45,149 nucleotides of DNA from Octopus bimaculoides. Lineage: Eukaryota. Shown one piece after another: positions 1 through 45,149 of this stretch (position 1 is the first letter of the stretch; every line of letters begins with the position of its first letter). Under the pieces are notes generated by a model. It saw only the letters and a program-made list of their open reading frames with translations, made no database searches and was not told the origin of the DNA. The DNA is taken from NCBI RefSeq assembly GCF_001194135.2, contig NC_068995.1, positions 37,390,761 through 37,435,909 of the forward strand, in the 5' to 3' direction. Made by a program: the position numbers and the translations under genes.

Positions 1-186
1 TATATATATATATATATATATGCACACGCGTGTGCGTATGTATGCATGTATGTTCGTATGCGTGTGTGTACTATAATTTGTGTGAGTGCCAGTGTCCTAT
101 TTAGCCTATGAATACTTGCGCATGAATGATGTTATATACAGAGTTCTTCAACCATACACACCGTATATATATGTCTGTGTGTGTGT

Positions 187-403
187 AGGCCGACGAGCTG
201 GAAGAATCATTTACACGCCGTACAATGCTTAGCTACATTTCGTCCATCTTTACGTTCTGAGTTCAGATTCCACAGAGGCCGACTTTGCGTTTCCTCGCTC
301 CGGGGTCGATAGAATAAGTGAGTGTCAAGTGGTGGGGTCAATGTAATCGACTTACCCACTCCCTTGAACCTGGTGTCTTGTGCTAAAATTTGAAAATCAA
401 TTA
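187..403 (+). mobile_element. SINE family B copy (tRNA-derived)
   Basis: Head aggccgacgagctggaagaatc, B-box-like gagttcagattcc, internal ggggtcgatagaataagt and ggggtcaatgtaatcgact, tail cttgtgctaaaatttgaaa; matches other B copies such as 32751-32959. Confidence 0.8.
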
Positions 404-410
404 ATGTGCA

Positions 411-511
411 TGGCTCGAAACGTTAAAGACTTTTTCACTTCCCGAGCGTTATACTAATACATCTGCTGTCTACACCACCTGTCGTCGTCTTTTGTTTTTT
501 TTGTGAATTCT

Positions 512-514
<3 letters not shown>
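411..514 (+). mobile_element. Penelope-type terminal repeat fragment
   Basis: ggctcgaaacgttaaagactttttcacttcccgagcg...attctccc is nearly identical to the reverse complement of 19904-20005; CGAAACG motif typical of Penelope-like element termini. Confidence 0.6.
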
Positions 515-515
<1 letters not shown>

Positions 516-551
<36 letters not shown>

Positions 552-581
552 ATACATACATACATACACACACACACACGC

Positions 582-627
<46 letters not shown>

Positions 628-628
628 C
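516..628. repeat. Compound (TA)n/(TACA)n/(CA)n microsatellite
   Basis: Read directly from sequence. Confidence 0.95.
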
Positions 629-769
629 ATGCATAAATGTATGCGTCTGAATGATACAAATTTATTAGATCAGAGATTTTAAGTCTCGGAAGACAAAGAT
701 GATCAGTTTGACTAGTATTTGGTTTAGATTCATAGAATGAAGCTTACAGTTCAGTCTGCAGAAGAACTA

Positions 770-970
770 ATGTTTCAAAGCCCTCAGTTTGAGAAAAGGT
801 TTAGTCGTTACCTCCGACTTCAGTGTCTAACACAAGAACTTTGATTTTAACGATGTCGGTGGAATGAAAGTGAATGTCGAACCAAACTGAATTTGAATTT
901 GGAACGTAAAGAACCGTAACAAATAACGCGTTGCATTTTTCCGTCTTACAATTATTCTAATCTGTCGTCT
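770..970 (-). mobile_element. Degenerate SINE family B copy
   Basis: aatgtcgaaccaaactgaatttgaatttggaacgtaaaga resembles the reverse complement of the B-family body; heavily diverged. Confidence 0.45.
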
Positions 971-1076
971 TTACAACGTTTTTAAAGAATTACTTCACAG
1001 AGTTTTGGGATGGTTGAAATTTTTGGCATATAGCATATGTTTTAATAAATGTATGTATGTGAGGCAGCAAGAGATA

Positions 1077-1245
1077 GGCACAGGTGTGACTGGTTAACAA
1101 GCTCGCTTTACAATCACGTGTTTTTGTTTTCAGTTCTATTGCGGAGCACATTGGCTGTTTGCTATTATAAGCCTGTGGCAAACAATGTCTTCTGAGTAAA
1201 TTTGGTAAATTTGGCTTGCGAAAATTTTGTGGAAACCCGTTATAC
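1077..1245 (+). mobile_element. Degenerate 5' half of SINE family A
   Basis: aggcacaggtgtgactggttaacaagc...gagtaaatttggta...gaaacccgtt followed by (CA)n, colinear with the A-family 5' half. Confidence 0.55.
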
Positions 1246-1619
1246 ACACACGCACAAACACATACATGTGTCTAATTGTCTTGGATATATAATTTTTTCG
1301 ATAAAATAATTGTAATCTAGCGAAGCGAACTCAAATATATCCACCAGATGAATTACAGGGGGAGGGCTCACCTTAAATAACCCTTACAACTCGATGCAGT
1401 TCGACACAAGCCAGATCGTAGCTGAGCACTGGTACGAGACCCCGTTTGGATACTTGATCCCAATATATCCATGTGTGTGTGCGTGTTTGAATGTGTATGC
1501 CTGCATGTGTGTGTGTGTGTTTGTGTGTGTGTGCATATATATATNNNNNNNNNNNNNNNNNNNNNNNNNNNNNNNNNNNNNNNNNNNNNNNNNNNNNNNN
1601 NNNNNNNNNNNTATATATA

Positions 1620-2160
1620 CAGGATGCAGTGAATAAACTGTCATCTAAATTATGCAAAAATGAAAATAACACTGACATCTAATTTTAGCAAATATATTTA
1701 CCAAAATTACATGAAAATATCTTGAAATACTAAAGAGTAAATTTATTCAATAAAATCCCCATTGGCTTCAACCACGGCCTCTAGACAACTTCGGAATCTC
1801 CTGCAACTCTTCTGGACGGTCTCCTTGTTTAAGTTTGTGAATGCTGCCATAATCCTTGCTTTCAGTTCAAGGTCGCAGAAATTGTCTGACAGACATAACT
1901 GAGATTCTCCTGCTTCTGTGCCTGTTACCAGACATAGGGCTTTCCAGCAGTCACCCACTTCACTCAGGGCAGCACAGCCTCCTTGGTGTAGACTTCGTGT
2001 GGACTCTGAGGCCACGTAGGAAGATTAATGGAGGCATAACGTGGCCATCACTAGTGATCACTCGAAACATCATGATGTTGACTGGATGTTTGATTTTTAT
2101 CACTCTCGTTACATGTCCTGAGATTGCATTGTCCCCAGATTGATACCCAAACAATCTGAA
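1620..2160 (-). mobile_element. Tc1/mariner-superfamily (maT/DD37D-like) transposase 3' remnant with one terminal end
   Basis: Translates to KHPVNIMMFRVITSDGHVMPPLIF and ELKARIMAAFTNLNKETVQKSCRRFRSCLEAVVEANGDFIE*; frameshifted and apparently deleted between SDNFCD and ELKARI; ends at TA|CAGGATGC (1620). Confidence 0.8.
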
Positions 2161-3266
2161 ATGTTCGTATTAGAGCTTCCCGAGCAAATGCCAAGCAGTA
2201 CAAAATTCAGCTGCATTTACATTGATGTAATGATTGCATTGTTAAATTAAACGGAGTCGGTTGAAACGGTCGTACTGCATTACCTCTGGATATCCTGTTG
2301 CTTATTTTGATTTTATTCACCTTATTTTGAAGTTGTACGGTTAATACCTCACAACCTAAGTATCTAATTCGTCTGAATCTCAAGTATATATATATATATA
2401 TATATTCACACATGTGTGCCCGTATGCATTTACACACACATGCACGCACACACACGCGCGCGCAGAGAAAGAGAGAGAGGGGGGGAAATGTGCAGATCAA
2501 CGTATATATATACTTAGAACCACATGAACTTATGCATGAATACATAAATGCATACACAGAAACACTGCATTTCTCTTTCTATTCTTGAATGTTATACTCC
2601 GTGTTGCTGACACGTTAACTTTCACAACTCTGGTGGTTAGTTCATCATACAGACATATAATGTCATTCACATACCACATAAAACTGATTCATTCTAATTA
2701 TCTCAGGCCCTCTAAATCTTTATTTTCTCGTTTTGGGTATTTACTTTTTGTTATTTCTTAGTTCGTCTCTTTTATTTCTTGCAAAAATTTATCTGCGTCC
2801 GTCTCTTATTTTATGTCCCCAGCCTCCCTCAAACCCTCAGTATGATTTTATTTCAGATGTAAGGCATCATTTAACAATGGTGGCTATTCCGCGCTATCAA
2901 CGTCTTTACGCTTACAGTGGCAGAAACTGATAAGATCAAAATCGGAGAAATCACTACTTGCACAATGATGACTACGGATATTCATAGAGGAAAGAACAAT
3001 ATGTATGAGTGTACGTGTCTGACTGTGTTTATGCGTGTGTGTGTGTGTGTGTGTGTGTGTTTGTGTACAGAGAAGGAAAGAAAGAGTTTGGAGAATCGTA
3101 GACTTCAATGTTTAGCGTGGGTTTTGCTTTTGTATCTGGAACTAACACGGGGTAGTAAATTATAACAGCATGGTCGAGATGCGTATGTTATAGCTATTTG
3201 ATTTCACAGATCCAGAAGTGATGGAAATCATAATTAAATGTTTCAATGTTTTAAATTAGAATTCAT

Positions 3267-3672
3267 AGGCGCAGGCGTGAGTGTGTGGTAAGAAGCTTGT
3301 TTCCCAACCACATGGTTCCGAGTTCACATCCACTGCGTGATACTTAGGCGAGTGTCTTCTACTATAGCCTCGGGGCGACCAAAGCCTTGTGAGTGGATTT
3401 GGTAGACGGTAACTGATGGAAATTCGCCGTGTATATATTCACGTGTGTGTGACATTTTGTCTGTGTTTGTCCCTCCGCAGGCGCTTGATGTTGGCGTGTT
3501 TATGTCCCCGTAACTTAGAGGTTCGGCAATAGGACCGACAGAATAAATACTAGCCTTACAAAGAATAAGCCCTGAGGTCGATTACTTCGATTAAAAAAAC
3601 TTTTAAGGTTCTGCTGCAGCATGGCCACAGTCAAATGACTGAAACCTATAAGAGAATAAAAGAATAAAAAGA
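3267..3672 (+). mobile_element. SINE family A, full length
   Basis: Head aggcgcaggcgtgagtgtgtggtaagaagc, gcgagtgtcttctactatagcc, internal TG-rich stretch, 3' catggccacagtcaaatgactgaaac and (agaataaa)n tail. Confidence 0.9.
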
Positions 3673-3885
3673 CTTGAATAAATAAATGCAAGTAGATATC
3701 TATTTTGGAGAGAAGGCCTAGATTTCAGATAGTTGCGTTTACGATCATAAAGCCTTAGTTACGCCTCAATGGCCGGGTTGTGTGGTGAGTCCTTCGGCAA
3801 GACATTTCATTTCATGTTACTGCACATCTCTGTTTTCGTTTGTTTCTAAATGGCTTATAAACACCTTCTATGCTGCAATTGTTAT

Positions 3886-4005
3886 ACACACACACACATA
3901 CACACACACACACACATACACACACACGCATACACACACACATACACACACACACATACACACACACTTACACACATACACACACACACATACACACATA
4001 TATAT
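3886..4005. repeat. Imperfect (CA)n microsatellite
   Basis: Read directly from sequence. Confidence 0.95.
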
Positions 4006-4796
4006 GCATTTATAAACCAAATTAACACAATGTCTTCAAGTGAATTCAATAGTTATCAATTTCTAACATTTGAAAATTGATCTTGGTGAGATTGGAACAC
4101 AGAAACGTAAAGCACAATTTGACCAACGATCTGCCAGTTCTACTAATGAACGACTCTTGGTTTTGCTAATAATGAAAGCCACGTTCTACATAAAAAACAT
4201 CAGATCTTTTCACCACGCATTTATTATCAGCGCTTGAATGCAAATAGTTCGCAGTTTGTGTTTCCTCAATTGCCTTAAGTTGTTTACCAGAGTTATAAAA
4301 ACGATCATTAAACTATTTTCTTTACTATTTTCTTAAGCTGACAATACGAAGAAGACTGATACGTTAGATTTTATCTGAAACTCCATGGAAAAGACGTAAA
4401 ACAGACTGTTTGACAGGTGTGCGAACTAGAATGAGAAATAATTCTTTTTGGCCGTGAAACAACTTCTATAAAATCGTATTATATTGCATCTGTGCAAATA
4501 ACTCATATTTAATGCCAGGCATGAAGTAATATTTAATGTTCGACTGAGACTATGAATTCTTTCACAGACTTCACACTTCCAAAGACTTTATATTACATGA
4601 AGAGAAGGCGCTACCAACAGCCAACAATTATTGAAGATGGATATCAATTATTTTAATTATATTTATCCTGAAATGTAACTTTGGTGGCAACGGTTGGGTA
4701 AGAAAGATAACAATATTCTTCAGTAAATTTGATTAGATTACAAACTGCCAAAGTTTGATATTAAAGCAGTAGCAAAAGAAAACATATTAATGGGAC

Positions 4797-4949
4797 ATAA
4801 TAGTCGATTATATCTGGTACTTAATTTATCGACCACGAAAGAATGAAAAGCAAAGTCGATTTCAGCGGAATTTGAATTCAGCGTAAAGACGGACGAAATA
4901 CCACTAAGCATATCAACCGGCGCGCTAACGATTCTGCCAGCTCACCGCC

Positions 4950-4950
<1 letters not shown>
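4797..4950 (-). mobile_element. SINE family B copy 1 of tandem triplet
   Basis: Reverse complement begins aggcggtgagctggcagaatcgttagcgcgccgg; head abuts (TAA)n at 4951-4999. Confidence 0.85.

Positions 4951-4999
<49 letters not shown>
4951..4999. repeat. (TAA)n microsatellite spacer
   Basis: About 16 TAA units between two SINE-B copies. Confidence 0.95.
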
Positions 5000-5184
5000 C
5001 CTTTTTATTGGAAGCCCATGGCCTCAAATTTGGAGAAAGAGATTAAGTCGATTAAATCGACCCCAGTGCGTAACTGGTACTGATAAAAGCAAAGTCGACT
5101 CCGGCAGAATTTGAACGCTGCGGCAGACAAAATACCGCTGAGCATTTCGCCCGGCGTGCTAAAGATTTTGCCTGTTCGCCGCCT
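5000..5184 (-). mobile_element. SINE family B copy 2 of tandem triplet
   Basis: aagtcgattaaatcgaccccagtgcg...gagcatttcgcccggcgtgctaa...cgccgcct; internally deleted. Confidence 0.85.
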
Positions 5185-5195
5185 TAATAATAATG

Positions 5196-5404
5196 ATTTC
5201 AAATTTTTGCCACAAGGGCGGCTTGGGGGAGGGGATAAAGTCGATTACATCGACCCCAGTGCGTGACTGGTACTTATTTAATCGACCCCGAGAAGATGAA
5301 AGTCAAAGTCGACCTCGGCGGAATTTGAACTCAGAACGTAACGACGGGCGAAATACCGCTAAGCATATCGCCGGGCGCGCTAACGAGTCTGCTAGCTCAT
5401 CGCT
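5196..5404 (-). mobile_element. SINE family B copy 3 of tandem triplet
   Basis: tttcaaatttttgccacaagg...tcgacctcggcggaatttgaactcagaacg...ctagctcatcgct; followed by TAA/CAA/TAC repeats. Confidence 0.9.
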
Positions 5405-5438
5405 TTAATAACAATAACACGACTACTACTACTACTAT

Positions 5439-5470
<32 letters not shown>

Positions 5471-5840
5471 ATAATAATAATAAGTATTATTATTGCTGGC
5501 TCTCGAATCGTACACATGTGTTTCTGTTTCGCTCCACTCGTCCATATTTACAGCATTACCAAATAAAAATATCTTTAGAGTATTTGCCTAAAAGGGTCAT
5601 AATTAACTGATTAACTAATCGGCGTAGTAAAGAAGAAAAAAGTTTGTTTTTACAGACTTAGTTTTATTTACTTAAAATTGCTGGTGACATTTTCACACTC
5701 ACAATATCTACCAGACAAAAACACGTTACAAAATCTACCACAATAGTCAACGAGGCTAAAATGACAAAAAGATATAAACAAATTGCACAAATGAAGGAGA
5801 AGAAAGAGAAAAAAAAACGAAGCTTAATGATGACATATAG

Positions 5841-6430
5841 AAAAATATTTCAAACAATTTACCAGATAGTCTTGAAATTATTGATGATGAGAAGAAGACG
5901 AAGAAGAAGAAGAAATTTAACAGCAGCAGCAGTAGCAGCAGCAGCAGTAGTAGCAGCAGCAGCAGTAGTAGCAGCAGCAGCAGCAACAACAACAACAACA
6001 ACAGCGGCACTTGCACTGGTAAAATATCTCGCAAATTTCAGTACCGACGTCTAGTTTTGAAGCCAAATGTTCAACCAAAACAGTCTGAAATTTTTATATA
6101 GACCTCCGCCTATACTCTTGTGTCCCAGCACAGATATTAAAAAATACAATACTGACGATAAGAGATAATGGATATTCGAATTTGATATGGCTATTTGAGC
6201 CAGTGGTTATAATAGAGGCGACAAGAGGTAACCTGGGAACCTCAAAAGTATTTGCACCTCTTGAGACTGTCTGTGTTCACGTGCCGGAATACAAACCAAA
6301 TATGATTTTGTGAACATCGATGGCTTTGAGATTGGTAAACAGCTTAGTTGTTACATAAGTTGTTGTAGGAAACAATTTGTATCCTTTGTTTAGAACAGAA
6401 AAGAAGAAAAGAAAGTAATCGAGAGTAGCT
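5841..6430 (+). pseudogene. Possible decayed coding sequence of unknown origin
   Basis: Three successive stop-free stretches (5841-6098, about 6090-6310, 6301-6390) join through two small frameshifts into a protein-like string; no family recognised. Confidence 0.25.
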
Positions 6431-6524
6431 GAGACATTTTCTAGAGTAGCATCAGTCACAGCCCCCCAGAATTGGCGGAGGAAATCGCATCGTATCCAGT
6501 TTTAGAAAACAGCGAACCGATAAA

Positions 6525-7140
6525 CAATTATACTGTAACATGACTTTTTCCAAACAATTTCAGGTTATCTATAAACAGAAGATGGTTCAATGACGGGCCA
6601 TTCTTCCTACATCGGTAACCCATCTTAACTTTCATAAGTGTCATTATTATGGGTATTAGAGTAACTACAAATAATAACGGAGAAAACGAATCCCCTTGGA
6701 AGATGTCCCTTTTAATATTAACTTCGCAAAGGAAGACATTATTTGAGTACAATTTGGTTTTCTACTCATTCATGCTATGCATCAGAAAATTTGTGATATT
6801 GTCAGCAACACCAAGCATCTGCAGGTATTCAACGATCCAAGAAGGAGGCATTGTACCATATGCCTTCTTAAAGTCAACCAAGACATAGACATGTTTGTAT
6901 AATGTTTTTTTTTTACAATAGCTCAAAACTGTTTCATCGATGACCAGGTGATGCTTGGTACACTGAGAACTCTTCCTACATCGTTTTTGTTCCCTTGGTA
7001 GTATTTCTTCCTGTGCCAGGGAAGTATATCTCTTTGCGGCATATACTACAGTGAGTATCTTCCAGATTATGTTGAGGCATGCTATGGGACGGTAGTTTCC
7101 CACAGTATTCCCCTTTCTGCTATGATAAGGTTATATGTTT
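6525..7140 (-). mobile_element. R4/Dong-like non-LTR retrotransposon, RT-domain fragment
   Basis: GNYRPIACL, EQKRCRK, DFKKAYG, IFQGDSFSPLLFV and LLFIDNLKLFG (decayed YxDD) motifs; stops and frameshifts. Confidence 0.9.
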
Positions 7141-7143
7141 CTG

Positions 7144-7144
<1 letters not shown>

Positions 7145-7217
<73 letters not shown>
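7145..7217. repeat. (ATT)n microsatellite between two R4/Dong-like copies
   Basis: About 24 units; reads (TAA)n on the element sense strand. Confidence 0.95.
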
Positions 7218-7218
<1 letters not shown>

Positions 7219-7219
7219 A

Positions 7220-8205
7220 TACACTCGACAGATTAGACTGTTGGAAAAGAAAAGAATCCTGACATCAGGCTACAACAAGTAGAGTTAGATGTCAAGCACC
7301 CTCCTATTGGTTTATTGCAAGTAACCGCTGATACCAAGAATCCTCCTAAATATCCTAGCTGTCCATAATAACACTGTTATCTGGAGCTGTACTAAAATGG
7401 GTTTTATGCCTATTTCCTCTATCCATCTCTTCAGATCTTTAGGGATAGTTCCCAGTGCACCTATATTACTGGGATACATTTTACCCACACTTTCTACAGT
7501 CTCTGTAATGCAATGTCTAGGTTCTTGTACTTTACTATTTTTTCTATACTTCTCATATTAATTTGTTCATCATTAAAGATCGTAAAGGCAGTTAACTTGC
7601 ACTTTCTATTGTCTTTATCTACTACAACCATACCAGGCTTTCTAGTTTCTATTACTCTGTCAGTCTGAATGTTAAAGTCTCGCATCTTCTACTTCTTACT
7701 TTCTAGTACTTTACTAGGTTCATGTTCATACCATTTATTAGTATGTTCAAATCATAGCTTACTACATAGCTCTCAGTGGATTGCTCTCCCTAGATTGTCA
7801 CGTCTTGTATTCTTTCTGTGCCAGCATGCTATATTCACTTACTATATGAGTAATGATTTCCTCCTTTATCTAAATAGTCATTAATGCTTGATCTTATGCA
7901 GCTACTAGCAAACTTTCTATCTCTCTTCAGCTTTCTTTATGCAGCCATAACCATGTCTCACTACTACTGTTTGGGTATCTACCATGCAACACCTTCTCCT
8001 GCCGGTCAGATAATTTCTGTTCTTTTTTCTGGTTTTTAAGTTCGGTTGGTGTTTTGGTTTTCCCATGTTTTGCTGTGACTCTAGCAGCTTTTAATAAACT
8101 TTCTTCACTATTACTTACATAAGAGTCTATATCTACTCTAGATAACTGCACGCCGTCTTCTAGTGATATTAACCCGTCTTTCACCTTCTTTTCTGTGAAA
8201 GGTTA
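7220..8205 (-). mobile_element. R4/Dong-like retrotransposon 3' portion (thumb, RLE, 3' UTR)
   Basis: DGLISLEDGV...SEESLLKAAR, LHGRYP, DFNIQTDRVIETRKPGMVVVDKDNRKC (RLE region); 3' UTR matches 43381-43525. Confidence 0.9.
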
Positions 8206-8214
8206 GTGCAGCGA

Positions 8215-8395
8215 AGAACATGTCCAGCCGCTTACATTTGAAATCCCTCTGCCAGAGTCAACTTTGCATTCCATTTATCCGGAGACGATAAAATAAAATA
8301 CCAGTCAAGTACTATGGCTAATGTTATGGAATTCGAATAATACCCACTCCACCTTAAAACTGATGCCGTTGTGCCTAAATGAAAAACTGTTATTA
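8215..8395 (+). mobile_element. Degenerate SINE family B copy
   Basis: gagtcaactttgcattccatttatccggagacgataaaataaaataccag...gccgttgtgcctaaatgaaaa. Confidence 0.5.
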
Positions 8396-9222
8396 TTGTT
8401 TCTGTTCTTTCTTGGAGGTATGATTTACATTTGAAGACAGTTTCTTTCGTCTATTATTAGAATCATTATTCTTCTGCCACTTAATACATTCTAGAACACT
8501 TATCCGAAATTTATGTTATTTCTAAAAGGAAACCGGCTTTGGAATATCGATGCTTACTTTCATCTATATTTATTGATATCCATTTGTCTTCTTTACAGGG
8601 GAATTGGTATAATCAACTAGCTTACTTGAAATATTGCTATCGTTCAACGTTTAGTCGCCGCAATTTTCGAATTTTAGTATCTGTTTGGCGTGCAATATAG
8701 CTGATTGTTCACACATTTTTGAGCTTAAATTTCACTACTGTGTATTCCGTACTACCTACAGAGATGTGATAAAGGTGGGTTGGTAGTGTTAAGAGATACT
8801 GTCAAAAACCAATTTTCATTTCGGCTTAACTTATTGGTTATTTACACTGCGAATTGATCCAAACTGGTCCTATTATCTTGTTAGATATGTTATAGCTGTA
8901 ACTAAATTCTTACTCACACACACACGCGCGGGCATACACAAACAAACACACATATGTGTGTGGAAATATGTATATATATACATACATAAATATATATATA
9001 TATAACATAATAANNNNNNNNNNNNNNNNNNNNNNNNNNNNNNNNNNNNNNNNNNNNNNNNNNNNNNNNNNNNNNNNNNNNNNNNNNNNNNNNNNNNNNN
9101 NNNNNNNNNNNNNNNNNNNNNNNNNNNNNNNNNNNNNNNNNNNNNNNNNNNNNNNNNNNNNNNNNNNNNNNNNNNNNATATATATGTAACAATATAACAT
9201 AATAAAATAATAAAATAGATAA

Positions 9223-9570
9223 TGTAAAGAATAAAAAGTTTTGAATGGCACAACAATACAATATAATACAAAAAATGGAGTATATACCTGGTGTAATTTA
9301 GTTATCTTTAGTCCGATGATATTTCGGAATACAATTCCTTCTTCATATATACTTAGATGAAGTTGCTGCTATAATCTGTTTTCCAACGGTTTTTAAAAGA
9401 AAAGCCGTTGGAAAACAGATTATAGCAGCGACTCCATCTAAGAATATCTGAAGAAGGAATTGTATTCCGTAATATAATCGGACTATAGATAACTAAATTA
9501 CACCAGGTATATACTCCATTTTTGTATTATATTGTATTGTTGTGCCATTCAAAACTTGTTATTCTTTACA
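9223..9570. repeat. 348-bp near-perfect palindrome (fold-back or MITE-like)
   Basis: Arms of about 172 bp (9223-9394 and 9400-9570) are reverse complements with roughly 10-11 differences by eye; 5-nt centre aaaag. Confidence 0.95.
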
Positions 9571-9635
9571 AACAATACACAATGCTTCGAGCGAACTATA
9601 ATACTCTCCTATAATATATAATATATATGTATATA

Positions 9636-10560
9636 TTGGGTTGGCAGGAAAGTAATTTCGGATTTTAGAGTGAAGTAAAAGTCATTTTTATCCATACAAA
9701 GAATGAACTTCAATGAATTATCTTTTTGTATTTTGTTCGATGTCTTTTTGCCATCTTTCTGGCAAATTCATGATTTCGTGCTCTTAGAACTTCTGGTCCT
9801 TAGCAGCCAAACATTGAAGTGCGATTTCAGGTCATCAACATTATTGAAAGATCTAACATTCAAACAATTTTGTAACCTTCGATATAAATGGTAATCTGAG
9901 GGTGGAACGTCAGGGCTATATGGTGGATGTGAGGTCACTTTCCAACCAAGCTCCAATAATTATTCCCCCAGTTAGCGAAGTCGTGTGTAATCTAGCGTTG
10001 CCATGGTGGAAGACGATTTCTTTACGATTTACCAATTGTAGCCGTTTTTTCTGTGATTGCGCCCCTCCAGGTTAATTATTTGTTGATAGTAAACATCTGA
10101 ATCGATCGTTTGGTTCTTTGGAGGCAGTTCAAAATTCACAACACCTTTGTAGCTTGTGCTGGTTCATTACGCATGGATCATGATCGTTTTCAATTGATGT
10201 TATTGTAGACAGTCCATTTATCCTCATCAGTGATGATTCGTTTCAAAATGAGGTCGATTTCATTGCGTTTGAGATGTATATCGCAAATATTGATTCGTTG
10301 TGTTAAGTTAATCTCTTTCAGTTTATGTGGAACCCTTATATCGAACTTCTTAACGCGTCCAAGATATTTTAAGTGATTTTCAGTTGTTGTGTGTGATACA
10401 TTTAACCTCTCTGAAACCTCTCTCACAGTTATATCACAATCAGATTCAATTATGGCTTTTATTCGGTCATCATCACATTCAGTAGGTCAACCAGAACATT
10501 GGATACCTTTGAGTGAAAAATCTCCAGAACGGAATTTTAAAAATCATTAATGGCAGAGTC
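9636..10560 (-). mobile_element. Mariner (DD34D, Hsmar1-like) transposase pseudogene with one TIR
   Basis: TA|TTGGGTTGGCAGGAAAGTAATTTCGG resembles mariner TIRs; translates to RVPHKL (WVPHEL-like), ITDEDKW, FHHGNARLH and HPPYSPDVPPSDYHL; frameshifts and deletion. Confidence 0.9.
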
Positions 10561-11052
10561 TCTGTAGCAATTAACAAGCAATTAACTTTCAATCGACGTA
10601 ACTATAACTAAGAACTGCATTAACAAGGGATACACTGATGTTACAAGGAGCCAACGTAGAGGCTGTACACCTCCACCTCACCTGACGGCTTACAAAATGC
10701 GAGCAAATGTCTTTTAAATAGCACTTCTGTCGTCTTAAAAATAAAATTTATTGAATTATGTAGCCTGAGGCGGGGATGTTGGAAATGAGGTGGTCAGAAT
10801 CAGACGTCGGTCATCTTAATGCTTCATTAGGACTGTCCTGTCTGTAAACAGTAACAAAACTCGGCAGCTGCTTAATAAGAATGATATCGAATATTCATTA
10901 CTTCTTGTACATTGTGAACAGGAATTCCACTGACACAGATATAACCCCCGTGTAATGATATCATTGACATGTTACTTTTATGTCAATTTGCTCTAAACTA
11001 ACTTGATTTATAATTAACTCCTCCTTAAAATATATATACAGTATATATATAT

Positions 11053-11106
<54 letters not shown>

Positions 11107-11279
11107 CAGATGTCCATTAAATTGTAGAAAAACATTCTGTGTGGCCTTGGTTTGAACATTAAATCAAAAGAGATTCTTAGAATCAGAAGTATTACGTTGT
11201 GTTTTTACTCTTGTGTCCAATTTCTACTTCGTATTTTGTGATTAAGTTATTTACGTCTAAGCAGCAGAGAATGTCTTAA

Positions 11280-11745
11280 TTAGGTACTTGTAGTCTTCTT
11301 CCTACAACTTCTCAAAACCTTCCTATGTTTTATGAGCAAATTCTGCTGCAAAATCTGCAAATAAATAACCTGTTGCAAGGTTGCGGTGTGTTGTCTTTCT
11401 TTCTCTGGCGTTGTTCTTTGAGGGCCGGGATATTTTCTTCTTCGAGCTGTTTGACTCCTTTCTTCACTGGGGTTTTCCATGCTGTTCTCTCTTCAGCTAA
11501 CTTTTCCTAAGTCTTTGCAACAATGTGGAACTTGGTCAGGTTGCTCTTACATGTGTCTTTAAGTCGCAGCTTTGTTCGTCCGCTGCGTCTACTGCCCTGA
11601 GCCAACTCACCATTTAAAATCTCTTTGGGTTTGGGAATCCTGTTGTCATTCATCTGCTTCACACGTCCAAGCCATCTTGATCTCCTTTTGCACACGATAG
11701 TTATTTTCGAAAGTGCTGCCTGTTTCAAGACCTTCGTGTTGGTTA
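11280..11745 (-). mobile_element. RTE-clade LINE 3' fragment
   Basis: KRRSRWLGRVKQMNDNRIPK...ILNGELAQGSRRSGRTKLRLKDTCK, then a frameshifted FICRFCSRIC zinc-knuckle-like end typical of RTE C-termini. Confidence 0.85.
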
Positions 11746-13558
11746 CTTAGTATTTTTTTTATTAATATGAGAAACATATACTCTATAGCACAGTACAAAA
11801 AATTAACCTCAAGCTCACGCCACCGACATCGACATACATTGTGAATAGCATCTCACAATTTACAAATTACATTTGTAATCTAGCAATTTTGTCTTCAGTC
11901 ACTTTTCCTTAGATTGCATTCCAAGTGAATGAAATAATTTAGTATTTCAAACACGTTCCCCTATTTGTTTTCTTAATGCAGATACCATAATGCTTCAGTA
12001 TTAAATATTACACTGTTATAGTTAGAATTTCGAAATGTTTCTTTTGTATCAATGCTTGCGATCAATATTAATGCATTAATATTGCTTGTATTGGTTTAAT
12101 TACTGCTGCAATCTGTTCATTTTATTTTCGTGATATACAAGACAGTTTTCATCTACCAATTATTTTTGATAATCAGTTACGTTTTACGTTTTGTTTCGTG
12201 TCCAGCTGTTTCTATCTTTACACAATAGAAGCTTAGGAGAAATTGGAATTTATGCTGACCATGCAGACTTGTTTAACTAACTGAAGAGAAAAATAACCTT
12301 GTTGATTCGCGTAGCCTAATCAGATCCCGGAAGGCGAACTTGGCTTCATCACAATCATTAATAATGCCCAGCTCTATCTTTAAACATCAACTACTGCATC
12401 TAAATATGTTGCTTATTAGCAACTATTGATTTGATCAGAGAGATAAATGACTTTACTACAAAAATACAAACAATACCTGTTTGAAGAGAACAGCCTGGAA
12501 ATACTCAGGGTAGCCCGATGCACCAAAGCTCAATGGTAAAGTGGGTAACATGGTAACATGATGTCGTAAATCAAGAATTTTAATTAATTGAAATTACAGT
12601 TTTACTGATAAGAATAATCAATTACCCAAATGACTAATTCTGAGAAAACAGACGGCAAATCCAAAATTTTAATTATGATGAATTGAAAATGTGATGCAGT
12701 GAAAAGTATATCTGACCTCTGTCAGTATGATGGCATTTTCAGACACTTATTTCGGTTCTATAAGCCCTCTTCAGAGAAGCATATATATACATATACATAT
12801 ATATATACATATACATATATATANNNNNNNNNNNNNNNNNNNNNNNNNNNNNNNNNNNNNNNNNNNNNNNNNNNNNNNNNNNNNNNNNNNNNNNNNNNNN
12901 NNNNNNNNNNNNNNNNNNNNNNNNNNNNNNNNNNNNNNNNNNNNNNNNNNNNNNNNNNNNNNNNNNNNNNNNNNNNNNNNNNNNNNNNNNNNNNNNNNNN
13001 NNNNNNNNNNNNNNNNNNNNNNNNNNNNNNNNNNNNNNNNNNNNNNNNNNNNNNNNNNNNNNNNNNNNNNNNNNNNNNNNNNNNNNNNNNNNNNNNNNNN
13101 NNNNNNNNNNNNNNNNNNNNNNNNNNNNNNNNNNNNNNNNNNNNNNNNNNNNNNNNNNNNNNNNNNNNNNNNNNNNNNNNNNNNNNNNNNNNNNNNNNNN
13201 NNNNNNNNNNNTATATATATACACGCACGCACACACACAGGTTATTTCAGTATCTAAAACTATGGCACCATTTGCCAATTTATATTGATAAATGACTACA
13301 GAAATGCTATTTTGCATTTATTTTTGATCCATGCCTCTGACAAAATGAACTTAGCAATATTTAGATGCCTCACCCATTCATTCTTCACATTATATCATTA
13401 TTCTTAATCTTTATTCAACTTTGGAACAACAGAGCCTAAAAGAGGCAAGAAACCCAGATAGTGGGACATTTTTGTGCCAACTAGAATTGAACCTGGTTAA
13501 CCTGGTTTTCATATTTGTCGCCATCCTTTTATGAAAAATAAAAAAAAATTTTTGCCTT

Positions 13559-13944
13559 ATTGAAAGAACTGATGTAAACAATTTTTTCTTCTTTCTTTCT
13601 TCCTTCTTTCTTTCCTTCTCTTTTCCATTGGCACTCCTTTCAGATACAAAGACACGCACACACACACACACACAAACACATACGCGCACACTCGCACACA
13701 TACACGCACACACCCACTCTCACTCACTGGACGATAATGACAATGTTTTGAAAAATAACTTTTATCAAAACAAGGCCCCAGTTAGATAACCCCCTGCTTT
13801 TGCCATTTTTAAAGGCCAAGAATCAACTTGCCATCTTCCATTGAAAGAACTGATCAGCTGTATAGATGTAAGCACAATTTTTTCTTCTTTCTCTCTTCCT
13901 TCTTTCTTTCCTTCTCCTTTCCATTGACACTCCTTTCAGATACA
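13559..13944 (+). repeat. Local direct duplication (13559-13648 and 13840-13944)
   Basis: attgaaagaactgat...ttccattg(g/a)cactcctttcagataca occurs twice, each followed by (CA)n. Confidence 0.85.
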
Positions 13945-14227
13945 CAGGTGCGCGCACGCGCGTGCGCACACACACATACACACACAAAACACACACAAAA
14001 CACACACACACACACTGTCTCTCACTTTTGTCCACATTCCTCATCCTCTTTTACTATCCTATATATCTCTCTCCACCCCTACACACTCAATAATACTATA
14101 AAAAGAGACGAATCTCCTCAAAAAATTTTAATCTGAAGATTCTACTAGAATAGATGCAAGCGCTAATATATGATTTATAAAAGCATGTGACATATCAATA
14201 AGAATCTGTAAATGTACNNNNNNNNNN

Positions 14228-14269
<42 letters not shown>

Positions 14270-14493
14270 GGTTAATACTAATTTTCGATGACTTGAAAAG
14301 CATATAGGTGTTTAGTAATTGCACACAGAATGACGTCATCATTGAAGAAAATTATTGGACAAAATATTCGAGGAAACCTCTGAAGCTCACCTACAAATAG
14401 ATTTCATATTTAAATTACGTTAATGTATTGAAATTTAAGGTTTGACCCTGTTGCCTATAATTAAGACTACAATTAGTAATGTAGGTAATAATA

Positions 14494-14819
14494 ACGATAA
14501 ACGTCGCCCTTTCAAATCCTAACCAGGCTCATGGGCCCGGTTTCCCGGTTCTATGGCGTATGTGTTCCCCACCCCCACCAGCTGGACGGGACGCCAGTCC
14601 ATCGCAGCGTTACTCAGTTACTCAAGAAACAGGAAGATAGAGTGAGAGAAAGTTGGGGCGAAAGAGTACACCAGGGGTTACAACCACCCCCTGTCGGAGC
14701 CTCGTAGTGCTCAGCTGTTTTCGCTCAATAAACACAAACAACGCCCGGACTGGGAATCGAAACCTCGATCCTCCGATCGCGAGTCCGCTGCCCTTACCAC
14801 TGGGCCATTGCGCCTCTAC
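14494..14819 (-). mobile_element. SINE family C (tRNA-Arg-like head, V-domain-like box) with 13-bp TSD
   Basis: Head ggcgcaatggcccagtggtaagggcagcggactcgcgatcggaggatcgaggtttcgattccc; box gctgcgatggactggcgtcccgtccag; gtaggtaataata duplicated at 14481-14493 and 14820-14832. Confidence 0.85.
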
Positions 14820-15008
14820 GTAGGTAATAATAGTTATAATTAAATTCTCCGTGGTATTTAAGTAACATTTCTTGGTTTCTACAATACATGTATTACTTCG
14901 ATATAACTGTCATCGTTTTTTTCCTATTACCTTAGACTACTGCATCTCTCTTAGTTTTATATATTTTGTGGTATTAAAAATATTTTCCCGCAGTATTCAT
15001 GTTTACGA

Positions 15009-15225
15009 GCTGGTGAGCTGGCAGAATCGTTAGTTAGTCGGAGAAATTGCTTAATAGCATTTCTTCCGCCTTTGTACGTTATTATTTCAAATACCGTTAA
15101 GGTCAACTTTGTCAGCCCTTTGGAAACGATAAAAGAAATTACTAGTTAAGTACTAGGACCAATCTAACCCAAGTACTTATCGACTCACTACAAAACTGCT
15201 GGCCTTGAACCGAACAACGAACCTG
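15009..15225 (+). mobile_element. Degenerate SINE family B copy
   Basis: ggtgagctggcagaatcgttag head; aaggtcaactttg; ctgctggccttg tail. Confidence 0.7.
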
Positions 15226-15610
15226 CGTCATGTTCAGGAAAATATTGTGATCTTGGTCACGTATACGGGTAACTGGCCTTGTGAATTCTAGTGTTCAAGG
15301 AAGAAAAAAAAAACAAACATGTTTACATGAAAATGCATTCCAGTGTTATCTTCAGTTTGCTCTCTGTTCAACGATAGCTAAACAATGTTATTCAGTTATC
15401 AAATTTCATATCGTATGAATAAAATATATTTATACGGCATTACTTAAATTGTTTCCTGCTGTAAGAGCATACACGTATTATATTGTTAGTCAAAGTCAAA
15501 GTATTGGCTTATTAGTAATAAGAAATGGTAAAGTTTATTCTTCGAATTTCATCTTGACTTATGGAGGAATAATTACTGGAGATTACCTCGTACTAAATTC
15601 ATCGATAATA

Positions 15611-16010
15611 AGGCGTAGGAGTGGCTGTGTGGTAAGTAGCTTGCTTCCCAACCACATGGTTCCGGGTTCAGGCCCACTGCGTGGCACCTTGGGCAAGTGT
15701 CTTCTACTATAGCCTCGGGCCGACCAAAGCCTTGTGAGTGGATTTGGTAGACGGAAACTGAACGAAGCCTGTCGTTTATATGTATATATGTGTGTGTATA
15801 TGTTTGTGTGTCTGTGTTTGTCTCCCCAACATTGCTTAACAACCGAAGCTGGTGTGTTTACGTCCCCGTAACTTAGCGGTTCGGCAAAAAGAGACCGATA
15901 GAATAAGTACTAGGCTTGCAAAGAATAAGTCCTGGGGTCGATTTGCTCGACTAAAAGGTGGTGCTCCAGCATGGCCACAGTCAAATGACTGAAACAAGTA
16001 AAAGAGTAAT
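15611..16010 (+). mobile_element. SINE family A, full length
   Basis: aggcgtaggagtggctgtgtggtaag...ggcaccttgggcaagtgtc...internal (TA)/(TG)...ggtgctccagcatggccacagtcaaatgactgaaacaagtaaaagag. Confidence 0.92.
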
Positions 16011-16372
16011 ACAATATGAAGTTACATAATATCACACTGTTTGGAGTGCAAACACTTGCATAAATAATTGTACTTCGTATATCGTTGGGAAAGTAAGTGC
16101 GACAGAGTGAGATAACATGGCGAGGCGATTTCGACGCTGATGATCTAGATCGGCTGACTGGACTATCGACCTATGTTGGCGGAAGTACGTTTTGACACTG
16201 GAGACAAGTACACACAAACGCCCGCGCGCAAGTAAAGAAATACACATATAAATAGAGGGAGAAAGACATTGCAAATTATTAATTGAATACAACTGACATA
16301 AGCAATTTTTCTTCTCCCACATAAAAATAAAGAGAAATTTGCTCACAAATATTAACACAGAGAAAGAAAGAA

Positions 16373-16488
<116 letters not shown>

Positions 16489-16900
16489 CAAATGGGTGGA
16501 AGAGAGGGAGACAGACCGAGAGATAGTTTAAAATGAGAGAAATAACAAAAAGGCTGATGTAAAACAGGTCAGCATCAAATCAGCAATGACAAATTGGTGA
16601 TGCCGAAACGGCGGTGCCAAAACATTTCATGTCCAAACCACTATTATATCCACCATTTGTTTTCCAAATAGTTTAGTTAGAAATACTACGAAGAAAGATA
16701 TCGTTCGTGACCTTGTTGTGTACAGTGATACCAAGATTATGGTCCTCACCTAAACCTTTGCAACAAAGTGAATTCTACGGAGGTTGACGAAGGGTTTTAT
16801 AGTGATGTTAAAATTGAGCAGGAAGCTAAAATAGGATTCATACTATACATTCGGAACTCTGTCTGTCTGTCTGTCTGTCTGTATGTATGTATGTATGTGC

Positions 16901-16995
16901 GGAGGCGCAATGGCCCAGTGGTTAGGGCAGCGGACTCCGTTCATCGGATCAACTGGAACCCTCGACGTCGTAAGCGACGGAGTGCCAACAACAAC
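16901..16995 (+). mobile_element. Short SINE: family-C-type head joined to a different tail
   Basis: 16901-16938 matches the SINE-C head; followed by gttcatcggatcaactggaaccctcgacgtcgtaagcgacggagtgcc(aac)n, which is absent from the 14494-14819 copy. Confidence 0.6.
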
Positions 16996-17276
16996 ATGTA
17001 TGTATGTATATTTCTTTCACTCTCTGTCGTTCTCTGTCATTGATAGTTTTTCTGTCTATCTCTGTATTTCTATTTCTGTCTACCTGTCTTTCTGTCTCTC
17101 TCCCTCTCTCTTTCATTTAAAATATTTTACCAGTTTTAGATAATGTGCTGCAGTTGGAACACGATTTTAATGTTTCTATTTTTCATTAGTTGAACTTTTC
17201 CATACTTATCTTAAACGATTTCGGGGAAGAAAGGAAGGCAAAATCAGAAGAAGCAATCAATATAAACATATATCGT

Positions 17277-17460
17277 TTTAAAATTTTGGCAAAAGGCCAT
17301 CAGTTTCGCGAGAGGAGCTAAGTTGATTATATCGACCGCAGAACTAACCTCCTACTTACTTTATCGACCCCGAAATAATGAAAGGCAAAGTCGACCTTGG
17401 TGGAATTGGAGCTCAGAACGTCTAGACTAACGAAATACCACTAAGCATTTTCCGCAGCGC
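17277..17460 (-). mobile_element. SINE family B copy
   Basis: aaaattttggcaaaaggcc...tttatcgaccccgaaataatgaaaggcaaagtcgacc...ctcagaacg. Confidence 0.8.
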
Positions 17461-17654
17461 AAACACTCCTACTTGAAACTCCCATAATTTTTTCGAAATC
17501 ATCCAGAAAAGCGCGCACACACACATACACTCTCACACAAAAGCACATGTATGCATATACTCTTTACTCTTTTACTTGTGTGTATATGTATGTATGTATG
17601 TAAGCGTGTATGTACTAGACACCCAAATTTTATTAAAAAAAGAAATGGTTAACT

Positions 17655-17735
17655 TTAATTGACCTCGATCTAGGTGGAATTTGAACTCAGAACAGGAAGA
17701 CGGACAAAGTACTGCTAAGCATTTTCACCGGCACA
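17655..17735 (-). mobile_element. SINE family B fragment
   Basis: ggaatttgaactcagaacaggaagacggacaaagtactgctaagcatttt. Confidence 0.65.
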
Positions 17736-17846
17736 AAACACTTTTGCTGGAAGCTCCCGTATTTTTTTTATTTTCGAAATCAACCAGAAAGATGCACACA
17801 TACACATACATACATACACACACACGCACACTCATATGTATGTATG

Positions 17847-17891
<45 letters not shown>

Positions 17892-18339
17892 CGTATGTGT
17901 ATTTCGTGTGCAAGATTCTTGATGTGGATGCGTGTGTTGAAAGAAATACAATTAAACCTTGGGAGAGGCATTATGCCGGTAATAAACACACGCACTGGTT
18001 CAGTCCTTTATTAATTTATATAGTTTTTTGTTAAATGGAAGTGGACAAGTTACTGAAGAGATTGCAAGAGTGCAATGAAATNNNNNNNNNNNNNNNNNNN
18101 NNNNNNNNNNNNNNNNNNNNNNNNNNNNNNNNNNNNNNNNNNNNNNNNNNNNNNNNNNNNNNNNNNNNNNNNNNNNNNNNNNNNNNNNNNNNNNNNNNNN
18201 NNNNNNNNNNNNNNNNNNNNNNNNNNNNNNNNNNNNNNNNNNNNTATATATATATATGTATATATATATGTGTGTGTGTTTATATGTATGCAAATATGTG
18301 TATGTATGTATGTATATATTGGACAGGCAGATGTCATTC

Positions 18340-18450
18340 AAAAACCAATGGTTAACTTCAGGCTATAGCATAACTTGCTCAAGGTATCAAGCAGTGGGAT
18401 CAATCTTGAGAACCACTGGCTGCAAGGCGATTTTTTAAACCAATTATCCG
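18340..18450 (-). mobile_element. Degenerate SINE family A 5' fragment
   Basis: ggctatagcataacttgctcaaggtatcaagcagtgggat resembles the reverse complement of the A head. Confidence 0.5.
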
Positions 18451-19489
18451 TAACTACTCTCTATGCACCGTGGTAAAAAGATAATATAATTCTGACATGA
18501 AGTGCTTAATAGGAAACGCTATAAAACACTGTAGACCTGACACTATGTGTTTTATTGGAGTCGTAAAACGCTGTAACTTATCCATTTAACTAACTCAAAC
18601 GAAATGAATATCAACCTCCACCGTAAAAGACACCACAATATTTAACAATGAGTAGAAAGTTACAGTTTCTATGGAGGTCTTCAATATAAATATTATTGTC
18701 ATGCGTGTTAAAAAGTTTCATTTATTGTATGCAGTTATTGTTACAAAACATTTGTTATGAGCAACTTGAACGTCAATGTGTTGCAGGATTTTTAACGTAG
18801 CATCCCAGATGTTTTTTGTTACCACGATTTAGGTTATATCTTGTAACACAACGTTTTACTGACAGTTCACATTTTTTCAGTTGAGGCCTATACTCTCTTA
18901 AAGGTGAAGTCTGTATGTATATGAATATATATGTATAAAAGTTTATTCATACATGTGTGAGATTTCGGGTGTCCATGTGTGTGTATTTGAATGTCTATAT
19001 GTGCGCTTGCGTATCTGCACAAGTATATTTTGTTTTTGTTTGTTTGTGTGTGAGTGATTGCGTGTGTGAGTGTTCATGATTTAAAATAACAACCGAAAGG
19101 CTTTGAAATGTGCTTATCCTTATTTCATAGTGACTCTTTACGTTTCAAATATCGCTTCGATCAACCATATCTATCCTACTTCTTGTGCTAATAATATAAG
19201 AAACACGGAAGTACTGAGTTGATATAACATTTACTTCTTCCAAATTGTGCGATGTTGTGCTAAGAACAGAAAATAATTGTGTTGTATTAAGTACTGAGCT
19301 TAAACCTAACCGAATTTGACTCTCCTTCAGATTCAATAAAATTTGTTTAAGTCAAGACCAAAATAGATTGTATCGCTTACCCACCTCCATAAATGCTTCA
19401 TATATAAAGCACGTTTTCAATGCTGACCGATAACATACATTCATCCAGCGACTAAAAATGTTAGGGTATTTACGTAGAAGTTTAAAGCA

Positions 19490-19720
19490 GTGAGTGAGCT
19501 GGTAGAATTAATTCATCATTGTGCCGGGTAAAATGTTGAGTGCTGCTTCCTCCGGCTTTACGCTTTGTGTTCAAATGCTACTGTTGTTGACCTTGCCTTT
19601 CATCCTTTCGAGCTCGACAAAATAAGTACCATTCGAGCTCTGGAATCGATGTGATCGACAATCCAACTCCCTACTCCCTACTAACAAAAGATATTCAGGT
19701 ATTATGCTTGTAGCAGAAAG
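19490..19720 (+). mobile_element. Degenerate SINE family B copy
   Basis: gtgagctggtagaat...gaccttgcctttcatcctttcgagctcgacaaaataagtacc...tcgatgtgatcgac. Confidence 0.75.
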
Positions 19721-19767
19721 CAGATTAACATATATATTTATATGAAATAAGTCTGCATGAGATAAGC

Positions 19768-19807
<40 letters not shown>

Positions 19808-19827
19808 CACACATATAGGCATGCCTG

Positions 19828-19902
<75 letters not shown>

Positions 19903-19903
19903 A

Positions 19904-20160
19904 GGGAGAATTTACAAAAAAAAACAAAAGACGAAGACAGGTGGTGTAGACAGCAATGTATTAGTTTAACGCTCGGGAAGTGAAAAAGTCTTTAACGTTT
20001 CGAGCCTACGCTCTTCCACAGAAAGGAACACAGAAAGAAACAAGGAGAGAAAATTAAAAAATGTGTAGTCGCTAGCGATCTATCATAGCGAATGCCGGAC
20101 AGAGGGGTCACACAGGAGAGTTAAGAAGAAGGGGAGATAATAAATTAGTGGTGATAAAGT
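19904..20160 (-). mobile_element. Penelope-type terminal repeat
   Basis: Longer inverted copy of 411-514; carries the hammerhead-like motif; no ORF. Confidence 0.6.
19990..20025 (-). ncRNA. Minimal type-I hammerhead-ribozyme-like fold (variant core)
   Basis: CUUU-CUGUGGA-A-GAGC(GUAG)GCUC-GAAA-CG-UU-AAAG: 4-bp stem I, 4-bp stem II, palindromic AACGUU; core has U in place of the conserved A6. Confidence 0.45.
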
Positions 20161-21557
20161 GGGTTTAAAGCAAATTTTCATAATAACATTTAAAGCCAAA
20201 TGCTCCTAAGTGTTGGAAATATTATCATCAACACTAAAGATTAGAGATGTACCCTAAATAACATACCATGCAGGACCGAAATGAATAATGCATTGCAGTA
20301 AGTTGTATGTCAATCTTCACTGTAGTCTGGACAGACTGCTTTTTCTTTTGACAATATCTCAGTTTTATTAACCGTCGGAAATAGCATCAAGTAACTGTTA
20401 ACAAATCAATATAGTTTATCAATCGTTAATACATGAAGTTGATAACATTTGCTCAAGCGGAAATGATATTTTTAAAGAAATTTTAAAGAAATTTCCGGTT
20501 GAATAACTTGAAGATTTCATGCACAAATAATAATTTTCCAGTATATTATCTTATTAGGCATATTCATGAATTACAATCTAAATGATGCATTATTTGAAAA
20601 CTAAATCGTGTTGTCAAAGTTATTACAATCGTTTTTGAATTTTCTGAATTTAATGCGAATTAGCATTTCTGATAGCACATTAGCAGATAGCATCCCACTC
20701 TATGTCCTATCGTTATTCCAACTTGTACTTCAGTATTCCACGACTTTTTCTTCTTTGTATTATATACAGCAATACTAAAAAGCTGACGACGAAGAGACTA
20801 TGTATTTCCCAACCTACTAACAATAGTAGCCACTTGTCCATCACAACACAACTGACCGTCGGAAATAAACCGAACGCATTGATCAACGTAAATGTAGTTA
20901 TTAATGATCAAGAACATGGTGTTAACTACACTAAACCATTTTCTTCATAGCTCTCTCTGCACGACTACTGTGGAACTAGAGCTTAAAACAAACATAACCA
21001 ACATTTAGTTGTATTTGTAAATAAAGGGCCGGTTCAGTTTAGATTTTTTTTTTTTGAAGAGTGAAAGGTACTTCCTCACGCATCTTAGATAGATCTATTT
21101 CTATTCACATTTCATGTGGCGTTAACCATTCTATTATAAATTTCCAGTTTAGCTTTGCAATACATCTATATAACTTATAACCTGTTTAAAGAGGTACAAT
21201 GTACAATGCAGAGTAATTAAAAAAATCTGTTCTAAATAACATGTTTGTAAACAACATTATATAATGTAAATACGATATTGATGACATCTAAAATAGAGCT
21301 GTGGAAATACCACTTACCAATGACTTAAAACTACTTACTGTGCATCTGTCTGCTTAAACACATACAACAAACATAAGCAGACGTAGTAGATTCTACCGTT
21401 CTCTCAACATACGTATGTATGTTTGTATATATGTTTATACATACATATATAAATATACATACACACACACACATATGTATAAATACATATAAATATATAT
21501 GTATAATATATATATATATATACATGCAGTATATACATACATATATATATATATGCA

Positions 21558-21596
<39 letters not shown>

Positions 21597-21999
21597 NNNN
21601 NNNNNNNNNNNNNNNNNNNNNNNNNNNNNNNNNNNNNNNNNNNNNNNNNNNNNNNNNNNNNNNNNNNNNNNNNNNNNNNNNNNNNNNNNNNNNNNNNNNN
21701 NNNNNNNNNNNNNNNNNNNNNNNNNNNNNNNNNNNNNNNNNNNNNNNNNNNNNNNNNNNNNNNNNNNNNNNNNNNNNNNNNNNNNNNNNNNNNNNNNNNN
21801 NNNNNNNNNNNNNNNNNNNNNNNNNNNNNNNNNNNNNNNNNNNNNNNNNNNNNNNNNNNNNNNNNNNNNNNNNNNNNNNNNNNNNNNNNNNNNNNNNNNN
21901 NNNNNNNNNNNNNNNNNNNNNNNNNNNNNNNNNNNNNNNNNNNNNNNNNNNNNNNNNNNNNNNNNNNNNNNNNNNNNNNNNNNNNNNNNNNNNNNNNNN

Positions 22000-22040
<41 letters not shown>

Positions 22041-23638
22041 CTGTCCGTTATCTATCAATCTACTATGTTTCTTGTGTCTTTGTTCTTATGCACATACACA
22101 CAGACACCCACTCACACAGACACCCACTCACACACAAAGCCACTCACACATATATGTATATATGTAGGTATATATGTAGGTATATATGCATGCATGCTGG
22201 TATGTGTGTATGTGTGAGTGTGCATATGGGCGTGTGTGCGTGTGACTGGGGGTGTGGAGGTGGAGGTGTGAGTGTGTAATGCATGTGTGCGTGCATCGTA
22301 TAAAATGATGTATGAACAGAGATAAAAAAAAAAATTCCTTTCAGTGACAGTAGATTCAGAACGTCAATTTAAGTGTAACATGGTTCAGCCTGTGTTGTCT
22401 GAATGCACGAACAGCAAGAATCGTGCCCCACTCAGTCACTTATGCGTGTATAAATAACTGTGTTGCCTTTGTAAACATTTATAAATATAGCCCTGTATGC
22501 GCACACATGTTTTATGTACACGCAATGCAATAATTCATACATACACACATATATCTATATGCATGTATGTCAGTATGTATGTATATGTATATATATATGT
22601 ATATATATATATATAAATATATATATANNNNNNNNNNNNNNNNNNNNNNNNNNNNNNNNNNNNNNNNNNNNNNNNNNNNNNNNNNNNNNNNNNNNNNNNN
22701 NNNNNNNNNNNNNNNNNNNNNNNNNNNNNNNNNNNNNNNNNNNNNNNNNNNNNNNNNNNNNNNNNNNNNNNNNNNNNNNNNNNNNNNNNNNNNNNNNNNN
22801 NNNNNNNNNNNNNNNNNNNNNNNNNNNNNNNNNNNNNNNNNNNNNNNNNNNNNNNNNNNNNNNNNNNNNNNNNNNNNNNNNNNNNNNNNNNNNNNNNNNN
22901 NNNNNNNNNNNNNNNNNNNNNNNNNNNNNNNNNNNNNNNNNNNNNNNNNNNNNNNNNNNNNNNNNNNNNNNNNNNNNNNNNNNNNNNNNNNNNNNNNNNN
23001 NNNNNNNNNNNNNNNNNNNNNNNNNNNNNNNNNNNNNNNNNNNNNNNNNNNNNNNNNNNNNNNNNNNNNNNNNNNNNNNNNNNNNNNNNNNNNNNNNNNN
23101 NNNNNNNNNNNNNNNNNNNNNNNNNNNNNNNNNNNNNNNNNNNNNNNNNNNNNNNNNNNNNNNNNNNNNNNNNNNNNNNNNNNNNNNNNNNNNNNNNNNN
23201 NNNNNNNNNNNNNNNNNNNNNNNNNNNNNNNNNNNNNNNNNNNNNNNNNNNNNNNNNNNNNNNNNNNNNNNNNNNNNNNNNNNNNNNNNNNNNNNNNNNN
23301 NNNNNNNNNNATACATATATATTTATATATATATACATATATATTTATATATGTATGTTTTCATTTATGTATGTAGGCATGTGTTTTATGTATGTATAAG
23401 AATGTATGTTTCTATGTAAGTATGTATGTATATATGTATGTATGTATGTGTGTATGTATGTATGTATGTATGTATGTATGTATGTATGTATGTATGCATG
23501 CTGTCCTCTCGTGTAACATGAGAGTACGGAGAATCTGGCAGCAAAAAGATGGATGAACCATATTATATTCATTTAAAATGAATTAACATTAAGTAAACAA
23601 AATCGAAACAACATATTTAACAGCATGCTTTCACTTAC

Positions 23639-23720
23639 GTAAGTTTTCTTTCTCAGTTTTTTCGCTATTGCCAGAGGGTAACCCCGTGATAAACAGCAAA
23701 ACCGAAGCGAGACACCACAT
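23639..23720 (-). CDS. Candidate first coding exon encoding a signal peptide (secreted or membrane protein, unknown)
   Basis: ATG at 23720 with A at -3 and an upstream in-frame TAA; MWCLASVLLFITGLPSGNSEKTEKENL; immediately followed by consensus donor C|GTAAGT (phase 1). Confidence 0.5.
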
Positions 23721-24329
23721 AGTCGTATTGTAATAAAGATTGTCTCTCTCGCCTTGTTTTCTTCGCCACCCCGAAATGATTTGGCTTTTAAGTGGGTAAC
23801 AGAAGCAATGAATGACAAGAGAAATATTAAATTGATAAGAAGTTGCCGGTATAGAGTATGTATGTATGTATGTATGATATTCACTCTGTTTCTCTGTCTC
23901 TCCCTCAGTCCCCCCCTCTCTCTCTCTATCACAATATGAACATTATTTTGTGTGTGTGTCTACGTGCGTTATTTGTTTAAAGTACTTGCTGCATTTTCTT
24001 TAGGTGTATACGTGCTTAGGGGTGTGTATGGCTATTTTACCCAAAGCCCCGTCAAATCAGGCGAATTAGAAGGAATCTCTGAGACACTGGCTGGCAGGAC
24101 TGCTAAGCAAGGGAATTAATTTACCATTTTTAGTCCATCATTCTTTTGATATTTTCATTTACTTTTTTAGAATCATCTCAATTCAGGTCAACCCGAAAAC
24201 ATGTGAAAGTTGGACACAGAGTCTTTACCTCCACGCCTCCCCAGTCTCAGTGGAATATGTCGCTCGTTTTTCTCAGCAGATACGTTTAATAGTCTAAGTA
24301 CTTACATGATAATAGTGGGGCTTTGGCGG

Positions 24330-24790
24330 AGCTGGTGTAGGTGGTAGTTTTTGGGCGAGGGATCGGTGATAGGGGTTTTGGCGTAAATGGTGATGGTGGT
24401 GGTGGTGGTGGTAGAGATAGTATATTTCATGGTGTTTGCTATCAGAGGTTACTGGTTTTATTCATGTGGGTTATGATGGTGCTTGTTAAAGGGTGGAGGT
24501 GGCCCTTTAGGTAAGGAGAGATGGTGGATGTGCGGCTGGTGGTGGTATGGCTAGGTGACATAAGTAACGGCGGTGGTAGTTGGTGACATGTGGTGTTAAT
24601 GTTAGCGCTGGTTATGAGGGTAACGGTGGTGAAAGTAGTTTTGATAAATATAGTGATGGTGAAAGTGGTAAGAGTGATTGTAGCAGATGGTGATAGTTTT
24701 GTGGTTGTAGTTATGGTAAGGGCACTGGTGGAGTGGTAGTGAAGGCGGTAGTATTAGTAGTAGCTATGATAAATATTTTAGTGATAATGA
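24330..24790. repeat. GGT/TGG-rich cryptic low-complexity tract
   Basis: Degenerate (GGT)n/(GAT)n, strongly G/T-skewed. Confidence 0.8.
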
Positions 24791-25247
24791 TGATGGGTTT
24801 GGGGGAATGTGTAGAACCTAGAAGTGGAAACATTTACTTATTTATTTATTTATTTATTCATTGCGGAAAGGATGAAGACGATAGTAAGGATGATATTGGG
24901 GCGGTGCTGAATATTAACATTTTTAACACACAAGCCTTCTTACGAACTCTGGGAAAACGTGTATTTAATTATCTTACCCATTTATTTTAAGATACACGCG
25001 CGTTCAAAAGTATGCTCTTACAAACACACTCATATGCGTATGTGTGTTTCCTAATGGGTATATATATATATATATATATATATANNNNNNNNNNNNNNNN
25101 NNNNNNNNNNNNNNNNNNNNNNNNNNNNNNNNNNNNNNNNNNNNNNNNNNNNNNNNNNNNNNNNNNNNNNNNNNNNNNNNNNNNNNNNNNNNNNNNNNNN
25201 NNNNNNNNNNNNNNNNNNNNNNNNNNNNNNNNNNNNNNNNNNNNNNN

Positions 25248-25387
25248 AAACCCCGGTACTCATCCAATCTCTTTCTTTTGCCAAACTTCTAAATTACAGG
25301 GACGCAAACACACCAGCACCGGTTGTAAAGCGGTCGGTGGTGGGGGCAAAAAACAGACGCAAAGTCACACACACGCGTATGTATGTA

Positions 25388-25420
<33 letters not shown>

Positions 25421-25571
25421 GTTTCTTTCCGTTTCTGTCCGCTAGATCCGCCCACAAAGCTTTGGTCGGTCCAAGCCTGCAGAAGAAGACACTTGCTCAA
25501 GGTATCGTGCTGTGGGATTGAACCTGGAACTATGTGGTTGAGAAGCAAGCTTCTTACCACACAGCCGCATC
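25248..25571 (-). mobile_element. SINE family A (3' end lost in gap)
   Basis: gaagacacttgctcaagg...aagcttcttaccacacagccgc head, internal (TA)/(TG), cttttgccaaacttctaaattacagggacgcaaacacacc. Confidence 0.85.
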
Positions 25572-25924
25572 TATATAGATTTATACACACCCATATATAT
25601 GTACGTGCGTATATATATATCTATGTGAATATATTTATATCATTAAATGTATCAATACGCGATCTGTTGCTCATTAACTTCTTCCTGTCATTAGAATTAA
25701 GCTATACCGGAGCAGCGCCTTCAAGAATTTAGAGTATCAAATAGACACCGTTACATATAAGGCGGTGCGGCTGTAAAGCGAGCGGTATAATAGATACCAG
25801 GCTTTCAAAATTCGATACATATTCTATTGACCCTTTACATTTCCTAACCACTAATCTCCAGGGAAGAAAGCAACACGCACTAGCTGATATACGCTGAAAC
25901 ACAAAAACTAGTTAATACGCATAC

Positions 25925-26070
25925 ATAAATCTACAACGAGTTTCTACACAGTTTAGGTCTAACAAGTTCACTCATAAGACGTTGGTCATCCCCGGTTGAT
26001 GTAGAAGATATTTGTCTGAAGCAGGACTGAAACCTAAACCGCATGGTTGTATAGGAGACTTCTTAAATAT
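25925..26070 (-). mobile_element. Degenerate SINE family A 5' half
   Basis: gagtttctacacagttt...aagttcactcataagacgttggtc...gtagaagatatttg...aaccgcatggttg. Confidence 0.5.
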
Positions 26071-26091
26071 AAAGAAATATCTGCGCCATGT

Positions 26092-26335
26092 ATTCTTTTA
26101 TTGCTTTACTTATTTACTTGTTCCAGTCATTTGACTGCGGCCATGCTGGAGCACCGCCTTGTGGGGGTGGGGTAGTCGAAGAAATTGACCCCAGGGTCTA
26201 TTAGTCTTTTTTAAAGCTTAGTACTTATTCTATCAACCCTTTTTGCCGAACTGCTAACCTATGGGGACGTAAACACAACAACACCGGTTTTCAAAGCGGT
26301 GATGGGGATGGACAAACACAGCCACAGAGACACAC
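26092..26335 (-). mobile_element. SINE family A 3' half
   Basis: ttacttgttccagtcatttgactgcggccatgctggagcaccgcc...agtacttattctatc...ggggacgtaaacac, then microsatellite and gap. Confidence 0.88.
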
Positions 26336-26352
26336 ACACATACATACATACA

Positions 26353-26388
<36 letters not shown>

Positions 26389-27004
26389 TATACATATNNN
26401 NNNNNNNNNNNNNNNNNNNNNNNNNNNNNNNNNNNNNNNNNNNNNNNNNNNNNNNNNNNNNNNNNNNNNNNNNNNNNNNNNNNNNNNNNNNNNNNNNNNN
26501 NNNNNNNNNNNNNNNNNNNNNNNNNNNNNNNNNNNNNNNNNNNNNNNNNNNNNNNNNNNNNNNNNNNNNNNNNNNNNNNNNNNNNNNNNNNNNNNNNNNN
26601 NNNNNNNNNNNNNNNNNNNNNNNNNNNNNNNNNNNNNNNNNNNNNNNNNNNNNNNNNNNNNNNNNNNNNNNNNNNNNNNNNNNNNNNNNNNNNNNNNNNN
26701 NNNNNNNNNNNNNNNNNNNNNNNNNNNNNNNNNNNNNNNNNNNNNNNNNNNNNNNNNNNNNNNNNNNNNNNNNNNNNNNNNNNNNNNNNNNNNNNNNNNN
26801 NNNNNNNNNNNNNNNNNNNNNNNNNNNNNNNNNNNNNNNNNNNNNNNNNNNNNNNNNNNNNNNNNNNNNNNNNNNNNNNNNNNNNNNNNNNNNNNNNNNN
26901 NNNNNNNNNNNNNNNNNNNNNNNNNNNNNNNNNNNNNNNNNNNNNNNNNNNNNNNNNNNNNAATACATATATATATATATATATATATGTATTTATTTAT
27001 TTAT

Positions 27005-27645
27005 GGGTTTCAACCAAGTGGCTGTGGTCATTCTGGATCACCACCGTGACTTTCCGTCTTTATGCTGTGCTCTCTTCACGTTCCTTGCATGGATCTTCTC
27101 CTCCACCTGATATAGTCCAATCAAGAGTTTTGATGGCACATCTGGTGTATAAGAGAATTTGACATCGCTGCTCTAAACTGTGTCTCATTTGGAGCCATTG
27201 GTTCGTCTGGTATCGTGGAGAGGAAAGTATCGAGTTTTGTTTTAAAGACCTCTATATCCATGTCTTGCAGGTCTCTCAAATGTTTTGGCAGGGCATTGAA
27301 GAGCTGAGGTCCTCTGGAACCGAGGCTGTTGCAGTACCTTGTTCTTATGTGAGATGCAGTGGACGTTACCCTTGGTACCATGCAGTAGCGATCTGTGCGG
27401 GCATTCGTGTAGTACTTGATGCCAAAGTTGGTACCAGTCCTTCCAGTATTTTCCATATGTATATTATTACATATCTCCCCTGCCTGCGCTCCAGGGAGTA
27501 GAGACTTAGAGCCTTCAGTCACTCCCTGTAGTTCATCTGTTGGACTGTGGCGATCTTTTTTGTATAGTGACGCTGAATTGCCTCGAGTTCTGCAGTCCGC
27601 TTAACACTGTGGTGACTACAACTGAGAGCAATACTACTGGATGTA
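27005..27645 (-). mobile_element. CR1-group LINE, 5'-truncated 3' end with 3' UTR
   Basis: ELEAIQRHYTKKI...NYRE*LKALSLYSLERRQGRYVIIYIWKILEG, then RGPQLFNALPKHLR...FKTKLDTFLSTIPDEP; (TAAA)n tail. Confidence 0.88.
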
Positions 27646-27962
27646 CACGTAGGTATAGTATACATCCAGTAGTATATTGGATATTCACTGTCCCTCAGAT
27701 GGTTGCTTAACCTCTAACTCATATATATATATATATATATATATATACGCACACACACACACACAAACATATATGTATTACGTACTCGTACATATACACA
27801 TATCCACATACAAACAAACATACACACACAAGTATATATATGTGTGTATGTGTGTATGTGGCGGGTCTGTGTGTACGCAACTTCAACCTCATATATACAT
27901 AGGCGCTTACATACATACACGTAACAATACATATATATTTTATTTAGACATTTATACGTATG

Positions 27963-27969
27963 AATATAC

Positions 27970-28044
<75 letters not shown>

Positions 28045-28051
28045 GGAGTAA
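27963..28051. repeat. (TA)n microsatellite
   Basis: Read directly from sequence. Confidence 0.95.
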
Positions 28052-28254
28052 GCACATGAAATGTGCAACAAGGTGGAAAAAACTTCTAACAAAACTGTCC
28101 CATGAACGGGAACGTGAAACTCAGAGTAACAGTTTTTTTGTTATATTTCTGCTGCTTTTAAATAAAGTATATATATATATACAAAGAATATATATACATG
28201 TATACACACATATATGTACATACTTACATCTACATGTGTATATATATGCATATC

Positions 28255-28420
28255 AGGGTACAGGACGTTAGAACAATAAACTACAGACAACGGAACGAAC
28301 ACATAGGAAAACGGAAAGCCACTTGGAATATCCCTTCATCAGCTGTCTCTATTCTATCTAGACGTTTCGAAGATAAGACAGAACGTACTCTAGAATAGTC
28401 TCTTCCTGAGTAATATATTT
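28255..28420 (-). mobile_element. Possible Penelope-type terminal repeat, second family
   Basis: Minus strand carries cgaaacgtc and ctgatgaagg motifs seen at Penelope-like termini; bounded by microsatellites. Confidence 0.35.
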
Positions 28421-28468
28421 ATAGTTGTATTTGTATATCGACATATATATATATGGAGATATATACAG

Positions 28469-28544
<76 letters not shown>
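28469..28544. repeat. (CTAT)n microsatellite
   Basis: Read directly from sequence. Confidence 0.95.
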
Positions 28545-28781
28545 GTCTCTCTATATATGTATATATTCATACGTATATCTATATATATGCCAAATGTATA
28601 TCTACAAATGTATGTATGTGCGTGTATATATGCAACAATATATGTAAACCGACTGTTTTTTGAAGCATTGAATGTGTTTCGTGTTATACAGATAAGAAAG
28701 GCGTACTTCGTAAACAGTACAGCCGTGAAAACAGCACAAAAAGTGAGTATTTTACTCTTATAAGACGGAAAAAGTTGTCAC

Positions 28782-28855
28782 CAGACAGCAACGGGACTCG
28801 AACCTGCACCTCACAGGGGCCGGCTGAGTACCCCTACTATTAAGGTAAACTGCCC
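28782..28855 (-). pseudogene. Degenerate tRNA-like gene with Pol III terminator
   Basis: 74 nt; acceptor stem with G-U pairs, D-stem CCTT/AGGG, canonical GGTTCGAGTCC T-loop; aberrant anticodon arm; T5 run 8 nt downstream (28769-28773). Confidence 0.55.
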
Positions 28856-29046
28856 GTTTAATTAAACTGAGGTGAGACGGAAGAGCAAAATGGTCCATGC
28901 ATAGGAGATGGAAGGGGAAATATACTGTGGGAAATTTTCTCATGTGAATTTGTATGCGGTCGTTGTATCCATGCAGAGATTGTATGCATGTACTTATTGC
29001 TATGCGTATGCGTTCTGTGCTTGTGTTGTGTGTGCATTTCTCTTTA

Positions 29047-29112
<66 letters not shown>

Positions 29113-29173
29113 NNNNNNNNNNNNNNNNNNNNNNNNNNNNNNNNNNNNNNNNNNNNNNNNNNNNNNNNNNNNN

Positions 29174-29204
<31 letters not shown>

Positions 29205-29694
29205 TTTCTTTCCTGATGCACGTACGTCTGCTCTTGAGATATCTTTTAATCGGTGTGTACACACACTCACACACACACAAATATGTGTGTGTTAGTGTGT
29301 TAGCGTGTGTTCGTTATGTTGTTATTTGCATGATTTGGTGTTGAAATATATGTGATTATTTCATTGCTTTCAATATATATGAATAGTGGATTTCTCTGTT
29401 TGTTTTGCAGTAAGTGCTTGTGAAAATAGAATATCTATGTAAGTATGTGTGAATACTTGTATGAATATATATATATGTCCATATCTCTCCCTCTTTCTCT
29501 CTCTCAATATATATGTATATATGTACATACATATATATGTGAGTGTGTGTGTGTCTGCGTGTGTAGATGTGTGTATTATTAAACTTTAAGACCTTATATA
29601 TATATAGAAAACTTTTATATATATAAGACTTAGATATATAAATATTTGCATATATAGTCATATATACATGAACATATGTGCATGAACGTATGTA

Positions 29695-29697
<3 letters not shown>

Positions 29698-29737
<40 letters not shown>

Positions 29738-29760
29738 CATTATTATTATTATTATTATTA
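29698..29760. repeat. (TTA)n microsatellite without adjacent retroelement
   Basis: About 21 units, one interruption. Confidence 0.95.
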
Positions 29761-30434
29761 CTATTTCTTTTTTCTTTTTAGAAATAACGTAATTGGATCC
29801 GTTTTATATTTGTAGCTACAATATGACATAAAGAATTTCTGCAGCCATATGATTTATATTGGTACATTTTTACTACAATAATTTTTCTTGTTTTCAACGC
29901 ATTCACAATTTTCTCCTTCAAAGTTAGCTATTTATTTTCTTTCTCTCGCTCAGTTCCTAAAATTATTTCACTACATCATTATTTGTTGCCGTCACCAAAC
30001 ATTTTTTGTTTGTTTTTTGATTGCTCAAATGAATGAGATCATTCAACATTTGAAATTAAACAAACGATTAATCTCAAGGATACAGCTCGACTCCACCCAT
30101 TTTAGATGATGGTATGTTATTTTGGAGCAGTAAATAAATACTAAAACATTGTTTTATGGTCCACACTATTTTATTATGTAAGCTGGCGCGCTGTTACTGT
30201 GTTTTGGTGTATTTTTATATACTTAATTCAAATCCCGATAAGCCTGCCATTGCTTTATACCCAACCGAGGTCGATTGTATAAAGTACACGCTCCCCCGAA
30301 AAATTCCTAGCCTTGTACCGACATGAGAAACATTTTTTTTTTTTTATTTTGCCTCGTAAACAAATCTCTGTAAGCAAAAAACAAAATGATGGAGTGCATC
30401 TCAGTAGTGACCTGATTAAGGATATATTAATATG

Positions 30435-30615
30435 CTGATTTCAAATCTTGGGACAAGGCCAGCATAATAGGTGGAGTGAGTAAAATGATAACATCGACCC
30501 TAGTGCTTGACCGGTGCTGATTTTACCGACCTTGAAAGAATGAATGGCTAAGCCGACCTCGGCGGAATTTGAACTCAGAACATAATGACGGCGGAAATGC
30601 CGCTCTGCATTTTGC
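30435..30615 (-). mobile_element. SINE family B copy
   Basis: tttcaaatcttgggacaaggccagc...ccgacctcggcggaatttgaactcagaac. Confidence 0.8.
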
Positions 30616-31173
30616 TGTACAAATATATCAATTTATTGAAAGCGAATCTAGAGCGGGGGAGCTTTAGATTCAATTATTGCATTTCAATAATTTTCTCTGA
30701 TTTTCATCATTCTCGAATTTGAAAGACATATAGCGGTGCGTAAGCCAACTCAAGAAATCTCTTGTGAGACTTTCTATTGATGAACCTGAAGAGACTCAGA
30801 ACGTACGGGTAAAGATACCGCTTGCTAAAAATTTTAAGCGAAAACATCAACAAACCACGAATTCTACGATAAATATACACACGAGCAATGTAATGAATAT
30901 TTTTTAAAATAGGGCTATTCTTCAGAATAGAATTTCAAGGTAGTCTAATGCATACCCCAATATCAGTTCATTTTATGCCGTGCATGAGAGACATGCTTTG
31001 CAATCTTCAGTTGGAGACAGTATTTAACATCTATTTCTAAAATATTCATTACGTCAACTCGTGTGCCTGTTTCTAAATTTAAACGTCCTGCTCCGTTTAT
31101 AGAGAAAACTATTGTAAACAATAAGAGAGTAAATATGTGAAGTATTATTACTGTTAAAACATTAATAATGAGG

Positions 31174-31315
31174 TGGCTAGCAAGACTTCTACCTAAACAG
31201 GTATAAAATATTTAAAGAAAAGAAGGGTAAAGGTACCGCTTGCTAAAAAATTAAAGCGAAAGCTTAAAAAAACCCCACCAATTCTACGATAAATAGGTAG
31301 AAGGCTTGCTAGCCA
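31174..31315. mobile_element. Small element with 22-bp terminal inverted repeats (MITE-like)
   Basis: tggctagcaagacttctaccta (31174-31195) versus taggtagaaggcttgctagcca (31294-31315), 21/22 complementary; interior repeated at 30807-30875. Confidence 0.5.
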
Positions 31316-31564
31316 ATGAGGTGGCTAGCAATTCGTAGCAAATATAAAAATAACTTCCAGGGACAATAGTGGTTTAGTGAGACTGAAGGTTGTGGAGTTT
31401 TCCGTATCGAAGTCCGATAAACTGAAAAGTAGTAATTTTTATATTTCATGGCAGGTGACCAGGGTTGCCTGGTATGGAAATAAGAATATAAGAGTTAAAG
31501 AATAGAGTTGATAAGATCCGGGCTACATATGTTTCTTTGTGAGCTAAATTTCGAAAGTAATAAC

Positions 31565-31795
31565 TATCCAAGCGAGGTGTAATCCGCAGGCTACGCGTCA
31601 GACCAAGGGTTTCTTGATTGAATGAAAGTTTACATTGTCGCAAGGAGGTTCTTGTTAACACATGGAATTATTCTGATCACATTCCGATCGATTCTTCCAT
31701 GGTTAATAAGCACCTCCTTGCGACAATGTAAAATTTCATTCTATCAAGATGCCCTTGGCCTGACAAGTAGCCACCGGTATACACCTCGCTTGGAT
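31565..31795. repeat. Long imperfect inverted repeat (arms of about 100 bp)
   Basis: 31565-31667 and 31695-31795 are reverse complements with 14 differences by hand alignment; spacer of about 27 nt. Confidence 0.9.
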
Positions 31796-32070
31796 ATTTA
31801 CCATTCCGAGGTTCTGCTCGCTATGAACTGTGTCACATTGAGTTTGTGTGAAGACTAAGCTTATGGGACAAGAGTCCGTAGTATACTCAGTTATAAACAC
31901 ACAGTTCCGTTGATCAAGAAAATTAATATTCCTTTTGCTGATATGTTGCTTCATCTTGTTGAAAACGAGGACTGTTCATAGTGTGTGTGTGTGCATGTGT
32001 TTGCGTGTTTATGTGTGTATTTATATACATATTTATATGTATATAAATAAATAAATGAATATATATGGGT

Positions 32071-32101
<31 letters not shown>

Positions 32102-32128
32102 CACATATGCATATACACACACACACGC

Positions 32129-32176
<48 letters not shown>

Positions 32177-32411
32177 GTATGCACATACACGCTCACACAA
32201 ATGCAATTGATACAGACGTATACGATATATGTATCTAAAAACATTGGCCTCTTCATGGGTGTCTCATTATCATTTATTGCTATTTTCATAACTGTAACTC
32301 TTACGTTTAGTTTTCACACCTTTCAACATCATCCCATGAACATGTGCTGTATATTCTATCATTTCCCGTTTTGAGCGTGTATTTCCTAAATTTGAATTAC
32401 ATTGATCTAAG

Positions 32412-32454
32412 CGTTTCGCTTGGCGTGCTAACTTTTCTGCCAGCTCACCGCCTT
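32412..32454 (-). mobile_element. SINE family B head fragment
   Basis: cgcttggcgtgctaacttttctgccagctcaccgcct. Confidence 0.65.
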
Positions 32455-32750
32455 TAAATTTCCAAATATTACGTAAGCGCTCTAATTGCTATTCTGAAAT
32501 CCCAGAGAGTACCATATGCCTTGAAGACTGGTGCCAAGTCTTTCGAAACTTAGTGACCGAAACTTCTGATTATGTAGGAAAATAATATCGATTATTTTTT
32601 CTGCAGCAATAACAAATATTAATGTTCTTTTCACCACTCTGATGTTTTTGAATGACTAGAAAAAAACACTAGCTTGCTTTCCATCAATCAGTTCTGCTCT
32701 GCTCTAACGTACTTTCTGTGTAGCTGTCTTAATATTTTAGTCGACTAAAT

Positions 32751-32959
32751 CGGTGAGCTGGCAGAAACGTCAGCACGCCGGGCGAAATGCTTCGGGATAT
32801 TTCGTCTGTCTTTACGTTCTGAGTTCAAATTCCGCCGAGGTCGACCTTGCCTTTCATTCTTTCAGAGTCGATAAATTAAGTACCAGTTGCGTATTGATGT
32901 CGATCTAAACGACTGGTCCCCCTCCCCAAATTTCGGGCCTTGTGCCTAGAGTAGAAAAG
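32751..32959 (+). mobile_element. SINE family B, near full length, with 20-bp TSD
   Basis: Well-conserved copy; aatattttagtc(g/c)actaaat at 32731-32750 and 32960-32979. Confidence 0.92.
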
Positions 32960-33349
32960 AATATTTTAGTCCACTAAATGTATGAATAACGTTTTTATCC
33001 TCCCCTTGCAAGTTCCTCCACCATCAAAAACGTAAACTACCTCCTCGAAGCTATCTTCCCAAAAACTATTTTAGAAATTTATTCAGTTAAAATTGTCCCC
33101 TTGAAAATTGTCACCTTTATCAATAATTTAAATACATTATGGGAATTGTAAACTTCTATATTTCATAGAAGGATACTTTTATACACAGCTCAGTGCGTAC
33201 TGTTTTCTGCCTCCCGAACGGCAGCTTTTTCAAACATGTTTCTATCAGCAATAATCCAGAAAAATATCTTACATTCACTGTTTGCGTTGCATCCAACTGT
33301 ATATTAAACCCAGTACTAAATCGATTACCAAACTTTTGTTGTCGCCTCC

Positions 33350-33530
33350 TTCACCTCCCCTCCTTCTCGTTTCCTCCTCCTTCTCGTTTCCTCCTTCTTC
33401 TCCTTTCCTCCTCCTTCTCCTTTCCTCCTCCTTCTCGTTTCCTCCTCCTTCTCGTTCCCTCCTCCTCCTCCTTTCCTCCTCCTCCTCCTTTCCTCCTCCT
33501 TCTCCTTTCCTCCTCCTCCTTTCCTTTTTT
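33350..33530. repeat. About 18-bp polypyrimidine minisatellite
   Basis: Unit approximately TTTCCTCCTCCTTCTC(C/G), about 9-10 degenerate copies. Confidence 0.85.
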
Positions 33531-34499
33531 ACATACTGCTCCTTCCCCTCCTCGTCATTCTCTCATTTTCTGTCTATGTTCTCTCTCTTTCCCCCCTCCT
33601 GTCTCCTTTCTCTCTCTAGAGATTCAACCGTTCTTTTACAAAATGTATCTGTGTCCTATTAAACCTTTATTTGATATATTACTCTTTCTAACAATCTATC
33701 AAATCTTTAAGACAGTTTTAACAATGATTTAATGCCTATAATTGAGAAAAGTGGAAACAGCATACCATTCCGATATCCAGTTCTAGCTGACCACCAATCT
33801 ATCAATGCCATCAATGTAACCAGCGCACCAATGATAGTGCAATCCATGTTTACAGAAGAATCTTGTACTGTTCGTGTTCTATGTCAAAAGAATGGAAAAT
33901 AAGGCTGTGCAGGTATTACTTTAGTATTGATAATTAACTCAGATCAGCTGTTGCCTGAAACCATCCGGCCTTTTATAAATCTAAAGCTAGATTGCCTAAT
34001 GTTTCTATTAGTATAAAAACAAGAAAAATAATAATAACAATAACATTATACCATGTGACCGCAGTGACAAATCTATTTGCTTTTGTCCATAATTTCCTCG
34101 TCGGATATTGCCACATGCTCGACAGTAACAAACTGTTCTCAGTGCTGTCTTTCCAATTCTTATCTGGGTACCATTGATTAAAAGCGAATAGAAAAATAAT
34201 CTATTTCCCCAGGGCATATGAAATTGCAGACAACTTTGAACAAAGAATTAACACCTTCCTTCTGTGCAAAAAATTATTTTCTCAATTCACACGAATAGTT
34301 ATTTCTCAATATTCGCTTCTTAAACTAAGCTTATTCGTATTCAGCAAGCCACTTTGTTTAGCAGGTTTATTATCGATATCAGCAACTTCTGATGTGGAAG
34401 ATATCGGTTTAAACAGTTTTCATATCTTACGACAGTCCCTGCTGACATTCTTTTAGAACAGTTTCACATAAATTCAAACATGGAGAAATTTCCTGGTAG

Positions 34500-35180
34500 T
34501 TGATGTGTGAAGTTAGATCTGGTGTTATAGTGCCGGACCGAGGTGAGCGGACAAAATTCCGATAAGGAATATGAGGGCAACTTCATCTCAGAGGAGGAGG
34601 TGGTCTCCATTTTTCCATACATGATCAGGTATACCCGATTTATATATATCTCCTCGTGTCACAGCTTTGCGATGTTCCTCTACCCTTATTTTGTGGTGGG
34701 TGGCATGTTTCGCCTTTGTATAACCTACCACAGCTGCATGGGAGGGAGTACACGCATTTTTTGGTCGTATTCTCTTCTATTGGTGGTTTTACTCGAAGGA
34801 GATATTTGCGAAGATATTCTTGAATACTGTCCTGATGTCATATGGGCCGAATATCTTTTGTATCTTTTCGGAGAGGCCTTTCACATAGAGTAGACAGACT
34901 GTAGACAGTTTATTGGTTTCATCCCCCCTTTTCTTCATAATTGGAGTAGATAGTATGTTTTGGGGGTAGTTGTTGCTTAATAGATTGTTACTGAGCTTGA
35001 TCATTTCTTCGTGGTGGGTATCACGATCGCTACTTATATTCTTTGCTCGATGTTTTAGACACTGAGCAAACCCTGTCTTTACACTGTGTGGATGGTGGGA
35101 ATTGAAGTTAAGGTATCGTCCAGTGAAGGTCGGCTTGCGGTATACGGATGTCCTGAATCTATACTTGGTGCGTGTTATTA
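34500..35180 (-). mobile_element. Penelope-like element fragment (RT C-terminus and GIY-YIG endonuclease)
   Basis: TSVYRKPTFTGRYLNFNSHHP, YVKGLSEKI, then CVYSLPCSCGRLYKGETC and KIRVEEHRKA...DHVWKNGDH; frameshifted. Confidence 0.9.
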
Positions 35181-35650
35181 ATATCCGTCAAATGTAAATA
35201 ATGTAAATAACGTAAATACTGTACACAATTCCTCATCTTTTAAATATAGAACTGTATGTCAAATGTTTTTGTGCGTTGACCCGCCTTGTATATAAGCTTT
35301 ACGACTGGCGTGCTCAATAACGTACGTTAATATATGTTTAGGTTGTCATCTGAGAAATTTACAGTATTCAAATAAGTGAAGTTTTGTTTTCAAGCCAAAA
35401 TAATTAACGTTGTTGATTAATTTAACCTCTAGTTTGGCAAACTTAAACTTTTTTTTTTTACTTTACACCTTTACTAATTTCAACTTGGAAATAGCAATTG
35501 CTGCTATTAATTAATATTGGAATAGCAATTACCGTTAACTTGTATATTGTAATAGCCTGTCACTGTCCACAAAGTAATATTACCCCTCTCCCCACACATA
35601 AAGTAAAACTAACACAAATCTTCCGTTTATTGGTATATATTTATTCAAGA

Positions 35651-35867
35651 AAGCCGTGAACTTTCAGAATCGTTAGCACGCCAGGCGAAGTGCGTTACAT
35701 TCTGAGTTCAAATTCCGCTGAAGTTGCCTTTGCTTTTCATCCTTTCGGGGTCGATAAAATAAGTACCAGATGAGTAATGGGATCAATGTAACCCACTTAT
35801 CCCTCTCCAACCCCACACAAAAAAAAAAAAATTGCTAGCCTTTTTCCCAAATTTGAAACCAATATTA
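35651..35867 (+). mobile_element. SINE family B, first of head-to-tail dimer
   Basis: cagaatcgttagcacgccaggcgaa...cctttcggggtcgataaaataagtacc...aaatttgaaaccaatatta. Confidence 0.85.
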
Positions 35868-36075
35868 GTGCGGTGAGCTGGCAGAATCGTTAGCCCGCTG
35901 AACAAAATGCTTAGCGACAATTCGTCCGCGTTCAAATTCCGCCGGGGTTGACGTTGCTTTTCATCCCTTTCGGGGCTTATTAAAATAATTATCAGTTGAG
36001 CATTACGGTCGAGCATTACGGTCGACTTAACCCCTTTCCTGAACCTACTGGCCTTGTGCCAAAATATAAAAGCAG
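35868..36075 (+). mobile_element. SINE family B, second of dimer
   Basis: gcggtgagctggcagaatcgttag starts immediately after the previous tail; ends ctggccttgtgccaaaat. Confidence 0.85.
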
Positions 36076-36358
36076 TATGTGTATATTGAAGCCAGATATT
36101 TATAATGCATTTCCCCTCTAATTCTATTTTATCATCTCACTTTAATATTTATCAAAGTTAATACAGCACACTTTGCATTTCAATATGCTTCGTTATATAA
36201 CTAAAGTGATGTATTTAGTATCATAATAGCTTAACTCTTCTACATTTTTATGCATATTTTAAATATATATAGCATTATGTCATTGTAACTTTCGACGGCT
36301 TGAAAAAAGAAATACTATTCAAACAATATATAGCTAACTTCTGATATGAATATCTTTT

Positions 36359-36480
36359 AGGCGCAGTTTCCGGATTCAATTCCACTGCATGGCACCTTGG
36401 GAAAGTGCCTTCTAATATAGCCTCGAGCCGACTAAAGACTTGTGAGTGAATCTAGTAGACCGAAACTGAAAGAAGCCCGT

Positions 36481-36511
<31 letters not shown>

Positions 36512-36930
36512 NNNNNNNNNNNNNNNNNNNNNNNNNNNNNNNNNNNNNNNNNNNNNNNNNNNNNNNNNNNNNNNNNNNNNNNNNNNNNNNNNNNNNNNNN
36601 NNNNNNNNNNNNNNNNNNNNNNNNNNNNNNNNNNNNNNNNNNNNNNNNNNNNNNNNNNNNNNNNNNTATGTATGTATGTATGTATGTATGTATGTATGTA
36701 TGTATGTATGTATGTATGTATGTATTTGTGTGCCTGCGTTTGTCATTCCACCATCGTTTGACACCGATGTTGATGCCGCCGTAACTTACCGGGGCGGCAA
36801 AAGACCTCGATAGAATAGATATTAGGCCTACAAAGAATAAGTCCTCCGGTCGATTTGTTCGACTAAAGGCAGTGCACCAGCATGGCGTCAGTCAAATGAC
36901 TGAGACAAGTAAGAGAATAAAAGAATAACA
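36359..36930 (+). mobile_element. SINE family A with internal microsatellite and gap
   Basis: Deleted head, ggcaccttgggaaagtg, aagaagcccgtc, (TA)n-gap-(TATG)n, 3' cagcatggcgtcagtcaaatgactgagacaagtaagag. Confidence 0.88.
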
Positions 36931-37103
36931 AAAAATGTGTTCTACCACATGTTAACATCATGTTCAATTCTTTTCCATGCTTAGTTATGAGACTTTAATG
37001 CAGTTACTACCATACAAAGTTTAATGCAGCGGGAATCAGTTCTACATCTGAAACTTGAAGTCATTGAAATGTAGAGTTTATTAGTAAGCACAAATCTTTA
37101 ATT

Positions 37104-37148
37104 AGGCGTAGGCGTCGCTGTGGTTTGCTTGCCGACCACATGGTTCTG
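37104..37148 (+). mobile_element. SINE family A head fragment abutting R4/Dong-like copy
   Basis: aggcgtaggcgtcgctgtggtttgcttgccgaccacatggttctgg. Confidence 0.6.
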
Positions 37149-37149
37149 G

Positions 37150-37890
37150 TCATAAACGTAGCTTCTGCGACACATTGGACGAAACAGTAAACCATCTCGT
37201 TTCGGGATGTCCTGTGCTGATCCCAAACGAATACAAAAATCGCCAAGATAGGGTAGGACAGTATTTACATTGGATAATATGTAAACAGTACAAAATCGGC
37301 ACTCCTGCTGACTTGTATGAATATCATCCTGAGCCAGTCGTTGAAGGTATAAGTGTCACTATCTTCTGGGATTTCCCAGTCAACACCGACAGAACGATCC
37401 AGGCTAATCAGCCAGACATAATTATTAAAGATAAGGAAGAAAATACTTGTTGACTAATATATGTAAGTGTCCCCACTGATAACTATGTATCTGTAAAGGA
37501 ATTTGACAAATTAATTAAATATAAGGACCTGGAAACTGAAATACAAAAGATGTGACATCTTAAAGCAAGAATTCTTCCTGTTATTGTAGGTGCCCTAGGT
37601 ATGATAAAAAAAGTGATGTCAGAAATATCTAGACAACATCCCAGGGGAACAATGTCCCAGAGAAATCCAAATGATTGTGCTGACATGTACTGCCCACATT
37701 CTTAGTAAAACTCTGTCCATTTAAATGTCTGTGTTGTATTACGTGAAGATATTTCGCAACTGCCCTTGCTACTTCCTTTCTCCAAGCCTTCAGTCAGACT
37801 GTAACATCTCTTATCCATCACTTGCCTTAGTATACAGGGTGTGTCTCGGAAAGTGATTGTAAATAACATGCAAATTAAAAGTAAACAACC
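37150..37890 (+). mobile_element. R4/Dong-like retrotransposon 3' fragment (array unit 1)
   Basis: FCDTLDETVNHLVSGC (CCHC), WDFPVNTDRTIQANQPDIIIKDKEENTC, KYKDLETEIQKM, PVIVGALG; 3' UTR followed by (CAA)(TAA)n. Confidence 0.9.
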
Positions 37891-37919
37891 ACAGCAACAA
37901 TAATAATAATAATTAAAAA

Positions 37920-37960
37920 CTAAGGAGGGTTCTTGGCTTCTAAGTGCTTCTTGTGCATGA
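37920..37960 (+). mobile_element. R4/Dong-like micro-fragment (array unit 2)
   Basis: cta agg agg gtt ctt ggc ttc taa = LRRVLGF*, similar to the ORF end of unit 4 (ILTRVLGI); (TAA)n on both sides. Confidence 0.5.
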
Positions 37961-37971
37961 TAATAATAATG

Positions 37972-38033
<62 letters not shown>

Positions 38034-38058
38034 GTAATAATAATAATAATAATAATAA
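37961..38058. repeat. (TAA)n microsatellite within the array
   Basis: About 32 units, two interruptions. Confidence 0.95.
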
Positions 38059-38059
38059 G

Positions 38060-40953
38060 ATTGCCATGGAGAACGATAGCGACATTATTTGCAACCTTAA
38101 AAAGGTTGATCGAAGGAAAGTGAACCAAGAAACGAAAAATGCCAATGAAATTCTGAAATACATCAGAACAAAAAACATCACAGAAACATATAATTTGATC
38201 AAAGCAGCAAGAATTGTTGTAGCAGAGAACGTGGGTGTTGATGGCAAGAAAAAGAACCATAATGGAAGTGACAAAGGAAAAGATCCATGGTGGAAAAGAA
38301 GAATCCAGGCAGGATTNNNNNNNNNNNNNNNNNNNNNNNNNNNNNNNNNNNNNNNNNNNNNNNNNNNNNNNNNNNNNNNNNNNNNNNNNNNNNNNNNNNN
38401 NNNNNNNNNNNNNNNNNNNNNNNNNNNNNNNNNNNNNNNNNNNNNNNNNNNNNNNNNNNNNNNNNNNNNNNNNNNNNNNNNNNNNNNNNNNNNNNNNNNN
38501 NNNNNNNNNNNNNNNNNNNNNNNNNNNNNNNNNNNNNNNNNNNNNNNNNNNNNNNNNNNNNNNNNNNNNNNNNNNNNNNNNNNNNNNNNNNNNNNNNNNN
38601 NNNNNNNNNNNNNNNNNNNNNNNNNNNNNNNNNNNNNNNNNNNNNNNNNNNNNNNNNNNNNNNNNNNNNNNNNNNNNNNNNNNNNNNNNNNNNNNNNNNN
38701 NNNNNNNNNAAAAAAAAAAAAAAAATGAGCAACTGGAAGGCCCCGGGACTAGATGGAGTTCAAGGCTACTGGATCAAAAGATTTGGTGAATGCCATGCAC
38801 GAATAGCTGCGCAACTCCACACCTTGTTAAATGCCGACCAAGTAACACCAAAATGGTTGACATTGAGTAGGACAGTGCTATGCCTGAAAAACATCGAAAA
38901 AGGCAATACAGTATGCAATCACATGCCGATATCCTGTTTGCCACATATGTGGAAGTTATTGACTGGAATAGTTGCAGAGTCAATGTACGAACATCTACAA
39001 AAAAAGTGGATTCCTGCCACATGAGCAGAAGGGTTGCAAGCGTAAGTGAAGAGGCACCAAGGATCAACTCCTTATAGACAAAACTGTACTTAAAGACTGC
39101 AAGAGGAGGAAAAGAATCTTAGCCATGTCATGGATCAACTATCATAAGGCGTATGATATGACCCAACATTCTTGGATTATGGCGTATATGAACCTATTTG
39201 GTATTGCATGGAATATTGAGCGATTGCTTGGAAAAAGTATAGCGAATTAGAGGACGGACTTGACAGCACACCGAAGAAGTTTAGGGACAGTAGAAATTAG
39301 GAGGGGCATCTTCCAAGGTGATTGCCTGTTCCCACTAATCTTTGTACTGTGCTTGATACCACTAACACTGATTCTGAGAAAAGCAAAAGCTGGGTATGTA
39401 TTCAAAAGCCGCCAATAAAAAGTCAACCATTTGTTATTCATGGATGACCTCAAACTTTATGGTAAAGATGAAGCCCAAGTCAGTTCCCTCAGTGATACGG
39501 TGCATACCTTCAGTGTTGATATCAGAATGGAGTTCGGGTTGAGAAAGTGTAGTGTATTAGTCTTGAAGAGAGGCAATATCAAATCTATGAACGGGCTAAC
39601 GATACTATCGGGGGAGGTTATGAAAGAGATAGAAGAGACGGGCTATAATTACTTGGAGATTTTGGAAATGGATAAATTGATGGAGAAAGAAATGACAGAA
39701 AAATTTAAGGTGGAATACTTGCGCAAACTGAGACTGATCCTTAAGTCGAAATTAAACGGACGGAATAAGATCGAAGCTATCAACACCTGGGCGGTTTCAC
39801 TCCTTAGATATGGAGCAGGGGTAATCGCATGAACAGTAGACGAACTAAACGACTTAGACAGAAAGACAAGGAAGTTGCCCACTAGATATGGGTTACTCCA
39901 CCCAAAAGGTGTCACAGACAGACTGTATGTACCAAGAAAAAGAGGGGGAAGAGGACTTATTGGATGCGAACAAAGCATTAAAGCAGAAGAAAAAACATAT
40001 CATGGTATGTAAAAATGCTATAGAACTGCTATTACTAGAAGTAAGAAGTTCAGGCCTGTGTCGGATGAAAGATTACAAAGATAAAGCACTATACAAGAAA
40101 TTGAAAACGAATGGAACTGAAAATAGGTGGGTAAAGAAAAGAATGCATGGTCAATTTTATAGGGATGTTGAAGATAAGACAGACAGAGGAAAAAGATGGT
40201 TGTGGATGACTAAAAGTGATTTAAAGCTGGAAACGGAGGCTCTAATCTGTGCTGCCTAAGAGCCAGCACTAAGAACAAACTACATAAAATACAGAATAGA
40301 CAGCAACAGCAGAAAGTGATAAGTGCAGAATCTGTGGACAAAACGGTGAAACCGTATGGCATATTACCAAACATTGTACGCCGCTATCCCAGAAAGAACA
40401 TAAGAGACGCCACGACAATATAGCCAGGTTTGTCCATTGGACAATTTGCAATAAGTATGGACTTGACAGAGTAAAAAATTGGTACGACCACAAACATGAA
40501 GGTATCGTCGAAAATAGAAATGGAAAGATCTTATGGGATTTTATGATTCAGTGTAATCATGAGATAGAGAACGGTAAGTCAGACAGTCTTAACTGAGAAA
40601 GAAAACAAACTATGCTGGATCATAGATATAGCGTGCCCAGCTGACAACAACGTATGCGATAAGGAAGAAAGAAAAGTCGAGAGATATGACGGGTTAGCTT
40701 GGGAAGTTAAGAAGCTGTGGTTATTGAAAAAAGTAGTGGTAGTACCAATTATTATCAGAGCTCTAGGAACAGTGAGCAAAAATCTCGAGAATAGGGGTTG
40801 CCATAAGGGTGGAGAACTTTCAGAAAACATTACTGCTTGGAACCGCTCGGATACTCCAGAATGTGCTCGAAAAATAAGAGGAGTTACCTTAGTTCACTGA
40901 TAGTAAACAGCTGACACCGTAGTACATCTCCAGCGTTAGAAGCTGTGAAAAGG
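38060..40953 (+). mobile_element. R4/Dong-like retrotransposon, most complete copy (array unit 3), pseudogenised
   Basis: N-terminal PWWKRRI, NWKAPGLDGVQGYWIK, RGIFQGD, LFMDDLKLYG, CRICGQNGETVWHI..HC, WDFMIQCNH, IIDIACPAD; several stops and frameshifts; N-gap 38317-38709. Confidence 0.93.
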
Positions 40954-40954
40954 C

Positions 40955-41036
<82 letters not shown>

Positions 41037-41057
41037 GTAGTAGTAGTAGTAGTAGTA
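40954..41057. repeat. Compound (CAA)n(TAA)n(TAG)n microsatellite
   Basis: Read directly; separates array units 3 and 4. Confidence 0.95.
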
Positions 41058-41061
41058 ATAA

Positions 41062-42647
41062 TTACGAGAGTGAGTACAATACTGGTCATTAATAATCACT
41101 AGAGAAATGACAATACACATTTTAAAAGACAAGATTAAAGGGAAATACAGCTCGCAACTATAGACCAATTACTTGCTTACCAGTAGTGTGGAAGCAGTTA
41201 GCAGAAATGCTTTCAGAAAGCAATTACGAGCACCATGGCAACCAGAATTTACAACCAGAAGAACAGAAAGGTTGCAGGAAGAAGGCTAGAGGAAAGTATG
41301 ATCTATTATATAAAGACAAAGCAGTTCTAAATGAAGTAAAAGCTAGAAAGAAAAATCTAAAAGTAACATGGATAGATATCAAAAGAAGAATTCTCCAGGA
41401 GGACTTGTTGTCCTCTTTAATGTTTGTCTTATGTTTGACCCCCCCCCCCTCAGTTTATTATTAAAGAAGGCAAAGTCAGATTATCTATTTAGAAATAGTA
41501 AGGGGAAAATTAGCCATTTCCTCTACACGAATGATCTGAAGCTTTTTAGTAAGAATGTAAAAGAGATAGATTCCTTAATACAGACTGTAACACTTTTCAG
41601 CAAAAATAAAGGCATTGAATTTGGCATAGGTAAGTGTACAATGTTAGTCATGGGAAGGGGACAGGCACTCAACAGCAAAGGCATCCAAATACCAGATGGC
41701 CAGACATTAAAATCATTGAAAAGCGGAGAGAGTTATAAGTATCTAGGAGTATTAGAATCTGACTGAGTACTAACTACGGAAATGAAAACGAAAATTGAGA
41801 AGAGGAAGAGTGAGGAAGTTAATTAAATCAAAGCTAAATGGTCCGAATTTAGTGAAGTCTGTAAATACCTTGGCAGTATCATTACTTAGATACTCAGCAG
41901 CTTTTGTAGACTGAACAAAAACTGAATTAGCAAAGCTAGACAGAAGAACTAGGAAGGAATTCAATATGAAAAGAGAACTCCACTCAAGAGTAGGAGTAGC
42001 AAGATAATATCTACGTAGAAAGGAAGGCAGAAGGGGGTTAGTATCAGTAGAAGACTGTGTGGAGTTCGTTAGAGTAGATATAGACTCCTATGTAGGTAAT
42101 ATTAAAAGAAAGTTTATTAAAAGCTGCTAGAGTCACAGCAAGAACAGGGAAACCAAAAACCCAAACGAAGTTTAAAACTGGAAAGTAGATCTGAAATCAT
42201 GTGACTGGCATGGTAGATTCCCAAAGGTAGTTTCAGCAAATAGTATTAGTGAGACGTAGTTATGGTTGCAGAAAGGAAAGCTGATGAAGGAGACAGAAAG
42301 TTTGCTAGTACTGCACAAGATCAAGCACTAAGAACTAATTGGATAAAGTTGGCCAAGATAGACAAACACCCTAGTAGATTCCCAATGTTGATTATGCAAA
42401 CAAAAAGAGGAAAGTGTTAGTCATATAGCAAGCGAATGTAGCACGCTGGCACAGAAAGAATACAAGAAAAGACGTGACAATCTAGGGAGTGCAATCCTTT
42501 GGGAGCTATTAAGAAAGCTAGGATTTGAACATACTGATCAATGGTATGATTATGAACCTAATAAATTACTAGAAAGTAAGAAATACAAGATACTGTGTGA
42601 TTTTAACACTCAGAATGATAGCGTAATAGAAACTAGAAGGCCTGATT

Positions 42648-42713
<66 letters not shown>

Positions 42714-43525
42714 ATAAAAAGAACAGAAAGTGCCAGATAATTGACTTTAGAGTTCCAAACGATGAAAAATTTATGAGAGAGAAAACATAGTAAAGTATCA
42801 GGATCTAGTTATTGAATTACAGAGACTATGAAAAGTGCGTCTAAAATGTATCCCAGTAGTTATAGGCGCATTGGGAAGATCTGAAATAAGTATAACACCC
42901 AGTTTAGTACAGTTGCAGTAAATAGTGTTATTAGGCGCAGGAGTGCCTGTGCGGTAAGTAGCTTGCTTACCGACCACATGGTTCCGGGTTCAGTCCCACT
43001 GCGTGGCACCTTGGGCAAGTGTCTTCTGCTATAGTCTCGGGTCGACCAAAACCTTGTAAGTGGATTTNNNNNNNNNNACCTTGGGCAAGTGTCTTCTGCT
43101 ATAGTCTCGGGTCGACCAAAACCTTGTAAGTGGATTTGGTAGACGGAAACTGAAAGAAGCCCGTCGTATATATGTACATATATATGTGTGTGTGTTTGAC
43201 AACCGATGCTGGTATGTTTACGTTCCCGTAACTTAGCGGTTCAGCAAAAAGAGACCGATAAAATAAGTACTAGGCTTACAAATATTAAGTCCTGGGGTCG
43301 ATTTTCTCGACTAAAAGCGGTGCTGCAGCATGGCCGCAGTCAAATGACTGAAACAAGTAAAAGAGCAAAAGTGTAAAGAGAGAAAGCTAGGATACTTACG
43401 AGGGTTCTTGGCATCTGCGGTTACTTGCTGTAACCCAATAGGGGGGTTCTGGACATCTGCGTCTATTTATTGTAGCCCGATGTTAGGATTCTTTTCTTTT
43501 CTAACAGTCTAATCTGTTGAGTGTA
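41062..43525 (+). mobile_element. R4/Dong-like retrotransposon (array unit 4), 5'-truncated, internally deleted, interrupted by SINE-A
   Basis: NYRPITCLP, EEQKGCRK, FLYTNDLKLFSKN, YKYLGVLE, RPDL(V)nDKKNRKCQIIDF; 3' UTR ends gtctaatctgttgagtgta before (AAT)n at 43532-43552. Confidence 0.92.
42933..43380 (+). mobile_element. SINE family A nested in R4/Dong-like unit 4
   Basis: Full head and tail; the sister R4 copy (7220-8205) is uninterrupted at this point. Confidence 0.92.
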
Positions 43526-44541
43526 TATGAAAATAATAATAATAATAATAAATTGCAGCGGTCCTTTATGCCCCGTAAAAGAACTCGGAAGGCTGGGCCT
43601 TCAGTCAGGCCTTTCGCAATACTATTAAAACGAACTTTTCAACACCCCTTCGTGTATAATATCGGGAAAATATTTTGTGTACATGAAGGCGTTATTAAAT
43701 ATTTAGGGAAAGATCATATACAGATGCTGAAATTGTCTGCAAGTAGCAGGTGTTTAAGCAAAGATGATTACAAAAATAACAATCCTACAAATTTAGCAAC
43801 GATGTGAATGACGTATTGTTAATATCTGTCTCCTATATCTGTTTACTTGTTACTCATAAATTTGATATCGCATTGAATTCTGACTGTTGGAGAATACGCA
43901 CACGTATATGTAGATCAGTTTTCTGCAGGTATATAAAAGTGTCCTACTATTTACATAAAATATCTTGTCATTTATTTTCAATAAATATATTCGTTCATTA
44001 CTATAGGTACACAACTATAATCTAAAATCTACAAATATTTTTGTAGGTCTTTGTTAACTCTTTAATAAGAGTATGTATGTTAAAAACAAGTTTCTATTCA
44101 ATTAGTATCTACATTTAAAAATAAGAAATCATCATTTTTCATTCCAATAGTACATCAACGTATTTCTACACGTGCAGTGGTGCCTGCAACAATCAGATAG
44201 ATTTCATGCATTATTTTCCTTATTATCGATAATGTTCTACATCATTATTCACTTCTTATTTCGCTGCAGCAAATCCCTTAATATATGCAGACTAGCAAGC
44301 CATACTGAACTGGGGAAACCATTATGGAATCGATGTTGCATGGACACGGCTAATAATGAACTGTGACATCATGGCTGACGTGAATGTGGAGAGAGGTCAT
44401 ACAATTGTCGTGACTTTGATTTCACCAATAAATTTTGAGTAGAAAACCGCATAAAATCTAGAGAGTAATGATGTGGCAATCATACTTGGACAATTTTGTT
44501 TGTTTTGCCCTTGTTTTATTCATTATTACAATACAGTTACG

Positions 44542-44690
44542 GTAGAAAGCTGATAGGATCGTTTACGATACGGCAAAATGCTCAAAGGCATTTTGCTTGT
44601 CTTTACTTCGGTGAGTTCTAATTACATTGATGGCAACTTTGCTTTTCATGCATTCGGGGGCAAAAGTGTGTCAGTTAAATACTGAAGTTG
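44542..44690 (+). mobile_element. Highly degenerate SINE family B copy
   Basis: aagctgataggatcgttt...ggcaactttgcttttcatgcattcggggg. Confidence 0.45.
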
Positions 44691-45077
44691 TTGTAAACGA
44701 CTAGCACTCTACATATCCCGCCCCAGCCCCCAAAACCCCCAAAGAAGTTCAGACCTCTGTCAATAATAGGAAGTATTATTACAATGCAACTGGAGTGAAG
44801 TTTAAGTGCAATTCATATTAGTGTGAGATAAAAATGAAATCAACAGTTGAAATAATCAAATAAAGGCATAAAATCTGCGGTAAAATTTCAGTCATAATAT
44901 TATACTGAGCATATGGTGTACTCCTGAACAAATAGAAATCCACCAACGCCTGTAAAATATAAAATTCGCTTGCACTTACGAATATATATATACTTATGTT
45001 CACATATCTATCTATCTACCTACCTACCTGCCTACCTGCCTACCTATCTATCTATCTACATGAATATGCTCACAAAC

Positions 45078-45078
<1 letters not shown>

Positions 45079-45149
<71 letters not shown>
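45079..45149. repeat. (CA)n microsatellite
   Basis: Read directly from sequence. Confidence 0.95.

What the first reader, a model, noticed from the sequence alone, without database searches (positions are those of the whole stretch)
27006..27045. SINE-A 3' tail matches the CR1-like LINE 3' UTR, with a conserved stem-loop and a compensatory pair
Seen: LINE ggtggtgatccagaatgaccacagccacttggttgaaacc (minus strand) aligns without gaps to SINE-A ggtggtgctccagcatggccacagtcaaatgactgaaaca (15957-15996) at 31/40 positions, both directly before a simple-repeat tail. Both fold a 5-bp stem with a 4-nt loop at the same place: CAGTC-aaat-GACTG in the SINE and CAGCC-actt-GGTTG in the LINE, with a T-A to C-G compensatory swap and a G-C to G-U change. 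Established: stringent LINEs recognise a 3' stem-loop that partner SINEs copy (for example eel UnaL2/UnaSINE1). Inference: a CR1-group LINE mobilises this abundant SINE family; the pairing may be undescribed.
Basis: partly seen in the sequence, partly recalled or inferred. Interest (0 to 1): 0.75.

Follow-up and report, generated by a model that had tools for sequence, protein, structure and literature searches.

The report
SINE borrows CR1-like LINE's tail
An abundant ~400-bp SINE in this window ends in the same two-hairpin tail plus short tandem repeat as a CR1-like LINE, so the LINE's enzyme most likely copies the SINE; this kind of partnership is textbook and already described in other molluscs.

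Summary
The LINE 40-mer (27045-27006, minus strand) matches SINE-A (15957-15996) at 31/40 positions without gaps. Its five best other matches in the window are exactly the five SINE-A tails; about 4e-6 such matches are expected by chance.

The tail belongs to the LINE family and is not a fused SINE remnant. Three independent LINE relatives, chosen by protein similarity only (57-71% aa identity; L001-L003), carry the same tail after their stop codons.

There are two adjacent hairpins, followed by GAAAC and a short tandem repeat. More distant LINE relatives (28-55% aa) keep this architecture with different stem sequences. Across 17 tails, 204 of 212 stem positions pair, and six of the twelve shared pairs keep pairing through changes on both sides.

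L001's tail is closer to the SINE consensus than the window's own decayed LINE copy, and it shares the SINE's AAAAGAAT terminal repeat.

Most likely the SINE took the 3' recognition module of a CR1-like LINE and is mobilised in trans. This mobilisation is inferred, not shown.

CR1-SINE pairs with stem-loops and compensatory changes are already published for bivalves and many other animals. I found no paper naming this pair. Verdict: a new member of a known kind, of modest interest.

The parts
27006..27650 (-). 5'-truncated, decayed copy of a CR1-like LINE: the C-terminal ~170 codons of ORF2 plus the 3' UTR. It has one in-frame stop and one frameshift. The stop codon is at 27123-27121. The 5' limit is approximate.
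   Evidence: Reading. 38 protein relatives, E down to 1e-57. DNA similarity of 68-71% to L001-L003 over 27633-27143.
27026..27045 (-). LINE tail, hairpin 1 (GGU-G-GUGA....GAAU-G-ACC). It is weakened in this copy by two C-to-A changes.
   Evidence: The whole tail of this copy folds at -10.8 kcal/mol, z -1.39. Intact relatives fold at -16 to -20 kcal/mol, z about -3.
27011..27024 (-).
27007..27010 (-). Conserved unpaired AAAC that, with the last G of hairpin 2, forms the G-AAAC motif between hairpin 2 and the terminal repeat.
   Evidence: GAAAC is conserved in the alignment of 9 tails, with two decayed SINE copies reading GAGAC and GGAAC. Distant relatives have GAAC or AAAC.
26962..27005 (-). 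LINE terminal simple repeat, C(ATAA)3 ATAC (AT)n, cut off by the assembly gap 26398-26961.
15612..16013 (+). Full-length SINE-A copy, made of five parts in order: a tRNA-like head with A/B-box-like motifs; a central body; an internal (TA/TG)n microsatellite; a 3' body; and the LINE-type tail 15957-15995 (hairpin 1 15957-15976, hairpin 2 15978-15991) followed by terminal 8-nt-like repeats.
3268..3675 (+). Full-length SINE-A copy, tail 3607-3645.
42934..43385 (+). SINE-A copy interrupted by a 10-N gap at its internal microsatellite, tail 43316-43354.
36368..36935 (+). SINE-A copy interrupted by a 155-N gap at its internal microsatellite, tail 36868-36906.
26090..26354 (-). 3' part of a SINE-A copy, tail 26158-26120. 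Its 5' part is lost in the gap 26398-26961.
25256..25566 (-). 5' part of a SINE-A copy. Its tail is lost in the gap 25085-25247.

Best explanation
SINE-A is a ~400-bp tRNA-headed SINE. Its last ~40 nt plus terminal repeat are a copy of the 3' recognition module of a CR1-like LINE lineage (APE endonuclease plus reverse transcriptase).

The module consists of:
- hairpin 1 (3 bp, a 1x1 internal loop, 4-5 bp, a 3-4 nt loop);
- one spacer base;
- hairpin 2 (5 bp, a 3-6 nt loop);
- an unpaired (G)AAAC;
- a short tandem repeat.

Proposed mechanism, by analogy with stringent-type LINEs: the LINE ORF2 protein binds this folded 3' end of an RNA, nicks the target DNA, and primes reverse transcription within the terminal repeat. 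A Pol III transcript of the SINE that carries the same module is used in trans.

Shown here: the homology of the module, its membership in the LINE lineage, and the conservation and covariation of both hairpins.

Inferred: protein binding, priming on the repeat, and trans-mobilisation.

The actual partner is probably a subfamily nearer to L001 than to the decayed copy at 27006-27650.
For: (1) The LINE/SINE tail match is far above chance. BLAST finds it without prior assumption: the L001 tail hits four SINE tails at E 2.6e-9, and the L003 tail hits the window LINE tail at 8.6e-15 and SINE tails at 1.9e-10.

(2) The tail is a property of the LINE family. L001, L002 and L003, chosen by protein similarity only, all carry it 1-46 nt after the ORF stop. 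Homology with the SINE begins exactly at the first base of hairpin 1.

(3) Single-sequence MFE folds of 9 tails and RNAalifold give the same two hairpins. Z-scores are about -2.7 to -3.3 for the five intact tails that were shuffle-tested, and 95% of cells are paired.

(4) Eight more distant LINE relatives have GGYGGAGUCACCGACUUGGCC-G-GAGAG-AUUAUA-CUCUU-GAAC-(UAAC)n, which folds to the same architecture. In a structure-based table of 17 tails, 204/212 cells pair. Compensatory changes occur at H1inner2 (U-A/A-U), H1inner3 (G-C to A-U in one distant tail), H1inner4 (C-G/U-A), H1outer3 (C-G, U-G and U-A in both groups), H2_1 (C-G/G-C), H2_4 (U-A, C-G, A-U) and H2_5 (C-G/G-C). L006, L007, L009, L020 and L038 also show two hairpins before their repeats.

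(5) The L001 tail matches the CpG-restored SINE consensus at 34/39 and ends in (AAAAGAAT)2. The same unit ends SINE copies 3267 and 36368 and, in part, 26354.

(6) The relative L007 has a 992-aa ORF with Exo_endo_phos and RVT_1 domains.

(7) Established knowledge supports the mechanism. CR1 needs a 3' hairpin plus microsatellite, thought to be the RT recognition site (PMC8665684). SINE/LINE common tails are general, with CR1 and RTE predominant, and were supported experimentally in eel (PMC3747384).
Against: - There is no experiment, so mobilisation is inferred.
- The window holds only one LINE copy of this family, and it is decayed. Its hairpin 1 has lost two pairs.
- None of the four sampled LINE tails has the SINE's exact stem (CAGUC/GACUG). 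The SINE-versus-LINE compensatory pair is therefore a single evolutionary event, and the true master LINE is unidentified.
- The organisms behind L001-L043 are unknown metagenome contigs.
- CR1-clade assignment was not tested by RT phylogeny.
- The structural table is a manual alignment guided by the fold.
Confidence: 0.8

Rival explanations
1. Chance resemblance between two A-rich 3' ends.
For: None beyond the short length (40 nt).
Against: About 4e-6 matches are expected, and all five SINE tails are the top hits. There are 0 hits in 100 shuffles. BLAST E-values run from 1e-8 to 1e-10 between independent LINE contigs and SINE tails.
Confidence: 0.01
2. The tail at 27006-27045 is a SINE remnant fused to this one LINE copy, by nested insertion or assembly join, so the LINE family itself has no such tail.
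For: SINE-A is dense here: six copies in 45 kb, one just across the gap at 26354-26090 on the same strand.
Against: L001-L003, picked by protein only, all have the tail at the expected place after the stop codon. All four LINE tails share CAGCC/GGYUG, whereas all five SINE tails share CAGUC/GACUG. Distant LINE relatives keep the fold, so the module is ancestral to the LINE lineage.
Confidence: 0.02
3. A LINE outside the CR1 group is the real mobiliser and carries an even closer tail. The CR1-like match is then a side branch of a tail shared more widely.
For: The window holds other RT fragments (6765-7130, 39419-41763). The literature reports RTE, Dong-R4 and L1-Tx1 alongside CR1 as active in an octopus genome (PMC13282606), if that is the kind of genome this window comes from. 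No sampled LINE has the SINE's exact stem.
Against: None of the other retroelement fragments in the window shows similarity to the SINE 3' end. Every tail-bearing ORF found is of the same CR1-like protein family. The terminal repeat of L001 equals the SINE's.
Confidence: 0.06
4. The tail is inherited baggage. SINE-A once acquired it by template switching, but the hairpins are not what is recognised. Recognition would then rest on the terminal repeat alone, or on sequence rather than structure.
For: The SINE stem is invariant in the five copies, so within-SINE covariation is absent. Several unpaired positions (the G bulges, GAAAC) are as conserved as the stems.
Against: Stems change sequence but keep pairing across LINE lineages, while loops vary in length and sequence: 3, 4, 5 and 6 nt. 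Cross-group chimeras of the 5' and 3' halves would break 5 of 12 pairs (from the table). That pattern is expected for a structure under selection.
Confidence: 0.1

Closest known systems
Bivalve CR1-tailed SINEs: BivaV-SINE2 and BivaCORE-SINE1 with CR1-14_CGi, and Vhc_1 SINEs with CR1-1_CGi/CR1-14_CGi (Nishihara et al. 2016, PMC4824008; Matetovici et al. 2016, PMC4758252)
   Same: Mollusc tRNA-derived SINEs whose 3' tails match CR1 LINE 3' ends. The published text describes conserved stem-loops and compensatory mutations, and the same inference of CR1-dependent mobilisation.
   Different: Different SINE bodies and host class. I could not compare the actual tail sequences, because the figures are not held. 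Whether the bivalve tails are homologous to this two-hairpin module is therefore untested.
Amniote CR1 3' end: hairpin plus 8-bp microsatellite (ATTCTRTG)n (Suh 2015, as cited in PMC8665684). The tortoise Pol III/SINE-CR1 pair is a further example, recalled from memory.
   Same: A short 3' UTR ending in a hairpin followed by a short tandem repeat, often 8 nt, thought to be the RT recognition and priming site.
   Different: No sequence similarity. Here two adjacent hairpins and different repeat units (AAAAGAAT, ATTAAAAC, ATAA, TAAC...).
Eel UnaL2/UnaSINE1 (L2 clade), the experimentally tested stringent-type pair (cited in PMC3747384)
   Same: Shared 3' tail, a stem-loop just upstream of a short tandem repeat, and trans-mobilisation through the tail. 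This is the working model used here.
   Different: A different LINE clade and a single stem-loop. That pair has assay data and this one has none.
Nin-DC/Deu SINEs with CR1 partners, e.g. Nve-Nin-DC-SINE-2/CR1-5_NV, SINE2-3_SP/CR1Y_SP (Table 1 of PMC3747384)
   Same: tRNA head, conserved central domain and CR1-derived tail. SINE-A's central CCTTGGGCAAG... resembles the start of the Deu/Nin domain, from memory only.
   Different: Membership of SINE-A in the Deu/Nin superfamily was not tested here. The hosts are different.

Membership tests
SINE/LINE pair with a common 3' tail (stringent type) | The SINE 3' end is homologous to the 3' end of the LINE 3' UTR | tested here: met
   31/40 with the window copy and 33-35/39-40 with L001-L003. 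BLAST E-values 1e-8 to 1e-10.
SINE/LINE pair with a common 3' tail (stringent type) | The tail is a feature of the LINE family, not of one copy | tested here: met
   3 of 3 close relatives retrieved by protein carry it. The fold is kept in distant relatives.
SINE/LINE pair with a common 3' tail (stringent type) | SINE and LINE end in the same short tandem repeat | tested here: inconclusive
   L001 ends in (AAAAGAAT)2, like SINE copies 3267 and 36368. The window LINE ends in (ATAA)3(AT)n, and L002 and L003 have other units.
SINE/LINE pair with a common 3' tail (stringent type) | A conserved stem-loop with compensatory changes | tested here: met
   Two hairpins. 95% of cells are paired in 9 tails and 204/212 in 17 tails, with double changes at seven pairs (six shared by both groups plus H1inner3 in one distant tail).
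SINE/LINE pair with a common 3' tail (stringent type) | The LINE protein mobilises the SINE in trans through the tail | not testable with these tools
   Needs a retrotransposition assay.
SINE/LINE pair with a common 3' tail (stringent type) | Both elements are in the same genome with overlapping periods of activity | tested here: inconclusive
   Both are in this window. Ages cannot be compared with one LINE copy and six SINE copies.
CR1 clade of non-LTR retrotransposons | One ORF2 with APE-type endonuclease and reverse transcriptase | tested here: met
   Met in the relative L007: 992 aa with Exo_endo_phos, Exo_endo_phos_2 and RVT_1. The window copy is 5'-truncated, so it cannot be tested on that copy.
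CR1 clade of non-LTR retrotransposons | A 3' UTR ending in a hairpin plus a short microsatellite, with no poly(A) | tested here: met
   The criterion is as stated in PMC8665684.
CR1 clade of non-LTR retrotransposons | The RT domain groups with CR1 references in a phylogeny (as against L2, Rex1, Jockey, I, RTE) | not tested
   No reference LINE library is available. The C-terminal motifs (YCSQLW, LYSLERRRERY, FKxxLDxxLxxIPDEP) resemble chicken CR1 only from memory.
tRNA-derived SINE | Short, non-coding, many dispersed copies with a defined 5' start and 3' end | tested here: met
   Six copies in 45 kb at 71-92% identity. They share a common start at GGCGYAGGAGTG and a common end after the tail repeats.
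tRNA-derived SINE | A 5' head derived from a tRNA with Pol III A and B boxes | tested here: inconclusive
   Box-like motifs TGGCTGTGTGGT and GGTTCCGGGTTCA are seen by eye. ARAGORN and Rfam give no tRNA hit.

The most novel reading that the evidence does not exclude
The SINE family that fills a large share of this (octopus-like) genome depends on one CR1-like lineage through a two-hairpin 3' module that is conserved across distant marine-invertebrate CR1-like LINEs, and this partnership has not been named in print. If so, the SINE expansion could be tied to the activity of a specific LINE. The module would also offer a compact, covariation-supported target for the first structure-function test of 3' recognition in the CR1 group.
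Probability: 0.4. Interest if true: 0.35.

Novelty: new member of a known kind. Interest (0 to 1): 0.25.

Why it matters
It names the likely autonomous partner of a very abundant SINE, so the SINE's bursts can be dated and explained through LINE activity. It also defines a small RNA module (two hairpins, GAAAC and a repeat) that is testable by mutagenesis. It does not change how SINE/LINE partnerships are understood: CR1-tailed SINEs with covarying stem-loops are already documented in bivalves, cnidarians, echinoderms and vertebrates.

Tried and rejected
- A covariance model built from the 9 tails (R1) found only its own training sequences in the window and 43 loci. The distant tails were found by regex and folding instead.
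- The pattern scan of viral contigs gave 0 hits.
- The pattern scan of genome contigs gave one hit, L044. It lies inside a GC-rich bacterial coding region and is a chance match.
- An alternative register for hairpin 1 (GYGG with CCRC, plus CCA/UGG) looked attractive because T..A and C..G co-occur. It pairs less well (81-85% against 92%). It is also not upheld in distant relatives: L011, L021 and L037 break it, while the RNAalifold register stays paired. Both variable positions are CpG sites. I rejected this register.
- Literature full-text searches for tail and head k-mers gave nothing relevant.
- SINEBase supplements are not held. Albertin 2015 and Ohshima 1996 are not held.
- A search for target-site duplications in three full-length SINE copies found no shared word of 7 nt or more.
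- ARAGORN and Rfam gave no tRNA call for the SINE head. The one Rfam hit (Six3os1_3, E 0.4) is noise.
- The flank of L003 has no counterpart in the window, so the source organism of L003 stays unknown.

Full report
**Observation.** On the minus strand, 27045-27006 reads GGTGGTGATCCAGAATGACCACAGCCACTTGGTTGAAACC. It is followed by C(ATAA)3 and (AT)n, which run into the N gap at 26961. At 15957-15996 the plus strand reads GGTGGTGCTCCAGCATGGCCACAGTCAAATGACTGAAACA, followed by AGTAAAAGAGTAA.... The ungapped match is 31/40. When the LINE 40-mer is slid over both strands of the window, the best hits after itself are exactly the five SINE-A tails, with 31, 29, 28, 27 and 25 matches. Background never exceeds 23, and 3.8e-6 positions with >=31/40 are expected. 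A degenerate tail pattern with up to 3 mismatches finds six sites (five SINE, one LINE) and none in 100 shuffles.

**What the two elements are.** The LINE piece (about 27650-27006, minus strand) is a 5'-truncated, decayed copy. It covers the last ~170 codons of an ORF2, with one in-frame stop and one frameshift. The stop codon is at 27123-27121, and 75 nt of 3' UTR precede the tail. Its conceptual protein finds 38 relatives, with E down to 1e-57. These share YCSQLW, LYSLERRRERY, GPQLFNxLP and FKxxLDxxLxxIPDEP motifs. A relative with a long contig (L007) has one 992-aa ORF with APE-type endonuclease and RVT_1 domains. I call the element CR1-like on three grounds: this domain content, the 3'-end architecture, and C-terminal motifs that resemble chicken CR1 from memory. 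No RT phylogeny was possible.

SINE-A is about 400 bp and is present in six copies in the window at 71-92% identity. In order, it has:
- a common start at GGCGYAGGAGTGGCTGTGTGGTAAG with A/B-box-like motifs;
- a central body;
- an internal (TA/TG)n microsatellite;
- a 3' body;
- the tail.

ARAGORN and Rfam do not call a tRNA in the head, so 'tRNA-derived' stays an eye-level judgement.

I fetched the contigs of the three closest protein relatives (57-71% aa identity, 68-71% DNA identity). They were chosen by protein alone, and all three carry the tail 1-46 nt after their stop codon:
- L001: GGCGGTGCTCCAGCATGGCCTCAGCC-ACT-GGCTGAAAC, then GGTT(AAAAGAAT)2
- L002: GGTGGTGCACCAGCATGGCCACAGCC-AACTC-GGCTGAAAC, then ATTTTAAAAC ATTAAAAC
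- L003: GGTGGTGCTCCAGCATGACCACAGCC-ATAT-GGCTGAAAC, then C AATTAAAG AATTAAAA...

BLAST of these contigs against the window finds the SINE tails on its own. The L001 tail hits four SINE tails at E 2.6e-9. The L003 tail hits the window LINE tail at 8.6e-15 and SINE tails at 1.9e-10. Upstream of the first G of the module, the LINEs and the SINE share nothing. The 'fused SINE remnant' reading is therefore refuted. No other retroelement fragment in the window carries the tail or resembles the SINE 3' end.

**Structure.** RNAalifold on the nine tails, and single-sequence MFE folds, agree on two adjacent hairpins: (((.((((....)))).))).(((((....))))). Energies are -16 to -20 kcal/mol and z is about -2.7 to -3.3 for intact copies. 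In the nine tails, 95% of cells pair. Hairpin 2 pairs in all nine, with U-A in all five SINEs against C-G in all four LINEs, and one G-U. The third pair of hairpin 1 occurs as C-G, U-G and U-A. The SINE/LINE swap is a single event and so is weak evidence by itself. However, the loop of hairpin 2 is ACU, ACUU, AUAU, AAAU or AACUC while the stem holds. In the window's LINE copy two C-to-A changes have removed two pairs of hairpin 1 (-10.8 kcal/mol, z -1.39). This fits a dead copy.

**Deep conservation.** A protein-based scan of metagenome contigs gave 40 more loci at 28-55% aa identity. None has the octopus-type 24-mer. Eight of them do end in GGYGGAGTCACCGACTTGGCC-G-GAGAG-ATTATA-CTCTT-GAAC-(TAAC)n, which folds to (((.(((((...))))).))).(((((......))))). 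In a structure-guided table of 17 tails, 204 of 212 cells pair. The two groups differ on both sides of a pair, while staying paired, at:
- H1inner2 (U-A / A-U)
- H1inner4 (C-G / U-A)
- H2_1 (C-G / G-C or G-U)
- H2_4 (U-A, C-G / A-U)
- H2_5 (C-G / G-C)

H1outer3 shows C-G, U-G and U-A within each group. Chimeras of one group's 5' halves with the other's 3' halves would break five of the twelve shared pairs. L006, L007, L009, L020 and L038, which have yet other sequences, also place two hairpins directly before their terminal repeat. The module is therefore ancestral to this LINE lineage, and the SINE is the borrower.

**Terminal repeats and the likely partner.** SINE copies end in imperfect 8-nt units such as AAGTAAAAGAGTAA and AAGAGAATAAAAGAATAA. 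L001 ends in (AAAAGAAT)2 and matches the CpG-restored SINE consensus at 34/39, against 29/39 for the window LINE. None of the four sampled LINE tails has the SINE's exact stem.

**Mechanism (inferred).** The model follows stringent-type LINEs. The ORF2 protein recognises the folded 3' module and primes reverse transcription in the terminal repeat. A SINE transcript with the same module is taken in trans. This is the accepted model for CR1 (hairpin plus microsatellite as RT recognition site; PMC8665684). It is also the accepted model for SINE/LINE common tails, which were tested in eel UnaL2/UnaSINE1 (PMC3747384). Two consistent details are that copy 15612-16013 has no TTTT that would stop Pol III early, and that the three full-length copies show no target-site duplication of 7 nt or more. 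I give both little weight.

**Comparison and novelty.** CR1 and RTE are the predominant LINE partners of SINEs (PMC3747384). In molluscs, BivaV-SINE2 and BivaCORE-SINE1 with CR1-14_CGi, and Vhc_1 with CR1-1/-14_CGi, are published with 'conserved stem loops' and 'compensatory mutations' (PMC4824008; PMC4758252). The 2013 table of known pairs has no octopus entry. Recent cephalopod repeat papers list CR1 and tRNA-Deu/Core or 'unclassified' SINEs without naming partners. I found no paper naming this pair, but Repbase and Dfam could not be consulted. My verdict is a new member of a known kind. That the window is from an octopus-like genome is my impression, not a tested result.

**Limits.**
- Only one LINE copy lies in the window.
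- The organisms behind the metagenome contigs are unknown.
- The structural alignment is manual.
- There is no RT phylogeny and no experiment.

Noticed in passing
window 43068-43077, 36512-36666, 25085-25247, 26398-26961: SINE-A carries an internal (TA/TG)n microsatellite, at about positions 170-215 of the element. Assembly gaps (N runs) sit exactly at or next to it in four of six copies. This SINE's internal repeat therefore appears to be a recurrent cause of assembly breaks.
   Followed up: partly
window 27631-27648 / 27658-27675: An 18-nt inverted repeat (94% complementary, 9-nt spacer) lies at the 5' boundary of the truncated LINE fragment. It may be a 5'-end rearrangement made at insertion, and remains unexplained.
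   Followed up: no
window 6765-7130 (-), 39419-41763 (+), 40300-40593 (+), 42392-42787 (+), 37112-37450 (+): Fragments of at least one other non-LTR retrotransposon family. RVT_1 scores 31.6 bits at 6765-7130 and is weak elsewhere, and there are Cys/His-motif C-terminal ORFs. None carries the SINE-A tail.
   Followed up: partly
window 10193-10486 (-) and 1746-2024 (-): ORF fragments that look like DNA-transposase remnants. The first has only weak helix-turn-helix Pfam hits, and the second has none.
   Followed up: partly
P0017: A 94-aa protein, 63% identical to the LINE C-terminus, is labelled 'hypothetical protein, partial [Escherichia coli]' in NCBI/UniRef. This is most likely animal DNA contaminating a bacterial assembly.
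   Followed up: no
L005-L038 (3' ends): Relatives of this LINE use many different terminal repeat units: (TAAC)n, (AAT)n, (ACCAATAA)3, (CCATAAGTAA)2, (TCACAAGTA)2, (TTTCAAGA)2 and (CAGTAT)3. All keep hairpins just upstream, so the repeat unit evolves much faster than the fold.
   Followed up: partly
L044 7749-7777: The only tail-pattern hit in 185,579 prokaryotic genomes lies inside a GC-rich bacterial coding region. It is a chance match.
   Followed up: yes

What the first reader, a model, noticed from the sequence alone, without database searches (positions are those of the whole stretch)
37150..43552. Head-to-tail array of four R4/Dong-like retrotransposon units, every junction a (TAA)n tract
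Seen: four same-strand units (37150-37890, 37920-37960, 38060-40953, 41062-43525), each followed by TAA-based repeats, forming about 6.4 kb of nearly contiguous RLE-retrotransposon DNA. Units 1, 3 and 4 have different 3' UTRs and diverged RLE domains, so they are distinct subfamilies rather than a tandem duplication. Established: R4-clade elements encode a restriction-like endonuclease, and Dong of Bombyx inserts into (TAA)n. Inference: each insertion leaves TAA repeats on both sides and so regenerates the target, making this a microsatellite landing pad reused by several lineages over time.
Basis: partly seen in the sequence, partly recalled or inferred. Interest (0 to 1): 0.75.

Follow-up and report, generated by a model that had tools for sequence, protein, structure and literature searches.

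The report
Dong-type retrotransposons stacked in TAA repeats
This is a pile-up of dead copies of a known jumping gene (Dong/R4-type LINE) that inserts only into TAA repeats; each copy leaves TAA on both sides, so later copies land next to it, which is real but ordinary.

Summary
On the + strand, 37151-43551 carries three clear, 5'-truncated, decayed RT/CCHC/restriction-like-endonuclease LINE copies (U1, U3, U4). A probable 47-bp fourth copy (U2) sits between U1 and U3. All are co-oriented and joined only by TAA-based microsatellite. U1, U3 and U4 share no detectable nucleotide similarity, so this is not a tandem duplication.

A second array of the same kind lies on the minus strand at 6540-8195. 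Eleven of eleven 5' junctions, and eleven of eleven 3' junctions followed by a clean tract, lie at (TAA)n in relatives from other assemblies. Three of those nine loci are arrays too.

Upstream TAA at truncated 5' ends shows that TAA is the target, not only a tail.

The 393-N gap interrupts one collinear element. The 10-N gap is an unresolved 60-bp overlap inside a SINE that inserted into U4.

Single-copy unitigs from three individuals confirm the outer boundaries. The long internal microsatellite joints could not be checked with reads.

TAA-specific Dong elements are published for molluscs, and Dong-R4 is annotated as abundant in octopus. This is therefore a correct reading of a known system, and interest is low.

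The parts
37105..37150 (+). 46-bp 5' head of the abundant octopus SINE, fused to the truncated 5' end of U1. This is the left edge of the array and is not a TAA tract.
   Evidence: It aligns by eye to the head of the SINE inside U4. A 322-nt unitig with 0 mismatches covers 36935-37220 at single-copy depth in three individuals.
37151..37889 (+). U1: a 5'-truncated copy carrying the CCHC knuckle, the RLE domain and the 3'UTR. It has 3 stops and the catalytic D is changed to Y.
   Evidence: tblastn 37163-37606 against residues 960-1108, E 4e-34. Translation. The family is high copy.
37890..37913 (+). Tail/target tract CAACAA(TAA)4-5 between U1 and U2.
37914..37960 (+). U2: a probable extremely 5'-truncated copy holding the last ~7 codons (LRRVLGF*) and a short 3'UTR.
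   Evidence: The best non-self matches in the window are the ORF ends of U4 and UA. Depth is single copy. The evidence is weak.
37960..38058 (+). (ATA/TAA)33 tract joining U2 to U3.
   Evidence: TRF.
38059..40953 (+). U3: a copy lacking about the first 195 codons and the 5'UTR. It carries RT, CCHC and RLE and is interrupted by the 393-N gap (38317-38709). It has more than 8 stops, several frameshifts and a small deletion in the PD motif near 40571-40585.
   Evidence: Family reads extend 5' of 38068 and into the gap. U3 has 141 private substitutions in 2225 bp.
40954..41062 (+). Composite tract (CAA)13(TAA)~17(TAG)7 joining U3 to U4.
   Evidence: TRF. The family consensus tail is ..GGCAA(TAA)n.
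41063..43531 (+). U4: a copy truncated within RT (from about residue 460), with internal deletions. It contains a (TAG)22 expansion at 42648-42713 and a SINE insertion at 42930-43395 that holds the 10-N pseudo-gap. Its 3'UTR is 43396-43531.
   Evidence: Unitigs span the SINE/U4 junctions.
43532..43551 (+). (TAA)6 tract at the right edge, followed by unique DNA.
   Evidence: TRF. A 1.5-kb single-copy unitig covers 43522-43720 in four runs.
7218..8195 (-). UA: a 5'-truncated copy of the U4 subfamily (76% nt identity). Its 5' flank is the head of an old inverted tRNA-type SINE.
   Evidence: The boundary is covered by unitigs of 790-1012 nt: perfect (0 mismatches) over 8105/8110-8480 in two runs, 18 mismatches over 7992-8480 in the other two, single-copy depth in all four.
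7145..7217 (-). (TAA)24 tract joining UA to UB.
   Evidence: TRF, (reported as TTA on the + strand). Sequence.
6540..7144 (-). UB: the RT part (about residues 460-676) of a further lineage. It starts directly after the TAA tract and has lost its 3' part.
   Evidence: tblastn E 3e-46. No nucleotide similarity to U3 or U4.

Best explanation
These are dead, 5'-truncated copies of at least four lineages of a single-ORF LINE. The element encodes reverse transcriptase, a CCHC knuckle and a C-terminal restriction-like endonuclease. In octopus this type is annotated as Dong-R4.

Inferred mechanism, by analogy with R2. The endonuclease nicks a (TAA)n tract in one fixed orientation. The element RNA ends in UAA repeats and is reverse-transcribed from the nick. 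Reverse transcription often stops early, which gives 5' truncation.

Because the insertion splits the tract, TAA repeats remain on both sides. The 3' side is renewed by the tail and by slippage. The locus therefore stays a target, and later insertions of any TAA-specific lineage stack head to tail in the same orientation.

Shown here: the anatomy, the co-orientation, the TAA tracts at truncated 5' ends, the independence of the lineages, and the same pattern in other species. Inferred: the nicking and priming steps, and the order of insertions.
For: Domain content and decay.

Relatives: 953 relatives were found. The full-length ones are ~1125-1146 aa, each a single ORF.

Relation to R2: a profile of the family hits R2 structures at E 4.6e-40, with the CCHC/RLE block aligned at i-E 0.003.

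Junctions in the window: six units lie in two arrays. Four of six 5' ends and five of six 3' ends are at TAA tracts, which cover only ~0.8% of the window.

Junctions in relatives (L001-L009): 11 of 11 readable 5' junctions are at (TAA)n, as are 11 of 12 readable 3' junctions. The twelfth, a short unit of a distant lineage in L006, has only a degenerate TAA-like stretch. Five of the 5' junctions belong to truncated copies. L002, L003 and L006 are themselves head-to-tail arrays of different lineages.

Orientation: every unit is co-oriented with TAA on its sense strand.

Genome-wide 3' ends: 1237 and 1354 reads continue ..GGCAATAATAATAA after the U3 3' end.

Lineages: there is no nucleotide similarity among U1, U3, U4 and UB.

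Age: private divergence from the family majority is 6.3% for U3 and 7.8% for U4. A SINE inserted into U4 afterwards.

Boundaries: single-copy unitigs confirm the outer boundaries in three individuals.

Literature: Dong targets (TAA)n in insects, molluscs and cnidarians (PMC7998251, PMC3812793). Dong-R4 has 1129 recent insertions in O. vulgaris (PMC13282606). Among molluscs, R4-Dong is found almost only in cephalopods (PMC10294476).
Against: U1 and UA, the first unit of each window array, have no TAA at their 5' junction. U1 abuts a SINE head and UA abuts an inverted SINE. Either the upstream part of the tract was lost or 5' joining was non-canonical.

UB lacks a 3' end.

The two long internal joints (99 and 109 bp of microsatellite) come from a gappy short-read assembly and could not be checked. 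The read tool refuses TAA tracts and unitigs break there.

No biochemical evidence exists here for the cleavage specificity.

The clade assignment was not tested by phylogeny.
Confidence: 0.85

Rival explanations
1. The elements insert without sequence specificity and merely carry an intrinsic (TAA)n tail. Arrays arise because the UAA tail of a new RNA anneals to the tail of a resident copy. The specificity would then come from tail capture, not from the endonuclease.
For: U1 and UA have non-TAA 5' flanks, as expected for a founder that landed in ordinary DNA. Every copy does end in TAA.
Against: Full-length and truncated relatives that are not preceded by another element still have (TAA)17-46 directly upstream and unique DNA beyond it (L001, L004, L007, L008). 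All 11 readable 5' junctions in relatives are at TAA. The window also holds TAA tracts with no element, so free targets exist (29698-29765).
Confidence: 0.07
2. The array is partly an assembly artefact. Contigs that end in TAA repeats were joined wrongly through the microsatellite, so the units are real but are not neighbours.
For: The window has 13 gaps. One of them is flanked by a spurious 60-bp duplicate. All families are high copy. The 99-bp and 109-bp joints could not be verified.
Against: Single-copy unitigs shared by three individuals confirm both outer boundaries, the SINE junctions and the UA boundary. The U1-U2 joint is short. The same architecture recurs in the window on the other strand and in long contigs of other species (L002, L003, L006).
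Confidence: 0.06
3. The array arose by tandem or segmental duplication of one element, for example by unequal crossing-over between TAA tracts.
For: The units are head to tail on the same strand and separated by the same repeat.
Against: There is no blastn similarity among U1, U3 and U4 over the shared C-terminal region and 3'UTR. Protein identity is only 31-35%. The truncation points differ.
Confidence: 0.01
4. The mechanism is the same, but the elements belong to the HERO clade of RLE LINEs rather than to R4/Dong. Some HERO families are reported to be microsatellite-specific.
For: No tree with reference Dong, R4 or HERO sequences could be made. PMC4640811 notes HERO families with microsatellite targets. 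Octopus also has a few Hero copies (PMC13282606).
Against: Published octopus annotation gives Dong-R4 as the abundant family (1129 recent insertions, ~4.2 kb each) and Hero only 13 (PMC13282606). The TAA target and the absence of N-terminal zinc fingers match the R4/Dong description in PMC7998251.
Confidence: 0.1

Closest known systems
Dong (Bombyx mori) and Dong-like elements (DongAg, DongBg of the snail Biomphalaria), R4 clade of RLE-encoding non-LTR retrotransposons
   Same: Both have a single ORF with RT, a CCHC knuckle and a C-terminal restriction-like endonuclease, and no N-terminal zinc finger. Both insert in (TAA)n with TAA on both sides. 5' truncation is frequent (PMC7998251, PMC3812793).
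   Different: The window copies are all dead and truncated. An HDV-like 5' ribozyme, shown for Dong, was not detected with Rfam in relatives. Clade membership was not tested by phylogeny here.
Octopus Dong-R4 families (O. bimaculoides repeat library; O. vulgaris curated annotation)
   Same: Same host group, same kind of element and high copy number. The literature reports 5 families with 1129 recent ~4.2-kb insertions (PMC13282606) and a full-length Dong consensus in O. bimaculoides (PMC9115989). Here, depth indicates hundreds to thousands of copies with a 5'-to-3' gradient.
   Different: Those papers do not describe target tracts or arrays.
R2 (28S rDNA-specific RLE LINE; solved structures 9nl3, 9dou, 8gh6)
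   Same: R2 is the closest solved relative. The RT matches at E 4.6e-40, and the CCHC, RH(D/N), PD, D and EK..KY motifs of the endonuclease align. Both are site-specific for a repeated target, and target-primed reverse transcription is the likely mechanism.
   Different: R2 has a different target (rDNA) and has N-terminal zinc-finger/Myb domains. This family instead has a conserved W..W..W helical domain with a single invariant Cys.
Other repeat-targeting LINEs that pile up in their target arrays (R1/R2 in rDNA, Utopia in U2 genes, Waldo/Mino/Kibi/Koshi in microsatellites)
   Same: Here too the target is itself repeated, so several insertions share one locus. Utopia is reported as occasionally inserted in tandem (PMC4640811).
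   Different: Here the target is regenerated at both ends of every insertion, and several unrelated lineages share one tract.

Membership tests
RLE-encoding non-LTR retrotransposons (R2 group) | Reverse transcriptase of the non-LTR type | tested here: met
   Pfam RVT_1 hits U3 (E 5.5e-13) and U4 (E 3.9e-06, 27.1 bits, below Pfam's 29.6-bit cutoff); full-length relatives E 1e-23 to 1e-27. The best PDB hits are R2 proteins.
RLE-encoding non-LTR retrotransposons (R2 group) | A C-terminal CCHC knuckle followed by a PD..(D/E)xK restriction-like endonuclease, and no N-terminal APE endonuclease | tested here: met
   The invariant residues C945, C948, H957, C962, R973, H974, D975, P1030, D1031, D1046, K1058 and K1062 are present in 27 relatives. 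This block aligns to the R2 RLE at i-E 0.003. The motifs are visible, though partly mutated, in U1, U3, U4 and UA.
R4/Dong clade | Insertion into (TAA)n with target repeats on both sides (the Dong branch) | tested here: met
   In the window, four of six 5' ends and five of six 3' ends are at TAA tracts. In relatives, 11/11 readable 5' ends and 11/12 readable 3' ends are at clean TAA tracts; the twelfth 3' end has a degenerate TAA-like stretch. Truncated copies are included.
R4/Dong clade | The RT domain groups with Dong/R4/Rex6 references in a phylogeny | not testable with these tools
   No reference Dong, R4, Rex6 or HERO protein sequences could be retrieved, because database hits carry no clade names. 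The assignment rests on published RepeatMasker-type annotation of octopus (PMC13282606, PMC9115989, PMC10294476).
R4/Dong clade | An N-terminal divergent Myb/SANT-like domain without zinc fingers (PMC7998251) | tested here: inconclusive
   Relatives have a conserved N-terminal block with W45, W81 and W106 and only one invariant Cys, so there is no zinc finger. The model has 4 helices and pLDDT 82. Foldseek against the PDB gives nothing below E 0.4, and Pfam gives nothing. The window copies all lack this region.
R4/Dong clade | An HDV-like self-cleaving ribozyme at the 5' end (shown for Dong and R4, PMC3774820) | tested here: inconclusive
   Rfam scans at E<=10 of the 5' ends of L001, L004 and L008 gave no HDV-like match. 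Such ribozymes are poorly captured by sequence models. No window copy keeps a 5' end.
Tandem/segmental duplication | The units are similar to each other at nucleotide level | tested here: not met
   There are no blastn hits among U1, U3, U4 and UB. Only U4 and UA, on different strands 34 kb apart, are 76% identical.

The most novel reading that the evidence does not exclude
The arrays may be more than graveyards. Placing different lineages head to tail on one strand would allow read-through transcripts and reverse-transcriptase template switching, and so exchange of modules between lineages and with SINEs.

Two hints were seen. First, a ~70-nt block just upstream of the start codon is shared by subfamilies whose proteins are only ~55-60% identical (L003, L004, L006). 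Second, U1's truncated 5' end is fused, in the same orientation, to exactly the first ~46 nt of a SINE. That is the structure expected from a jump from Dong RNA onto SINE RNA.
Probability: 0.1. Interest if true: 0.45.

Novelty: already known. Interest (0 to 1): 0.15.

Why it matters
It matters little beyond annotation. The locus is a clean textbook example of how a microsatellite-specific LINE keeps its own landing site alive, so that several lineages share one safe harbour away from genes.

Practical consequences:
- TAA tracts in cephalopod assemblies are likely to be flanked by Dong copies.
- These tracts are likely places for assembly breaks or mis-joins.
- TAA microsatellite markers in octopus will often sit in repeated flanks.

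Tried and rejected
Later calls therefore had to stop at the tracts, and the 99-bp and 109-bp joints remain unverified.

Logan unitigs are too short in these high-copy families to show contiguity inside the units.

Rfam scans for an HDV-like ribozyme at the 5' ends of three relatives found nothing meaningful. L008 instead starts with a perfect 41-bp hairpin. I did not attempt a hand-made ribozyme descriptor, because five sequences give no power.

The N-terminal domain gave no match with Pfam at E<=10. An AlphaFold model followed by Foldseek against the PDB also gave nothing.

The listing of cluster members gave no informative names (only 'hypothetical protein') and no organism names or accessions for the nearest relatives, so neither species nor clade labels could be attached.

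Looking for more Dong pieces beyond the array edges at E<=10 found nothing.

UB and U4 begin at nearly the same residue (~460), so I tested whether they are the same lineage. They are not.

The Xiong & Eickbush 1993 and Biedler 2015 papers are not held.

I found no paper in the held library that describes multi-lineage Dong arrays.
Full report
**What is there.** The window is AT-rich (36.5% GC), has 13 assembly gaps and is full of SINE copies. Its reads come from one organism that was sequenced in several studies.

Within 37151-43551, three-frame translation and tblastn with full-length relatives show three same-strand, decayed copies of one kind of element.
- U1 (37151-37889) holds only the CCHC knuckle, the endonuclease domain and a 3'UTR.
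- U3 (38059-40953) starts about 195 codons into the ORF and runs to the 3' end, across the 393-N gap.
- U4 (41063-43531) starts within the reverse transcriptase.

All three carry stops and frameshifts. U4 also has internal deletions relative to its family. It has a (TAG)22 expansion of three Val codons in the endonuclease region. It also holds a SINE insertion at 42930-43395.

Between U1 and U3 lies a 47-bp piece, U2 (37914-37960). Its best non-self matches in the whole window are the ORF ends of U4 and of the minus-strand copy UA, and it reads LRRVLGF*, the family's conserved C-terminus. It is single copy. I call it a probable, extremely truncated copy.

The only DNA between units is microsatellite. 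It reads CAACAA(TAA)4-5, then (ATA)33, then (CAA)13(TAA)~17(TAG)7, and finally (TAA)6 before unique DNA.

**The gaps.** For 38317-38709, the left flank aligns to residues 201-272 of relative P0004 and the right flank to residues 425 onward, on the same strand. About 143-145 residues (~430 nt) are missing, against 393 N.

Reads of the same family continue into the gap from both sides with the expected coding sequence. They read ..LDMLSKEIS.. after 38313 and ..VREVKEIS before 38718. So one element is interrupted. Whether the frame is kept cannot be known.

For 43068-43077, the 60 bp before and after the Ns are identical. After collapsing them, the SINE aligns end to end with other copies in the window. 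This is an unresolved overlap, not missing sequence, and it lies in the inserted SINE.

**What kind of element.** A search with stitched U3 found 953 relatives. The full-length ones are single ORFs of ~1125-1146 aa. Pfam sees only RVT_1 and a weak zf-RVT match.

A profile of 27 relatives hits solved R2 retrotransposon proteins at E 4.6e-40. Its C-terminal block (CxxC..H..C, RHD, PD, D, EK..KY) aligns with the R2 restriction-like endonuclease at i-E 0.003. L1 ORF2 proteins score far lower.

There is no N-terminal zinc finger. Instead there is a conserved block with three spaced tryptophans that models as four helices but matches nothing in the PDB.

The literature describes exactly this type as R4/Dong. 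[quoted passage not shown]

In octopus, Dong-R4 is annotated as one of the most active LINE groups, with 1129 recent insertions of ~4.2 kb (PMC13282606). A full-length Dong consensus exists for O. bimaculoides (PMC9115989). Among molluscs, R4-Dong is almost confined to cephalopods (PMC10294476). I could not make the RT tree that would prove the clade, because no reference sequences were retrievable.

**Is TAA the target or only a tail?** The key point is the 5' end of truncated copies. A truncated cDNA cannot bring upstream sequence with it, so TAA directly upstream must be target.

In the window this holds for U2, U3 and U4. It also holds for UB, in a second array that I found on the minus strand. 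That array reads UA (8195->7218, U4 subfamily, 76% identical), then (TAA)24, then UB (7144->6540, another lineage).

In nine loci fetched around relatives from other assemblies, all 11 readable 5' junctions sit at (TAA)n, and 11 of 12 readable 3' junctions are followed directly by a clean (TAA)n tract.
- Four solitary full-length copies have unique DNA beyond the tracts: L001 (TAA)17/(TAA)10, L004 21/11, L007 28/19 and L008 46/35.
- Three loci are head-to-tail arrays of different lineages: L002, L003 and L006.
- Two distant, doubtfully related RT copies in L002 and L004 (28-41% identity) have no TAA.
- One short unit in L006 has only a degenerate TAA-like stretch.

For the U3 family in this genome, 1237 and 1354 sampled reads continue ..GGCAATAATAATAA past the 3' end. 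Every unit has TAA, not TTA, on its sense strand.

TAA tracts cover about 0.8% of the window, so the association is not chance.

**Independence and time.** U1, U3, U4 and UB give no blastn hit against each other. Their C-terminal domains are 31-35% identical. They are separate lineages and not duplicates.

Against the majority base of their own families, U3 has 141 private substitutions in 2225 bp (6.3%) and U4 has 124 in 1583 bp (7.8%). U4 was later hit by a SINE. All copies are old, and the order of arrival cannot be read from the structure.

Read depth shows hundreds to thousands of family copies, rising four- to seven-fold towards the 3' end. That gradient is typical of 5' truncation.

**Exceptions.** The first unit of each window array has no TAA upstream. 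U1 is fused to the first ~46 nt of a SINE in the same orientation, and UA abuts the head of an inverted old SINE.

Both junctions are real. Unitigs cover 36935-37220 (0 mismatches) and the UA boundary: 8105/8110-8480 with 0 mismatches in two runs, 7992-8480 with 18 mismatches in the other two. All are at single-copy depth, in three individuals.

Loss of the upstream part of the tract at insertion would explain both. For U1, a template switch onto SINE RNA is another possibility. These cases leave a small chance for the rival in which founders land anywhere and only later copies use the tail.

**Reliability of the assembly.** The right edge (U4 end, (TAA)6, unique DNA) is confirmed by single-copy unitigs, and so are both SINE/U4 junctions. 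The long internal microsatellite joints could not be tested. The read tool refuses TAA tracts and unitigs end there. I therefore keep a small probability that some neighbours were mis-joined. The recurrence of the same architecture elsewhere argues against that.

**Verdict.** The system is already known: TAA-specific Dong-type LINEs, including in molluscs and octopus. That several lineages stack in one tract follows directly from a target that survives each insertion, and comparable pile-ups are known for other repeat-targeting LINEs. Interest is low.

Noticed in passing
window 6540-8195 (minus strand): A second head-to-tail Dong-type array: UA (U4 subfamily), then (TAA)24, then UB (another lineage). 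It was not part of the finding.
   Followed up: yes
window 37105-37150: The first ~46 nt of the abundant SINE are fused, in the same orientation, to U1's truncated 5' end. Single-copy unitigs confirm this in three individuals. The structure fits a template switch of the reverse transcriptase onto SINE RNA.
   Followed up: partly
window 42930-43395, gap 43068-43077: A SINE inserted into U4's C-terminal region. The 10-N gap inside it is flanked by an exact 60-bp duplicate, which is an unmerged contig overlap.
   Followed up: yes
window 42648-42713: A (TAG)22 microsatellite grew out of the GTAGTAGTA (Val-Val-Val) codons right after the PD motif of U4's endonuclease. The sister copy UA still has the short form.
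   Followed up: partly
window 4790-4998 and 5200-5483: Two copies of a tRNA-like SINE each have a TTA/TAG-type microsatellite directly at their head ((TAA)16 at 4951-4998; (TAG)16(TAA)5 at 5422-5483). The SINE leader may seed tracts that are Dong targets on the opposite strand.
   Followed up: no
window 29698-29765: A (TTA)22 tract with no Dong remnant on either side. It is an apparently unoccupied target.
   Followed up: partly
L003 2709-3000, L004 2715-3000, L006 2831-3000, L003 6840-6900: A ~70-nt block just upstream of the start codon (GGGACTCTTTAGTCTTGG..GATGGTGTC.CGATAAAAACAC) is shared by subfamilies whose proteins are only ~55-60% identical. Two independent full-length copies (L003, L004) both have exactly (TAA)21 upstream.
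   Followed up: no
L008 8523-8610: The 5'UTR of a relative begins, right after (TAA)46, with a near-perfect 41-bp GC-rich hairpin (-101 kcal/mol, z -11.6). It could be functional or could be a fold-back artefact of a 9x contig.
   Followed up: partly
window 37965-37986: The word depth of pure (TAA)n is 1.5-2.8 million, against about 14-58 for single-copy DNA. TAA repeats are therefore extremely abundant in this genome.
   Followed up: no
window 33359-33517: A 17-bp minisatellite (CCTCCTTCTCCTTTCCT) x9.4 with 93% matches.
   Followed up: no
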